A model generated the notes under the pieces. That model was not told the DNA's origin and searched no databases. It saw only the letters and a program-made list of their open reading frames with translations. From positions 1,056,001 through 1,120,000 of the forward strand of contig OY970212.1 in NCBI GenBank assembly GCA_963713925.1: a stretch of 64,000 bases of DNA, written 5' to 3'. Positions within the stretch are counted from its first letter, which is position 1; every line of letters begins with the position of its first letter. The stretch comes from an uncultured bacterium (GTDB taxonomy: Bacteria; Babelota; Babeliae; Babelales; Vermiphilaceae). Shown piece after piece: positions 1 to 64,000 of this stretch. The translations under genes were made by a program, and so were the position numbers.

Positions 1-1
1 A

Positions 2-706
2 GATTTTTCTCTCAAACGTCAAAACTATGATGAATGGCTAAAAAATAAGGAAGCTTTTGAATTAGCACAAAAAACAAAGACCTGGTATCACCGGAATAAA
101 CTTACATGGATATATCGTGTCCTCACCAATGGAGAAGCTGAGTATAAAAGGCTGATGGATTTGGGTCTTTTTTTGGAAGCGACAGATGTCAGCGCTCTGT
201 ATAACGGATTACGTAGTGGCTTAGAATTAGGACCTAAAATTGGTAGGAATGCTATAAAACTTGAAGAGTTGAAATATAGTTTGCAAAAAATAGTTGATTA
301 TACAGAAAAAAACTTAGAAAGTTACTCTAAGCCAAATATGACCAATGATCCAGAGAGTAAATCAATTCCCACGTATGATGGCGGAACTGGAATATTGAAT
401 GTTTATGATACGGAAATTGACTTCGATGTTCAAGCCGATCGGCATAAAATCTTAGAAATAGGCTTTCCAAACGGTATACCTGCCCAAAACGGTATTGCGC
501 ACGATATTATTTATGATGAAGCGTTAAAAACAGATGCTGACCTTTCCTGGCATCAACTCAATAAAGAAACACGGGCTGAAATAAAAAAAAAGATACGAGA
601 AATCTGTCGTGGCATAAATGATCGAGTTGAACAAAAGGCTAAAGAGAAAATTTCGATTGCTACCTCTAAGGGAGGGGTTGTTCACTTCGGTTATGATAGT
701 CAATAG
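2..706 (+). CDS. Hypothetical protein, 5'-truncated by the window edge
   Basis: The frame of ORF 155..706 is open back to position 2 (DFSLKRQNYDEWLKNK...), so the gene probably starts upstream of the window; no recognisable family. Confidence 0.7.
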   Translation, partial: DFSLKRQNYDEWLKNKEAFELAQKTKTWYHRNKLTWIYRVLTNGEAEYKRLMDLGLFLEATDVSALYNGLRSGLELGPKIGRNAIKLEELKYSLQKIVDYTEKNLESYSKPNMTNDPESKSIPTYDGGTGILNVYDTEIDFDVQADRHKILEIGFPNGIPAQNGIAHDIIYDEALKTDADLSWHQLNKETRAEIKKKIREICRGINDRVEQKAKEKISIATSKGGVVHFGYDSQ

Positions 707-733
707 CTAATAATTCATTTTTGTCTCTCACGT

Positions 734-770
734 AAAAAGATTGCCCATACAATTCCGGCAATCTTTTTTT
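734..770. terminator. Bidirectional intrinsic terminator
   Basis: aaaaagattgcc-loop-ggcaatcttttttt, with A/T tracts on both sides. Confidence 0.75.
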
Positions 771-845
771 ATTTGACCTTACTTCAACTTGCCGGCCCGA
801 CACGGGCCGAGGGGAACCGACACATCACAGCATAAGCTTTATTGC

Positions 846-1061
846 ATGAAGATAAAAAAAATTGTCGGACCCTCATTACCCCAATTACATACAACTCAAT
901 CTGATGAGTCAGTCTTATCTTCAGATGATTGTGCAACGCTTGTCGCATTCTTTGGAGTGCTCCTGGATTGGCACCAAAATGAAAATGCGATTAATGAGAA
1001 CGCCTCAACATTAATTGAAAAAAAACTAAAAAAAGTTTCAAAAAAGGATTCTAATGAATGA
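846..1061 (+). CDS. Small hypothetical protein of the element (possible regulator or directionality factor)
   Basis: ATG at 846 (MKIKKIVG...); stop overlaps the start of the next ORF. Confidence 0.5.
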   Translation: MKIKKIVGPSLPQLHTTQSDESVLSSDDCATLVAFFGVLLDWHQNENAINENASTLIEKKLKKVSKKDSNE

Positions 1062-1314
1062 CCTAGTAACAATTGAATTATTAGAGATGTATCGATTCAA
1101 GGCAAGTAATCAAAAAGCACCTCATGATCCCATTATTATTGATAATAAAGAACATGATTATAGTGTTGAAATTGACGGTCAATTGCGACACGGCCGATAC
1201 ACAGCAATATTTAGGCCGTTAGAAAAAGATCCGAATGGACCTACTTTTATCCTTTTTGGAGGACTCAATGATGAAAAGGGGGAATACAGCTATTCGTCAC
1301 TAATGAAAAAATAA
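1054..1314 (+). CDS. Small hypothetical protein of the element
   Basis: 86-aa ORF overlapping the previous ORF, directly upstream of the helicase. Confidence 0.6.
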   Translation: MNDLVTIELLEMYRFKASNQKAPHDPIIIDNKEHDYSVEIDGQLRHGRYTAIFRPLEKDPNGPTFILFGGLNDEKGEYSYSSLMKK

Positions 1315-1378
1315 TTTTAAAACATTAAAACCATCGCTTGAATCCCGATGGTCTTAAATAAAAAACAGGAAATTTACT

Positions 1379-2950
1379 ATGAGTAATGATAACACAAAAA
1401 AAGTTTCTAAACAACGAAAAATCCCTCGCAGTAAGCAAATCGAGATCATGCAAACTGAATGGTATAAAGAAGCTCAACAATTAGCATCAGAAAAATCCCA
1501 TCTCGGTTATAAAGATTTTCCATGGGATGCTTTTTTGGAAATAACACCCAATGATAGCTTGGATAGCTCGAAACAATCACAAATCATCGCGTTACAAGAG
1601 AGGTATAAAGAGTTAATCGAGCGTCAAAAGCTTTTGTGGGCAGAAGACAACGTTGTCACTGAACTAAACAAAATTCATGCAGTTGTACACATTGATCAAA
1701 CTTTTATCATCACCGAAAAAAAGAATTCACTTGGCGGTCATGATTTTTCATTTGAAGGTAGGCAATCCTTCAAGGCGTTTTATGAAGATGAAACAATCAT
1801 ATGCATCGATGGTATTGAACGATGCAAAGCGAGCATTTGGTTGAAAAGTTCGAAAAGACGCAAATACAAAGGTATTGTTTTTGATCCCAATATAATAGGC
1901 CCTGTAGATGGCTGCTACAATTTGTGGAAAGGTTTTACGAGAAAATCAATACAAGGAACCACTCAAAAATATTGGGCTCACGTTAAAGAAAATATTTGCA
2001 ATGGAGATGAAGAATCCTATCAATATATACGAAAATGGCTCGCTTATGTTTTTCAACGACCTGATCAAGTTCACACCGGCATAGTGCTTCGCGGTTCACA
2101 AGGGGTCGGAAAAAATAGTTTCGTTGAGCCCTTGGGAGTTCTTTTGGGATCACACTATGCACCGCTCAGCAGCATTTCAGAGCTCGTTTCAAATTTCAAT
2201 TATCATCTCAAAAATGCAGTTCTAATTCACGCCAATGAAGCATTATGGGGTGGAAATAAGAAAGAGTTAGGAACAATTAAAGCAATGATCACAGAACGAT
2301 CCTGTTTAATTGAAGGGAAAGGGAAAGATAGAATTGTAGTCAGAAATTTTAAGCATGTCATTCTAAGCAGCAATGAAGACTGGCCGGTTTCATTGGATGC
2401 AGATGATCGTCGTTTTTTTGTTCTAACTGTTTCGGAAAAGCACAAAGAAGATCATGAGTACTTTAAAGCGATACAAGAAGAGCTAGATAATGGAGGCTAT
2501 GAAGCTTTATTATTTGATTTGCTCAACGAGGACATATCAAATTTTAATCCTCGTAAACTGCCAAGTTCATCTGATTCTTTCAGCATAAAAATGCGAAGCG
2601 CCGATTCCCCGCAGCGATACTTATATGAAGTATTGTGTGAAGGCGGGTTTTCCATTGGAGATGATGGTGGGAACACAACTCCTGTTTGGCAGGATACAAT
2701 CCCAAAAGATGCTGTTCGCAAAGATTATGTCGCATGGTGCGAAAAAAATGGCGAGCCTGTCTTATCCCAAAATCTATTCGGACGAGTAATAAACAAGACC
2801 ATCGCTTCTGTGCTAGATACGCGTCCGAGCTGTGGCAGCCGTCAACGATGCTATAGATTCCCTAGCTTACGCAAATCACAAGAAGATTTTTGCAAAGCTT
2901 TTAAGGAAAAGCCTGAACGAATTTTTGATAATTACGAAACTATTGACTAG
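1379..2950 (+). CDS. SF3/D5-like replicative helicase (DUF5906-type phage/plasmid primase-helicase NTPase)
   Basis: Walker A GSQGVGKNS, Walker B-like LIHANEA, IEGKGKD, ILSSN, DDRRF arginine finger, YNLWKGF upstream motif, C-terminal winged-helix-like region. Confidence 0.85.
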   Translation: MSNDNTKKVSKQRKIPRSKQIEIMQTEWYKEAQQLASEKSHLGYKDFPWDAFLEITPNDSLDSSKQSQIIALQERYKELIERQKLLWAEDNVVTELNKIHAVVHIDQTFIITEKKNSLGGHDFSFEGRQSFKAFYEDETIICIDGIERCKASIWLKSSKRRKYKGIVFDPNIIGPVDGCYNLWKGFTRKSIQGTTQKYWAHVKENICNGDEESYQYIRKWLAYVFQRPDQVHTGIVLRGSQGVGKNSFVEPLGVLLGSHYAPLSSISELVSNFNYHLKNAVLIHANEALWGGNKKELGTIKAMITERSCLIEGKGKDRIVVRNFKHVILSSNEDWPVSLDADDRRFFVLTVSEKHKEDHEYFKAIQEELDNGGYEALLFDLLNEDISNFNPRKLPSSSDSFSIKMRSADSPQRYLYEVLCEGGFSIGDDGGNTTPVWQDTIPKDAVRKDYVAWCEKNGEPVLSQNLFGRVINKTIASVLDTRPSCGSRQRCYRFPSLRKSQEDFCKAFKEKPERIFDNYETID

Positions 2951-2954
2951 GAGC

Positions 2955-3178
2955 GTCCATTATGATGTCCATGATCTGCAATAGAAAAAATATTTGATTT
3001 ATGACGTTAGTCCAAGACGTCCATATCGTCCGGGCTGTTAAGAAACCGAAACATTCTTCTCATGATAAACGGTGAAGAAAAATTTTGGTGTTCAAACCAC
3101 TCGGACCATGTGGACTGTGTGGACAATGATTATGGAATCGATATTGTCACAATCTTTCTTCCTGGACATATTGTGGAC
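2955..3178. repeat. Putative replication origin: 5 GTCC(A/G) and 5 (T/C)GGAC iterons in mirror symmetry
   Basis: Pentamers at 2955, 2967, 3010, 3019, 3028 and inverted copies at 3102, 3111, 3120, 3163, 3174, symmetric about ~3067. Confidence 0.75.
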
Positions 3179-3192
3179 TAAAAAGGAGCGTT

Positions 3193-4221
3193 ATGACTCT
3201 TATTGAAATCGCACAACAAGCTGGCATAAAACCAAAGTGGGTGGCAGGCACCGGCGGTGGAGAATATCACTCAGCATGCCCATCCTGCGGTGGGAAGGAT
3301 CGTTTCTTTATTCAGCCATACAAACAAATGGCCAAATGCGTAGGAAGTTATTGTTGTAGAAAATGCGGTATCGCTGGTGATGCAATTCAGTTTGCTCGAC
3401 AGTTTTTAAGCTGTTCTTTTCAAGAAGCTGCTCAGATGGTAAATGCAATAATAAATGAAAACATATCGCTTCCTTCTTTTGCACCTATCAATTCTGCAAA
3501 GCCAGCTATTTTGGTACCTCCTCCAGAAAAATGGTGCGCACATGCTACGGATTTCGTTAATCGTGCGCATGAACGCCTTTTGAGCAATGAGGATGGGTTA
3601 CAACTCCTCACAAACAGAGGACTTCCACTTGATGCCGTCATTCGCTACAAGCTTGGGTGGTCAGATAAAAATGAGTTCTTCTCAAGAACTCATTGGGGTC
3701 TTGCCGATCGATTCGATCAGAACAATAAGAATCGACAGTTGTGGGTACCACAAGGACTTGTTATACCTTCGATCGAGCCAAGCGGCAAAGTAACTCGTTT
3801 GAAAATTAGAAGATGCGATTGGAACGCCGGAGATAAATTACCTAAATATGTGGCAATTTCTGGTAGCATGAATGGTTTGATCATTATTGGCTCAACAAAT
3901 CGTTCTACGATGATTGTGGTCGAGTCAGAGCTTGATGCATATGCAATACATCATGCAGCATCTGATTTTGCTTTCGGAGTCGCTGTTGGAAGTAATATTA
4001 AAAACCCGGACAATATAACTGATCATAATGCGCGAAATAGCAAACAGCTGCTTATCTGTCATGATAACGATGAACCGGGAAAAATAATGTTTTCAAAGTG
4101 GCAACGCTTATATCCGCATGCTATCAACTATCCAACCCCAATTGGTAAAGATATTGGAGAAGCAATTCAAAATGGGTTCAATTTAAGAGAGTGGCTTTTA
4201 TTAGGACTCCGGTCAATTTAA
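3193..4221 (+). CDS. DNA primase (P4-alpha-type Zn ribbon plus TOPRIM)
   Basis: CPSCGGKDRF...CCRKCG...GDAI Zn ribbon; PKY; VVESELDA and CHDNDEPG TOPRIM motifs; GKDIGE. Confidence 0.85.
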   Translation: MTLIEIAQQAGIKPKWVAGTGGGEYHSACPSCGGKDRFFIQPYKQMAKCVGSYCCRKCGIAGDAIQFARQFLSCSFQEAAQMVNAIINENISLPSFAPINSAKPAILVPPPEKWCAHATDFVNRAHERLLSNEDGLQLLTNRGLPLDAVIRYKLGWSDKNEFFSRTHWGLADRFDQNNKNRQLWVPQGLVIPSIEPSGKVTRLKIRRCDWNAGDKLPKYVAISGSMNGLIIIGSTNRSTMIVVESELDAYAIHHAASDFAFGVAVGSNIKNPDNITDHNARNSKQLLICHDNDEPGKIMFSKWQRLYPHAINYPTPIGKDIGEAIQNGFNLREWLLLGLRSI

Positions 4222-4330
4222 TCAAAACCCTGAAATCGACCACTTCTGATTATAGCTGTGCCTATTTTTTTGCATCATTTTTCATTTAAATTTTTAAAAC
4301 ATTAGAAATGAGCGCTTTTTAAACCAAAAC

Positions 4331-4358
4331 TTGACTACGTCAATGAATTAGTTACAAT
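4331..4358 (+). promoter_or_regulatory. Sigma70-like promoter with a palindrome over the -35 box
   Basis: TTGACT-16 bp-TACAAT; ttgac-tac-gtcaa inverted repeat. Confidence 0.45.
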
Positions 4359-4397
4359 TAGAATATATTTAAACGTTAAAAAAACAAGGTAACCAAA

Positions 4398-4880
4398 ATG
4401 AAATTTTTAAAAATTTCTTCTGCATTTTTACTTGTGCTAGGTTTATTTGGCCGCAGTACGACACTCCTTGGAATGGATGATATTGTTATTCATAAAGCAC
4501 CAACTAAAACAAATGATCCCCAAGGGAAAAAATTTGGCAAATTCTTTTTTTCAGGCCACGCCCAAACAAGAATGAAAGAGAGAGAAGTTTCTTTTGAGGA
4601 AGCTTCTGATGTAGTGAGACATGGCAACCGTTATAATACATTAGAAGGCGCAAAACTCTGTTTTTATGACAAAAAAAATATTGCTGTAGTTCTAAATGAT
4701 AAAACCAATACCATAATTACTGTTCTTTCAAACTTTAATCAAAAAAAATTGATTAAATGGTTGAGCAAGCGCGATGAAAAAAAACCATTTGCTAAGCCTG
4801 CTGCTGTAAAACCAAATGAATTCGTTGAAAAAAAACCATGCTTTACTGAAGTAAACAGTGATTTCGATATCTTTTTGTAA
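4398..4880 (+). CDS. Signal-peptide protein with a DUF4258-like (RelE/colicin E5-fold-like) domain
   Basis: Hydrophobic N-terminus; FSGHAQTRMKEREVSFEEASDVVRHG...IAVV...TIITV pattern. Confidence 0.6.
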   Translation: MKFLKISSAFLLVLGLFGRSTTLLGMDDIVIHKAPTKTNDPQGKKFGKFFFSGHAQTRMKEREVSFEEASDVVRHGNRYNTLEGAKLCFYDKKNIAVVLNDKTNTIITVLSNFNQKKLIKWLSKRDEKKPFAKPAAVKPNEFVEKKPCFTEVNSDFDIFL

Positions 4881-5201
4881 TATAAATTTTGACAGTAATT
4901 TCTGGTTAATATAAATATATTGGGCAAGCATTTATTATGAATGCTTGCCCTTTTTTATGCTCTTTTGCTCTGATAGAATCAAAAAAAGCGCAATTCAAAT
5001 CGGTTTTAATCTTCGAAACTGGCTATCCAATCGTTTGTAAGCGCTGCCTTAAAATTGATATCATTCTACTTACCAAATTCTGTTTTTGCACTCGCTCACG
5101 ACTTAAGCGTCGGTCTATTTGAATGAGAAGACTAAAAAAATCTACTAGTCTTTTATGTTCTTCAGGAGTAAATTGCATGATCGTTCATTTTCCAAAAAAG
5201 T

Positions 5202-5858
5202 TCATGGTCTTTCATCGTCAAAATCAAAAATATCACACAATGTTGATGGTGGGAAATAACCTTCCACAAAGCGCTCAATCTTAGCCCCATACCATTCTCT
5301 CAATTCTCTGACACCTTCATTGAAACCTCTCTGGTCGTATAGAAGATATTTTCTTCTTAATTTTTGAAATGTATGCTGCCTCATGCGCGGTGGCTTCTGC
5401 TCTAACGACCCTGCACGGTTCTTCAAATAGTCTGTAGCTTTATATTGCATGTAACGGGTACGTTTCAAAGGCCTTAGTTGCTGAGAATAATAACTTAGCT
5501 TTGCACATTTGCGACACAAATACCGACCTTGCAGGCAATAGAGCTTCCTCATCCTGGAATTACATTGTGGACAGTGAAAGAATCGATAAAAGCCTCCGAA
5601 ATTACAGGGCTTACTTTCTACAGGAATAATGTATGTCCCCTGCTCAAAGACCACCCTGATATCGTCGTTTTCCTCGAGCATAGCTTTGAATTTATATCGA
5701 GGTATTTCAAGCAAAACGCGATCTTGCGATCGTCTTACCCATTCAAGCCCCTCTTTATTTTTAAACATTTCAAATGAGTCTATCTCAGAAAACCACGAGC
5801 AAAGAGCTTTCGGATTATGCTTTTTCTTGATTTTCCAGTACCAACCCCAATGCGTCAT
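5202..5858 (-). CDS. Zn-finger hypothetical protein of a type seen in integrated elements
   Basis: NFGG.RFFHCPQC...RKLY...YLCRKC.LSYYSQ and KPPRMRQHTF motifs. Confidence 0.7.
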   Translation of the reverse strand: MTHWGWYWKIKKKHNPKALCSWFSEIDSFEMFKNKEGLEWVRRSQDRVLLEIPRYKFKAMLEENDDIRVVFEQGTYIIPVESKPCNFGGFYRFFHCPQCNSRMRKLYCLQGRYLCRKCAKLSYYSQQLRPLKRTRYMQYKATDYLKNRAGSLEQKPPRMRQHTFQKLRRKYLLYDQRGFNEGVRELREWYGAKIERFVEGYFPPSTLCDIFDFDDERP

Positions 5859-5970
5859 AGCCCAGATCTCCTTTATCGAAATGTCCAGCGATGCCTGTTA
5901 TGGCCTGTATTATTTATACCTCGTTAAACCTGTAAAACGCAAGCATCTTTTCTCATAGAAAATTGCATAT

Positions 5971-5998
5971 TTGACATAACAAACAATGCTGATACGTT
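5971..5998 (+). promoter_or_regulatory. Sigma70-like promoter for the ankyrin cluster
   Basis: TTGACA followed by TG-a-TACGTT (extended -10-like). Confidence 0.35.
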
Positions 5999-6040
5999 AT
6001 TAATTAGTGATATACCACATTCATTTATTTGGAGGATAAT

Positions 6041-6430
6041 ATGCAATTCAAGCATATTTTTTCAGCAATCTTATTGATTAGCTGTTCAATTAGCCGCGCT
6101 GGCCAACAAAAACAAACAATCGACGTTATCAATAATAGCGACCAATCGCTATCCATATCGGCAAACAATGCGAGCAAGACTTTTCATGTTTCGCAAGTCA
6201 TTCCTGCATATACCCGTGCTCTTATTATTGCGCAACTTATCAACCTTAAATCCGCTCAAAATCTTTTGCTTGAAGCAATAGTGAATGATTCCGTTAAGGG
6301 AATACAAGAAGCAATACGTATGGGTGCTGATATCAACCAAGAAATTGGTGGTCAAAGACCATTGGTTTTTGCAGTTGCATTGGAAAAAATCAATGCTGTG
6401 AAATATCTTATCGCTGTAGGCGCAATATAA
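6041..6430 (+). CDS. Secreted ankyrin-repeat protein (short paralog)
   Basis: GGAGG RBS, signal peptide, GADINQEIGGQRPLVFAV ankyrin motif. Confidence 0.75.
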   Translation: MQFKHIFSAILLISCSISRAGQQKQTIDVINNSDQSLSISANNASKTFHVSQVIPAYTRALIIAQLINLKSAQNLLLEAIVNDSVKGIQEAIRMGADINQEIGGQRPLVFAVALEKINAVKYLIAVGAI

Positions 6431-6439
6431 AAAACTATG

Positions 6440-6476
6440 GGAGTCGCACTCATAAAACAATATTGAGTACGACTCC
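6440..6476 (+). terminator. Stem-loop after the first ankyrin gene
   Basis: ggagtcgcactca...tgagtacgactcc followed by tttcgtttt. Confidence 0.5.
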
Positions 6477-6488
6477 TTTCGTTTTAAC

Positions 6489-6896
6489 ATGAAGGATTTC
6501 GTGATGATAAAAAATAAGTTCGCATATGCTCTCATAATTGCATGCTTAATCCAAAGCCATTCAGTCAAGGCAATTGAATTTTCGACTCTTTACAACCATG
6601 CGACAAATCATCTTAATAAATATGTAATTATAGGTACCGTTTTATTTGTAGGCTCAGCTGTGGGAATAGCCGCATTATTTTACAAAAAAACACCTAACAG
6701 CCACTCTGTTCCAATCATCGAGATAGACGATAAAATAATGCCTTTAAAGGCACAATCTACGAAAAGCAATATCGTGAGCAATGAAGAAAATATACCGTTA
6801 ACGATCGAGACAGAAGAACAAAAAACTCTCGTGACGGTTGAAATGTTTTCATTGAAAGACGAGAGAAAACATACCTTCGAAATGTATGTACAATAA
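6489..6896 (+). CDS. Hypothetical membrane protein
   Basis: Signal peptide plus one TM helix; the start may be a few codons downstream. Confidence 0.65.
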   Translation: MKDFVMIKNKFAYALIIACLIQSHSVKAIEFSTLYNHATNHLNKYVIIGTVLFVGSAVGIAALFYKKTPNSHSVPIIEIDDKIMPLKAQSTKSNIVSNEENIPLTIETEEQKTLVTVEMFSLKDERKHTFEMYVQ

Positions 6897-6927
6897 TTGA
6901 TCCAAATGATTTAAATGGAGGAAAATC

Positions 6928-7788
6928 ATGTACAAAAAAAATCTATTTCCGTTGCTCATATTCTTGAGCATAGTTAATTGCTATGGTTCCAATAATCCGC
7001 AATCAATAAATATTTTCAACAATACTGATGAACCGGTTGCAGTAGCGTTTCAACTCCCAGAACATACTGCCGCAAATATTGAATTAAAAAAGATAGACTT
7101 GCTTCAAAATGCATTATATCAAGGCATTTTGAATGATTCCGAAGCAGTAATACGACAAGCTATTTGTGATGGTGCCGACATTAATTTGGAAAAAAACGGC
7201 AAATCGCCACTCTTGTGGGCCACGCATCTGAGAAAAAATGTTGCTCTAAAGACACTCCTTATATTCGGTGCTCGCATGGATAACCGTTGCATCGATGTAA
7301 TAAAAAGTACTCATGACGCAAAGCTTATTCATTTGTTTATTAAATACGGTCAAATTGATATCAATTCACTGAACCTTGACCAAATGCCCATATCTTTTGA
7401 GTCGTTAAAAGCTGAGGATGCTACGGATTTGTTTCGAGAGCTGGCAAATCGTGTTTCAAATATCAATTTGCTCTGGAAATTTGCATTTCCATTGGCGTAT
7501 TGGCATAAATCCAAAGGCGATGAAATCATCAGATTCTTACTCTTTCGCAATGCTGATCCAAATTATGTTTTGCGACAAAGTAACTTAATGACCGCAACGC
7601 CTTTATCGGAAGCCGCTACTAATTATCCAAACATACAAATTGTTAAAATACTTCTAAATGCGGGTGCAAAAGTAAATCAAAAAATTTCTTACGGGAGCAC
7701 TGAAAAAACAATTATTGAAGTTGCATTAATAAGAAATCGAAGTAGTGATATAATTCAAACTCTTCTTGAACATGAAACAACCGCTTAA
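6928..7788 (+). CDS. Secreted ankyrin-repeat protein
   Basis: Signal peptide; GADINLEKNGKSPLLWA, NADPN, TPLSEAA...LLNAGAKVN. Confidence 0.85.
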   Translation: MYKKNLFPLLIFLSIVNCYGSNNPQSINIFNNTDEPVAVAFQLPEHTAANIELKKIDLLQNALYQGILNDSEAVIRQAICDGADINLEKNGKSPLLWATHLRKNVALKTLLIFGARMDNRCIDVIKSTHDAKLIHLFIKYGQIDINSLNLDQMPISFESLKAEDATDLFRELANRVSNINLLWKFAFPLAYWHKSKGDEIIRFLLFRNADPNYVLRQSNLMTATPLSEAATNYPNIQIVKILLNAGAKVNQKISYGSTEKTIIEVALIRNRSSDIIQTLLEHETTA

Positions 7789-7817
7789 CGCGATACAAAT
7801 GGAGGAATAAATAAATC

Positions 7818-9047
7818 ATGAAACATTTTAATTTGATTACGGTCACATTGTTTTTTATAGTGTGGACCACATATCCAAGTTGTAACACGAATTCGTGCAA
7901 CATAACAAGTTGCAACACAGGTTCATCCTCAACAATCGGTAATGCGGCTGACAACACGGATCTAATAGTAGGACAAACAAGAAAAATAAAAATTTATAAC
8001 AATTCAAATCAACAATTGACAGCAACTCACAACGTTCCGGAATATAGTCAAGTATTAATCGAAACGACCAAGCTTCCAGAGCTTCAAACAATACTTCACA
8101 GCGGAATTTTGAACAATTCCGCTCAAGAAATTTTGGATGCAGTCAAGCTGGGTGCAAATGTCAATCTTGAAATCGATGGTAAGCTGCCTATCTTCATTGC
8201 AATATCATTAAAAAAGATAAATGCCATTGAAGTCTTGAAAAAGATCGGCGCCGTCATTCCATCTCTCGATAATATGATGTACCGTGCAATTATTAATGAT
8301 AATCCCGATCAAATTCGTTATGCAGTGAATTCCGGAGCAAATGTCAATTCGCTTGGTAAAGCCATACCTTGGGCAAAAAATAATGCCATAGTTGCTTTGC
8401 TTGAGTGCGGGGCCGTCCCTTCATTTGATCACGTGGAGCAGTCCATCAAAGTTGGGGATATAAAATCGGCTCTTTTACTGCTGAAAAATTTACCCAAACA
8501 TGCACGCGACTCGAGAAAGTTCAAACAAAACATTCTTCACAGCAAAGATATTTTTCAATATGTAGTAAGCGAACTTGATCCATTCGCTATATTTGAATTA
8601 CAGTTGGAATTCTTGCAACTTCTCATCGATTATGGATACAACATCAACGGGTCATCTTACACGAATCCTTCAATTTATAGCGATCAATCCCCTGCAAGCG
8701 CTTGGGTTAACGCAATAGAAAGCCCTTTTTATTCGGATAAAATCCTCGAGCTTCTCATGAAAAATGGGGCTAATCCTAATCAATGCATTTATGACGGTGG
8801 TACTATTTGGCATCCGTTATTTATAGCTATCCAAAGCAATAATACGAGGGCCGTAAAGTTTCTCTTAAACGCGGGAGCTGACATAAACTTAATTGGGGGT
8901 CCATCTGTGCGTGGTAACGCTCGTTCAACAAGCACTTCGAAACAAAACCCATTAGGTTATGCTCAGGCATTAAAAAACTATCATGGCCAACAAAATGACG
9001 AGATCATCAATATTTTATCAAGACACAAACCTCTATTTACTCGTTAA
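7818..9047 (+). CDS. Secreted ankyrin-repeat protein
   Basis: Signal peptide; GANVNLEIDGKLPIFIA, GANPN, HPLFIAI...LLNAGADIN. Confidence 0.85.
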   Translation: MKHFNLITVTLFFIVWTTYPSCNTNSCNITSCNTGSSSTIGNAADNTDLIVGQTRKIKIYNNSNQQLTATHNVPEYSQVLIETTKLPELQTILHSGILNNSAQEILDAVKLGANVNLEIDGKLPIFIAISLKKINAIEVLKKIGAVIPSLDNMMYRAIINDNPDQIRYAVNSGANVNSLGKAIPWAKNNAIVALLECGAVPSFDHVEQSIKVGDIKSALLLLKNLPKHARDSRKFKQNILHSKDIFQYVVSELDPFAIFELQLEFLQLLIDYGYNINGSSYTNPSIYSDQSPASAWVNAIESPFYSDKILELLMKNGANPNQCIYDGGTIWHPLFIAIQSNNTRAVKFLLNAGADINLIGGPSVRGNARSTSTSKQNPLGYAQALKNYHGQQNDEIINILSRHKPLFTR

Positions 9048-9060
9048 AAATCAATCTTAC

Positions 9061-9087
9061 AAAGCCGGAATTAACTCCGGCTTTTTT
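9061..9087 (+). terminator. Intrinsic terminator
   Basis: aaagccggaattaactccggctttttt. Confidence 0.8.
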
Positions 9088-9166
9088 ATTACCCGAATAT
9101 GAATTTTTGTGATATTATTAAAGATGAAAAACACCTTATTGATAATCACAAAATAATTCTACATCT

Positions 9167-10633
9167 ATGCAAAAAACCGTCATCTATGCCCGAGTATCAT
9201 CTCGAGACCAAGAAATTGAAGGCTTTTCAATCCCCGCTCAACTTAAAATCATGCATGAATATGCATCAAAGAATCATCTCACAATTGCGCAAGAATTTAC
9301 TGATGTTGAAACAGCAAAAAAGGCTGGACGCACTCAATTCACCAAAATGCTCACATTCCTAGAACAGAACCCTACCGTTAAGCACATATTAGTAGAAAAG
9401 ACAGATCGCTTATTACGTAACATTGCTGATTACGCGCTCATTGATCGTTTGATTGAATATTCCGACACCAAGATTCACCTGGTCAAAGAAAATGTAATTT
9501 TGAGCAAAGATTCGCGCTCAAATGAAAAGTTCATTTTCGGCATAAAAGCCCTCATGGCAAAGAATTATGTCGATAATCTTTCGGAAGAAGTCCGCAAAGG
9601 GATGATCGAAAAAGCCTCACAAGGCACCTTTCCCTCAAACGCACCCTTTGGTTATGTAAATGCTCGTGAAGGCGATAAAAAAACAATTGCAATTGATCCA
9701 AAAGCAGCACCCTTCATTAAAAGAATGTTTGAGTTGTACGCAACAGGAAGCCACTCACTAAAGACTTTAAGAAAAAAAATTCTTGATGAAGGTCTTGTGT
9801 ATCGTAGCGGCAAACATTTCTATGTCAGCACCTTAGAAACCATTCTCAAAAATGAATTCTACACCGGCATGTTTATGTGGCGGGGGAAACGATACGAGAA
9901 TGCTTCTCACGAACCAATAATTAGCAAAGCACTTTATCATCAGGTACAGGATATGCTCAGACATCCCAAAAAAGATAAATCAAAAAAAGGTCTTTTTACC
10001 TACACAAACTTGATCAGGTGCGGAGTATGCGGATGCAAACTCACTGCCGAACTCAAGAAAGGTAAATACATCTACTACCATTGCACAGGGCAAAAGGGTT
10101 ATTGCATGCAATCCTACCTGCGCCAAGAAACAATCGATGAGCACTTTGAACAGTTATTGGCTTCGATTCAAATTGATGAAGCAACTCAGATGATGGTATT
10201 AAAGGGTCTGCGCGAAAGCATGCAAGACAAAATTGAATATCATAACAACCTTGCATCACAGCTCGAGCAACAAATAAAGGTAATTCAGAGACGTATTGAC
10301 CAGGCGTATCTTGATAAGCTTGACGGAAAAATTAGTGAAGACTTTTGGCAGGAAAGAACAAGAAAATGGTCTTCTGAAAAAGATGATCTTTATATAAAAT
10401 TACTCGCTCTTCAAAAAGCTGACTTACACTACCTTGAAAATGCGTCACTCGCCATAGAACTCTCCAATAAAGCGTCTAGCATGTTCAAAGGCCAAAGCAG
10501 TGAGCAAAAAAAGCGACTGTTGAATTTATTAATTGGGAACTGCACCTACAAAGACGAAAAGATCGATGCAGAGCTGAAACCGATCTTCTACTCTATTTTC
10601 AAATTGTCAAAATCTGGAAAATGGTGGAGCTGA
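9167..10633 (+). CDS. Large serine recombinase (integrase)
   Basis: YARVSS catalytic motif, DRLLRN, recombinase domain (APFGY, ILKNEFYTG, HEPIIS), Zn ribbon CGVCG...YYHC, coiled coil. Confidence 0.95.
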   Translation: MQKTVIYARVSSRDQEIEGFSIPAQLKIMHEYASKNHLTIAQEFTDVETAKKAGRTQFTKMLTFLEQNPTVKHILVEKTDRLLRNIADYALIDRLIEYSDTKIHLVKENVILSKDSRSNEKFIFGIKALMAKNYVDNLSEEVRKGMIEKASQGTFPSNAPFGYVNAREGDKKTIAIDPKAAPFIKRMFELYATGSHSLKTLRKKILDEGLVYRSGKHFYVSTLETILKNEFYTGMFMWRGKRYENASHEPIISKALYHQVQDMLRHPKKDKSKKGLFTYTNLIRCGVCGCKLTAELKKGKYIYYHCTGQKGYCMQSYLRQETIDEHFEQLLASIQIDEATQMMVLKGLRESMQDKIEYHNNLASQLEQQIKVIQRRIDQAYLDKLDGKISEDFWQERTRKWSSEKDDLYIKLLALQKADLHYLENASLAIELSNKASSMFKGQSSEQKKRLLNLLIGNCTYKDEKIDAELKPIFYSIFKLSKSGKWWS

Positions 10634-10697
10634 CCGGAATCGAACCGGTGACCTCATGAATGCCATCCATGCGCTCTACCAATTGAGCTACAGCCCC
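10622..10697 (-). tRNA. tRNA-Ala(GGC)
   Basis: Cloverleaf GGGGCTG...anticodon loop AT-GGC-AT...TTCGATT...CAGCTCCACCA. Confidence 0.95.
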
Positions 10698-10824
10698 AAA
10701 AAAAAGAATAGATGAAATTATGATAAATATTTCTTCAAAAAATGCAATGATAATCCCATTGAATAAGGATTGACACGTATGAATTATAAATGATACTATC
10801 TGCGATAAGAATGAAAGGACCATA

Positions 10825-11298
10825 ATGAAAATATATATGATGCTCTTCGGATTCTCTTTATCATGTTTTGCTGCAGATACATCTTCAGTTGTAATTTGCA
10901 ACGATATTCTCCAACCTTATATATACAAAGTTTCTCCACAATGTGATTGGGAAGAGGAAGGAGATTATGCTTGTTTGATGAAAGAAGATATGCAACGCTT
11001 TCCTTTCTTTGGTACAGTTGTCGTTCCCCAATATTGGTATGTAGGATTCCAGCGAGTCAATGATCATGACTACCCCTTCTGTCGACAGGAAGCAGGATGC
11101 GGTACATTTTTTGTAAAACAGGCTTCTTCTTCAAATCAAACTAACGAAATTAAACTTTCTGCTCTTTTAAACGTTGCCATGGATGGGCTCTATGTCCATG
11201 ATACTACTACATGGGAATCATGGTGGAAAGGTTATAAACCCGATCCTACAGAAATAATACGAATACGCCCAATTATTTTTGGCGAAAAACTCAGATAA
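10825..11298 (+). CDS. Secreted hypothetical protein
   Basis: Signal peptide (…SCFA|AD), upstream TTGACA and AGGA RBS. Confidence 0.7.
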   Translation: MKIYMMLFGFSLSCFAADTSSVVICNDILQPYIYKVSPQCDWEEEGDYACLMKEDMQRFPFFGTVVVPQYWYVGFQRVNDHDYPFCRQEAGCGTFFVKQASSSNQTNEIKLSALLNVAMDGLYVHDTTTWESWWKGYKPDPTEIIRIRPIIFGEKLR

Positions 11299-11427
11299 TC
11301 TCGCATTGTAAGAAAATGTATGAGGGATAAGTTTTCCACAACTTATCCCTCAATTTTTTTGGTCGATTCTTTCGTTTCAAACGAGTATACTAAATTTCCA
11401 CTATTTTCATTTATCTTGGAGATTCTC

Positions 11428-13134
11428 ATGAATTTTATATCATCATTTCTCATGCTGTTGTTTGCGACAGCATATACGCACTGCACCATCGATTTTACTT
11501 CATCTGCGAAAGCCGACAGCTCTGAACTTTGCATCGAAGCGCACATTGCAAACGATATGCTCTATCAAGAATATTTGAATTTTTCGATCAATGATCCGAA
11601 TGTTTCCATCACCTCGTGGAAAGCAGACAATGCGCCCCAAGCACATTTTGATACAACGTTCAAAGAAAAAAAATCATTCTATGACGCTGACACAACATTC
11701 CGTTTACAAACCTCAGGTGCGCTTGAACCGGACACGAATATAACAATCACCTACATGGGTGCGCACACAAAATCGCTCGCTCAAAAAACGGTCAAGTTGC
11801 AATCGATACATGCCGAGCAACAAATCGAAACGATGGTGGAAGCCGATACAGAAATTCAAGCAGCTGCTCCTGAACAATCTACGTGTGCAGCACCAATCGC
11901 ACAGAAAAAATCATGGTCTGATACAATTTCAGGTGCCATTCTTGCAACTGATTCTCTGCTCATTAAAATTTTGCTCGTGATTTTACTCGGCATTTTCATG
12001 AGCCTCACGCCCTGCATTTATCCGATGATTCCGATTACTGCCGGCATTCTGCAATCACAAGGCGGCACATCGTTGCTGCGCAATTTTTTCTTGGCATTTT
12101 GCTACACACTCGGCATCGCACTCACTTTTGCAGCCCTTGGTTTGAGCGCAGCATACACCGGACAAGTGTTTGGATCACTAATGGCAAATCCGATCATCAT
12201 TGTGTGTATCGTTGCGTTACTCGTGTATCTTGCACTTTCCATGATGGGCGTGTATGAAATGTATATTCCCAAAATCATGCAGCCAAAGCATCAAGCGGTC
12301 AAAAAAGGTTCTGCACTATCGGCATTTCTTTTTGGAGCGGCAAGCGGAACATTTGCATCCCCCTGCCTTTCTCCGGGGTTGGTGTTGTTGCTGAGCATCG
12401 TAACTTCCATGCAAAACACTTTTCTTGGATTCTCGCTTTTGTTTGCCTTCGGGGTTGGAATTAGCATCCCACTTCTTTTGATTGGAACATTTTCAAGCTC
12501 GCTCAATATGCTTCCGCGCGCCGGCATGTGGATGGTTGAGATCAAACGTGTGTTCGGGTTTATTATGCTTGCAATGGCGGTTTACTTCTTAAAACCGTTA
12601 GCTCCCGATTACATACTCTCCTGGCTCCTAACGGCGGTTATTGCCGCATGCGGATTCTATTATCTCTATCGCAGCAGCAAACAGCCAAATACATTCAATA
12701 CGATTGTTGCCATCATAGCACTCAGCATTGCCGGGCTCTATGGACTATGGTCATACAATCAAACAAAACAGCTCGGTTGTCATGCGCCGTTGTGGGTTTC
12801 AGATTATCAAGATGCGATCAACGAGGCACAGAAAGAAGGCAAAAAATTGTTTGTCGATGTCGGCGCACCGTATTGTTCGATTTGCAAAGCAATCGACAAA
12901 ACGCTATTATCAGATCCGGAAGTGATAAAAACATTGTGCGAGTATTACATCTGCATCAAGCTCGACGGCTCACTTGAATGTAACAAAGAGTTTAACTCCT
13001 TCTACAACATCAAAGGATTCCCTGCGATTTTTGTCATCGATCCGAGTTCGCGTGGTGTGTTGCTTCGATGGGGTTCAGAATTGTATAAAACAGACAAGAA
13101 AGAATTTATTAACCAGCTGATTGCTGCAGCGTAA
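11428..13134 (+). CDS. dsbD: Protein-disulfide reductase, DsbD/CcdA family with C-terminal thioredoxin domain
   Basis: SLTPCIYPMIPI, ASPC, LPRAGMWM, APYCSICK; start placed at the GGAG-preceded ATG. Confidence 0.85.
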   Translation: MNFISSFLMLLFATAYTHCTIDFTSSAKADSSELCIEAHIANDMLYQEYLNFSINDPNVSITSWKADNAPQAHFDTTFKEKKSFYDADTTFRLQTSGALEPDTNITITYMGAHTKSLAQKTVKLQSIHAEQQIETMVEADTEIQAAAPEQSTCAAPIAQKKSWSDTISGAILATDSLLIKILLVILLGIFMSLTPCIYPMIPITAGILQSQGGTSLLRNFFLAFCYTLGIALTFAALGLSAAYTGQVFGSLMANPIIIVCIVALLVYLALSMMGVYEMYIPKIMQPKHQAVKKGSALSAFLFGAASGTFASPCLSPGLVLLLSIVTSMQNTFLGFSLLFAFGVGISIPLLLIGTFSSSLNMLPRAGMWMVEIKRVFGFIMLAMAVYFLKPLAPDYILSWLLTAVIAACGFYYLYRSSKQPNTFNTIVAIIALSIAGLYGLWSYNQTKQLGCHAPLWVSDYQDAINEAQKEGKKLFVDVGAPYCSICKAIDKTLLSDPEVIKTLCEYYICIKLDGSLECNKEFNSFYNIKGFPAIFVIDPSSRGVLLRWGSELYKTDKKEFINQLIAAA

Positions 13135-13156
13135 AAAGTTAAAGCATGGCACTGTA

Positions 13157-13190
13157 ATAAGAAGGCTCGCACAATTGCAAGCCTTCTTAT
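13157..13190. terminator. Stem-loop between convergent genes
   Basis: ataagaaggctcgc...gcaagccttcttat. Confidence 0.7.
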
Positions 13191-13209
13191 GTATCAAAAT
13201 GAAATGAAG

Positions 13210-13605
13210 CTAATTTTGTTTCTGTTGCTCGCGAAACTCGATAATTTGAATCAATTTATTGGAATAATGTAACTCATCGGACCAGGGCATAAAACTTGCT
13301 TGCTTGGCTCGTATGTCATAGACCAATTTATCATAATCATATTCGGCACCGTGCGACAAGGCCATTCTAAAAATATGCAGGTTCGGAGTCAAAGCGGCCT
13401 GTTCTAAGATATGATTTTTATAAAGCTGAGGAATGCTCGGTTTTCTTTCAAGCAATTCTTCCAACCGCCCCGTATTTCGCTGATATTGCATCACGACAAC
13501 AGCATCTACCACTTCTTTCATCAATAACTGAGCGTTATCTCCTCCATCTCCCGCATAACAAGCCGACATCGACAAGCTAGCTAAAACAGCTAATATCTTT
13601 TTCAT
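13210..13605 (-). CDS. Secreted hypothetical protein (possibly one degenerate ankyrin-like unit)
   Basis: Signal peptide MKKILAVLASLSMSACYA; ALSHGA motif. Confidence 0.65.
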   Translation of the reverse strand: MKKILAVLASLSMSACYAGDGGDNAQLLMKEVVDAVVVMQYQRNTGRLEELLERKPSIPQLYKNHILEQAALTPNLHIFRMALSHGAEYDYDKLVYDIRAKQASFMPWSDELHYSNKLIQIIEFREQQKQN

Positions 13606-13871
13606 GAAAAACCTTCAATTTGGACAAAATGTAAAAACAACTCAATGGCATTTTTTACAATATACAATATTATAGAGAGGTCGTCGATGGATTTATGGTC
13701 AAGGAGCATGCATGCCACATCAAGAACATTTGAATAAGTTACATTCGAGTCTCGAAAATGATGGTTCTTCGCAATATAAAAAAGGTATCATGGCGTGCAT
13801 TTTTGCATTGACACGATTATTATGATGCGCTAACATAGGCCCGCTTACATAATCTCAAACAGGAGCCATTT

Positions 13872-14465
13872 ATGATTAAATATTCACTCGCCATATTTGC
13901 CGTATACGCCATGGTTGTCAACGGTGGTGATGGACAAGAAACGTCCCTCTCTACGGCCTTTGATACTGTTATTCAATATACAATGCCTCATTGCAAGTAT
14001 CCCGTTAAGGAGATCTTTGGTTTATCACACAAACCGTTGCAGATAGAACTTCCTAATTATTATTCACCCAAAACACCTCAATTATCCTGCGCACTCCGAT
14101 TTTTTTATTCTCGATGCAATCAGTCTCTTGATATACGATCGATAGAAAATGTCGTAAGTGATCTTGCACCTGTAGCACTACCTGCATTAGAGCAGAAGCC
14201 TGTTCTTGTTTCGCCACTGTTTCTCAAGGATGGGTATGATGCCACTCCTTCGGACTATTATTTTTTTGAAACACCAAGCCACAATGCTCTATTACCCGTC
14301 ATAAGCCGATTTCAAAATAAATTCGAAGATGAGTATGCTCGAGTAGCAAAAGAATTGATTGGCGCCCTCATTAAACCTGATATTATTGAGGATGGAACTC
14401 AAAGCGTTGACCTGACTCTCATTCTTCCGGATATTCAGAAGCAAATCAAAAGACTACTAAAATAA
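13872..14465 (+). CDS. Secreted hypothetical protein
   Basis: AGGAG RBS, TTGACA-17-TAACAT promoter at 13808, signal peptide. Confidence 0.7.
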   Translation: MIKYSLAIFAVYAMVVNGGDGQETSLSTAFDTVIQYTMPHCKYPVKEIFGLSHKPLQIELPNYYSPKTPQLSCALRFFYSRCNQSLDIRSIENVVSDLAPVALPALEQKPVLVSPLFLKDGYDATPSDYYFFETPSHNALLPVISRFQNKFEDEYARVAKELIGALIKPDIIEDGTQSVDLTLILPDIQKQIKRLLK

Positions 14466-14472
14466 TTGAGCT

Positions 14473-14504
14473 AAAAAAGGCCCGCGATTTTTGCGGGCCT
14501 TTTT
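14473..14504. terminator. Bidirectional terminator
   Basis: aaaaaggcccgc-gattttt-gcgggccttttt. Confidence 0.8.
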
Positions 14505-14506
14505 CT

Positions 14507-14884
14507 TTAATCTTTAAAATTCTTGGTCCAATCGGGATTGCGCGCTTTGCGATCATCAACGCGCTCTTTTTTTTCTCTGTGTAGTTTTTCATACACTTCA
14601 TCAATCACATGACCAAGCAGTTTATAAAAATCGCTATCTTCTTTTTTGACATACACCTCATAGTGCGGGGTTTTCACCTGCAGTGCAATCTGATGATGTG
14701 GAAATGTCTTTGAACGATCTTGTGGATGCAAATGCGAAGCTTCCATCATTAAATCAAGATATGCTGGCGATGGGCCGTCAGCTATAAAATCGATCACTTT
14801 TTGAAGTTGTTTTTTCACATTCCGCTCAATATCTTCGGAATGTTCCATGTGTAAATATGCAATACGAATTATCGGCTCATTCAT
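14507..14884 (-). CDS. Ribosome hibernation factor HPF/RaiA-like protein
   Basis: HMEHSEDIE...KKQLQK start and EDSDFYKLL..VID..YEKL.REK end match the HPF fold pattern. Confidence 0.65.
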   Translation of the reverse strand: MNEPIIRIAYLHMEHSEDIERNVKKQLQKVIDFIADGPSPAYLDLMMEASHLHPQDRSKTFPHHQIALQVKTPHYEVYVKKEDSDFYKLLGHVIDEVYEKLHREKKERVDDRKARNPDWTKNFKD

Positions 14885-15088
14885 ACAAAACTCCCAAAAA
14901 CGCTACCCCACGATCTGCGACTTCGAAGTTCATCCGGAAGACCTGTTCCTCATGGGGGCCCGATTAACAAGGCTTTTTTTCAAAAAAATAGACTGAAACC
15001 ATCTTATGTAAATCCTACACTATGAGTATCAGTATATCTATATTTTTGATGAACCTATGCGTTTTTTATTTTAAAAAAACACGGTATT

Positions 15089-16408
15089 TTATGATCTCTT
15101 TTTCAAGACAAACTTAACCGGAGCGCTTTTTAGATCGTACTGTTCACGCAAAATGTTTTCAAAGAATTGTAACTGGCTTTCACCAAACCAATCCGGCACG
15201 TTTACCGTCAACAAAAGCGTAGTAGGGGCCATTGCGATCTGGCGTACGTCATATAAAACAAGTAGATTTTCTTTATGATACAATGGACGCTTTTCAAGAT
15301 GACCACGGAGTAAAATAGTGAGCTCGTGCTCATTGAATTGTTGGCTGTAGCGATTCCACACTTTCTGAATGAGGGGAAATATTTTGCCGACATTCTTACC
15401 CGTTTTGCATGAAATGTTGAGCTGCTCAATTTTTCTCAGTAAGAAATCATATCGGTCTTTGCTGACGCCAAGTTGTGAGTCGGTATGCTCAGTCACCAAA
15501 TCTTGTTTATTGTAGAGAATAATAAGCGCTTTATAATTTTCTTGGAACGCATAGAATGCGAGCTTCAGCTCTTGGTCTGCAAGTGTTCCTTCACTTGCAT
15601 CAACAAGCAACAAAATAATCTCTGCTCGCTCAAGTGCGCGAAGCGAACTTTTGACCATCAAACTCTCAAGCGGTTCATGCACCGATTTTTGTTTACGCAC
15701 ACCAGGTGTGTCGGTCAACAAAATATCTTCTTGATAGAAGGTCACTTTTTGCGAAACCGGCTCGCGCGTTGTCCCTGCAATTGGGGAGACAATTGCGCGC
15801 TCCTGATCAACAAGGCTATTGAGCAATGATGATTTTCCAACGTTTGGTTTGCCGAGCAATACAACTCGAAAACGAGGTTCTTGTGTTTCCGCAATCGGTG
15901 TATGTTCAGGCAAGAGATCCACAATTAATTCAAGCAGATCAGCAATGCCCGTGCCATGCTGCGCGGAGATGAGCACTTTGTTTTTGAATCCGAGTTTATC
16001 AAACTCGAACATATGTTCTTGCACAGCTTTTGTATCAGCTTTATTGATAACTGCAATCACTTTTTTTCCTGCCTTGAAGAGCAGTTTCGCTATATCGCGA
16101 TCTTGATTGACCAGCCCGGCTTTTCCATCAAGCACAAATAACACGACTTCTGCAGCCTCAAGCATGGAAATCGCTTTTTGTCTGACCGCTTCAAGGATAA
16201 CATCCTGCGTCTTTGCAAAGCTCACACCGCCCGTGTCTACCAGTTCAAAATCTTTTCCCTTCCACGCAATTTCTTCTGAAATAAAATCGCGGGTGACTCC
16301 TTCATAATCAAGAGTCATTGTTTTGACTGATTCTGATAAGCGATTAAAGAGCGTTGATTTGCCGACGTTCATACGGCCGACGAGTACAACTTTTGGTAAT
16401 TTTTTCAT
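15089..16408 (-). CDS. der: Ribosome biogenesis GTPase Der
   Basis: Two GTPase domains GRMNVGKS and GKPNVGKS, DTGG/DTPG, NKAD. Confidence 0.95.
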   Translation of the reverse strand: MKKLPKVVLVGRMNVGKSTLFNRLSESVKTMTLDYEGVTRDFISEEIAWKGKDFELVDTGGVSFAKTQDVILEAVRQKAISMLEAAEVVLFVLDGKAGLVNQDRDIAKLLFKAGKKVIAVINKADTKAVQEHMFEFDKLGFKNKVLISAQHGTGIADLLELIVDLLPEHTPIAETQEPRFRVVLLGKPNVGKSSLLNSLVDQERAIVSPIAGTTREPVSQKVTFYQEDILLTDTPGVRKQKSVHEPLESLMVKSSLRALERAEIILLLVDASEGTLADQELKLAFYAFQENYKALIILYNKQDLVTEHTDSQLGVSKDRYDFLLRKIEQLNISCKTGKNVGKIFPLIQKVWNRYSQQFNEHELTILLRGHLEKRPLYHKENLLVLYDVRQIAMAPTTLLLTVNVPDWFGESQLQFFENILREQYDLKSAPVKFVLKKRS

Positions 16409-18165
16409 TGACGATCCTGAATCTGCCGTACGGTGCCCGGAAAATAGTTAAGAACAAGATTAGTTAATTTCCATCGCTCTTTATCTGAAACATCAAGCGG
16501 TGTTCCCGCGATGTACGGAGTGCGAGCTGATTTGTTTGCATATGAGTTTTTTGTAAACGTCGGCTTAGGAGCTGCCTGAGGAGCTTGCATTGCGGGTTCG
16601 ACCGGTCGTTGCTCTACAGAAGTTGCCCGAATGGGAGCTTGCGGTTTTGCTTGCGTAGCAAGTGAAAACTGACATGAAATCGTTTTTGCTCGGGGGAAAA
16701 AATTCTTAATGATCGGCTCCCAGAGAGCGCGCGATTGATCAACATTTTCTGCAAACAACGCCAGACTTTGCCCAAAAGCAATCTCATAGTTTGAACTATC
16801 TGATGAATTTTGCGTGAATTCTGCTTGAGTAAAGAGTGATCTGATTATCGGATCAGGCAATTTGTTGATCTCATCAAGCGCCCGTTTCCATGCAACTGAA
16901 AGGGTTTCCTCTTCATCTTCTTCTTCACTGTCATCATCCTCATCTTCTTCTTGCTCATCATCAAGCAACAGAAGTCCTTCATCACTTGCCGGAACTGAAG
17001 CAGACGCTTGCTGCGGTGTCTGATTTCCGCCAATATTATTTTTATTTTTATTCTTTTGACACAACTGAAGAAGAATCATTTCAAAAAACGAATGCTGCGC
17101 TGTTGTTTTTACAAAAAGCGGCTCTTGCTGGTAAAAAAATTGTAATATGGCATACAACTTATTGGCATACGCATAATTGACAAGCGATGCAATATGCTTG
17201 TTTTCATTCAATACTTCAGACTGATCAACCCCAATAGCGCCCCACAAGCAATATTTGACAATATCCATAATGCGTCGCCAGAGAAATGAAGCGGAATATC
17301 GCTCAATTTTATAATCAGTCAATGTTTGCAGCAATACCTTTGCATCACCCTGCAACACGAGATGCACCAAATGAATCAATTGATCATCATCCATATGACC
17401 AAGCGCAAGACGCACCGATTGCGCCGTAACGATGCTTGCAGCAAAACGGACTTGCTCTAAAAGATTCAAAGCATCACGAACAGAGCCCTGCGATTCTTGT
17501 GCGATAAGCGCGAGACCGTCATGATCAAAACGAACATTTTCAGATTTGCACACATGCTCAAGATGACGTATTAATGTCTGAGAATCAACCGGCTTGAAAA
17601 GCACTTGAAATGATCGTGAACGCACGGTATCGATGATTTTATGCGCATCAGTTGTGGCTAAGATAAAATGAACACTCATTGGCGGTTCTTCTAAAATTTT
17701 TAAAAAGGCATTAAAAGCGGCCTTGCTGAGCATATGGGCTTCATCAATGAGATACACCTTTTTTTTGCCCAAAATTGGCATCAATGACGCCGCATCAATA
17801 ATCATGCGAACGTTATCAACCCCGGTGTGAGAAGCAGCATCAATTTCGATAAAATCAGGATGTCTGCCTTCAAGCATCGCCTTGCAGGAGTCACATGTAT
17901 TGCAAGGAATTGAAAGACCGCGAGGATTTTTTTGAAACTCAACCAGGCGATCACAATTGATTGCCGCGGCAAAAATACGTGCTAAAGATGTCTTACCACA
18001 ACCTCGTTGGCCTGAGAAAAGATACACAGGAAACAACTGGCTTAAATAAAGACTATTTTTCAAAACACGAACAGAAAGCTCTTGCCCCACAATTTGATCA
18101 AACGTTCGAGATCTCCACTTGCGAGCAAGATTTAAATGAGGCGCATGGATATTCATAAGAAACAC
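16405..18165 (-). CDS. dnaX: DNA polymerase III subunit gamma/tau
   Basis: LARKWR, GQRGCGKT, EIDAAS, IDEAHMLS, LEEPP. Confidence 0.95.
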   Translation of the reverse strand: MFLMNIHAPHLNLARKWRSRTFDQIVGQELSVRVLKNSLYLSQLFPVYLFSGQRGCGKTSLARIFAAAINCDRLVEFQKNPRGLSIPCNTCDSCKAMLEGRHPDFIEIDAASHTGVDNVRMIIDAASLMPILGKKKVYLIDEAHMLSKAAFNAFLKILEEPPMSVHFILATTDAHKIIDTVRSRSFQVLFKPVDSQTLIRHLEHVCKSENVRFDHDGLALIAQESQGSVRDALNLLEQVRFAASIVTAQSVRLALGHMDDDQLIHLVHLVLQGDAKVLLQTLTDYKIERYSASFLWRRIMDIVKYCLWGAIGVDQSEVLNENKHIASLVNYAYANKLYAILQFFYQQEPLFVKTTAQHSFFEMILLQLCQKNKNKNNIGGNQTPQQASASVPASDEGLLLLDDEQEEDEDDDSEEEDEEETLSVAWKRALDEINKLPDPIIRSLFTQAEFTQNSSDSSNYEIAFGQSLALFAENVDQSRALWEPIIKNFFPRAKTISCQFSLATQAKPQAPIRATSVEQRPVEPAMQAPQAAPKPTFTKNSYANKSARTPYIAGTPLDVSDKERWKLTNLVLNYFPGTVRQIQDRQ

Positions 18166-18312
18166 TCAACCAAATGCGGTGAACAACTACGGAGTCGCGC
18201 ACTATAATCAAAAACTATTATCAATACAATACCCTACTACGCCAAAGGCTTCGAAGGGCTTCCATTTCGCATTTCATTCTTTAAAAAGGCCTGACTATTT
18301 TGCGAAATAGAA

Positions 18313-18397
18313 GGGGAGGCACATACAAGAATGTGTTACTTTTGCTGCTTCCTTTCGGACCTGACAAGGTAAATAAACATTCCTTACATACCTCCCC
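18313..18397 (-). ncRNA. ffs: SRP (4.5S) RNA
   Basis: Minus strand GGGGAGG...TGTCAGGTCCGAAAGGAAGCAGC...CCTCCCC, the SRP domain IV motif in a long hairpin; typical position upstream of dnaX. Confidence 0.92.
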
Positions 18398-18564
18398 AAA
18401 TTTAAAATCTAGCCATTATTTTATTGGCCGGCCTGCCTGTCCGCAGTCGCTTATCCACGTCTTACGACTTGGCAAGCTATGGCGCGACAGCCTACACTTG
18501 TTCTATAAAATTTCAAATGTTCTGCCTTAAGACTGGCCCGCCCAGCCGTAGCCTTGGCGGAGGC

Positions 18565-18656
18565 TGGCGGAGAGAGAGGGATTCGAACCCTCGATGCCCT
18601 TTTCAGGACATACACGATTTCCAATCGTGCTCTTTCGACCACTCAGACACCTCTCC
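18565..18656 (-). tRNA. tRNA-Ser(GGA)
   Basis: GGAGAGG acceptor, CACGA-TT-GGA-AA-TCGTG anticodon arm, long variable arm, CCA end. Confidence 0.95.
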
Positions 18657-18788
18657 GTACACCCAATTTATGCTTCCGCCGTCGCCCGTCGGCTATGGCG
18701 AGATAGGCGCTCAAATTGGGACCCGGGAAAAACCCCAAGTCCAATTTTCTTGGGGTTTCATATATTTCAATATAACTCAAAGCAGGAT

Positions 18789-19652
18789 TTACGCGCGCTT
18801 TGGCCCACGGCGATCATCAGATCCACCAGTTGTACGACGCGGACGACGAGCAGGCGTTGAACGGCCACCACTTGACCTTCTCTTGCGACCTTCTTCCTCT
18901 TCTTGAAGAGCAAGTCTGATTTGGTCAGGAGATTGTTCTGCTGCTGTCTCTTCTTGCTTTTCAACAGTTTTTGCATTGGCCGCGCCACGAGCTGCAAACT
19001 CTGACAAGTATTCAAGAATCGTTTTAATAGAACGAGGAGAATCATCATTGCCAGGGATTACATAGTTAACGCCTGATGGGTCATTGTTGGTATCAACAAG
19101 CGCCACCACCGGCAAGCCCATGCGAACAGCTTCTTTAAGAGCTGAATGTTCTTTGCGAACATCGATGATAACAATAGCGCCGATAGGCCATGATAAATTG
19201 GTAATACCACCAATATTATCTTGTAAACGTTTTACTGATTTTTGAATAATATTAAGTTCTTTTTTGGTATAATTCGGAAATTTATCTGAACGATCCAAAA
19301 CATCTTGGAAATGAAGAAGCTTAGTTACTGATTTTTTAACTTGGCTGAAGTTGCTAAGCGTACCACCAATCCAACGATGGCTCACAAAAGGCATCTTCAA
19401 TGTCGCTGCAACATCTTTAATTGATTGTTGCGCCGGCTTTTTTGTTCCAACCCAAAGAATTGCCTTGCCTTCACTGGCAACGTTTTCTAAAAATTGAGCT
19501 GCTTTTTCAAGCTGAATAGCCGCCTTTGAAACGTCAATCAAATGGACCCCATTTTTATGACCCCAGATATAGGGCTTCATTTTAGGTGACCAGCGAGAAG
19601 TTTGGTGGCCAAAATGCACACCGGCAGTAATTAATTTACGAAAATCGATCAT
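18789..19652 (-). CDS. rpsB: 30S ribosomal protein S2
   Basis: AGVHFGHQT, RWIGGTLSNF, IPGNDD. Confidence 0.97.
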   Translation of the reverse strand: MIDFRKLITAGVHFGHQTSRWSPKMKPYIWGHKNGVHLIDVSKAAIQLEKAAQFLENVASEGKAILWVGTKKPAQQSIKDVAATLKMPFVSHRWIGGTLSNFSQVKKSVTKLLHFQDVLDRSDKFPNYTKKELNIIQKSVKRLQDNIGGITNLSWPIGAIVIIDVRKEHSALKEAVRMGLPVVALVDTNNDPSGVNYVIPGNDDSPRSIKTILEYLSEFAARGAANAKTVEKQEETAAEQSPDQIRLALQEEEEGRKRRSSGGRSTPARRPRRTTGGSDDRRGPKRA

Positions 19653-19663
19653 ATAAAATCCTT

Positions 19664-19713
19664 AAAGGGGTTATACCTGTTGCCTTCTAGGTATCTGAGC
19701 GATACCACCCCTT
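19664..19713 (-). promoter_or_regulatory. Probable S2 autoregulatory leader
   Basis: AAGGGGT...ACCCCTT outer stem enclosing a GGTATC/GATACC hairpin and GAAGGC...ATAACCCC, just upstream of the rpsB RBS. Confidence 0.55.
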
Positions 19714-19912
19714 AATAAGAAGACAAGCTAAAAAACAATTAACACTCCACAATGTTGAAATTTTACCAAATAGGCCTTAAATTGCAATCTTTTAACAAAA
19801 TGTACAAAACAAATTTTGTTAAAAGATTGTCCGCCATAGTTTAACACATACTGAGGCTTGACTTCGAAGTAAGAACGACGGCTGGACTATCGCATTAGCA
19901 CGATCGAATGTT

Positions 19913-21367
19913 CTATTCTTGCTCAAGACCAATTACCTCATTACGAGCAACCGCCTTTTCAAAGCGATTCCCTAAAAAGTAGGCTATAACGACCCAAACG
20001 CCAATAATAACGGCAAACAAACCTGATTGGACTGCCACGAAAAGCGATGCCCCAAGGCCCTCTGTGACTGTGTTAAACAGCGAACCCCCTGCCTTGGCAA
20101 ATTTTGACCCAAAGGCATCTATCCATGATTTCGTTTTAAACTTGATTTCCTTGACCGTAAGAATATACAAGCTTTCTCGAACCGGATAACTCAATCCATA
20201 GTGAATACCTCGCACCCCAACAAAAAAGAGCGTGAAAGCTAATTGAGTATTGTATATTCTGAAAATGCCATATAAGCAGGCCATAGAAATCGGAACAAGC
20301 AACAAGCATGCCTTTTCGCCCCAACGGTTTAACAATGTTGATGTTCCAAAGAGCGATATAATGAGCCCGACTGCGTGAGTAAAGAAAATGAAACTGAATA
20401 AAGATGCACTGAATTCTGAAAGGTTTGTTGCACCTTCTTTTGCGATTACGATGCGTTGGTAATTCAATATTGTTTGCATGACTTCATAAAATAATACGAT
20501 GGCAAAAATACCAAACGCATAGGGATATTTAATAAGCATTGCCAGTCCGGAAAACAAACCGGTTGATGCACTTTCATCTTTTTCTCGTTGTTTGTCGGCT
20601 CTATAAACCGCTTTATATCCCTGCAACTCGGTTTCAGAAACTTTTTTCGTTAAAATCCATATGATAAGGGGAACAAAGAGCAACAATGCCGATGAAGCCC
20701 CCAGCAAAATCTGATGCTTGAGTGTATGCGAATTCACATATGAAAGCGGATCAGTGTAACTGAGCAGGAGCCATGCGAGCCCGGCACTTGCCATACCGCC
20801 TACTTTGGAGCCGGCCACCATGATCCCATAACTTCTTTTAGCGGCTTGCGGACTATTGATTGAGTTTGAAAATGCCCAAAAGACACTCACGATAAAGGGA
20901 GAATAGCCCTCGATAAACAAATAAAAAAACCACCCAAACAAACGATAGGGGCTTGAATCGGTATTTGGAATCCCGATTACCGAATGCCCCAAAAAAATTG
21001 AAAAAATAATTCCAAGAGTCCCAAAGGCAAAGGTATAGAGCATCAATAATTGATAACGATGAAGTGAATCAACAAATCGAGAATAGAGCATGACTGCCGG
21101 GATCAAAAGAACAATAGCGACCATTTTGGCATACGCAATATATTCTTTCCCGACAATTGCCACAAACATTGCATCTTTGAGCTCTTTTGCAATGGTGTAT
21201 CCTGCAATAATGCAAAAAAAGGAAGCCGTTAAAAGAAATACCTTCGTTCGCTCAGACTTACTGTCGGGTAAAAATGAATCAAAATATTGTTTAATTCGAT
21301 ACATATATCCCTTTGTAGCACTTATCATTGCATCCCTCATGTTCACAAAACCTTTCAACTGCCGCAC
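19913..21367 (-). CDS. ATP/ADP translocase (Npt/TLC family) MFS transporter
   Basis: KELKDA, FWAFSN, AKRSYG, RESLYI...KFKTKSWIDAFGSKFAK; start could be 21340 or 21328. Confidence 0.85.
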   Translation of the reverse strand: MRQLKGFVNMRDAMISATKGYMYRIKQYFDSFLPDSKSERTKVFLLTASFFCIIAGYTIAKELKDAMFVAIVGKEYIAYAKMVAIVLLIPAVMLYSRFVDSLHRYQLLMLYTFAFGTLGIIFSIFLGHSVIGIPNTDSSPYRLFGWFFYLFIEGYSPFIVSVFWAFSNSINSPQAAKRSYGIMVAGSKVGGMASAGLAWLLLSYTDPLSYVNSHTLKHQILLGASSALLLFVPLIIWILTKKVSETELQGYKAVYRADKQREKDESASTGLFSGLAMLIKYPYAFGIFAIVLFYEVMQTILNYQRIVIAKEGATNLSEFSASLFSFIFFTHAVGLIISLFGTSTLLNRWGEKACLLLVPISMACLYGIFRIYNTQLAFTLFFVGVRGIHYGLSYPVRESLYILTVKEIKFKTKSWIDAFGSKFAKAGGSLFNTVTEGLGASLFVAVQSGLFAVIIGVWVVIAYFLGNRFEKAVARNEVIGLEQE

Positions 21368-21377
21368 GCACTATTAT

Positions 21378-22766
21378 TTAGCACACTATTTCTTTATTTG
21401 CCACCGCACCGGTATACCGCCTGCCCAAATAAAGGGCCATAAGAAACCAGCTGATTATAAGAATTGATGAAAAACCAACACTCAAATTCACATATAATTC
21501 AAACGCAAGATGGGGGCCAAACATCCATGCAAGTGGACTTTGGATAAAAGCAAAACCGGACCCAATTGTTTTTGATGCTCGAGAACCAAATGTATCGATC
21601 CAAGCCTGAGAAAGATATTTCACCTCGGTACTGGTCGGCACGTACAACTGTTTAACTGATGGTGAATTAATCGCGTAGGCGAGAGCCTTAACGCCGATCA
21701 TGACCCAAAATAAAACTTGAACTTTTGGATAGAAGAAGAAAAGACCAAGCGCTACTGCAACAACAAATGGCATTACCAAAATAGAGAAGCGAATCCCGAG
21801 CCTTCTTTGCACGTTATTTACGCCGAAAATCAATATAACCGCCGATACCAAATTAACGAGCGTCGCATAGGAGCCTAAATAAACCGTGCATGCTGAATCG
21901 GTGCAAGTCAATCGCTGTGCCATGTTCTTGAAATTATAATCAATCAACGTGGTAACTGTTTCATACGCCGCGACAATCGAAAGAATTCCAAGCAAATATC
22001 CACTTGAGAAAAAGAGACGCAATCCACCCGCGAATCCGGCATTTTTCAACGGTTGCTTTCGTTCAGCGATCTGCGCGGGCCGATAACCAACCAATTGTGA
22101 TTTAGGAACGGTCTTTTCAAAAAGCCATAAAAAGAAAAGAACTCCCGAAAACACTATCCCGGAAGCCAAAACAACGTATGCCGTCGAACCGAACCAATGT
22201 TCAGCCGCCAATGGAGTTAATAAGGCGGGTCCGAAAACGCTGATCGATTGAGCTATCATAACCGAGAAAGGAAACCCTCTGCGAGCGGAATCGGGGTCAG
22301 TTGTATCTGTGGCAAACGCCCAAAACAAAGCCGGAACAAATGAGCCATAACTCTCGACAAATGCATACCACGCCCACCCAAGCCAACGAGTCAAAGCAAC
22401 CTCTCTATTGGCAAGACCCCATGAAGGATCTAGTAAAAGCATTCCAAAAAGAAGGGTTCCGACGATATAAGCACCGGAAACGATAAACAATAATTTATTA
22501 CGTGAATATTTCTCTACAATTTTGGTGTAGAGCAAGATAAGTGGAAAAAGACACCAGAGGGAAAGAAGTTTTGCCGAATTGAGGTATTCACCGCCAATCA
22601 TGGTCATGAAAACCGAATCTTTTGTAACGCGAAGCGTCCAATAGATGCCTATGATAAAACCATAGATGACCCCTAAAAGAACAAATTTTTTTAATTCATC
22701 CCTGGAGAAATGGCCAAACCAGGCCTGAGCCACCGAAATCAACCTTGAAGCAAACGTCATGAGCAC
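21378..22766 (-). CDS. ATP/ADP translocase (Npt/TLC family) MFS transporter
   Basis: ELKKF...LRVTKDSVF, FWAFA, ARRGFP, LYVPT...KY..QAWIDTFGSR. Confidence 0.85.
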   Translation of the reverse strand: MLMTFASRLISVAQAWFGHFSRDELKKFVLLGVIYGFIIGIYWTLRVTKDSVFMTMIGGEYLNSAKLLSLWCLFPLILLYTKIVEKYSRNKLLFIVSGAYIVGTLLFGMLLLDPSWGLANREVALTRWLGWAWYAFVESYGSFVPALFWAFATDTTDPDSARRGFPFSVMIAQSISVFGPALLTPLAAEHWFGSTAYVVLASGIVFSGVLFFLWLFEKTVPKSQLVGYRPAQIAERKQPLKNAGFAGGLRLFFSSGYLLGILSIVAAYETVTTLIDYNFKNMAQRLTCTDSACTVYLGSYATLVNLVSAVILIFGVNNVQRRLGIRFSILVMPFVVAVALGLFFFYPKVQVLFWVMIGVKALAYAINSPSVKQLYVPTSTEVKYLSQAWIDTFGSRASKTIGSGFAFIQSPLAWMFGPHLAFELYVNLSVGFSSILIISWFLMALYLGRRYTGAVANKEIVC

Positions 22767-22905
22767 CCTTACCGCGACACCACTGTGTTACAACCGTTGT
22801 CTTTATATTACGATTTTTACAAAAAATTATCAAAAGATTATTCATTTGTAAAAAGTTGTTTTAAAGAAATGGAAGTATGACTAGGGCACTCATTTCAATA
22901 TGAAA

Positions 22906-23487
22906 CTATGATCTTTGATAATTCAAATAGCCCAAAAAGATGTCTATATTTGAAATCGAGCGATTAACAAGATCTTTGAACGAGCCCCGGTGCAGCTCCA
23001 ATTTCGGACTTATTACATCCAGAAGAAACCGCTCTATGGCAAGGATGCTATTTACTCCTATTTTTTTCAGAATCTTTTCGAATTCTTTCGGGTTTTCTTC
23101 AATCTCAAATAGCTTGTCGAACAATCCAACATACAAAAGAGCCATTGCCTTCAATGCGGAATAGGCATACCCGACCCGATCTGCCTCATTTTTGCTCTTA
23201 AACTGACCAGCGCGATCAAACAATTTGTTATATCCATCCAGAGACTTAAACTTATCCGAAAGTTTTATAAGGCCATCGACTCCTACTTTCTCTGCTGCGG
23301 TTTTAAACTCCGGAGAATTAAATTCATTTAAAAAAAAATCCAATTTATCAGGTATATAAGTAAGCTGGTTATTCTGCGCAAAAGGATCAAAAAACTTTGA
23401 CAACTCTTGAACACCCTCTCCTGAATACATGACATGCACACTCACGAGCAGTAATCCCGCAAACAAGATCCTATTTTTCATGGACAA
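22906..23487 (-). CDS. Secreted hypothetical helical protein
   Basis: Signal peptide, 193-aa ORF. Confidence 0.65.
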   Translation of the reverse strand: MSMKNRILFAGLLLVSVHVMYSGEGVQELSKFFDPFAQNNQLTYIPDKLDFFLNEFNSPEFKTAAEKVGVDGLIKLSDKFKSLDGYNKLFDRAGQFKSKNEADRVGYAYSALKAMALLYVGLFDKLFEIEENPKEFEKILKKIGVNSILAIERFLLDVISPKLELHRGSFKDLVNRSISNIDIFLGYLNYQRS

Positions 23488-23639
23488 GCCCCTTCATTAG
23501 AAAGATTAATTCGCCTCATCCCAATACTATCAAATATGTTTTCAGATTGTAAATATACACACAAAAGACACCCATTGATTTTTTATATTTTTAATTATAA
23601 AATAATAATATATTCGTGCGCAAAATGGAGGATTCTCGC

Positions 23640-24269
23640 GTGAAATTTTTAAAAACAATATCGCTTGTTCTATGCAGTCTTGCTATTACACAAACCTGTA
23701 ATCTCACTGCTATTGCCAAGTATAAGGCCCTGCAGCTCAAAGAGTTAAAGAATACATCTCAACCGACTACTGGATCATATATTTCATTTGCATTCAAACA
23801 ATTTACCAAGGCAGATTGCCATAAGTATTTAGGCCGAAATACCATTCTTTCAAAAGGCATCCAGCCAGTACAAATCCAATTTACCAACAACTCTGAGTAT
23901 TCCTATATCCTTTCAGCAGACAGCTTTAGCTTCCCTTGCATCCCTTATCAAGAAGTTGCTGAGTGCGTGTCTTTCAATACAGCTAAACGACTAACGCTCT
24001 GGGGAATCGGCACCCTTTTTATTTGGCCTCTAGTTATACCATTTGTCATAGAAGCCATTGAATCGCCAAAAGCTAATGAACGTCTTGAGACTGATTTTCA
24101 AAACAAAAGCCTTGATTTCACCGTTGTCGGCCCCCATCAAACAGTCAATAAACTGGTTTTTGTTGAAAAGAGTGAATTTTCAGAGCATTTCTCCTTTTCA
24201 GTTGTGAATATGAAAAATAATGAGAAACTCGCCGTTTCGACCATTAGTCCGCTGATAAAACTTAACTAA
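23640..24269 (+). CDS. Hypothetical secreted/membrane protein
   Basis: GGAGG RBS then GTG; signal peptide and one internal TM segment. Confidence 0.7.
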   Translation: MKFLKTISLVLCSLAITQTCNLTAIAKYKALQLKELKNTSQPTTGSYISFAFKQFTKADCHKYLGRNTILSKGIQPVQIQFTNNSEYSYILSADSFSFPCIPYQEVAECVSFNTAKRLTLWGIGTLFIWPLVIPFVIEAIESPKANERLETDFQNKSLDFTVVGPHQTVNKLVFVEKSEFSEHFSFSVVNMKNNEKLAVSTISPLIKLN

Positions 24270-24296
24270 AGATTAACCACCATAGATATCAGTAAC

Positions 24297-24325
24297 GACG
24301 GCTCGAGGTTATCTCGAGCCGTTTT
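24297..24325 (+). terminator. Intrinsic terminator
   Basis: acggctcgag-gttat-ctcgagccgtttt. Confidence 0.75.
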
Positions 24326-24370
24326 ATTATGCACAAGCTTATTACATGCACTGGGGACCTGTTTTATTCT

Positions 24371-24439
24371 TACCCAAATGTTCTACATTTGGGGCCCATT
24401 ATTTTTTACCCAAACTTTGCTTTGCTCCGTTTGGGGCCC
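24371..24439. repeat. Two tandem family-C palindromes (TACCCAA...TTGGGGCCC)
   Basis: 24371-24397 and 24407-24439; related copies at 14904, 18661, 30564, 37331, 40494, 45691, 48242. Confidence 0.75.
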
Positions 24440-24560
24440 ATTATTTGGCAAAAATCAATTTATGAAATAAAATAGAGAGCGAAATATCCCATACAATTAA
24501 GAAATTAAAATGAATTTTATATTCCCATACAAAGTATGGGCCCTATTTGGAGCGTGAATC

Positions 24561-27008
24561 ATGGCAAAATTGAAAGAAGAAATACAAAATATTGAGCACA
24601 TCAGCTCTGAGCAGACCACCCTTGATTTCTTACCGTTACTTCCGCTCAAAAACGTCATCATATTACCCAAAAGCATTCTTCCTATCATCGTAGGTCGGCC
24701 GTCTTCTATAGAGTCTGTTGAATTCGCGCTTAAAAACCATACACAGCTCTTTATTACCTCCCAAAAAGACGAGAAAGTTGAAACGCCTGCTCTTGGTGAC
24801 CTTTTTATGACCGGCACCCGCGCGTCTATTTTACAAGTTATGCGTATGCCGAACGGTTCTTTGAAAATATTAGCCGAAGGGCTATGCCGGGCTCGCGTTA
24901 TCAGCCAAGAACCAGAAATTACTAACTTCATCGCGGTCAAAGCTGAAGATATCCCGTCTACTCAGACAGACAATATGATTGAACTTGAGGCTATTTGGCG
25001 TCAATTGAAGGCATTATACGCAACCTATACTCAATTAAACGAAAAAGCCCCGGCGGATATTACTGCAAACGTAAAAACGGCTCAAGAAATGGACTTCTGT
25101 GCCGATACAATCGCCGTACATCTCAACCTCACCTTTGCAGAACGCCAAGCGCTTCTTGAAGAAGCGAGCCTTCCGGAGCGCATGTTTACCATTTTGAGTG
25201 CACTCAAAAAAGATATTGATATTCTACAAACAGAACAAAGGATCAAAGGCCGCGTACAAACCCAGGTTGAACAAAGCCAACGAGAATATTACCTCACCGA
25301 GCAAATGAAAGCCATTCAAAAAGAACTTGGTCGTGAAGACCATTCTGTTGAGGTGATCAATATACGTTCAAAAATAAAACAATTAGGCTTGTCTGCTGAA
25401 GCTCAAGAAAAAGTTGAAAAAGAACTTAAGCGCTTAGAACAGATGCCCCCACTTTCTTCTGAAGCGGTTGTAAGTAGAAACTACATTGACTGGGTTATCT
25501 CTTTACCTTGGAAAAAAACAAGCAAAGATACCATCAGCCTTGTCCAAGCGGAAAAAATTCTCAATCAAAAACATGCTGGTCTCCATAGAGCAAAAGAACG
25601 CATTATTGAGTTTCTTGCCGCTAAAAAATTCTCGAAAAAGTTAAGCAAATCCCCAATTGTCTGCCTTGTCGGGCCTCCGGGAGTGGGTAAAACCTCCCTC
25701 GGACAATCGATTGCCGATGCTTTGGGCAGAGAATTTGTTCGTATTTCGTTGGGCGGCATTAAAGACGAAGCTGAAATTAGAGGGCATCGACGAACCTATA
25801 TCGGTGCGTTGCCGGGTAAAATTATCCAGGCAATGAAGAAAGCAAACACCTTAAATCCGGTGATTCTTCTTGATGAAATTGATAAAATGAGCCGCGATTT
25901 TCATGGCGACCCGTCAGCAGCTCTTCTTGAGGTGCTTGACCCGGAACAAAATAAATCATTTGTAGATCATTTTCTTGATATAGAATATGATTTGTCGCAA
26001 GTCATGTTTATTGCAACAGCAAACATGTTGGATGGTATTCCATATCCACTGTTTGACCGTATGGATATTATTAATTTATCCGGATACACCGAAGATGAAA
26101 AAGTGGCGATTGCACAAGAATTTCTGATTGATAAAAATCTGAAAGAATATAATCTATCTTCAGCTCAATTTAAGATAAGCGAATCTATTTTACGCCTTAT
26201 TATTAATCAATACACCAAAGAAGCCGGCGTGCGCCAATTAGAGCGATTAATTGCAAAATTGATGCGTAAAGCAATACAGGTGTTGTTGAAAGATAAAAAA
26301 GCACGTTCAATAACTATAACTGAAGAACGCGTGAAAGAATGGCTCGGATATCCAAAATACAGAAAGACCTCGTTAAGCGAAAGCGCTAAAAAGATCGGAT
26401 TGGTAACCGGGCTTGCCTGGACCGAATTTGGTGGAGATGTGCTCGAGATAGAAACGAGTATTCTCTCTGGAAAAGGTGGAATGACTCTCACCGGGCAACT
26501 GGGAGATGTTATGCAGGAATCTGCGCAAGCAGCTTTGAGTTATACCCGATCTCGGGCTAAGGAACTTGACCTGAATTCTTCTTTTTATACCAATAAAGAT
26601 ATTCACGTTCATATTCCGGAAGGCGCAACCCCAAAAGACGGCCCTTCTGCAGGAATTGCACTCTGCACAGCACTTATTTCAGCCCTCACCAAAATACCTA
26701 CCCTCAATGCATTGGCAATGACGGGGGAAATTACCCTTCAGGGAAGAGTTCTTTCGATTGGTGGACTGAAGGAAAAGCTATTGGCTGCAAAACAACATGG
26801 CATGAAAAAGGTTATTATTCCTCAGGATAACCAGGACGATCTTGAAGAGATTAGGAAGGAAATTGATCTTGGTGACCTGGAAATCCATCTTGTTTCAAAT
26901 ATGGATCAGGTACTGAAGCTTGCTTTTGAAAAGTCGCCCCTGGAATTGGCGGCCCAAAAGGCAAAAAAAGAGTCAAAAAAGAAAAACAACATCAAAAAGA
27001 ATGAATAA
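24561..27008 (+). CDS. lon: ATP-dependent protease Lon
   Basis: [34 protein letters not shown]. Confidence 0.97.
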
Positions 27009-27039
27009 TCACTACTATTTTACCTCTAAGGATGTACGT

Positions 27040-27222
27040 ATGAGTATCCGATCACTGTTAACACTTTCTCTTGTTGCCGTACTCTCATTTGCAGGTTGCG
27101 GTAACCGTAAAAAGTGCTGCCCTGCTGAAGCTCCTTCAGCTATACAGCAAGAACTCAATGAGTTTATTGAAATGGATGAAGCTCAAGAGATTATTACTGC
27201 CGAAAATGCAGGAAAATTTTAG
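27040..27222 (+). CDS. Small lipoprotein with a CC motif
   Basis: Lipobox SFAG|C followed by GNRKKCCP; terminator at ~27256-27292. Confidence 0.65.
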   Translation: MSIRSLLTLSLVAVLSFAGCGNRKKCCPAEAPSAIQQELNEFIEMDEAQEIITAENAGKF

Positions 27223-27523
27223 GATAAAAAGATTTCCGTTCTCCCGGTTTTCTCAGGGATAGGTTGAAATATTCAACCTATCCTCTTTTTTTAATATTTT
27301 ACCGGGAATCGCCCTTCTTGGCAAAGAGAAGTACTTACGACGGTATATTTTACCGAGACCCCTTTTTATGAAAAAAGCCCTTATCTACGCATTTTTTTAT
27401 TAATAATTTGATTCAAATAGAAAAATTTATTCAAAATCCTTGAATTTGAAAATGCTCCTTAAGTATGCTGTTACTAGAAGTTGTATGAGAGTAAAACTAA
27501 ATAACCTTATTTAAGGAGATGTT

Positions 27524-27979
27524 ATGAAGAAACTCTTACTTGCAATAGCATTAATTGCTGTTGTTGGTGTGGCAACCGAAATGGAAGCCCGCCTTTTCCG
27601 TCGCGGTTGTAATGATGGTTCATGCTCACGACCAGTTCGTGGCTGCCATAAAAAAAGATGCCACAAAAAAGCATGTGCTCCTAAAAAGTCATGCAAAAAA
27701 GTGTGCGATGAGTGCGAAACATGCCCTCAATCACATGAAGTGATCAGACAACCAGAAAACTGCCGTTGCATTGAAAAAACCTGGTGCCGACTTGTAACAC
27801 CTGAAAAGACTGTTACAATCCCTGCGCAGTATGAAAAAGTTACCTGCGTAACTAATATCAGCGAAAGCTGCTGCGTAACAAAAGATGGTTGCACAGAAGC
27901 AGACTACAATATGCACCCAAATCTTTCGGAAGCTCCAGCTGACGTGCACAGCGCACTCGCAAATGCTAACGTAAAGTAA
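27524..27979 (+). CDS. Secreted cysteine-rich protein (16 Cys)
   Basis: AAGGAG RBS, signal peptide ending EMEA, Cys/Lys-rich mature region. Confidence 0.8.
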   Translation: MKKLLLAIALIAVVGVATEMEARLFRRGCNDGSCSRPVRGCHKKRCHKKACAPKKSCKKVCDECETCPQSHEVIRQPENCRCIEKTWCRLVTPEKTVTIPAQYEKVTCVTNISESCCVTKDGCTEADYNMHPNLSEAPADVHSALANANVK

Positions 27980-28003
27980 TTAACTTACTTACAGCATACA
28001 ACT

Positions 28004-28044
28004 AAAGAGGGACCGGAATATTCCGGTCCCTCTCTCTTTTTTTT
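28004..28044. terminator. Intrinsic terminator
   Basis: agagggaccggaatattccggtccctct followed by a T-run. Confidence 0.8.
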
Positions 28045-28062
28045 ACCCCAAAACGGGCAAAC

Positions 28063-28737
28063 TTATTTTGAAAACTTTTGAATTATCTCGAAAATCTTCT
28101 CGACTGACTCTTGGACCGTTAAATCAGAAGTATCAATCACATGAGCCCCTGCAGGGATCACCAATGGCGCAAGACTTCGTTTTGTATCACGCTCATCTCT
28201 TTGCTTGATTGATTGCTCAATTGTTTTCAAATCGATATCTTTTCCCTGTTTTTTCAAATCATTATGCATGCGGCGGGCGCGCACCTGCACGGAAGCGGTT
28301 ATATAAAACTTATAATCAGCATAGGGGAAAACTTTTGACCCAATATCTCGTCCCTCAGCAACCAAATCACCCTCAGTCTCAAAGCTTCGTTGCCATTCTA
28401 AAACGATTTGCCTGCAAAGAGGCGCTATGCTCAATCGAGAAGTGGCATCATCTATCTGAGGCGTTTTTAGGGATGGCGTCACGTCAACGCCGTCCACTAA
28501 CATTCGGGCATCCGAAGATAATTCGAACCGATACTCACATATACCCCGAGCCCAGAGAAGATCATCAGGATCGGGAAATGCTAATTCTTCAAGGGCGTAC
28601 TTTTTATTGATTAATACATACGCAAGAGCTCGATACAATAAGCCGGAATTTACATAAAAAGCATTGTAATGTTCTCCCAACCGGCGCGCAATGGTAGATT
28701 TTCCACTCGCGGCCGGTCCATCAATCGCTATAATCAT
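28063..28737 (-). CDS. cmk: Cytidylate kinase
   Basis: IAIDGPAASGKST, SGLLYR, EGRDIGS, RDERD. Confidence 0.95.
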   Translation of the reverse strand: MIIAIDGPAASGKSTIARRLGEHYNAFYVNSGLLYRALAYVLINKKYALEELAFPDPDDLLWARGICEYRFELSSDARMLVDGVDVTPSLKTPQIDDATSRLSIAPLCRQIVLEWQRSFETEGDLVAEGRDIGSKVFPYADYKFYITASVQVRARRMHNDLKKQGKDIDLKTIEQSIKQRDERDTKRSLAPLVIPAGAHVIDTSDLTVQESVEKIFEIIQKFSK

Positions 28738-28738
28738 T

Positions 28739-30469
28739 CTATTCCTTCATGGCTATATCAATACCAAGGAGTTCAATATTCACTCTTCCATTCCAATGAT
28801 TTTCAGTAATGTGCGTTGCAAGGTCAAACTTTGGAGTTTCCCGCTCAATAAAAGCAGCATAAATATCGGGTCTATTGAAAAAAATCAGTTGCTTGATAAC
28901 GCCATCGGCAAAAACAGCACATTTCACATGCAACTCCTTGAGCAATTGAGGCTTTTGCACCAAAACAACATCTTTAACATAAAACGTCGGCTGCGGATTT
29001 TCATTTCCAAACGGCTCAAAATAGGCCATATCCTCCATCATTTTTTTTGTTGCATCAGGCAATATCAAATGTGCATCAAGCCGTATTTTTTGTTGCAAAT
29101 CATCAGGAGAGAGGCGCTCTGCAATCATTTTTTCAAGACGATCTTTAAGCAGTGGAATGTTTTCCGTTTTCAAGCTCAGGCCGGCTGCTTGCGCGTGTCC
29201 CCCGAATTGCATCAAAAGATCATGACATTCAGAAAGTGCATTAAACATATTAAATGCAGGTATCGAACGACATGAGCCTTTGGCAATTCCTTTATCGGTC
29301 ATATGCAATAAAATAGTAGGCTTGCCATACGCGGAGACAATACGTGAGGCAACCAAGCCAATAACACCCGGTGGCCAATTGTCACTGCCAAGCACAATGC
29401 AATTTTCCTTGCTCAAATCAACGAGGCCCGATTCAACTTTAGCCTGAATCTCAGCAACAATAGACCGCTCAATTTCTTTTCGAGCTTGATTCAGCTCCAA
29501 CAAAACTTTTCCCGTTTGCATCACTTCTTGCTCATTTGTTCCAAGCAAAAAGCCAACCCCTTGGCGCGGATCTTCCAAGCGACCGAGCGCATTAATTTGA
29601 GGAGTCAGGGAAAAGCCAACATCTGTTGCAGTAATGATTGATTTATCAACCTTCCCATTTGTCTTCAACACTTTCAACGACAAGCTCATCCCGGAATTGA
29701 TCTGACGCAAGCAATGGCGTACCCAAAATCGATTCTCTCCCGTGAGCGGAACAACGTCGGCGACGGTGCCTAAGAGTAAAAGTTCATACACCTTAGCTGG
29801 TAATGATCGCCCTCTTTTTTCATATAACAGTGAAAGAATTTTGAAAGAAACACCAACTCCGGCAAAATATTTAAATGGATATGGACAATCGGATTGATGC
29901 GGGTTGACAATTGCATAGGCATCAGGCACATGATCATGCGGACGGTGATGATCGGTGATTATTAAATCAATGCCAAGGCTTTTTGCTCGTTCTGCTTGTT
30001 CAAAAGCCGTAATACCATTATCAACCGTTATAATTAGCGTATAGCCATTGGCATGCGCTCGTTCGATAATTTTTGTTGAAATACCGTATCCGTCACGCAC
30101 TCGGTGAGGCAAATAAAAATTTACCTTGGCTCCCAGTGGTAGTAACCCTGTCATCATTAATGAAGACGATGTGATCCCATCAACATCATAATCACCAAAA
30201 ATGAGAATTTTTTCTCCCCGCTCGATGGCCCGTTCAATGCGATCTACTACTTTTTGCGCATCTTTCATTACAGACGGATGTCCCACATCTTTTTCAAACG
30301 AACTGAATAAAAAAGATTCAATCTCTTCAGAATCGCAACGCCCTCGTTGCACGAGCGCTTGCGCCAATGGAATTGCTAAGGAATATCGAGCAGCTATATC
30401 AATCGACGTTTTACAAAGTTCCGTCGGAATTTCCCAAAGATATTTTTGACCGCGAACCCTGTATGTCAC
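28739..30469 (-). CDS. recJ: ssDNA exonuclease RecJ
   Basis: GDYDVDG, TVDNG, TDHH, GTVADVVPL, GSCRS, GGHAQAAG; GTG start inferred. Confidence 0.93.
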   Translation of the reverse strand: MTYRVRGQKYLWEIPTELCKTSIDIAARYSLAIPLAQALVQRGRCDSEEIESFLFSSFEKDVGHPSVMKDAQKVVDRIERAIERGEKILIFGDYDVDGITSSSLMMTGLLPLGAKVNFYLPHRVRDGYGISTKIIERAHANGYTLIITVDNGITAFEQAERAKSLGIDLIITDHHRPHDHVPDAYAIVNPHQSDCPYPFKYFAGVGVSFKILSLLYEKRGRSLPAKVYELLLLGTVADVVPLTGENRFWVRHCLRQINSGMSLSLKVLKTNGKVDKSIITATDVGFSLTPQINALGRLEDPRQGVGFLLGTNEQEVMQTGKVLLELNQARKEIERSIVAEIQAKVESGLVDLSKENCIVLGSDNWPPGVIGLVASRIVSAYGKPTILLHMTDKGIAKGSCRSIPAFNMFNALSECHDLLMQFGGHAQAAGLSLKTENIPLLKDRLEKMIAERLSPDDLQQKIRLDAHLILPDATKKMMEDMAYFEPFGNENPQPTFYVKDVVLVQKPQLLKELHVKCAVFADGVIKQLIFFNRPDIYAAFIERETPKFDLATHITENHWNGRVNIELLGIDIAMKE

Positions 30470-30647
30470 AACTTTTCCTTGCTGATGATGAAAAATGAAA
30501 TAATTGTAGTACAATTATAGTCGCTGTGAAAAAATATTCCACATCAAAAAACAGGTTTTGAACGGGTCCCAAACAGGATCCCATACCGAAGTATGGGTTG
30601 AAGCAAAGCGGAGTTTGGGTAAAATGCATAAAAGGAGTAACCGTACT

Positions 30648-33600
30648 ATGAAGATTTTCGCACCAGTAAGCCTTTTTATTTTTGTCTCGATCTTTCCATC
30701 AGACTCTCCAAATCTTCCGATATCATTCCAACAACATGATTTCACTGAGTATATTCAACTGCGTCACGCAGCCGACGCGCCCGGTGCAACGCTGGATGAA
30801 TATTTTGCGCTTCTTGATTATGAGAAGAAAAATGAAGATGTACAAAACAAGAAAAAAACCTTTTTGATTGATACCCATTTTGACTCGCAAGAAGAAAGAG
30901 CCTCCGCTATTGCTGACCTTTACCCGCAAGCACTTACTCCTGATCTCATATCTCTGCTTGAGACTTCCAAACATCCCGGCGACATAATGAATCTTGCCCA
31001 CTATTATAGAAACAACAATAAGCCCGAACAGGCTTTGAACCTTTATTCTCAAGTGGAATCACAATATCCCGACGTTCATTTTTATAGAGCCGCAACACTT
31101 CACAACGTAGCCTGTGATTTAGTCGAAAAAAAACAATACCAAGATGCCATGGAAAATCTTGCCGAATGCAAAAAAATTTTAACAAGCTTATCGGCATGTA
31201 AACACGCCATGCTTCAAGAAGTGCTTAAAAAAGTCGATTTTAGTTATGAAAAACTCAATAGATATCTCACGTATCATAACCGCACAGAAAAACCATCCAT
31301 TGATCAATTAGAACACGAATCTTCTGTCACACCTACTCGTCGTGATCGTTCGGTGTTTAACCCTAAATATGTCCCCATATTGCACACTCCCTTGCACGAT
31401 CCATCACGAAAGAATGAACCGAAAAAGCCAGCCGCCCCTCATACCCGCCCTGATATTTCAGTAGATTATTTGAAAACTATTTCAGATGATATCGGTCAGC
31501 TTAAGAAAAATTTGCAACAGATTCTCAATCATCTGAGTTCTGCGCCGCATGATATGTCTGCATTTGGCGAGCAACTCTGGACCATCACCAATCTGACACT
31601 CGATGGATTTAACGACTCTCAAATCCAAAAAAAAGTATCAGCGCTGCATCGGTTTGCCATGCAACGCATACATAAGGCAGAACCAATTACATCCGCAGAA
31701 GGAAAAGCATTTTGCTCTTTTCTCTTGCTTTCAGAAAATTATAAAGACCTCGATGTATTGATTGAAAAACTTACCAGCAATATACCCGCTGAATCGGATC
31801 TTATAAATAGAGCTCGCCTTGAAAAAATATGTTGGGAAATACGAGGCCCGGACTGCACAAAGGGCATGGAGCTTGAAAAACTTTTCAATTTAATGCCTGA
31901 TTTGCCTGAATATACGAATGATTTCGCTGGAGGAGTCATTGCATCGAACGTACTTGAAAATATTTTTACCATTATGGAAAACCACCCTGAAACTGAGGCC
32001 TACGGAATCAAGCAACTGTCCAGGGTGACGCAAAAATCGACTCATTTTGCAAAAGATCTGCTAGAGTCTCTTCGCAATTATAAGATACAACATGAAGAAA
32101 ACAGAAAATTATTGCATGAAACAATAGTCACGCAAGCAAATCAATTGCTCGATCAAGAAATAACGACTGAGGATCGGGCCGCAACATTAGGGGTTTTGCA
32201 AAAAAGTCACGGTTTTTTAGGAAATTATGATAAAGCAATTCAAATTGCTCAAAAACGATGCCTTCTTGACCCGTCACTGCTCGATATGTGCATCAAAATG
32301 ATTGGCGCTTTCCGATTACATCCAGAAGCGACCTCCCAAACCGCTTTGCTTTGTATTGATGAACTTATCACGCACTTGCCCACACAAACTCCTCAAGACC
32401 AGGCATCTCTCGCATTTCTAAACATGCATAAAGCCTCAATTACACAGCCCAACAACAGGGATCTTATTGAACACGAACTTTGCAACTTTTTAAAATTATA
32501 TGACTATCGAACGGCAACAACTTACAATAAACCTATCATTGAAGCTTTCAGCTCATTAATTGAAAACAAAAATGAGAACAGAGATGGGGAAATCATGTCA
32601 AAAGCGATTCATGCGATCTTATGTCTCTATCAAGACATACAAAGCGGTCAAAAAATGGATGCTGAAATGCAAGATACCATAAAAAGGACTGCTGCCATTG
32701 CGGGGCTCAAAATTCCCGGGTTGATAGAAACGGGTGGGATCTATGGGATCACCAACGCGTTGCATTACACAAGCGATGCCGGCAGACGTCATTCATTAAT
32801 AAATAAATTGATCACGGAACTTGATAATGACCGGTATGCTCATTGCAGACGAAGCATTTTGCATACTCTTACCGATTTTTTTCAAAATCATTCCGATCCT
32901 GTAAACATACTGCATGCCTTCGCAAAATATTACGATGACGGACAAAAATTTTTCAAAAAACTACAACCATTTCCAATAACCACATTGCCCGGCATTCATG
33001 ACCCTGAAAGGCTTGCCTCTGCAAAGCGGAAGTTTGGTGAATTATATGAAACCCATAAAACACCAGAACTTCTTGAGGCATATTCATATGTATCAATGCT
33101 CGACGCTCAGGGAATTCAAAAAAAATCCTTGCCAGCCGGTGTCGGTATTGCCACGGATGGCTTTAATGTTGTAAAAAAAAATATTGGTAAAATTGCCCAT
33201 TATCTCCAATCGGACCTTACTGAATATGCAATCGCTTATTTTGTCAATTGCGTTGAGCAATGGGCATGTATGGGAGAAAGGCTAAAAAGGCACGGTGAAG
33301 TTGTCAGAGCAATATCTGAATATACCAATATGTTGAACTCAAAGAAAATGGGCATGCCAGCTTCAAATATCGTTAAAGCTCAACTACAAAAGTTGGAATT
33401 ATTAAAACAGCTCATCATCGTAATAAGTACGGATTTTTCTGCGGAAGAAAGTAAAGAGGCTCTTGACAAAGTGCGTCCATTAATCGCACAGTCGGAAAAA
33501 CTGACCAACAATGATTATGAAGCAATGGCAACGAAAACGGATGTCTACCTCAATCTACTTATCAACCGGATAAAGAGACTTTTAACGGAACAAACCGCTT

Positions 33601-35717
33601 CTGCGACAACTACCTCAGCCGGACAAACACAAAATCGATCAAATGACGGCCACATGCCCGCTGTTCCCCTGGAAGATACAGATGAGTCTTCATTAGACAA
33701 AGTGACATCACGCAATCAAGAAGATATAAAAAACAGCTTTAAACAACTCCTTGATGACATTCAAAAAAGGAGCTTGCCGGAGTCGGATCAATTTTCACTT
33801 CTACAAAAATTTTCTCTTTCGCTTACCCCCGGAACATTATCGGACAAGATGCGTCAAACGGCTCGTTCAACACTAAAAACCATGCTTGAGAATCCATCCA
33901 TCACCGCACAACAACGAGGAAGCCTTCTGGGTTGGATGGGAAAAATCTTACGTGATGACACTCTCCTCAACCAATCAATCGAGACACTCCGGAGAATTCC
34001 CGGTACTGATGCAGCCATCGAACGCGTATCAGCTGCGGCGCAAATTATATTGCACCTGGAAAAAAACCCGTCGTTTCCAAAAGCTAAAATATTAGATAAG
34101 CTGCTCGAATTGGAAAAAAGTGAAGCCGATCCGGAAGTTCAAAATGATGTAATCCGCATTGCATCACAATTTATCATGCGTAATCATGATGCATTTTCGG
34201 AACAACAAGTTGCAGATTATTTTGAACAACATGCGAATGCAACGGAAAAGACAGCATCCCATTTGACGTATGCTTCTTTGTTTTTTCCGCACCTTCGCAC
34301 TCACACCAAAAAATATGGGACTGCTGCTCTTGCATATTTCGCAGACCCCGAAATCAGAAACAAAATTCACAAGATACTGTTGGACATAGCAGAAAATTTG
34401 GACGAACAAGTCGAACATTTCTTTGGACAGACAAGTATCGATTCTGCATCTGCTCTGCAATTATGCAGCAAACTTTCCGATAGAAAATTACCCGGGGACG
34501 ACGCACTTGCACGACAAATAGTAGACAGGCTCCCCGAAACGGATTCTCAAGAAAAGGATGTCAAATCAATCGCTGACGCAACATTTGGTGTCTGGTTTGC
34601 AGAAAACAACGAAGCTGCTGCCGGAAAAATTGAACAGTTGCTTGCACTGTTGATTGCAAACAATAATTTTTCCCTGTTGCAAACCCCGGTAGAACAAAGG
34701 TTAATACCGGCTCTTGAGATCGTTTTTCATCGAACACCGGATCCCGACGTCAAAATGTTGGCCGGTCTTCTCATTGCAAAAAGCAGCAAAGAGGAAAACC
34801 AAATCAAAACCGCACAACAAATCCTAACATTCACAATCCCAACAAATATGGAACTATTACGTCATGCCCTTGATTCAGCCGGAGACCCCGAATCGATTTA
34901 TCGATATGGGACGCAACTCATCGTGCAATACAAAAAAAATCCGAGTCTGGCAACCAAATTTTATCTCCGAGAAATGGCTCTGAAAATGCGACAATCAGAA
35001 TGTATACTTGATCTTCTTGAATATGTTGCCGATCACTACCAGGAACATAAAGGGGTATTACTTTTACCTATTTATGATTCTGTAGACACCCTCCACCCAA
35101 TGACAACGATACATCCAGATGCCTATAAACGATTTCAATCAATAATCGCCGGATTCAAGAAAGAACTTGATCAACAGAATCTTCCGGAACATGAAAAGCG
35201 AACGATTGGAGATTGGATCATCATGATACATAAAAAAGCTGTTCATTGGCTTGCGGTAAATCCTGAATATAAAAAGGGACCGATAGCACTCGAAAAATGC
35301 ATTATTATTAAAAAAGGTCTGGAAGAAATGGTGCATAAAGATTCAAAAATACTTACTATTGTCTCTTTGTTTGACATCAATATGATACAACGAGTGTGGT
35401 GTGAGCTCTTAAGAAGAAATAACCGAGATTATGAAATGAAGAACGACATAGAATATACAATAAGGTTTCTTGAATTATCGATCAAAAAATTAGCAAAAGA
35501 TAAGCAGAGTAATGATTTATTGAAAAAAGAACTTGAAAATCTGATCGTATTGAAAAATCTTATGTATGCAACCACCAACGATACAAAGCTCTTAGCCGAA
35601 AAAAGTGAATCAAAAAAATATTTTCTGAAACGAATAGGCGAGACTTTCAATCTGCCCCCAAACGATACATTTATGGTGGAGTTATTTGAACAAGTGATGA
35701 AAAAGATTATAAAATAA
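30648..35717 (+). CDS. Very large secreted helical orphan protein (~1690 aa) with an N-terminal TPR-like region
   Basis: AAGGAG RBS, signal peptide MKIFAPVSLFIFVSIF, TPR-like LAHYY...EQALNLY...HFYRA. Confidence 0.75.
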   Translation: MKIFAPVSLFIFVSIFPSDSPNLPISFQQHDFTEYIQLRHAADAPGATLDEYFALLDYEKKNEDVQNKKKTFLIDTHFDSQEERASAIADLYPQALTPDLISLLETSKHPGDIMNLAHYYRNNNKPEQALNLYSQVESQYPDVHFYRAATLHNVACDLVEKKQYQDAMENLAECKKILTSLSACKHAMLQEVLKKVDFSYEKLNRYLTYHNRTEKPSIDQLEHESSVTPTRRDRSVFNPKYVPILHTPLHDPSRKNEPKKPAAPHTRPDISVDYLKTISDDIGQLKKNLQQILNHLSSAPHDMSAFGEQLWTITNLTLDGFNDSQIQKKVSALHRFAMQRIHKAEPITSAEGKAFCSFLLLSENYKDLDVLIEKLTSNIPAESDLINRARLEKICWEIRGPDCTKGMELEKLFNLMPDLPEYTNDFAGGVIASNVLENIFTIMENHPETEAYGIKQLSRVTQKSTHFAKDLLESLRNYKIQHEENRKLLHETIVTQANQLLDQEITTEDRAATLGVLQKSHGFLGNYDKAIQIAQKRCLLDPSLLDMCIKMIGAFRLHPEATSQTALLCIDELITHLPTQTPQDQASLAFLNMHKASITQPNNRDLIEHELCNFLKLYDYRTATTYNKPIIEAFSSLIENKNENRDGEIMSKAIHAILCLYQDIQSGQKMDAEMQDTIKRTAAIAGLKIPGLIETGGIYGITNALHYTSDAGRRHSLINKLITELDNDRYAHCRRSILHTLTDFFQNHSDPVNILHAFAKYYDDGQKFFKKLQPFPITTLPGIHDPERLASAKRKFGELYETHKTPELLEAYSYVSMLDAQGIQKKSLPAGVGIATDGFNVVKKNIGKIAHYLQSDLTEYAIAYFVNCVEQWACMGERLKRHGEVVRAISEYTNMLNSKKMGMPASNIVKAQLQKLELLKQLIIVISTDFSAEESKEALDKVRPLIAQSEKLTNNDYEAMATKTDVYLNLLINRIKRLLTEQTASATTTSAGQTQNRSNDGHMPAVPLEDTDESSLDKVTSRNQEDIKNSFKQLLDDIQKRSLPESDQFSLLQKFSLSLTPGTLSDKMRQTARSTLKTMLENPSITAQQRGSLLGWMGKILRDDTLLNQSIETLRRIPGTDAAIERVSAAAQIILHLEKNPSFPKAKILDKLLELEKSEADPEVQNDVIRIASQFIMRNHDAFSEQQVADYFEQHANATEKTASHLTYASLFFPHLRTHTKKYGTAALAYFADPEIRNKIHKILLDIAENLDEQVEHFFGQTSIDSASALQLCSKLSDRKLPGDDALARQIVDRLPETDSQEKDVKSIADATFGVWFAENNEAAAGKIEQLLALLIANNNFSLLQTPVEQRLIPALEIVFHRTPDPDVKMLAGLLIAKSSKEENQIKTAQQILTFTIPTNMELLRHALDSAGDPESIYRYGTQLIVQYKKNPSLATKFYLREMALKMRQSECILDLLEYVADHYQEHKGVLLLPIYDSVDTLHPMTTIHPDAYKRFQSIIAGFKKELDQQNLPEHEKRTIGDWIIMIHKKAVHWLAVNPEYKKGPIALEKCIIIKKGLEEMVHKDSKILTIVSLFDINMIQRVWCELLRRNNRDYEMKNDIEYTIRFLELSIKKLAKDKQSNDLLKKELENLIVLKNLMYATTNDTKLLAEKSESKKYFLKRIGETFNLPPNDTFMVELFEQVMKKIIK

Positions 35718-35765
35718 GCGCGATTCGTAGGCGCTATAAAAAAATATTCTGATGCGTACCTTAAC

Positions 35766-35801
35766 AATAAAGAAGGCCGATTATAATCGGCCTTCTTTGT
35801 T
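35766..35801. terminator. Bidirectional terminator
   Basis: aaagaaggccgattataatcggccttcttt. Confidence 0.8.
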
Positions 35802-37299
35802 ATTCTTTTTTCTTTAATGTCGGAAAGAGAATCACATCTTTTATCGTGGTACTGTTGGTCACCAACATGACAAGACGATCAATACCGATGCCAACGCCAA
35901 CGGTCGGCGGCAACCCATATTCAAGCGCTTCGATGTAATCAGCATCGTAATAGTGCGCTTCATCATCACCTGCAGTGCGCGCGGCAGCTTGTGCTTTGAA
36001 TCGATCCGATTGATCAAACGGATCGTTCAACTCATTAAAGCCGTTGCTGAGTTCCATGCTTGCAATAAAAAGCTCAAAACGGGCTGCAACATGTGAGTTG
36101 TTTGGATCTCGTTTTGCAAGCGGAGAAACTTCTATCGGAAACTCCGTAATGAATGTTGGCTGAATAAGCTTATGCTCTACAAGCTCTTCAAAAAGCGCAT
36201 ACACCTTTTCACCAAGGGAAGCCTGTTTATTTTTAGCTTTCACTTTGCGCGCCGCCATAGTTGCATCAATCGTTTGTTCAGTTAATTCATGCGGCTTAAT
36301 ATCAGTGTAATCAAGCACAGCTTGATGCAATGTCACGCGCTTGAATGGTTGCCCAAAATCTAAGGTGTGATTTCCAAACGGTACTACCAATGTGCCACAG
36401 GTGGTCATAACAACCTTGCGTAACATTTTTTCAGTAAAATCCATCGCAAATACATAATCTTGATGCGCCGTATACATTTCAAGCATGGTGAATTCAGGGT
36501 TGTGACGCGTAGAAACCCCTTCATTTCTGAAGTTTCTGTTGATTTCGTACACTCGCTCAAATCCGCCAACAACCAGACGCTTCAAATAGAGTTCCGGAGC
36601 AATACGAAGATAGAAGTCTGAATCAAGAGCATTATGATGTGTAATAAATGGTTTAGCTGCCGCGCCGCCCGGTATTGGGTGCAACATCGGTGTTTCAACC
36701 TCCATAAAACCATATTCATCTAAAAATGATCTCATGGTCCGTACGACATTTGATCGTTTTGCAAATCGCTCGCGACTTTCAGCATTGCTCATTAAATCTA
36801 AATACCGTTGACGATAAATAGTCTCAATATCAGAAAGCCCATGAAATTTATCCGGCAGTGGGTGTAAGCATTTACTCAAAAGCTCAATTTCATCCACCCG
36901 TATGCTAATTTCTCCTGTTTTTGTTTTAAAGGCAGGTCCCTCAATTAAAACAATATCCCCCAGATCAATATATGATTGAAACAGCTTAAATGCTTCCGCT
37001 CCGGTTTGATCTTCTTTGATATAGGCCTGAATTTTTCCTTTACCATCCTGCACATGGAAAAAGGATGATTTTCCATGGGAACGCATGGACACAAGACGTC
37101 CTGCAATGCGATATACGCGCGATTCTTTTTCAGGATTGAATTCAGAAATAACATCTGTTGAATGCGCGTTAACCTCTGCACGAGCCGGCCATGGATTCAA
37201 TGAGGCTTCTTTAATTTGAGCTACTTTTTCAATTCTATGGCGATACTCATCAGAATGATCTCGAGAAGGCAAGGTGTTAGGAGAAATAGGCTTTGTCAT
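35800..37299 (-). CDS. lysS: Lysine--tRNA ligase (class II)
   Basis: YRQRYLDL, LRIAPELYLKRL, FRNEG, HNPEFT, GIGIDRL. Confidence 0.97.
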   Translation of the reverse strand: MTKPISPNTLPSRDHSDEYRHRIEKVAQIKEASLNPWPARAEVNAHSTDVISEFNPEKESRVYRIAGRLVSMRSHGKSSFFHVQDGKGKIQAYIKEDQTGAEAFKLFQSYIDLGDIVLIEGPAFKTKTGEISIRVDEIELLSKCLHPLPDKFHGLSDIETIYRQRYLDLMSNAESRERFAKRSNVVRTMRSFLDEYGFMEVETPMLHPIPGGAAAKPFITHHNALDSDFYLRIAPELYLKRLVVGGFERVYEINRNFRNEGVSTRHNPEFTMLEMYTAHQDYVFAMDFTEKMLRKVVMTTCGTLVVPFGNHTLDFGQPFKRVTLHQAVLDYTDIKPHELTEQTIDATMAARKVKAKNKQASLGEKVYALFEELVEHKLIQPTFITEFPIEVSPLAKRDPNNSHVAARFELFIASMELSNGFNELNDPFDQSDRFKAQAAARTAGDDEAHYYDADYIEALEYGLPPTVGVGIGIDRLVMLVTNSTTIKDVILFPTLKKKE

Positions 37300-37480
37300 G
37301 GGATAATTTTCATGTTAAAGGGATAATTTTTACCCAAATTTCACATTCGTTCCATTTGGGACCCGGTTTGCTCAACTAGTTACTATACAGTAAATACACT
37401 CTTTTTACAAAAACATTGAACTCGGACCTCAATTTTAAATATAATCATATCTGTAAATATTCTATTGTGAGGAAAGTGCA

Positions 37481-39361
37481 ATGAAAATCAAAGCCGGGTG
37501 CATTCTTATTTTAATAAGCATAATAACACCTCTTTTTGCCATCACCGTGCATAATCAAAGCCCATTTCCGCTCTTTGGTGCCCCTTATTACACCTATAGT
37601 AAATATGCTGAAAAAGCCTCAAGCGAACAAGAACTTCCTTCATATGGAACCATCTCATTTGAGCGGCCCAAAATGCGTCTTGATTTTGGCGGCCGACGTT
37701 TTGTGTTCGGATTTGAAAAACAGTTTTTCACAACGCCAAAAATGGCAATAGACACATATAAATTGCTCAACTCTCAAGATATTTCAGAACTTATGGGTTC
37801 AACCTTTTATATCGATTTTTATCAAAACCAACTGCATTCCTACTCACAAGCGGGCTGGGTGCTCCTCAAACCGGTTGAACGAAATGTCGTCGATCCTTTA
37901 AAAGCAATTGTCGCTACGCTCGCCAACAAAACATATCAAGCTATGATTGCTATCTTGCCCTACAAAACAATGTCAGCAACTGTTAAACCAATACAATCAC
38001 TTCCTGCAGAAGAGGCGTCATTTATAACCAAACGAGACAATATCACGCAATCCGCATTGAGCAAAATCACTAAGAACTCAAAGAAATCCCCACGAGTTGG
38101 TCTTTGTTTTAGCGGCGGAGGCATTCGCGCGTGCTTAGCAACGCTCGGTTCTTTGCGCGGATTGCAGGCAACCGACCTTTTAAATACGGTCTCATATGCA
38201 GCTGGTCTTTCGGGATCCACCTGGGCATTAGGCGGATGGATCCAATCAAAAAAAGGTTTAGATGATTACCTGGCATTTTTAATCAATAAACTTGAAAAAG
38301 GTCTTTTCACTGCCGATCTCGATTTTGGAGCGCTCAGTAAACATTTGTTTAATAAAACATGTTTTGGACAACCGCTTTCGATTGTTGATATTTATGGCGC
38401 GCTTCTTGGCCAACTCCTTATCGCTGCCCCCGGTATTAATCCATATCAACAATTCTTGTGGAACCAAAAAGATATTATTGCTTCAGGGCACTATCCATTC
38501 CCCATTTATACTGCGTTGATCACCAAAAAAAATCCAGGATCCAATTTTTATCCGACACTTGAATGCAACCCATTTTGGACCGGGTGTAAAGATTTGAATG
38601 GAATCATTGATAGTTGGGCGCTTGGACGCGCATTTGATGGTGGAAAAACAATCAACTTGGCAAATCCTGAGCCATTCCATTTTTTGCTTGGGATATTTGG
38701 CTATGCAATCGGTGGTAATTATGAAGAATTGTTAGGACACGCAAAAGAAAAAATAAAACCGGAATTTCTCAAAACACTCCTTGGCAAAATAACTGAAGAA
38801 ACACCATTTGGTACTCAGCGCCTACGTCCGGCGCAAGTGCTCAACCCGGTTTATAAATTGAATCCTCAAACAAACACACGCGCAACCCAACAAACACTCA
38901 CACTTGTTGATGCCGGACTCAATTTCAACCTTCCCATTCAGCCCTTTTTTGAAGTGCCGGGTAGAAAAATTGATGTGCTCATCATCGTTGATAACTCAGA
39001 CTATACAAAAGATGGTGCTCCCGGCACAGAACTTGCAAAAGCTGCCGCCTACTGCAAAGAGCAAAAGATTCCGTTCCCCGATATATCAAAATACCCGCAG
39101 CTGAGCAAACAAACATGCACTGTCATGGAAGATGCAGACCCACGAGCACCGATCGTTGTGTATCTTCCGTTGCTCAACAATCCGAACCATCCTCGACAAT
39201 TTGACATTAATCGCTGCTTTAAAGAAGAATGTTCAACATTCAACTTCAAATATAGTGGGGAAAATGCGCAAGATTTATCAGATCTCACCTACATGAATAT
39301 CCTGATACATCAACCGGATATTGAAGCAGCAATTAGAAAAAAGGCCGGACAATTGAAGTGA
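37481..39361 (+). CDS. Secreted cPLA2/lysophospholipase-family (PLA2_B-like) phospholipase
   Basis: SGGGIRA oxyanion motif, GLSGSTW nucleophile, PFPIY, LVDAGL catalytic Asp; signal peptide. Confidence 0.85.
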   Translation: MKIKAGCILILISIITPLFAITVHNQSPFPLFGAPYYTYSKYAEKASSEQELPSYGTISFERPKMRLDFGGRRFVFGFEKQFFTTPKMAIDTYKLLNSQDISELMGSTFYIDFYQNQLHSYSQAGWVLLKPVERNVVDPLKAIVATLANKTYQAMIAILPYKTMSATVKPIQSLPAEEASFITKRDNITQSALSKITKNSKKSPRVGLCFSGGGIRACLATLGSLRGLQATDLLNTVSYAAGLSGSTWALGGWIQSKKGLDDYLAFLINKLEKGLFTADLDFGALSKHLFNKTCFGQPLSIVDIYGALLGQLLIAAPGINPYQQFLWNQKDIIASGHYPFPIYTALITKKNPGSNFYPTLECNPFWTGCKDLNGIIDSWALGRAFDGGKTINLANPEPFHFLLGIFGYAIGGNYEELLGHAKEKIKPEFLKTLLGKITEETPFGTQRLRPAQVLNPVYKLNPQTNTRATQQTLTLVDAGLNFNLPIQPFFEVPGRKIDVLIIVDNSDYTKDGAPGTELAKAAAYCKEQKIPFPDISKYPQLSKQTCTVMEDADPRAPIVVYLPLLNNPNHPRQFDINRCFKEECSTFNFKYSGENAQDLSDLTYMNILIHQPDIEAAIRKKAGQLK

Positions 39362-39510
39362 TTTTCTAGAAACTGTTGAGTTTTGTCTTCATGAAAAGCC
39401 GATGGTTATTTCATGTTTTTCTGAACAAAAAGCCCTTCCCCCGTTCGTGGTTTCGGGTGTAACGAACGGATTGAAATTGTTTTTTTATGTTTTTAAAAAC
39501 TCAACGGGCC

Positions 39511-40128
39511 CTACAATGTTTCTTGATAATATTTTTCAACCATGTCCCAGTTGACCACATTCCACCACGATTCAATATAATCGGGACGCTTGTTTTGATA
39601 TTTGAGATAATAAGCATGCTCCCAAACATCAAGCCCGAGTAGCGGTGTGAGATCTTTCATAATAGGACAATCTTGATTTGGAGTTGCGCTGACTGAAAGC
39701 GTTCCTTTTTGATCGACGCACAACCATGCCCATCCGGAACCAAACACAGTCTTTGCATGCGCTGAAAATTGTTCTTTAAACGCATCAAAACTACCAAACG
39801 TTTTCACAATTGCTTGCTCAATTTTTCCAACCGGTTTCTTTTTTGAGTCCCGTGTTAAAACTGTCCAAAAGAAAGTGTGATTCCAATGACCTCCGCCATG
39901 ATTTCTCACCGCAAGTTGAATATCTTGCGGAAGATCAATCAACCCTGCAAGTAGTTCCTCTAATTGCACTGAATACAAAGCAGGATATCTCTCAACTGCT
40001 TTATTGAGGTTATCAATATAGGCCTGATGATGCTTGGTATAATGGATTTCCATCGTCTTTGCATCAATGTGTGGTTCAAGGGCATTATATGCATATTCTA
40101 ATTTTGGTAAGCTGTATGGATAATTCAT
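39511..40128 (-). CDS. sodA: Fe/Mn superoxide dismutase
   Basis: HYTKHH, NHGGGHWNH, FGSGWAW, DVWEHAYY. Confidence 0.93.
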   Translation of the reverse strand: MNYPYSLPKLEYAYNALEPHIDAKTMEIHYTKHHQAYIDNLNKAVERYPALYSVQLEELLAGLIDLPQDIQLAVRNHGGGHWNHTFFWTVLTRDSKKKPVGKIEQAIVKTFGSFDAFKEQFSAHAKTVFGSGWAWLCVDQKGTLSVSATPNQDCPIMKDLTPLLGLDVWEHAYYLKYQNKRPDYIESWWNVVNWDMVEKYYQETL

Positions 40129-40183
40129 TGTCTGACCTTATTTTTTTTGAAATTTGAAAAAACTAATATGATTTATGTTTACA

Positions 40184-40465
40184 TTAATCGATCAAATAAA
40201 TTCTGTCACCCTCTCGAGCCATTTGCAATTGCTCACGAGCTATTTTTTCCTTAAAAAATGATGTTTCTGCCAGCCGCTTGTTTTGCACGCGCAATACGGC
40301 AATCTCTTTTTCAAGCGTTTCGATTTCGCCGCGCACTCCTCTAATTTCCGAGTGCAATGCCGATAGGCTATATAATCCGTCCGGCCCAAAAGAATAAAAA
40401 ATAATAAATGCAGCTACCTCAAGACCGAAAACGATTCGAAACAATTTTTTCTTTGTTATGTTCAT
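40184..40465 (-). CDS. Septum formation initiator (FtsB/DivIC family)
   Basis: TM helix + GPDGL + coiled coil + EKIAREQLQM. Confidence 0.8.
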   Translation of the reverse strand: MNITKKKLFRIVFGLEVAAFIIFYSFGPDGLYSLSALHSEIRGVRGEIETLEKEIAVLRVQNKRLAETSFFKEKIAREQLQMAREGDRIYLID

Positions 40466-40714
40466 ATGATCTCCTCTTTTACCCAAGCTTCTATACCCCA
40501 ATTTCACTTTGTTCCAATTGGGACCTCATTAACGTTGGAACTTTAATTTTACCAAGCTTCATCTTGCACTTCGTAGTTGTCCTGACAGCGAAGTCGTTAC
40601 ACTTCAAATTAATGATTTCAACTGATCAGAAGCAAGTGTTGCCCCCAACCATTGGTTATGAGCAGGTCAGCATGCTAAGCTTTCATCACAAAGAAAAAAT
40701 TTTAAGGAGTCGTA

Positions 40715-42202
40715 ATGAAAAATATGAAACATATAATTCTTATATTCGGTATGAGCTGTCTTACTTTACAAACATACGCCGGACTCCAAAAGACCGTTGA
40801 AAAAACGGATGCCGCAAGCGCAACGCAATCATTTGATGACATTGTGTATGAAGGGTTAAAAACCCTTTCACAAGTGATGGGTATGACTAAAAATCGACAT
40901 TACAAAATTAAAGATCTTGAAAAGTGTATGAACAAAGCAATTGATGGTTTCATGCATCAGCTCGACCCTCACTCAAGCTTCTTAGATCAAAAAACATACA
41001 AGCGAATGATGGAAGCAACGAGTGGCGAATTTTGTGGAGCCGGCATCGTCATTGATAACACCCGATCGGCTAAAGATAATATGCTTCTTATTATCGACAC
41101 TATCTCTGGTGGACCGGCTGATAAAGTGGGCATGAAATCGCTTGATAAAATTATTGAAATTGATGGAGAATCGCTGGATGGCATGAGCACTGATGAGGCT
41201 ATGGTTAAAATTAAAGGAGAAAGAAACACGACCGTTACGCTCAAAGTCTTGCGCGAAGGCCAGCAAGACCCGCTCTCCTTTGTTATTACTCGTGACACCG
41301 TCAAAGAGCAAAACTCACTATGCTTCCAAATTGATGATCATGGCATTTACTATCTTTCATTGACCAGCTTCACGGACCTAGCGCTCAAACAAATTGAAAG
41401 TTTGCTGAAAAAATCCCAAGAAAAAAAATATCGCGCACTTATTCTTGATCTGAGAAACAATTCGGGCGGATTGCTTACCTCAGTTATCGACATAGCAGGA
41501 CTTTTCCTTGAAAAAGGAAGCTTGGTTGTCAGCATTAAAGATAAGAATAACAAAGTGACCGCGGAGCACAGAACAACACGAGAGCCGATTCACACCGATA
41601 CACCTATTTTCGTGTTAATTAACAACTACACCGCATCCGCAGCCGAAATTTTATCCGGATGTCTCAAAATTCACTCAGAACAACAAGAACGGGGCGGCAA
41701 AAAACTGATGGTCTTTTTAGTAGGTTCAAAAACATTTGGTAAAGGATCAGTGCAAGACGTGATTCCAATTGGAAACAATTGTGCTATTAAAATCACTGAA
41801 TCGCTCTATTTTTTACCCAATGACACTTGCATTCAAGCGCAGGGCATCACACCTGATTTTGAAATTGAAAAAATGTATCCACCGACAGAACAAATGATTT
41901 GGTTTAAAAAATTCTATGGCTCCGAATCTGCTTCGGAAAACCATATTCCAAACCCGCTTGTTCCTGAAGAAAAGAAGGATAAAAAACCTGCAAAAGATGA
42001 AAAACTTTCTTGGTCAGAAAAGACAAAGAAAAATCTCGAGACTGATAATCAACTTCGCGAGACAATCACCTTAATTAATATTTATCACATGGGGCTCACC
42101 TGCAATGCACACGCCATGGCCACGAGAAAAGGTGCGCTCGAATTTATGAATAATATTCACGTGAGCAACAAGCCATTGAATTTGGTTGAAGTAAAGAACT
42201 GA
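40715..42202 (+). CDS. S41 carboxy-terminal processing protease (CtpA-like)
   Basis: LDPHS, PDZ domain, LILDLRNNSGG, TASAAEI, TFGKGSVQ. Confidence 0.92.
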   Translation: MKNMKHIILIFGMSCLTLQTYAGLQKTVEKTDAASATQSFDDIVYEGLKTLSQVMGMTKNRHYKIKDLEKCMNKAIDGFMHQLDPHSSFLDQKTYKRMMEATSGEFCGAGIVIDNTRSAKDNMLLIIDTISGGPADKVGMKSLDKIIEIDGESLDGMSTDEAMVKIKGERNTTVTLKVLREGQQDPLSFVITRDTVKEQNSLCFQIDDHGIYYLSLTSFTDLALKQIESLLKKSQEKKYRALILDLRNNSGGLLTSVIDIAGLFLEKGSLVVSIKDKNNKVTAEHRTTREPIHTDTPIFVLINNYTASAAEILSGCLKIHSEQQERGGKKLMVFLVGSKTFGKGSVQDVIPIGNNCAIKITESLYFLPNDTCIQAQGITPDFEIEKMYPPTEQMIWFKKFYGSESASENHIPNPLVPEEKKDKKPAKDEKLSWSEKTKKNLETDNQLRETITLINIYHMGLTCNAHAMATRKGALEFMNNIHVSNKPLNLVEVKN

Positions 42203-42457
42203 GCTTCCGCTCCCCGCGGTGGGGCAAGAGAACATTTGTCCCCTGCGCGGGGACAAGCGCCAAAAGGGGTTTCGTGACCCCTTTTGGAATACGCACGCTT
42301 AAGACTACGTCTTAATAATCCCTTCTTTCGTTTCAAACCTCGACACACACAATTTCTCCGAAATTGCTTCGGTCTCGTGAAACTACCTGACTTCTTTTCT
42401 TTATCGTAGACACTTTTGAAACAATAGCCCTATTGCGAGAAAAAAGCTTGTTCTTCT

Positions 42458-42553
42458 GTTCGTGGTGAGCGGCTTGTTCTACGAAGCTTTAGCGAAGTTG
42501 AAAGCATTAGCGCAGTCGAACCATCCTGATCAGACGTAGCCTTGGCGAAGTCT
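42458..42553. repeat. Family-D repeat with a nested family-A-like hairpin, followed by a family-A hairpin
   Basis: gttcgtggtgagcg...gtcgaaccat (42458-42524); agacgtagccttggcgaagtct (42532-42553). Confidence 0.75.
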
Positions 42554-42666
42554 ATACGAACTTCTTTTCTAATCTCCGGAATATAATAGTTTCCCAATAG
42601 GTCTTTTGATTGCCATCTGCATTTCTTGACGATCAATCGGAGTCAAGCAGCTCATGAATTCACTTG

Positions 42667-43161
42667 CTACCAGTTTCTTATGAACATAAATAAGGCCATC
42701 GCAGCCATTAATACATCTTCAAAAAGTGTTACATAGGTCATCGGTATTTTAAACACCGTTCCCAGGCATGCACACATGATTGTTTGCTTTTTTCTTAATT
42801 CATTGGCAACACCTAACGCACTGGTAATCATGAGTACGCATGTTATTATATTAGTAACATTCAGCTGCCAACGAACAAGATATGCTAAACCTAAAAAAAG
42901 CTCTATAAATGGGTAGAGATATGCGTATACCCTACTTCTTTGCGCAATGAGATCATACATTGAATAAGCTTCTGCAAAATTATTTAAATTGATGATTTTA
43001 AAAAAGCTAAAGACAATGAAAAAAGCTGCCATAAAATCATACATCGCATGCTCTAGATTAAATCCAATAAATAGTTGTCTCGCGATCACAAATAAAATAA
43101 TTATTGAAAAAATAACGAGTAACGGAAGAAAATCACGCACTGTATATCGTTGATTATTCAT
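42667..43161 (-). CDS. MauE/DoxX-like membrane protein
   Basis: FAEAYSMYDL, YPFIEL, CACLGT...TLFED. Confidence 0.75.
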   Translation of the reverse strand: MNNQRYTVRDFLPLLVIFSIIILFVIARQLFIGFNLEHAMYDFMAAFFIVFSFFKIINLNNFAEAYSMYDLIAQRSRVYAYLYPFIELFLGLAYLVRWQLNVTNIITCVLMITSALGVANELRKKQTIMCACLGTVFKIPMTYVTLFEDVLMAAMALFMFIRNW

Positions 43162-43186
43162 TACAATCTCCTTACCTTTTCAAGCT

Positions 43187-43756
43187 TTAAACTATGCCCA
43201 ATTCCTCTACTATGTGATAGCCATCTGACTTTACTCCAAACAGATTGAATGGAATTAAATTCATAAGGTGGCCACACATATAGCTCATAGAAAAGTTTTC
43301 AAAGAAATAGGGTGAGGGAAGTATTCCTGCTAACAAAAGCGAAGTTGATGCGCCGGCAACAGGCCCCGCCGCAGCGCAGAGAATCTCCTGTTTTCTCTCC
43401 ATGTACTCGTTTGCTATGCATACTGAATAGAACGATGGTATTGGATTTATATCAAAGGAAGGGAATGGAGTTTTTTCTTCTTCACCTAGTTGCTGCTGCT
43501 GCACTCTTAATGCTTTGCGATTCCTGTCAATGCTCTTTTGATTTGCATTAATAACTATTCGGGAAGGAATATCGTTAAACCAATACACTAATGCGTGCCC
43601 TAATTCATGGGCAATAGATGTGATCATATGATTGGTATAAAAAAGAACTAAATCGTGAGTAAGCTTTCCAAAAGATGCAAGCTTCTCTAAAGGACGAGAT
43701 TGGATAGGTGTTCCGAGAAAAACTATCGATAATAAAAAGATTGTTTTTTTAAGCAT
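43187..43756 (-). CDS. M50-family (site-2-like) zinc metalloprotease
   Basis: HELGH, AAGP, NLIPF...SDG. Confidence 0.75.
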   Translation of the reverse strand: MLKKTIFLLSIVFLGTPIQSRPLEKLASFGKLTHDLVLFYTNHMITSIAHELGHALVYWFNDIPSRIVINANQKSIDRNRKALRVQQQQLGEEEKTPFPSFDINPIPSFYSVCIANEYMERKQEILCAAAGPVAGASTSLLLAGILPSPYFFENFSMSYMCGHLMNLIPFNLFGVKSDGYHIVEELGIV

Positions 43757-43838
43757 TCATTCCCTCATTGAGCGTGACAAATTAAATCAGGTATCCATCA
43801 AAACATGCAATGGATCAATTATGCTCGAGTTTTTCCTT

Positions 43839-45683
43839 TTACTCAATAGTCAACGATTTAGCCAAATTCCTTGGCCGATCAATAGGTCTGCCCAGTTTCA
43901 ACGCAACTTGGTAGACAATAAACTGCATCAACCCAGTCATAACAAGCGGAGTGAGCAATGGATCAATAGTCGGAATAGTAAATGTGACATCTGAAAGGCT
44001 TTCGAGCTCATGCTGGCCTTCAAGCGCAAAGGAAATAACATACCCTTTACGCGCTTTTACTTCCTGCACATTTGAGACCAATTTTTGATAAATGAGTGGG
44101 TCAGCGTGTGAGAATACGATGATGGGAGTCACTGAGTCAACCAATGCCAATGGCCCATGTTTGAGCTCTCCTGCCGGATAACTTTCGGCAAAGATATAGG
44201 AAATTTCTTTTAATTTGAGCGCTGCTTCTTGCGCCAGTGGATAGCTGTTATGTCGCCCCAAAAATATGACATTTTTAAGCGGAGCTAAAATTGCAGCAAA
44301 TTCTGAAATTACAAAATCTTTGTGTTGATGGATCACATTTTCAAGCAATTCAGAGACAACCAAAAGCTCATTTACTTTTTGATCGCTGTGCGCACGAGAA
44401 AGCTGACTGCGTTTGCATGCCATTTCAATCGCAAGCCAATATAATGAAGCTACTTGCGTCGTGAATGCTTTTGTGGAAGCAACGGCAACTTCTTGTCCAG
44501 CACGGGTGACGATAGTGCCACGCACTTCACGCGCTATCGAGCTTGAAGCAACATTGGTTAACCCAAGCGTTGGCAACCGATGACTAGAGACTAAGCGAAG
44601 CGCTTCAAGAGTGTCTGCTGTTTCACCTGATTGAGAAATAAAAATGAAGAGACTATTCTTTGGGGCAAAAAAACGTTGATATCGAAACTCTGATGCCAAA
44701 TGCACAAAGGTCGGAATACCGGTTATGGTCTCAAAAAAATATCGCCCAATTTGTCCGGCATAAAATGATGTCCCACAACCAACCAAATGAATTGATTCGA
44801 CAGACATAAGTTCTTCTTGCGAAATACCTAACTGCGCCAACGCATCTTCACCAAATGATTTGAGCCATGCGACTGTCGCTTGAATTGCACCCTTTTGCTC
44901 AAAAATTTCCTTGAGCATATAGTGCTCATGCCCACCTTTTGACAATTGGGTATTATCCAAAGCGAGTGTAGTAATTGCAGGATGAAGCTCTACACCATTA
45001 GCAGCATACACTTTCAGTCCGGCGTGAGAAACGAGGGCAAAGCACCCTTCACCCAAGAAGATTACTTTATTTGTTTTGTCTGCAAACGCATATGGGTCTG
45101 AAGCCACAAAATATTCATCAATGCCAACACCTATGCAAAGCGGAGATTTGTGCCGAGCAGCCAAGATAAGGTTTGGATATTGTTGAAACATCACCGCAAG
45201 TGCGTATGCGCCTTCAAGCTGAGAAAGCACGCTTACAATAAGTTCAGGAGTTAATTCACCTGATAATAATTTTTGTTCAAACAGATGCGCCACCACCTCG
45301 GTATCTGTCTGTGAATGAAATATATGGCCTTGATCTTTTAATTGAGCTCTCAAATGAGCATGATTTTCAATAATACCATTGTGCATGAGCGCAATAGATT
45401 TTGTGCAATCAAAATGAGGATGCGCATTTTCAAGAGAAAACCCGCCGTGCGACGCCCAGCGGGTATGACCTAAACCGATGTTTCCATCAATAGGATTTTT
45501 TTCAATTTCACGCTCAAGATTCTGAATATTTCCTTCAGCCTTTGCGTAGACAAGCCGCTGGCTTTCTTTATCAAAGCATGCAAAACCTGCCGCATCATAT
45601 CCTCGATATTCTAGGCGAGAGAGAGCTTGCATAATAAGCCCTTTGCTCTTTTTCAAGCCAAGATATCCAAAAACGCTACACAT
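43839..45683 (-). CDS. glmS: Glutamine--fructose-6-phosphate aminotransferase
   Basis: Start MC.. (catalytic Cys), LEYRGYD, GHTRWA, SQSGET, VASTK, ELKHG, PRNLAKS. Confidence 0.95.
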   Translation of the reverse strand: MCSVFGYLGLKKSKGLIMQALSRLEYRGYDAAGFACFDKESQRLVYAKAEGNIQNLEREIEKNPIDGNIGLGHTRWASHGGFSLENAHPHFDCTKSIALMHNGIIENHAHLRAQLKDQGHIFHSQTDTEVVAHLFEQKLLSGELTPELIVSVLSQLEGAYALAVMFQQYPNLILAARHKSPLCIGVGIDEYFVASDPYAFADKTNKVIFLGEGCFALVSHAGLKVYAANGVELHPAITTLALDNTQLSKGGHEHYMLKEIFEQKGAIQATVAWLKSFGEDALAQLGISQEELMSVESIHLVGCGTSFYAGQIGRYFFETITGIPTFVHLASEFRYQRFFAPKNSLFIFISQSGETADTLEALRLVSSHRLPTLGLTNVASSSIAREVRGTIVTRAGQEVAVASTKAFTTQVASLYWLAIEMACKRSQLSRAHSDQKVNELLVVSELLENVIHQHKDFVISEFAAILAPLKNVIFLGRHNSYPLAQEAALKLKEISYIFAESYPAGELKHGPLALVDSVTPIIVFSHADPLIYQKLVSNVQEVKARKGYVISFALEGQHELESLSDVTFTIPTIDPLLTPLVMTGLMQFIVYQVALKLGRPIDRPRNLAKSLTIE

Positions 45684-45787
45684 AAACAAACTCCCCAATA
45701 CAACAAAGTTGTATTGGGGACTCATCAAAAATCAATTTTTTTATAAAAGTCACAAAGCAACTTCGTTGAAAAACTGAAAAAACTAAA

Positions 45788-46378
45788 TTAACGTTTTACG
45801 AATTGGAACTTACGACGAGCTGCTTTTTGACCGTATTTTTTACGTTCTTTCACGCGAGCATCAACAGTCAATAAGTCGTTTTGACGCAATAGTGGTCGCA
45901 ATGTTTCATCTGAAGCAACAAGTGCGCGCGCTATTCCAAGCTTAATTGCACCTGCTTGTGATCCAAGACCACCGCCAACGACGTTTACCAAAACGTCAAC
46001 TTCTGCATTTGGAACAACACGTAATGGAGTTGCAGCTTCAGCACGGTTAATATCAGTATCAAAATAATTGATATGTTCTTTACCATTTACAACGATAAGG
46101 CCGGTTCCTCTTTTGAGCCATACGCGGGCAACAGAAGATTTACGACGACCAACACCATGAGAAACTACTTTTTTGCCCCCTAATTGAGCAAGGGCTGATT
46201 TATAGCTCTTTTTTTCGGTTGGTTTCGCTTTTGGAGTAGCCTTTTTTTCAACCTTTACCGCTTCTTGCGCTGGCTTAGCAGCGGCAGCAGGAGCAGGCTT
46301 TTTAGCTGTTTCTTTTTTTGTTGTTTTTGGAGCAGCTTCAGTAGCTTTTTGAGTCGTTGTTTTGGATTGTTTAATCAT
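45788..46378 (-). CDS. rpsI: 30S ribosomal protein S9 with a Lys/Ala/Pro-rich N-terminal extension
   Basis: GRRKSSVARV, GGG..GQAGA-like, ERKKYG, QFVKR. Confidence 0.95.
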   Translation of the reverse strand: MIKQSKTTTQKATEAAPKTTKKETAKKPAPAAAAKPAQEAVKVEKKATPKAKPTEKKSYKSALAQLGGKKVVSHGVGRRKSSVARVWLKRGTGLIVVNGKEHINYFDTDINRAEAATPLRVVPNAEVDVLVNVVGGGLGSQAGAIKLGIARALVASDETLRPLLRQNDLLTVDARVKERKKYGQKAARRKFQFVKR

Positions 46379-46590
46379 GAATCTTATAAACCTTGTTTGG
46401 GAAACTTTTGTCCTTGAACCCTGTCTTGTATATGATAGGGGCAGGAATAAAAAATGTCAAAGTGCCACTTTGTTTAAAACTTTGTCTATCGGGTTACATT
46501 TTTACCCAATCTACCGAGGTCTCGATCGGAACATAACTGCGCATTGATCTAGAATTATTAATAATTCTACCTTATCGGGCGAAGTCTGGC

Positions 46591-46674
46591 CCGTCGTCGC
46601 TCTTCGAGCTATGCCGGACATGGCCGTGCCAGGCGTAGCTTGCCGAGGCTGAAGCCCCGGATAAGCGAAGCCTG
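46591..46674. repeat. Family-B plus family-A palindromes downstream of the GIY-YIG gene
   Basis: ccgtcgtcgctcttcgagctatgccggaca; gtgccaggcgtagc...gcgaagcctg. Confidence 0.75.
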
Positions 46675-46678
46675 TTTT

Positions 46679-46921
46679 TCATAATAATCTTTTATGCATA
46701 AATGCTTTTCCTGAATGCGACTTTAAATATTTTTCAAACTCTAAGGCTTTAGATTTTGTCATAAAACTACAATGCCAGACCATGCGCCATGGTTTAAACG
46801 CTGATGTGTATTCTGAGTCTCCAGCATTATGCGCTTTAAGCCGAGTCTTTAGGTCTGTCGTATAACCTACGTACATCACCTCAGGAAAATGCATCGATTG
46901 AATTATATAGGTGTAATACAT
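46679..46921 (-). CDS. Standalone GIY-YIG endonuclease
   Basis: YTYII...YVGYT.DL..RL..HN.G...T...KPW...A..FE.YLK. Confidence 0.92.
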   Translation of the reverse strand: MYYTYIIQSMHFPEVMYVGYTTDLKTRLKAHNAGDSEYTSAFKPWRMVWHCSFMTKSKALEFEKYLKSHSGKAFMHKRLL

Positions 46922-46942
46922 AAAGGATTTCTACTGTTCCAG

Positions 46943-47085
46943 CCCGTGCTACGCATTTACTCCGAAGTAAACCCAGAGGAAGTGTTAAGCTTCGCAGGGC
47001 AGGCTTCGCATCGTGCTTTCAATGTATATCTTACTACCTTAGCTGCTGGCTGTGCCAGGCGTAGCCCTTTACGGGCGAAGCCTGG
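46943..47085. repeat. Family-A palindromes between the GIY-YIG gene and tRNA-Thr
   Basis: gctacgc...gcttcgcagggc (46943-47003); gtgccaggcgtagccctttacgggcgaagcctgg (47052-47085), sharing the tRNA CCA. Confidence 0.75.
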
Positions 47086-47158
47086 AGCCGATGATCGGAT
47101 TTGAACCGACGACCTATTGATTACGAATCAATCGCTCTACCAGCTGAGCTACATCGGC
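47083..47158 (-). tRNA. tRNA-Thr(CGT)
   Basis: GCCGATG acceptor, ATTGA-TT-CGT-AA-TCAAT anticodon arm, TTCAAAT, CCA end. Confidence 0.95.
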
Positions 47159-47223
47159 AGGAAATGTTATACACTCGACTATTTTAGCCGATAAGCCTGT
47201 TTAAATCAAAATTATCAAAAATT

Positions 47224-47598
47224 TTACAGCCCACCGCCACCTGATTCTTCATATGCTTCCTGACACGAAATACACCGGGTTGCATTTGGGAATGATTTGA
47301 GCCGTTTGGCCGAAATAGGCTGCCCACAATCTACACACACCCCATAAGTGCCATTTTCAATCATTTCCAACGCTTTCACGATGCGATGCAACTCGCTTAT
47401 CTTGCTATCTTGCAATGAGCTTCGCAAGCTTTCCATCGTTGAGGTTAATGCTTGGTCACCCGGGTCTTGCACCTCATCATCGGCAAACTTTTCTTGGTGC
47501 AGTGAACTCATTTCGGATTCAAGCTCAAGCTTTCGAGCCAGAAGCTCTTGCTTCACTTGGGCTAGGTCAAAACCTGCCCCTTTTTTTGCTTCACTCAC
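47224..47598 (-). CDS. DksA/TraR family C4 zinc-finger protein
   Basis: DPGDQA coiled-coil tip, GTYGVCVDCG.PI...RL...P....CISC. Confidence 0.9.
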   Translation of the reverse strand: MSEAKKGAGFDLAQVKQELLARKLELESEMSSLHQEKFADDEVQDPGDQALTSTMESLRSSLQDSKISELHRIVKALEMIENGTYGVCVDCGQPISAKRLKSFPNATRCISCQEAYEESGGGGL

Positions 47599-48070
47599 TC
47601 AAAATCCTTCTCTCTTTGAAAAACGCCCGCAAGAGATCTGCTGATTCTTTCGAGCATACGCCTTCTATTATTACAATCGTATCATCTTTGTATAACTGAT
47701 AGCCTATAGAGTTGTCAAGACGATATCCAAAAACCGGAGATGCAGCTGCAAATACGATTCCTGTAATACGGCTTAAACGAGCAAGCGCCATACACATGAC
47801 GCATGGCTCCAGCGTAACGTACAACCAACAACCTTCGAGCCTCCAATCTTTGCGAGCCTCGCTTGCAGCCTTCAAGGCCATCATTTCAGCATGATAGAGC
47901 TGGCAATGGGATTGCTCAACCTTATTATAGGCGCGAGCAATAACAACACCGCTTGCATCAACTACTATCGCCCCGATAGGCACTTCCTTTTCAAGCGAGG
48001 CCTGACGAGCAAGCTCAAGCGCTTCTCGCATCAGACGCTCATCGAATTCACGACCGAATGTGCTATACAT
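47591..48070 (-). CDS. tadA: tRNA adenosine deaminase
   Basis: EVPIGA, HAE, TLEPCVMC. Confidence 0.85.
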   Translation of the reverse strand: MYSTFGREFDERLMREALELARQASLEKEVPIGAIVVDASGVVIARAYNKVEQSHCQLYHAEMMALKAASEARKDWRLEGCWLYVTLEPCVMCMALARLSRITGIVFAAASPVFGYRLDNSIGYQLYKDDTIVIIEGVCSKESADLLRAFFKERRILSE

Positions 48071-48332
48071 GGAAAATAACCCCCGACTTTTACCCCACCA
48101 TCGCGCCCGCGCCTTCATGTGCCCCCACTGGTTTGGAGATTCTGCGTATTGGTAGAAAATATATTGTGATAAGATATACTTATGGTATAGAAATTGAGAA
48201 TACAGAATTTTTTAAGAAAAATAAAAAGCCCCCCAATAAATTACCCATGTTACGCATAAGCATAACTTGGGGCCCAATAAGGCGCATGGAACAATGGGTG
48301 ATTTTTCTATTCATTAAGCCCAGGAGATTGCA

Positions 48333-50750
48333 ATGGCGAACAATCCTTCGTCAAACAATGGTGATTACAAAGCGACGTCTATTAAAGTCATTGAAGGCTT
48401 AGAGGCTGTCAGAAAACGACCTGCCATGTATATCGGTTCAACCGGTGTCTCTGGTCTTCATCACTTGGTGTATGAAATTGTCGACAACTCAGTTGACGAA
48501 GCACTTGCCGGCTATTGCGATACGATCAATGTAATCCTCCATTCTGACGGTTCATGTTCCGTAGAAGATAATGGTCGTGGTATTCCCACCGACATTCACC
48601 CAACAGAAGGTGTATCGGCTGCTGAAGTCGTGCTCACCAAGTTGCATGCGGGTGGTAAGTTTGATAAAGAGTCTTACAAATATTCCGGTGGTTTGCATGG
48701 GGTCGGTGTCTCGGTTGTAAACGCCCTTTCCAAGCGGCTTGAGCTTACTATTTTTCGCGAAAACGCTGTCCACTTTCAAGTATATGAACGAGGCAAACCA
48801 CTCGCTCGCCTTGAAGTAATTGGGGACACCACTAAGCGTGGAACCCTCGTGCGCTTCTGGCCTGATGAAGAAATCTTTCAAGAAACAACAACGTTCAGCT
48901 TTGAAACATTGTCTGCTCGTTTGCGCGAATTGGCTTTTTTAAATAAAAAGCTCAGAATCAGCATTCTTGAAGAATCGACCACGAAATCACATGAATTCTA
49001 TTTTGAAGGTGGCATTAAGTCATTTATTGAACATATTAACGCCAAAAAGAATCCTCTTTTCCCTGAAATTTTGTACACCTTCCTAGATGCTGAAAATTAT
49101 CAATTGGAAGTTGCAATGCAATACAATGAAGGATATGGCGAACAACTCTTCTCATTTGTAAACAACATTAACACTGTTGAAGGCGGAACACACGTTTCAG
49201 GTTTCCGATCTGCATTGACCAAAATTTCCAATAAAAAAGGTACTGAACTCAATATCTTAAAAGGTGGCGAGCTTTTCTCAAGTGAAGATACGCGAGAAGG
49301 TTTAGTCGCGGTGATCAGCATGAAAGTGCCTGAACCACAATTTGAAGGCCAAACAAAAACAAAACTTGGCAACAGCGATGCAAAAGGAATAGTCGATTCA
49401 GCTGTCTTTGCGTTTCTTGATACATTCTTTGAAGAAAATCCATCAATTGCCCGCAAAATATTGCAAAAAGCTGAAATCGCAAAACAAGCACGCGAAGCTG
49501 CAAAAAAAGCCCGTGATTTAACCCGCAGAAAAACGGTGCTTGAATCAATGATCTTGCCCGGAAAACTTGCAGATTGTTCCAATGAAAATCCGGCAGAAAC
49601 CGAACTCTTTATCGTTGAGGGAGATTCTGCAGGTGGATCTGCAAAACAAGGGAGAGATCGAAACAATCAAGCAATCTTGCCACTCAAAGGTAAGATTCTC
49701 AACGTAGAAAAAGCACGTCTTGATAAGATATTATCAAATGATGAAATTAAGGCGCTCATTGCTGCTGTCGGATGCGGAATTGGCGAAGAATTTGATATCA
49801 ACAAAGCACGGTATCATAAAATTATTTTAATGACCGATGCTGACGTTGATGGAGCGCATATCAGAACACTTCTGCTCACTTTCTTCTTCCGGTACATGAA
49901 GCCCGTTGTAGAAGCGGGATATCTCTATATCGCTCAACCGCCACTCTACAAAGCAAAGATCGGCAAAAAAGAGCAATACCTCAAAGATGAACGCTCATTA
50001 AAACAGTTTTTATTTGATTGGGCGCAGGATCATACCTCGCTGCAATTGGACAATAAACCAGTCGATCAAGCAGAATGGAAGAGACTTCTTTTGAATCTCC
50101 TTGCCTATGATGAGCAAGTGCAAAAAGCGTCGATGACATTCAAAGTTGCATCTGATTATTGCCATCGCATTATGACGGCATTGTATAAAAATCCGTGGAG
50201 TTCGGATCAAGGATTTGAAAAACTGATTGAAATACTGCAAAAGAACTTTAAGCGTTTTCAAGTCAGCCTACACAAAGAAGTCGAAAACGTTGAAGAAATT
50301 GATCAAAGCCACAAACATCAATTTATTGTGTTCAAACTACTCAATAAAGAATGGCGTATTAGAACCGAATTCTTCACTTCTCCTGAATATATTCATTTGC
50401 TCACCATGCTTGATCCAATCGATGTCATTGTTGACAATGAATGGAACTTGCAGGTGATTGGCAAAGATCGAACTCTGGCAGGTCAGGGGCCGCTTGCGCT
50501 TGTCAACGCAATCAATCAATTGAGCAAACCATACATGAATATCCAACGCTACAAAGGGCTTGGAGAAATGAATCCTGATCAACTGTGGGAAACATCCATG
50601 GACACAAACACACGCGTGTTGCTCAAAGTCACTATCGCAGATGTGTTGGAAGCCGACAATTGGTTCACCACGCTCATGGGCGATGACGTCTCAGGAAGAA
50701 AAACCTACATTGAAGAATATGGGCATTTTGTAAAAAATTTGGATATTTAA
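48333..50750 (+). CDS. gyrB: DNA gyrase subunit B
   Basis: [54 protein letters not shown]. Confidence 0.97.
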
Positions 50751-50783
50751 TTATTCTGTATTTTATCTCTTAAAGGAGTTCCC

Positions 50784-51104
50784 TTGAACTTTGCTGCCAT
50801 GCTCAGCATATTTTTCTTTTTCTGTGTTGCTATAAACGCTTCTAATCTCCCCTCATTACCCGGTTACACTAAGAGGAAAATATATAAGGGGCCCCTTAAA
50901 GGTTTCCGGCACATAGCATCCAATAAAATGAGGGACCAGTACATTCATCAGGATAGAGTACAATATCAGCAAAACAGATCTCAGCAAAGCTTTCCATGTA
51001 GCCAAAACCCGGAAGCTTTGCCACAAATAGAATTGGACGAGCCTACATCAGTGGGATCGGAATTCTATAGAAAATTGACGAAACAAGATTCCTGGAGCAA
51101 TTGA
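50784..51104 (+). CDS. Small secreted hypothetical protein
   Basis: AAGGAG RBS, TTG start, signal peptide. Confidence 0.55.
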   Translation: MNFAAMLSIFFFFCVAINASNLPSLPGYTKRKIYKGPLKGFRHIASNKMRDQYIHQDRVQYQQNRSQQSFPCSQNPEALPQIELDEPTSVGSEFYRKLTKQDSWSN

Positions 51105-51182
51105 TTTTTTTTTCATCGTAAAAAAAGAAGTTATTTCGCTGCACGTACTATTGCGATTTATTTTTAACGAGAAAGGTTTTAT

Positions 51183-51491
51183 ATGAAAACTCAGGCGTTT
51201 GCCTTTGTAGTAGCTATTATTTTCACACAATCAGTTATAGGTAGTGAAAAAAACAAAACCGAATTTGAGCTCTATCTTGAAGCACAAAAAAATCGTCTCA
51301 CTAGTTCGAGGGAAATCTTACGAACAAGCGGCGATAGTGCCATATCAAAACACCAACATAATCTTTCAGTTCTTAAATGTGATCAATGCGGGTCCGGACA
51401 TACTCGAAAAAAGTCCGACGAAGAAATGATGAACCAAGCGCTTATGCATTTTTTGCAACTGGATGATGCGGATAATAATATACATGGATAA
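51183..51491 (+). CDS. Small secreted hypothetical protein
   Basis: Signal peptide; CDQC motif. Confidence 0.55.
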   Translation: MKTQAFAFVVAIIFTQSVIGSEKNKTEFELYLEAQKNRLTSSREILRTSGDSAISKHQHNLSVLKCDQCGSGHTRKKSDEEMMNQALMHFLQLDDADNNIHG

Positions 51492-52485
51492 ATTCTCCGA
51501 CATCACGCTCAGTGACAAAATTCATTCTTATATTGCTCAAAACAAACTCATGTCCCCCGGGCAAACGGTTGTCATCGGCCTTTCCGGGGGCCCTGACTCA
51601 GCTTGTTTAACCCACTTGTTAGCGCAACTGCGCGAAAGCTTGGGCATTACCCTTATTGCCGCACACCTTGATCACGGATGGCGAACAACGTCAGCTGACG
51701 ATGCGCTGTGGTGCAAACAATTGGCAGAGTCTCTGAATATCCCTTTTGTTGGCAAAAAAATTTCAGAACTTAATCATACCATCGCTTACAATGGTTCTAA
51801 AGAAGCATATGCTCGATCGATTCGTAGATACTTTTTCAAGACTGTGGCAGAACAGTTCCGTGCAGATGCCATCGCAATGGCCCACCATGCTCAAGATCAA
51901 GAAGAAACATTTTTCATTCGTCTCGCTCGAGGAGCAACGCTGAGCGGCCTGACCGGTATGAAAGCAAAGGATGGCATTTTTATTCGCCCACTTTTGCAAA
52001 CTAATAAGACAGACATTCTTGCATATTTGTGCGAGCATAATCTTTCCTATCGTCTTGATGAGACAAATGAATCTCATGATTTCTTGCGCAATAGAATTCG
52101 AATGTCACTCATGCCACAGCTTGATGCCACTGATGCGCGCATGAGACAAAATCTGGCGCGCACAATGGAACATTTGGCCGAGACCGAACAGTACCTTCAG
52201 GCGCATACGCGCAACTTATTCTTACGCGTTACAACTGATCTTGATGGATCTTTGGCACTTACCACTCAACCCTTTTTCGAGCTCGTCCCCTACGCACAAA
52301 AAAGAATTCTCATACATTTTCTCATACAAAACCAAGTTCCTTTTACTCCCAGCGAAGCTTTACTTGATGAGATCCTACGTTTTATGAAAAATAAACGATC
52401 TTTAACGCACGCACTTCATGCTTCATGGAATTTAAAAAAACAACAAACATCAAGCGGTGAATTGCTCCGCATTGTTCATATATAG
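51484..52485 (+). CDS. tilS: tRNA(Ile)-lysidine synthetase
   Basis: SGGPDS, HLDHGWR, AHHAQDQEET, IRPLL, DETN, RNRIR. Confidence 0.95.
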   Translation: MDKFSDITLSDKIHSYIAQNKLMSPGQTVVIGLSGGPDSACLTHLLAQLRESLGITLIAAHLDHGWRTTSADDALWCKQLAESLNIPFVGKKISELNHTIAYNGSKEAYARSIRRYFFKTVAEQFRADAIAMAHHAQDQEETFFIRLARGATLSGLTGMKAKDGIFIRPLLQTNKTDILAYLCEHNLSYRLDETNESHDFLRNRIRMSLMPQLDATDARMRQNLARTMEHLAETEQYLQAHTRNLFLRVTTDLDGSLALTTQPFFELVPYAQKRILIHFLIQNQVPFTPSEALLDEILRFMKNKRSLTHALHASWNLKKQQTSSGELLRIVHI

Positions 52486-52524
52486 AAATGCACGAGCCAT
52501 TTAAACTTACTTGGCTATTTTCTC

Positions 52525-52779
52525 GTTCGAATGGTTCGACTCGTTTCACTTTTGCCCATGCTTATACCCCACACTTACGTGCGGGGACCCCGAATTCGCA
52601 TGGGGCCCGAAACTCCGCTCACCACGAACGAAAATGGGTTCCGGTTCCGCTGCGTTTACGATGAATGTAGAGGAGCTGCAATACTACAACAAACATTTAC
52701 CCAGGTTCGTGGTGAGCGAAACTACGGGCCCCATGCGAAAAGCTTGGGTGAAAATGTCGTGGAGTCGAACCATTCGAAC
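52525..52779. repeat. Inverted pair of nested family-D repeats
   Basis: Reverse copy 52525-52630 with two nested family-C units; forward copy 52705-52779 with one. Confidence 0.8.
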
Positions 52780-52854
52780 CAATATATGATATGCACCAAA
52801 ATTGTAACCCGTGTTTAGCCATCCGATAAATGCTATATGTGCCCAATAATTTTC

Positions 52855-53805
52855 TTACTTGTCCTTCAATTTTGATTTTCCAGAACGAGAATAAAAATGA
52901 GAAACGGCTGCACACGACTTGCTTCTCTTTTTTTGCTTTAATGATACAGCATCTGAAAAAAAGTTCTTCCAAGGGTCATTTCTTTTTAATATTTTTTTGA
53001 TATCTTTCAGTCGAAACTGATCAGATTTTTTAACAGACTTTTCAAGCTCGTGCCAAGAGAGCGGCAATGCGATCGGAGCTCCCTCTTTAGCGCGTAAGCT
53101 GTAGGGCGCTACTGCCGTTTGACCAAATTCATTACGAAGATAATCAATAAAAATTCTGTTGCCCCGTTTCTCTTTGCGAAGTTCCAAAGTAGTTACTTTC
53201 GGCAATCGTGCATTTAATTCAAGAGCAATATTACATGCAACATTTTTGACAATATCAAAAGCATAACGACGCTTGATGGGAACAACGACATGCAATCCAC
53301 GCGAACCGGTAGTCATCACATACGGATGATATCCATACGATTCTAACAGTTCTTTCAATACAAACGCCGTTTTTTTTATCGTCTCAAATGTTATTTTTCC
53401 TGAAGGATCAAGATCAAAAATGATCCGATCTGGTTTGTCAGGCATATCCGCCTTGCTCAGCCAACTGTGAAACACAAGCGTATTGTAATTGGCAAGATAG
53501 ACTATTTGCGTCTGACTCGTGAGCTGCACATAATGAACCTTTTTGCCATCTGCTCGAGCTATTTCAACTAATTTCATCTCTTGCGCAAAGCTCTCTGGAG
53601 CATCTTTGTGAAAAAAGCCTTCATGCCCAATCCCTTCAGGAAATCGCTGCATGACAATCAAATGGCCTTTAATGAGAGCCATCATTCGAGAAGCACACTG
53701 TTGATAGTACCGAGCGACCTTTCCTTTTGTAATCTTATCTACCGGATATAAAATCTTCGTTGCATGCGTAATTTCCACAAAACGATTACCACTTTTCAAC
53801 TTCAT
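52855..53805 (-). CDS. LigD-type primase-polymerase domain protein (standalone)
   Basis: RFPEGI...FFHK, FDLDP, TTGSRGLHV, IFIDYLRN..GQT.VAPYSLRA. Confidence 0.9.
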   Translation of the reverse strand: MKLKSGNRFVEITHATKILYPVDKITKGKVARYYQQCASRMMALIKGHLIVMQRFPEGIGHEGFFHKDAPESFAQEMKLVEIARADGKKVHYVQLTSQTQIVYLANYNTLVFHSWLSKADMPDKPDRIIFDLDPSGKITFETIKKTAFVLKELLESYGYHPYVMTTGSRGLHVVVPIKRRYAFDIVKNVACNIALELNARLPKVTTLELRKEKRGNRIFIDYLRNEFGQTAVAPYSLRAKEGAPIALPLSWHELEKSVKKSDQFRLKDIKKILKRNDPWKNFFSDAVSLKQKKRSKSCAAVSHFYSRSGKSKLKDK

Positions 53806-53913
53806 TACCACGTCCCCCTTATTGCATATCTCATTTTTTTTATACACAATCGGCACAAAAAAAAGATAGAGACATTTTCATGTCTCTATCCGTACTTTCT
53901 TGAAAAGGTCTTT

Positions 53914-54306
53914 TTAGTTTTTGGTAACAGTCACCGCAAGTGTAACCGGGCCACCTTCCTCTTGATCAGGAACTATGGTGAAGAGAACTGGACTTCCCCA
54001 GTTTGATTCTACCGACCCTGACCCACGGCTAGTTATCGTATCTTTTCCATCTCTCACTTCTAAATCAAGAACAAGCTTAATATCAGATCCTGCTTGTTCC
54101 ACTGTGTCAAGCACGGTAATATGAAAATCTACAAAACCCGCTTTATTTTCTTGTTCAATTGACAATGTCGCGCGTTCGGAAAACGCAACATCAGCTTCAT
54201 GCTTCATTGATTGATCTTGAATTTTCAATTCTGTTTCAATATGAACTGTGGCATTTATCGCAAGGCAAAGCCCGAAAGCTGATGCCACCATTAATTTCTT
54301 TAGCAT
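53914..54306 (-). CDS. Secreted hypothetical beta-rich protein
   Basis: Signal peptide ending AINA. Confidence 0.65.
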   Translation of the reverse strand: MLKKLMVASAFGLCLAINATVHIETELKIQDQSMKHEADVAFSERATLSIEQENKAGFVDFHITVLDTVEQAGSDIKLVLDLEVRDGKDTITSRGSGSVESNWGSPVLFTIVPDQEEGGPVTLAVTVTKN

Positions 54307-54468
54307 AATATTTCCTTTTTTATTTTATCCAAAGCTGCCGCCGAGGGCCCCGATTTAGCCCCGGCTACTTGCCGGAGGTCCAGATTCAGGAAGTTGTATA
54401 TTCAAGAAAGCTCCCACATTCTAATCAAAGATGTTTAACAAGTAAAGGAAAAACGATGCAACAGATAG

Positions 54469-55089
54469 TCAATGAAGCCGTGGAGAAGTCCCCTTTTGAT
54501 AGTCTGGATTATTAGTCCACTTAACTTTTCCTGCATCGTCTAGAATGAAATATCTGTTTTGTCCTTCATACTTTTTTTTGAACAAAGGGAATATACCCTT
54601 CGGAATAGATATAGTTTGACCTCGCTCAAACGATTCTTTCGGTTTTGTTGCATTCCACTCAGGAAAATCTGTGTTCATTAGATACATCAATTTACCCTCC
54701 GGTATATCCAATCTATACCTATCGTTGCTTTTCCCATCGATGCTTCTCTCATTAAATACAGGCACCCACTTATCATCTTTATACTTAAAATTAGAAGGTC
54801 CTTTATATTTAATACGATAATAGGGTTCTCCGTTCACAATCGATTTATAAATATCCTCATAAAATGCTCCTTCAGATGTGTACTCAAGTGTAACAAGTTG
54901 TTCTTCTTTATTATCTATGTAAATTTTTCCTCTTGGTGCTATATGAGTTCCAGGTGCATTGGTTATTTTATAGTACGGAACATCTTCGGGCCGTGGACTT
55001 TGTAGATCGCGAATAGATTCGGGTTTGTCCGCCGCAAATGAAACAATATGTGTCATTGTTAAAAAAAGAAATAAAAAATTTTTCCTCAT
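54469..55089 (-). CDS. Secreted hypothetical protein, paralog of the N-terminal domain of the next gene
   Basis: Shares YKSIV.G.P.YRIKYK and RGQTISIP.GIFPLFKKKYEGQ..YFILDD with 55483..57117. Confidence 0.8.
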   Translation of the reverse strand: MRKNFLFLFLTMTHIVSFAADKPESIRDLQSPRPEDVPYYKITNAPGTHIAPRGKIYIDNKEEQLVTLEYTSEGAFYEDIYKSIVNGEPYYRIKYKGPSNFKYKDDKWVPVFNERSIDGKSNDRYRLDIPEGKLMYLMNTDFPEWNATKPKESFERGQTISIPKGIFPLFKKKYEGQNRYFILDDAGKVKWTNNPDYQKGTSPRLH

Positions 55090-55283
55090 CGCAAACTCCT
55101 GAAACAACAGACATTAATCATTATTTTCAAGTTTGTCATCTTTTACTGAAACAAAGCAACTGTTTAACTCCCACGCCCAAGACTGTGTCTTGTTAGAGTC
55201 CGTTGATTTTTTGAAAATCTCAATAAAATAGTTTCCAATCGTTTAAACGTCACTAAATAAAAATTCCGTGATGTAATATAATC

Positions 55284-55422
55284 GTTGTGGTGAGCGAAGT
55301 TTCGGACCCCATGCGAATTCGGTGGCCCCCGAACGTCCTGTCGCGCCGCAGTCTATTAACGATGGCGGAAAGTGTGGGGTATAAGCTTGGGCAAAAGTGC
55401 AACGGAGTCGAACCATACGAAC
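55284..55422. repeat. Triply nested repeat D[C[C[B]]]
   Basis: Nearly the same as 57269-57374 but with an extra 33-bp family-B unit at 55337-55369. Confidence 0.8.
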
Positions 55423-55482
55423 TTTTTTAATTGTATCTTTTTTGCATAATTCTTCATTTCTCGCTATCCATATGCATATCAG

Positions 55483-57117
55483 TTACCAGTGTCCCGGGTT
55501 CTTCCAATAATCCATAGTCATATACCCCTCAAAAATAGTTGGTATAATTTCCTCTCGTTCTACCCATATCAAGAACGGTTGGTTGATGATATATCGAGTC
55601 GGCTGAGAGATAGGTGCGGAACCACGCATCATTCCCACTGTAACGGCTGTTTCAAATTTCGCCCCAATTTCATTCATTTGAAACTTTATTTCTTGTAGAG
55701 CTTGGTTAACGGTATACGCTCCAAATCGAAGACCCATTAATGTATCTAATTGCTTTTCCACCTTACAATCAATCATGGGAAAGACGAGCTCATTATAATA
55801 AGAAGATTGACCCTTTTTACTGCTTATAGCATCTTTAATAGCATTAATTTCCAAAGAAATTTCGTCTTCCGTCGGCGGATGACCAAAATATGGCTTGTCT
55901 TTCTTTGCTGCCATATAAACAAGATCGTTACTCTTAGTTACCAATTGAATGACCGTTATCTCTGCGCCGAACTTATCAAAACGCATATTGGGCTCTCGTG
56001 TAGAATTTTTCATTATTACCACAGGAAATTTCTGACTATCGTTAAGCGTAAGTGTCCCATTGCTACCCTTAAACAGCCATTGAACAAGAATCTTTTGGAT
56101 AGTAACAACTCCCAAACCGTTAGTCGGGAAGGGATTCAATCGAATCGAAAAACCATGAGTCGCAAGTACATTATTGAGAAGATTATAATTATTTGATGCG
56201 GTCGCTATTAATTCTTGATTGTTAAATGCTGTCAATCGTTTATCACCTTGTTGGCTGTATGAAAGATACTGCTGCTTAAAATTTTGTTGCGCATTTAGCA
56301 TATCAGTAGCTCTTGTAGCAGTAAGACATTCATCTATTGCTCTCATAATGCTAAACGGAGCCAGCAAAGGTCCGGATTGTGTCGTTTGACCCCCTCTGTA
56401 AACCGGTTGCGGTGTAGACGGGGAAGGCAATGGTACTTCATGTGTTTGCGAAACACCCGCTGCCGCTGAAGCCGATGGAGTTGATGATAATCCACGATGT
56501 GTTGACGTGGCAGCCGCTGAAGCCTCCGCTAGCTTGCTTGTTACAGGATACCTTGAATGATTATTACTCCAAACAACTTCCCCCACATCATCTAGAATGA
56601 AATATATGTCTTGCCCTTCATACTTTTTTTTGAATAAGGGGAATATGCCACTAGGAATAGATATCGTTTGACCTCGCAAAAATGATTCTTCGCGTTTTTC
56701 AGGAGAAGAGGAGTCCCAATGAGGAAAATCTAAGTTTTTTAGTAACACCAATTTGTCGCGAAGTATATCACTTCTACTATAATTCTTTCCATCATTAAAT
56801 ACAGGCTCCCATCTATCATCTGCATACTTAAAATGAGGAGTTGTTTTATATTTAATTCGGTAAAAAGGGTCCCCTGTCACAATCGATTTATAAACAGCCT
56901 CATAAAATTTTCCTTGAGACGGGTAATCATATACAAGGGGTTGACCATTAGGGATCGTGTAAACAAGTCCCCTTGGTGTTACCGATACATGTTCGTCATA
57001 ATAAATAGAGTTGGTATTTGCGTCGTCTTGAAGCTTGGGAATAGGATTGGATTCTTCTGCTGCAAATGAAACAATATGTATCATTGTTAAAAAAAGAAAT
57101 AAAAACTGTTTCCTCAT
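55483..57117 (-). CDS. Secreted protein: orphan domain, S/T/A/P linker, serpin-like C-terminal domain
   Basis: QALQEIKFQMNEIGA...IINQPFLIWV...IFEGY...NP resembles the serpin s5A-RCL-s1C-s4B/s5B end. Confidence 0.7.
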   Translation of the reverse strand: MRKQFLFLFLTMIHIVSFAAEESNPIPKLQDDANTNSIYYDEHVSVTPRGLVYTIPNGQPLVYDYPSQGKFYEAVYKSIVTGDPFYRIKYKTTPHFKYADDRWEPVFNDGKNYSRSDILRDKLVLLKNLDFPHWDSSSPEKREESFLRGQTISIPSGIFPLFKKKYEGQDIYFILDDVGEVVWSNNHSRYPVTSKLAEASAAATSTHRGLSSTPSASAAAGVSQTHEVPLPSPSTPQPVYRGGQTTQSGPLLAPFSIMRAIDECLTATRATDMLNAQQNFKQQYLSYSQQGDKRLTAFNNQELIATASNNYNLLNNVLATHGFSIRLNPFPTNGLGVVTIQKILVQWLFKGSNGTLTLNDSQKFPVVIMKNSTREPNMRFDKFGAEITVIQLVTKSNDLVYMAAKKDKPYFGHPPTEDEISLEINAIKDAISSKKGQSSYYNELVFPMIDCKVEKQLDTLMGLRFGAYTVNQALQEIKFQMNEIGAKFETAVTVGMMRGSAPISQPTRYIINQPFLIWVEREEIIPTIFEGYMTMDYWKNPGHW

Positions 57118-57268
57118 CGCAACCCCTTGAAACAACAGACATTAATTATTATTTTCAAGTTTGTCATATTTTACTGTAACAAAGCAACAGCTTAACTCCC
57201 ATGATCAAGACTGTGTCTTGTTAGAGTCCGTTGATTTTTTGAAAATCTCAATAAAATAGTTTCCAATC

Positions 57269-57483
57269 GTTCGTGGTGAGCGAAGTTTCGGGCCCCCTGC
57301 GAATTCGGGGCCCCCATACGTAAGTGTGGGGTATAAGCTTGGGCAAAAGTGCAACGGAGTCGAACCATACGAACTTTTTTATTTGTATCTTTTTGCAAAA
57401 TTCTTCATTTCTCGCTATCCATATGCATATTTATTTTTTGTTCGTATGGTTCGACTGCACTACGTTCCGCTCACCACGAACGG
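57269..57483. repeat. Inverted pair of family-D repeats (one nested, one empty)
   Basis: Forward 57269-57374; reverse minimal copy 57440-57483. Confidence 0.8.
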
Positions 57484-57598
57484 TTAATGTAAAAAATCAA
57501 TTAAGTGTCGATCGGATATCACGAGCAATTCATTTTAACCCCGGCAAGTAGCCGGGGGCCCGTTTCAGCGCAAAAAACTCTTTGAGGCACTATTTCAA

Positions 57599-60049
57599 CT
57601 ATTGCACAACAAAATTAATCAAGCGATCCGCTATATAGATGACTTTGACAACTTCTCCAAGCGCGAGCCATTTGGCAATTGCTGCCTCTGCTTTTGGCTG
57701 CACTTCTTTTTGAGAAAGCCCTTTTGCTACCGTCACATGAGCGCGTAACTTGCCATTGATTTGCACAACGATATCGACTGTTGATTCTTGCGCAGCAACC
57801 GGATCGTAGACCGGCCAGGCGCATTCAGACAATTGCTTGTCGCACAATTGTTCCAACAATTCTGAGGCCACATGCGGCGCGAATGATGAAAGTGCGACAA
57901 AAAGCTTTTCAAGTGTTGCCATGCTGAGCTTCATTTTTTCTGCCATAGCATGGTTGAGCCATTCCATAAGCGCTGAAATAGCAGTGTTTGGTTTGTAGAG
58001 ATCCAAACGTTCTTGGAATTTTTTCAAGAATTGATGGAAATGGTGCGTCACTTCCGGAGCTTCTTGTTCCGATTTGCTCACGTGATGTTGAGAATCGGTC
58101 ACATAGGTGTACAACCGATATATGAATCGACGAATTCCCTCAAGCCCCGTGTCTTGCCATTCACAATCAAGTTCTGGTGGTCCCATGAACAGAATGTACA
58201 TGCGTAATACATCGGTGCCATATTTTTCTATCATCTCATCGGGGCTAACAACATTGCCTTTTGATTTTGACATTTTTTCAATTTGGCCTGATTTCTCAGA
58301 ATATTTCAACACCATGCCTTGATTGAACAATTGTTTAAATGGCTCGTTAAATGGCAGATGCCCCAAATCAAACAAGACTTTGACCCAGAAGCGCGCGTAA
58401 AGCAAATGCAAAATCGCGTGCTCAATGCCGCCGACATACAAATCAACCGGTAGCCAATAGTTCATGTCTTTCATATCCCATGCTTTATTCGTCAAGTCCG
58501 GATTTGGATAGCGCAAGAAATACCAACAGGAGCCGGCCCATTGTGGCATGGTATTTGTTTCACGTTTTGCTGCGCCATTGCATTGTGGACATTTTACATT
58601 CACCCAATCTTGAATGGCCGCAAGCGGTGATTCCCCGGTGCCGGTTGGTTGATATTTTTCAACTTCAGGCAATCTGACTGGCAATTGATCTTCAGGAACA
58701 GGAACAACCCCACATTTTGAGCAATGAATGAGCGGTATCGGTTCACCCCAATAGCGTTGGCGAGAGAAAATCCAATCGCGCAATTTGTAGGTGACCATGC
58801 GTTCGCCATGTCCTTGATTGACAATCTCATCAATGATACGTGTGCGGCCTTCGCTCTTGGCATCGAGACCGTTGAATGACCCGGAATTGATTAATGGGCC
58901 AGATCCTTCACCAATGGGTTCGGTGACATTGTCGTGTCCATCAATCTTTTGTTTGTAGTCGATAACCGGCATACGTCGTAAATCAAATGCTGTCGCAAAG
59001 TCAAAATCGCGTTGATCATGCGCAGGCACGCCCATGACAATTCCAGTGCCATATGAAAAGAGTACATAATCGGCAACATAAATCGGAACGGTGCCCCCGG
59101 TTACCGGATTGGTCGCCCAACTTCCCGTGAATACACCTGTTTTAACTTTTGAATCATCAACAGATTCGCCCATTGCATGAGCTGCTTTGGCAAGTTTGCG
59201 ATAATTTTCGACATCTTCTTGCTCTGCTGAGCGGGTAATTTTTGTAACCAGCTCATGTTCCGGGGCCATGACTAAAAATGAAACGCCGAATATCGTCTCA
59301 GGGCAGGTGGTAAAGACGGGAAGATCGACCCGTTTATTTTCTCGGTCAATCGTGTGGAAAACAATCGAAGCACCTTCGCTTTTGCCGATCCAGTTGCGCT
59401 GCATCATTTTTACTTTTTCTGGCCACTCGAGCGTATCAAGGCCGTCAAGCAATTTTTCGGCATAATCAGTGATTTTGAGCACCCACTGCGGGATATTTTT
59501 TTTAGTAACCTGCGTGCCGCATCGCTCACAACCACCGTCGACAACTTCTTCATTGGCAAGCCCGGTCAAGCATGAGGGGCACCAATTGATTGGCATATTG
59601 GTGCGATAGGCTAGACCAGCCTTATACATTTGTAAAAAGATCCACTGGGTCCACTTGTAATAGTCCGGATCCGTGGTGTTTACTTCTTTATCCCAGTCAT
59701 AGATTGCCGCAATTTGTTTCAATTGACGTCTGAAGTTTTCAATATTGGCAGCCGTGCTGATCTGGGGCAAGATACCTTTTTTGATCGCGTCATTTTCAGC
59801 CGGCAATCCAAAGGCATCCCAACCCATTGGATGAAGAACATTGTATCCTTCAAGCACCTTGATGCGTGCGTACACATCTGATAAGACATATCCCCGCCAG
59901 TGGCCCACGTGCAAGCCCGAACCTGATGGATAGGGGAACATATCAAGACAATAGTATTTTTCGCCGCTCCCGGTCGGCTGCGTTTTAACAGGATGTTCTT
60001 CCCATCTACGTTGCCATTTTTTTTCTATTGCTTGAAAGTCGTATGACAT
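57599..60049 (-). CDS. leuS: Leucine--tRNA ligase
   Basis: [39 protein letters not shown]. Confidence 0.97.
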
Positions 60050-60171
60050 ATGATTACCTTTTAGAAGAGCGGTCAAAATTTTTATTTCTCAATTGTGATA
60101 ATGACATTTTAACAAAAAATGTAAAAGCTCTCAAAAATAATCATTGTCAATAATTTTAAGAAAGCCTCAGT

Positions 60172-60786
60172 ATGCAAAATAAACAAATCAAACCACAATC
60201 CACTTCTTCCTTACAAGAACATATTCTCGTCGTCCCGAGGGACACCCTCTTTGCACAACAACCATCCTGGCACGGGATCAAAAAAGATGGGCTCAATGAA
60301 TTTCTTGAAACAATAAAAACGCATCAAGAATTTCATTTGAGAAGCAGCATGGAGCAAGATCCTCGCTATAAACAGATCATTCCCTACTTGATCTTCCGCC
60401 ATGGGCAAACGTATTTTTTGATGCAACGAACCGCACATACAACCGAACAACGTCTAAAAAACAAACTGAGCATTGGTATCGGCGGGCATATGCGCCAAGA
60501 AGATATGATCAATGGTTCAACCGTTTTTGATTGGGCTCGCCGCGAATTTCATGAAGAAGTCTTTTACAGCGGACGCTTGGAAGTCACGCCGCTCGGCATG
60601 ATCAATGATGATACCACTGAGGTTGGCCAAGTACATATCGGCCTTGCATTACTGCTTGATGGATTTAATGGGCAAATCAGCGTGAAATCAGAACTCAAGA
60701 GCGGGACGCTCGTGAGCCTCGAAGAACTCCGGCGGGTGAGCCCTGACCTTGAGACTTGGAGCCAAATGGTGCTTGAGCTGTTATAG
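60172..60786 (+). CDS. NUDIX-family phosphoesterase
   Basis: EQDPRYKQIIPY, SIGIGGH, REFHEE, VGQVHIG, LETWS. Confidence 0.85.
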   Translation: MQNKQIKPQSTSSLQEHILVVPRDTLFAQQPSWHGIKKDGLNEFLETIKTHQEFHLRSSMEQDPRYKQIIPYLIFRHGQTYFLMQRTAHTTEQRLKNKLSIGIGGHMRQEDMINGSTVFDWARREFHEEVFYSGRLEVTPLGMINDDTTEVGQVHIGLALLLDGFNGQISVKSELKSGTLVSLEELRRVSPDLETWSQMVLELL

Positions 60787-62370
60787 GCCAAGCTTTTCTT
60801 TTGCCGCATTTAAAATTTTAGATATCTTCTCTGCTAATTGCTTATCTTCGGCAGATATATATTTATCAGGATGATATTTTGATATCAATGTAAGATATGC
60901 TTTTTTCATTTCTTTCTTTGTTGCTTTGTCGGATAACCCGAGAATCATGAACGGCTTTCCATATTTTTCATACGTAAACGCATATTTATAATAATCTTGC
61001 AACGATTCGGGTAACGTGTCGCTTTTGACCGAATAATCAAAAGCAGGCTCATCTTTCGCAAAAGCAGAATAATCGGAATCGGAAGCAGAGTTATCATACC
61101 CATACCCTAAATCCCCGACTTTCAGGCGAAACTCGATTCCGGAAAGTACTGTCTTCTTATATATTGTTCCATTTCGCTTAATATATGTATAATTATATCC
61201 CTTAGGTTTCTCACGGAAAAATTCTTCCGAACCATATTGTGAACGCGCGATGTGATTCAGTTCATCCACTATTCCTTCAGCTAAAAATGGATATACGCGC
61301 ATTCCATTTGAAAGACGAATCCAATTCTTAGTCCCAATTGTGAAAGTATACAAGCTAGCGTAAGCCCATTTTTCTATCACTGATTTATCAAGACCAGTAA
61401 ATAATTTTTCACCGTTTGTAGCTTTCATGGAAGCTTTGATCAACCAAGGATTGTTCGAAAACAGAATAATGTTTCGCATGGGTCTTAGTGAAAGTTGACT
61501 ATTTCCGCCTTCTCTAGCAAGTGCGGAGATGTGATCATCATCAATGGCTATCCCCCTATCTGTCAGCACTTTTACTAATTTTTCATAAAAAGGGTCTAGC
61601 TTCTTATCTTTTAAAATTTTTTCGGCAGTATTCTCGATGTCCGCAAAAAGTTTTTCCTCATCGGTGTGATGCGTCGATGCATTTAAAGCCAATGCATCTA
61701 TTTTTACATGATATTCCTTAATCACGGAAGCGAGGAGATAGTTTTGCAATAAATCGACAATCAAGGATTGCCCACGGGGATTATATGCAAAAAAAAGCGA
61801 TTTAACGGGAAAACCTGAGACTACCTCCATTATTTTGTCATTATATTTTTGCAAATTATAACCGTCAGGCCATTTCAAATCATCAGTCAAGGCAGCTCCC
61901 AGAAATGCTGCATCTTTTTTTCGTTTTTCAACCTCTTGCTCGGTCTCCAATGAACCATCATCTTTGACAAAGGGTTGGTTATATCCTCCACCTTCAAACG
62001 AATAATCAACCTTAGGTAAGCCAAACCAAGATTTCAGACTATCAAACAAGCCTCGTTTTTGCGTGATAGGCCCTTGTTGTTTAAAAACAGTGGCAGCTGC
62101 CGCTGGAAACACGGCATTTGTACGCTCGGGCATTATTCTTGGAGCGGGAGAAAATCTTTGAATTGGAGATGCATAAGAAGTTGGAGTTGTGGCAGGAGCA
62201 ACGTTTTGTCGATATGGCAATTGATTCACCGGTCTTTGCGCTTGTTGCCTATCAAAACGGACCGCAGGTTGCCGCCTGATTTGAGCTTGCGGAGCTCGAT
62301 ATAACATGGCATAAACCTGAGGCATGCTCGCTGCAAGCATTAAAAACAAATAGCTTACTTTTCGCTTCAT
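60781..62370 (-). CDS. Secreted protein with a C-terminal J (DnaJ) domain
   Basis: PFMILGL...KKAYLTLISKYHPDK...ILNAAKE; N-terminal signal peptide. Confidence 0.8.
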   Translation of the reverse strand: MKRKVSYLFLMLAASMPQVYAMLYRAPQAQIRRQPAVRFDRQQAQRPVNQLPYRQNVAPATTPTSYASPIQRFSPAPRIMPERTNAVFPAAAATVFKQQGPITQKRGLFDSLKSWFGLPKVDYSFEGGGYNQPFVKDDGSLETEQEVEKRKKDAAFLGAALTDDLKWPDGYNLQKYNDKIMEVVSGFPVKSLFFAYNPRGQSLIVDLLQNYLLASVIKEYHVKIDALALNASTHHTDEEKLFADIENTAEKILKDKKLDPFYEKLVKVLTDRGIAIDDDHISALAREGGNSQLSLRPMRNIILFSNNPWLIKASMKATNGEKLFTGLDKSVIEKWAYASLYTFTIGTKNWIRLSNGMRVYPFLAEGIVDELNHIARSQYGSEEFFREKPKGYNYTYIKRNGTIYKKTVLSGIEFRLKVGDLGYGYDNSASDSDYSAFAKDEPAFDYSVKSDTLPESLQDYYKYAFTYEKYGKPFMILGLSDKATKKEMKKAYLTLISKYHPDKYISAEDKQLAEKISKILNAAKEKLGL

Positions 62371-62473
62371 AGACTGCCTCTTACACAAATATAATATTTT
62401 TCAATAGAATCATCTTTGTTTGATTATATATAATATATATGTATAATTGCAATGTTATAAAATAATAAAACAG

Positions 62474-62524
62474 GGCATACGCATCAAAAAAACTTATAAA
62501 CTAAGGGTTTTTGATGCGTATGCT
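62474..62524. other. Long inverted repeat between divergent genes
   Basis: gcatacgcatcaaaaa...tttttgatgcgtatgc. Confidence 0.6.
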
Positions 62525-62631
62525 TTGCCGATTCATTGATTTCTATTTGAAACAAACAGTAGGATTAAAAGAGCTAGTAATAAATTAATAAAAACAGATA
62601 AAAACCATATTGCGCAAAAAAAGGGCAAAAA

Positions 62632-63108
62632 ATGAATATCTCTGAGAAAAAACAGTCGTCAATGATATTTGTGTTCGCTCTGTTTTGTGTACATTCATGC
62701 CAGGTGAGCGCGAGCGCATTTCATAAAGCACAACTTAAAGCAGAACAACCAAGACAACAAAAAGACGACGCCAACGCGCAACGGCTTAAAACATTGGTTA
62801 CTGACCTGATACTGAATAACCAAACTTATTTCGCACAAGATGAACAAAAAATTACAAATGAACCGATCCCAGTTGAGATCTCAGCAAGTCTGTTGCAAAT
62901 AATGCTCATAATGGGAAATCTTCCGCTCTACGTCACCATTTCATTACAAACCGATAATGATAAAACAAATAAGGTTTTGGTATCACTTTTGCCCAAACTG
63001 AAATTCATCCTCAGATCAACTATGCGTCAACACTTAATGACTCCTGAGCAGTTCCGACGCCTCAGGGATAGGCTAGAAATATTAATGCCGGGGCAGCTGG
63101 GTCTTTAA
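62632..63108 (+). CDS. Secreted hypothetical protein
   Basis: 158-aa ORF with a signal-like N-terminus. Confidence 0.6.
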   Translation: MNISEKKQSSMIFVFALFCVHSCQVSASAFHKAQLKAEQPRQQKDDANAQRLKTLVTDLILNNQTYFAQDEQKITNEPIPVEISASLLQIMLIMGNLPLYVTISLQTDNDKTNKVLVSLLPKLKFILRSTMRQHLMTPEQFRRLRDRLEILMPGQLGL

Positions 63109-63271
63109 TAAAAATAAGAGACAAACCCCACGCGCAAGCTCGAAGACCTTCGGGAAAAACGATTGAGTTCATCACTTTATTAATTTCATTGACATGAAGA
63201 AGAAAAGTTTCTGAATCTTTGCATGAGCACAGAAAAAATTGTGATACATTTCTTGAGAGGAAATAGTAATA

Positions 63272-64000
63272 ATGCAAAAAATACAGAATCATGTCTTCAG
63301 CATGCTCTTTTTATGCATGCCGATGTATGTAGATGCACTCAATAGAGTTGTTGCAACTATACCCGTGGGAGACACCCCAGCTGGAATCGCAGTTACTCCG
63401 GACAATCGTTTTGCATACGTTGCGAATAACAATAATGATGGCATCCCGGGTGGAGATACCGTTAGTGTTATAAATTTGGCGACGAACACTGTTATACAAA
63501 CAATTAGTGATCCCAGTTTTAATGAGCCTTATACTGTTACTATTAATGCTGCAGGCACAAGGGCGTATGTCACCAATAGCAATGGCACAACCGTCACCAT
63601 TATAGACATAGCCACGAATGAAGTTATCGGCACCATTACTGGATTTGATGGTCCATCCGGCTTTGCTATAACTCCCGATGGGAACACCGCATATGTGAAT
63701 AATTATGGTAGTCCTCCACCGGGTGTCGGCAGCGGTAATGCAACAACGGTACGCGTTGTTAATTTAAATACGAATACTATTGTAGGCCCTCCAATCACGG
63801 TTGGACTCGCTCCTGCATCACTTGCGATAACCCCAGATGGCGAATTTGTATATGTCATTAACTATGTCGATGGCAATCCCGGGACCGGAACAACAAGTAT
63901 TATACGAACAAGTGATAATACGGTAGTTGGCACAATACCTGGCTTTTCAGGGCCATTTTCAATTGCAATCACACCCAATGGTTGCTTTGCCTATATCACT
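63272..64000 (+). CDS. YVTN/YncE-type beta-propeller repeat protein, 3'-truncated by the window edge (absent from the ORF track)
   Basis: MQKIQNH...VVATIPVGDTPAGIAVTPDNRFAYVAN...TVSVIN...RAYVTN...AITPDG..AYVNN; frame open to the window end. Confidence 0.9.
   Translation, partial: MQKIQNHVFSMLFLCMPMYVDALNRVVATIPVGDTPAGIAVTPDNRFAYVANNNNDGIPGGDTVSVINLATNTVIQTISDPSFNEPYTVTINAAGTRAYVTNSNGTTVTIIDIATNEVIGTITGFDGPSGFAITPDGNTAYVNNYGSPPPGVGSGNATTVRVVNLNTNTIVGPPITVGLAPASLAITPDGEFVYVINYVDGNPGTGTTSIIRTSDNTVVGTIPGFSGPFSIAITPNGCFAYIT

Follow-up and report, generated by a model that had tools for sequence, protein, structure and literature searches.

An apparently intact integrative element with a split serine integrase gene at a tRNA-Ala in a probable protist-parasitic bacterium

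Results

An integrative element that appears to be intact and non-conjugative was found at a tRNA-Ala gene in the window, the whole stretch of 64,000 nucleotides that was analysed. We consider it likely that the element belongs to a family spread through the host's order whose integrase gene is split, and this is the best explanation of the data as a whole. It is a tycheposon-like cargo element, of a class (tRNA-linked, with primase-helicase genes and cargo or TerS) that is already known.

An earlier note on this DNA had described a 9.8-kb element. The gene order and identities it gave agree with the ORFs and with the Pfam and PHROG matches, and the two small ORFs, the helicase, the primase, and the integrase running into tRNA-Ala were all recovered by coordinates and domain matches. 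Its size and left end had to be revised, as the element measures 14,132 bp and begins 3.5 kb to the left of the window. The note had also overlooked the toxin-immunity cargo and the position of the att site within the integrase gene.

Extent and insertion site

Counting both cores, the element spans genome positions 1,052,490-1,066,628, with the left junction 3,510 bp beyond the window's left edge (Table 1). Its parts are a hairpin repeat of the host, 7 bp that copy the end of tRNA-Ala, an att inverted-repeat arm, and an open integrase tail. The left end is a predicted one, placed from these motifs. The four genes left of position 790 belong to the element.

Large serine integrases use a short core with imperfect inverted-repeat attP arms, and here a 7-bp core is flanked by arms that match at 18 of 23 positions, with the repeat centred on the core. 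Seven other such sites matching the arm at 10592-10614 occur in the genome. The repeat is strong in the 14,132-bp element only; in five sister elements it matches at 8-11 of 19 positions, and mismatched arm pairs score equally high. As read from the sequence, recombination by the element's large serine integrase took place between attP and the final 7 nt of tRNA-Ala; it left the tRNA whole and displaced the host hairpin repeat by 14,132 bp.

The tRNA-Ala(GGC) next to dsbD has no integrase beside it in 16 of 17 relatives, and the helicase is present in 13 of the 201 genomes searched from the host's order; both results uphold the earlier view that the element integrates, lies outside the core genome, and has a replicon and a serine integrase of its own. 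Gene order left of tRNA-Ala in relatives is unlike that of the source genome (G000). Phage or conjugation genes to the left and core synteny, which the earlier note had named as grounds for refuting its reading, were examined and mobility was not refuted. The GC content of the element is 0.380, compared to 0.408 +/- 0.013 for the genome, and is equally low in 12 of 653 windows. The tRNA was the sole match in an Rfam search, and a sigma-70 scan found 43 sites against 46.7 expected.

Two other left boundaries were rejected. A long tRNA duplicate was sought, and none of at least 8 bp was found in the 40 kb to the left. Extension of the element to umuDC/nudix, 16 kb left of the window, was considered because a nudix and a PfpI gene are 85-93% identical to genes beyond a tandem toxin array in a relative (G013, below). 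It was dismissed since no att tail scores there, and this region was treated as older island material.

One soil read run contained 0.17 of the words. Of 28 contigs placed, 25 were at least 99% identical; at a thin depth of 1-3, no circle, joint, or informative loose end was seen, and the reads possibly come from the source strain. Matches in two other runs were mostly tRNA cross-matches.

Table 1. Features of the element and its junctions (window positions unless marked as genome positions)
Feature	Position	Strand	Remarks
In-window share of element	1..10628		Remainder lies left of window
Host REP-like hairpin	genome 1,052,425-1,052,489		Displaced tRNA flank, outside element
Left core TGGTGGA	genome 1,052,490-1,052,496
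Detached 32-codon integrase tail	genome 1,052,490-1,052,588	+	Tail profile, frame and codon tests
Left att inverted-repeat arm	genome 1,052,508-1,052,530		18/23 vs 10592-10614
Probable immunity ORF, 143 aa	genome 1,052,596-1,053,027	-
Probable immunity ORF, 135 aa	genome 1,053,008-1,053,415	-
Ntox17 polymorphic toxin	genome 1,053,412-1,055,427	-	PF15524 5e-24; likely start 1,055,358
Conserved left-end gene, 393 aa (3' part in window)	1..706	+	Starts genome 1,055,525
Small helical protein, 71 aa	846..1061	+	LxxFFxLLxxxD motif; TTG start at 789 gives 90 aa
ORF upstream of helicase, 86 aa	1054..1314	+	Homologues before helicase in 3 sister genomes
SF3/D5-type helicase, 523 aa	1379..2950	+	DUF5906 2e-20, phrog_1156 2e-43, TIGR01613 below cut-off
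Probable origin	2951..3192		5 GTCC facing 5 GGAC across AT-rich core
Zn-ribbon/TOPRIM primase, 342 aa	3193..4221	+	Zn_Ribbon_Prim PF08273, Toprim PF13155, phrog_849
DUF4258-like protein, 160 aa	4398..4880	+	Hydrophobic N-terminus; DUF4258 2.5e-5 (24.9 bits, cut-off 25)
Terminator-like hairpin	4922-4950		After DUF4258-like gene
Second copy of small helical motif protein, 51 aa	5023..5178	-
Two-CxxC (Zn-finger) protein, 218 aa	5202..5858	-	42-56% identity to 7 homologues
Four-gene cargo block	6029..9047	+	Hydrophobic N-termini; 133-aa ankyrin, 135-aa ORF, 286-aa and 409-aa ankyrins; Pfam ankyrin matches 6029-6430 (weak, below cut-off), 6928-7788, 7818-9047
Terminator-like hairpin	9061-9084		After ankyrin block
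Large serine integrase, 488 aa (integrated form)	9167..10633	+	Resolvase, Recombinase, Zn_ribbon_recom (Pfam)
Right att inverted-repeat arm	10592..10614	+	Within integrase 3' end
Intact tRNA-Ala(GGC)	10622..10697	-	Last 7 nt (10622-10628) = right junction core

A split integrase and its detached tail

The integrase has the Resolvase, Recombinase, and zinc-ribbon domains and the catalytic serine of a large serine integrase. Its gene overlaps tRNA-Ala by 12 nt, and its last three residues and stop codon are encoded by the antisense of the tRNA. An integrase running in frame into a tRNA CCA end was seen at 19 of 21 loci from relatives and the source genome and at 59 of 81 loci from many phyla. 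Sequence and comparison show that the integrase gene contains attP. The integrated enzyme therefore has tRNA-antisense residues at its end, with a conserved tail of 32 residues left behind at the far junction, and excision would restore a 517-aa enzyme. Att sites within integrase genes, with the enzyme altered by integration, are known from myxophage Mx8 and SSV1, whose integrases are viral tyrosine recombinases.

When the genome was scanned with a profile built from the tails of 14 relatives, the tail at the left junction ranked 2 of 34,215 TGG sites, and the top four sites were all far junctions downstream of host tRNAs. A set of 31 tails was used for frame and codon tests; these are not independent, as five come from one genome and 11 were found by a pattern fixing the first 28 nt, and one G013 junction (23,846 bp, with an out-of-register tail) was excluded. 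Past nt 36, 28 of the 31 tails remain open for at least 12 codons in the coding frame, compared to 11 and 8 in the other frames. Stops number 5 in 403 codons in the coding frame against 36 and 38 in the others, and the third codon position is the most variable. Tail conservation as a pure DNA-binding constraint was rejected because the frame bias continues past nt 36. Seven natural joints between an integrase end and a tail were found, all in frame. A single-sequence fold of a natural tail-bearing integrase gave a mean pLDDT of 46.8, which is too low to use.

The long form on the circle would be the integration-proficient enzyme, and the short form would excise, aided by the small helical protein as directionality factor. 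This 71-aa protein is a candidate for that role; the top five genome matches to its motif all lie in integrase elements or remnants. Since the short form retains all three Pfam domains, the tail may tune rather than switch integrase activity. The split integrase would be a compact directionality switch that is open to testing. Integrated copies of this clade are without the native tail, which is relevant to mining serine integrases for tRNA-end insertion tools. In IMG/VR, one integrase relative was found, at 43%. Two "phage" records with integrases at 29-31% were discarded as integrated copies beside tRNAs, not circles.

Replication module and small genes

The iteron array of the earlier note is real: none of 5,000 dinucleotide shuffles reached its ten GTCC/GGAC words (maximum 7), and it is the richest 242-bp window for these words in the genome. 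Its polarity is the same in 9 of 11 sister regions. Once excised, the circle would replicate from this probable origin with its own helicase and primase. A metagenome scan with the primase returned three short contigs at 50-51%.

Homologues of the left-end gene stand at the same end in seven of nine sister elements. The 393-aa protein had no family match in Pfam/PHROG/NCBIfam-type searches or in a PDB sequence search, and the ESM Atlas placed it among unnamed clusters, with recognition below threshold. The opposite-strand Zn-finger gene of the earlier note stands as an ORF with two CxxC pairs that are invariant across eight homologues, but no Pfam, PHROG, NCBIfam, or PADLOC family could be assigned to it. 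In other sisters, the position behind the primase that it fills is held by a set of three genes, one of them terminase-small-subunit-like. Three family profiles searched against PDB sequences gave no match below E 0.09.

Ankyrin and toxin-immunity cargo

Recurring layouts suggest two variable cargo slots, in which secreted ankyrins would lie by the integrase and a toxin-immunity pair by the far att arm. The identical four-gene cargo order stands next to an att tail in G174, a genome from another family. Close homologues of the ankyrin block occur in seven other genomes, three of them inside or beside an att junction, in other families as well, and a fourth near a tRNA 3' end, which supports the proposal that such elements spread ankyrin cargo. 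PADLOC proposed one candidate family, matched by two ankyrins only. The DUF4258-like protein had no homologue in any of the loci compared.

The two ORFs beside the toxin gene are probably immunity genes, judging from their position and from homologues that follow Ntox17-type toxins in three other genomes (G009, G013, G090). Integrase-less toxin-immunity units form tandem arrays bounded by att. In G013, four tandem units of 2.5-3.0 kb each carry a toxin gene, and the toxins are 59-96% alike over their common parts, so tandem duplication can account for the array. The source genome has an integrase-less unit at tRNA-Arg, and at tRNA-Asp a unit lies between the intact tRNA and an intact integrase/tail joint, an order not produced by simple accretion. 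Repeated integration and excision would leave att-bounded toxin-immunity units stacking at tRNA ends. The toxin family is not tied to the elements, as 8 of 12 extended toxin regions are without a tail, an integrase, or a nearby tRNA 3' end.

A bolder reading takes the hairpin-toxin-immunity-tail units as a serine-integrase cassette system, in which one-att-site circles are captured, stacked, and popped out at tRNA CCA ends. This would amount to an integron-like arsenal used when intracellular bacteria compete with one another, and swapping of the tail would set direction. We regard this as speculative and rather improbable; most of the toxin homologues examined are without an att site. The array layout alone resembles an integron; in place of an IntI tyrosine recombinase and attC hairpins there are a serine integrase and att arms.

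Dependentiae (TM6) are described as obligate protist parasites with large ankyrin repertoires, including 98 copies in Chromulinavorax (PMC6561590). The present host is probably a protist-parasitic bacterium as well, and its order is probably Babeliales (TM6), judging from the two best named integrase hits. Because comparable secreted ankyrin genes and toxin-immunity pairs recur on related elements, these intracellular bacteria are likely to exchange genes by way of such elements. A defined element family with common ankyrin blocks and toxin-immunity pairs would provide a concrete vehicle for effector spread, and the pairs would be a sign of inter-bacterial conflict inside host cells. Literature searches returned no paper on mobile elements of Dependentiae.

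Sister elements and transfer

Nine sister elements (6.6-16.7 kb) have a common plan. Ten att-bounded elements of this plan were counted, five of which carry helicase and primase and measure 10.6-14.1 kb. As the earlier note had stated, no capsid, terminase, relaxase, or T4SS family was found among the element ORFs in Pfam, PHROG, and NCBIfam searches. The element has no relaxase, coupling protein, or T4SS of the kind that defines an ICE or IME, and the conjugation and relaxase families searched in the source genome (PF03135, PF02534, PF03389, PF03432) were not found. The host genome encodes ComEC and what is presumably a pilin-like ORF, judging from its N-terminal motif.

Transfer is the weakest step of the proposed mechanism. 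The element, without transfer genes, would move as a passenger. As to the helper dependence proposed in the earlier note, this copy carries no packaging gene, and no helper was found. DNA uptake or vesicles between cells in the same protist host would be the leading route, at slightly less than an even chance, phage capsids a less probable one, and some other route a minor possibility.

Alternative explanations

The element could be a true phage satellite, PICI- or PLE-like, that is induced by a helper phage and packaged in helper capsids. This is possible, but we think it unlikely. The size, the integrase at one end, the primase-helicase-origin module, and the lack of a capsid all fit, and marine satellites have serine recombinases and TerS (PMC9618062). 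Four sisters (G024, G214, G222, G227) have, behind the primase or what corresponds to it, a gene for 130-180 aa. The ESM Atlas clusters nearest to this gene consist mostly of phage proteins, and 16 of its 30 Atlas hits come from sets that include PF16677 GP3_package (score 0.94, 187 shared features, family on 22% of the cluster). However, this terminase-small-subunit-like gene is absent from the element and from the source genome, and it had no match in Pfam, PHROG, NCBIfam, or PDB sequences. No AlpA-like regulator was detected among the element ORFs with Pfam, PHROG, and NCBIfam, searches that could miss a divergent one. The source genome has no match to PF03237, PF03354, or PF05065, and PF03237 is rare in the order (6 of 201 genomes, in part on contigs that by eye do not resemble the host). 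IMG/VR holds no relative of the helicase or the Zn-finger protein.

Somewhat more doubtful is a composite, in which a core of ~11 kb, from the 393-aa gene to the integrase, was fused to an older toxin-immunity unit after the internal att junction had been lost, so that the toxin would have been acquired recently and would not be native cargo. A distance of 135-158 bp separates the tail from the left-end gene in G024, G013, and the tRNA-Glu element of the source genome, and a second toxin-immunity set just outside the junction matches the inner toxin over 891 bp at 93% identity. But no att remnant lies between the toxin and the 393-aa gene, and three sisters (G002, G127, G078) also have 1.0-2.7 kb of cargo in the toxin slot. 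Since genome 1,052,490 offers the sole usable far junction, excision would still take out 14.1 kb.

A stranded remnant that has lost the ability to excise is improbable. The genome does hold decayed relatives, namely an integrase fragment at 1,302,811 and the integrase-less unit at tRNA-Arg. In the present element, however, both att arms are well preserved, the reading frames of the integrase, helicase, primase, and tail are uninterrupted, and the catalytic motifs are intact (YARVSS and DRLLR in the integrase; Walker A GSQGVGKN at residue 239). Finally, the 9.8-kb unit at 790-10623 holds all the replication, cargo, and integrase genes within the window, but is very hard to reconcile with the lack of an att-like site near 790, with the family-marker 393-aa gene to its left, and with the junction at genome 1,052,490.

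Comparison with known systems

We favour the apparently intact 14,132-bp element, which resembles the tycheposons of Prochlorococcus; these leave remnants from which islands at tRNA ends are built up (Hackl et al., bioRxiv 10.1101/2020.12.28.424599). Both show tRNA-targeting integration and a primase/helicase, with cargo and TerS types that have common integration and replication modules; site-specific tRNA integration, replication genes, and cargo and TerS variants in one gene pool were all found here. Tycheposons are described as having mostly tyrosine recombinases, with a large serine recombinase in 27 of 937 elements; their att repeats measure ~40 nt, and their hosts are free-living marine cells, in which they carry nutrient cargo (10.1101/2020.12.28.424599). 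The present element differs in its serine integrase, 7-10-bp core at CCA, split integrase gene, and toxin and ankyrin cargo.

The Dehalococcoides ssrA islands encode DsiB, a CcrB-like serine integrase. Its 3' end overlaps attL in every case, and its full function was proposed to be restricted to the circle or to a position behind a neighbouring island (McMurdie et al. 2011, PMC3146451). The overlap with attL, tandem islands, and the lack of own transfer genes are shared with our element. In contrast, these islands target ssrA with a direct repeat and carry a DsiA/ParB/Mom module, and the available text of that paper (PMC3146451) names no primase-helicase-origin module and reports no conserved detached tail for DsiB. 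Here the target is tRNA-Ala and none of those families was found.

PICIs, P4-like satellites, PLEs, and marine VEIMEs resemble the element in being about a third of a phage genome, with an integrase and a primase/helicase but without complete virion genes, and PLEs, like VEIME module 3, use serine recombinases (Eppley et al. 2022, PMC9618062). The integrase, primase/helicase, and origin within 7-20 kb agree with PICIs and P4-like satellites. The element has a serine rather than a tyrosine integrase, no AlpA/Stl-type regulator among its Pfam, PHROG, and NCBIfam hits (a divergent one could be missed), and no gene for packaging or for the hijacking or remodelling of capsids (TerS, Sid, Psu, capsid), with the TerS-like lead in sisters only.

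As in CIME accretion and cis-mobilisation (review PMC5704250), units that lack an integrase but keep att sites are lined up beside an intact element at the 3' end of a tRNA. Those cases were described for conjugative and mobilisable elements; here the units are uniform 2.5-3.0-kb toxin-immunity pairs without a relaxase. Ntox17 polymorphic toxin loci share the secreted N-terminus, C-terminal toxin domain, toxin-immunity order, and strings of immunity genes. In classical polymorphic toxin cassettes, 3' fragments are recombined into one gene (PMC3482391), whereas here integrase att junctions flank each full-length toxin gene.

Element bounds

The far junction of the element was found at genome position 1,052,490. 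With 14,132 bp between it and the right core inside the 3' end of tRNA-Ala(GGC), the element is larger than the 9.8 kb proposed in the earlier note. A leftward search found no long duplicate of the tRNA. At 1,052,490, the sequence after a hairpin repeat is TGGTGGA, which is antisense to the last 7 nt of the tRNA. Four lines of evidence mark this site as the putative attR: the hairpin flank, the match to the tRNA arm, an inverted repeat, and the rank of the site in a profile of the tail, the detached C-terminal integrase codons at the far junction. A REP-like hairpin class directly adjoins CCA in 20 of 38 host tRNAs, versus 73 of 17,551 TGG sites, and, judged by eye, the hairpin also adjoins CCA in 13 of 16 integrase-free tRNA-Ala(GGC) genes of relatives. 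Because it abuts CCA in both host and relatives, the hairpin at the far junction is taken to be the displaced flank of tRNA-Ala. The first 17 nt at the junction share 13 with the tRNA arm. Joined, the integrase end and the far arm form an inverted repeat (18/23) with the core at its center, a match equally good at 7 other sites in the host genome; in five sister elements (related att-bounded serine-integrase elements), this repeat is weak and not element-specific. The tail profile, built from junction peptides of 14 relatives picked by eye with the host genome left out, ranks 1,052,490 second among 34,215 host sites; ranks 1, 3, and 4 are the far junctions of three other tRNA-linked host units. 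Within the added 4.3 kb are genes for an Ntox17 toxin, a pair of probable immunity proteins, and a family marker of 393 aa.

Gene content and host

Every gene listed in the earlier note was found, and the annotations agree with those given there.

Genes of the element (positions in the window)
Feature	Position	Remarks
Two small overlapping ORFs		left of helicase
DUF5906/SF3 helicase	1379-2950	
Zn-ribbon/TOPRIM primase	3193-4221	
DUF4258-like ORF		
Two-CxxC protein		opposite strand
Three ankyrin ORFs		135-aa ORF among them
Large serine integrase	9167-10633	overlaps tRNA-Ala(GGC) by 12 nt

Five cargo ORFs have a hydrophobic N-terminal stretch by crude hydropathy. The iteron array seen earlier was confirmed in the helicase-primase gap, which holds five GTCC followed by five GGAC, as many as in none of 5,000 shuffles. 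This gap is the top-ranked window genome-wide for GTCC/GGAC, and its level was reached in 2 of 1,000 in a best-5-mer control. The same polarity occurs in 9 of 11 sister gaps.

The host genome (G000) is one 1.32-Mb contig (C1) with 95.75% completeness, on which the window spans 1,056,001-1,120,000. The best two named matches of the integrase are in 'Candidatus Babeliales' genomes (67% and 65%). Since three MAGs with different labels also score 65-67%, the TM6 label for the host is used only presumptively.

A split integrase

In the host and its relatives, the integrase runs in frame into TGG, antisense to CCA, at 19 of 21 loci. The same was found at 59 of 81 integrase loci of many phyla; the rest lay close to a tRNA but out of frame (3), had no tRNA (15), or were cut (4). 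Residues after the TGG in the integrated integrase are tRNA-derived and variable. Beyond the att arm, the tail is constrained as coding sequence. Among 31 tails, a set containing kin and pattern-selected cases, 28 extend 25-38 codons from the far-junction TGG, and 28 have at least 12 open codons past nt 36; for the two other frames, the figures are 11 and 8. A typical tail has W, D at position 6, and then [YF]-[FL]-[RS]-[NT]-F. Stop codons amount to 5/403, versus 36 and 38 in the other frames, and conservation across 24 tails is 0.62 at third codon positions versus 0.81 and 0.82 at the others (0.40 versus 0.56 and 0.57). At seven natural joints, a tail directly continues the reading frame of an integrase end; one of these is a full 507-aa ORF in the host. 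Excision of the element would rebuild a 517-aa integrase.

McMurdie et al. (PMC3146451) make the same split-integrase proposal for DsiB, the serine integrase of Dehalococcoides ssrA islands, and a 2026 provirus survey (PMC13626063) reports that serine integrases prefer coding sequences. The split layout is not mentioned in the available text of PMC12884075. In the titles and abstracts searched, mainly of non-subscription papers, we found no description of a conserved detached tail, of this element family, or of att-bounded toxin units.

An integrase C-terminal remnant in frame with a tail was also seen upstream of a tRNA-Lys/Glu pair (G000:C1:1,302,811-1,303,083).

The element family

Ten att-bounded elements of 6.6-16.7 kb were mapped at tRNA-Ala, -Arg, or -Glu. 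Both helicase and primase are present in five (10.6-14.1 kb); the rest carry only one of these genes or a different core. The helicase was found in 13 of 201 genomes of the order. The shared plan is tail, variable cargo, left-end gene, SpoVG-like or 86-aa gene, replicon, variable slot, cargo, integrase, and tRNA. The slot holds a Zn-finger gene in the studied element, G002, G093, and G127, and three genes including a terminase-small-subunit-like protein in G024, G214, G222, and G227. A small helical protein, a candidate directionality factor, recurs across most elements, with two copies in the studied one; its best five host matches all lie inside integrase elements or remnants.

A 10.4-kb sister at tRNA-Glu (L039, G000:C1:1,308,295-1,318,670) carries type I restriction-modification cargo, a Cas4-like nuclease, and a 390-aa core gene in place of helicase-primase. 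In sisters L193, L196, L030, and L198, a DUF3987 replicon, mostly with Toprim, replaces the DUF5906 helicase. Loci L194 and L035 have at least two serine recombinases in close proximity.

In its probable mode of action, the element is most like a cargo-carrying tycheposon. Its split serine integrase resembles DsiB and the accretion in its family resembles CIMEs; by membership tests, the element falls outside PICI/P4, ICE/IME, ssrA islands, and integrons.

The element has no transfer genes. Searches of the host genome for two terminase families, one capsid family, VirB4, a coupling protein, and two relaxase families came back empty. Helper dependence is therefore a hypothesis, which we consider less likely than not. 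It is kept alive by the terminase-like gene of the sisters. Within the order, only 6 of 201 genomes have a terminase match. ComEC is present in the host.

Ankyrin and toxin cargo

Of 200 other genomes of the order, 7 encode a close homologue of the 286-aa ankyrin. The entire four-gene block order adjoins an att tail in G174, a member of another family; the homologue lies within an element in G019 and adjoins a tail in G244, and G039 has a block of three genes at a distance of 1.8-3.8 kb from the end of a tRNA-Glu. At three of the seven, the locus has no att or tRNA link.

The toxin family is present in 18 of 79 other genomes of the host's family. An att or tRNA link was absent in 8 of 12 extended toxin regions, which argues that toxins are frequent passengers and not exclusive cargo. 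In G013, five junctions spaced 2,497-2,965 bp enclose four toxin genes, of which one includes a colicin D domain. Members of the same immunity family are paired with an Ntox17-type toxin near att or tRNA ends at a second G013 site, in G009, and in G090. In the host, a 2.5-kb integrase-less unit (G000:C1:36,823-39,352) at a tRNA-Arg(TCT) whose 3' end lacks the normal CCA encodes a 600-aa HINT-domain protein and a 161-aa ORF; the att tail at its end scores highest in the genome. At a host tRNA-Asp (L041, G000:C1:601,371-610,287), a hairpin and a toxin-immunity pair are followed by an intact tail/integrase joint, the 507-aa full-length ORF, and another att junction lies 8.9 kb away.

Tandem att-bounded toxin-immunity units occur at two tRNA-Arg sites (L031/L032, G013:C1:996,000-1,018,000, and L253); the element at the first of these sites also has a tyrosine recombinase, together with a helicase of 1,486 aa. 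A host toxin-family gene (G000:C1:837,876-840,074) starts 160 bp from a tRNA-Gln 3' end; a search for an att tail there found none.

Neighboring island and repeats

Island material continues past the junction (L001, G000:C1:1,039,358-1,051,854), with a second Ntox17 toxin, a string of immunity-like paralogues, a 34-aa toxin-tip remnant, an SDR, a bicupin, a Gp49/HTH addiction pair, nudix, a umuDC-like pair, and PfpI. The nudix and PfpI genes share 85% and 93% identity, respectively, with genes past the G013 array.

Besides host tRNA CCA ends, the REP-like hairpin is listed at window positions 18,530-18,570. Small ORFs starting MY/FYVY, which we take to be GIY-YIG-like, adjoin hairpin/CCA ends in G009, G013, G039, and G107. 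Together, the hairpins and these ORFs may form a distinct repeat-insertion system that targets CCA ends. Three close tRNA-Arg calls, two of them CCT copies, have atypical 3' ends (G000:C1:703,217-705,351).
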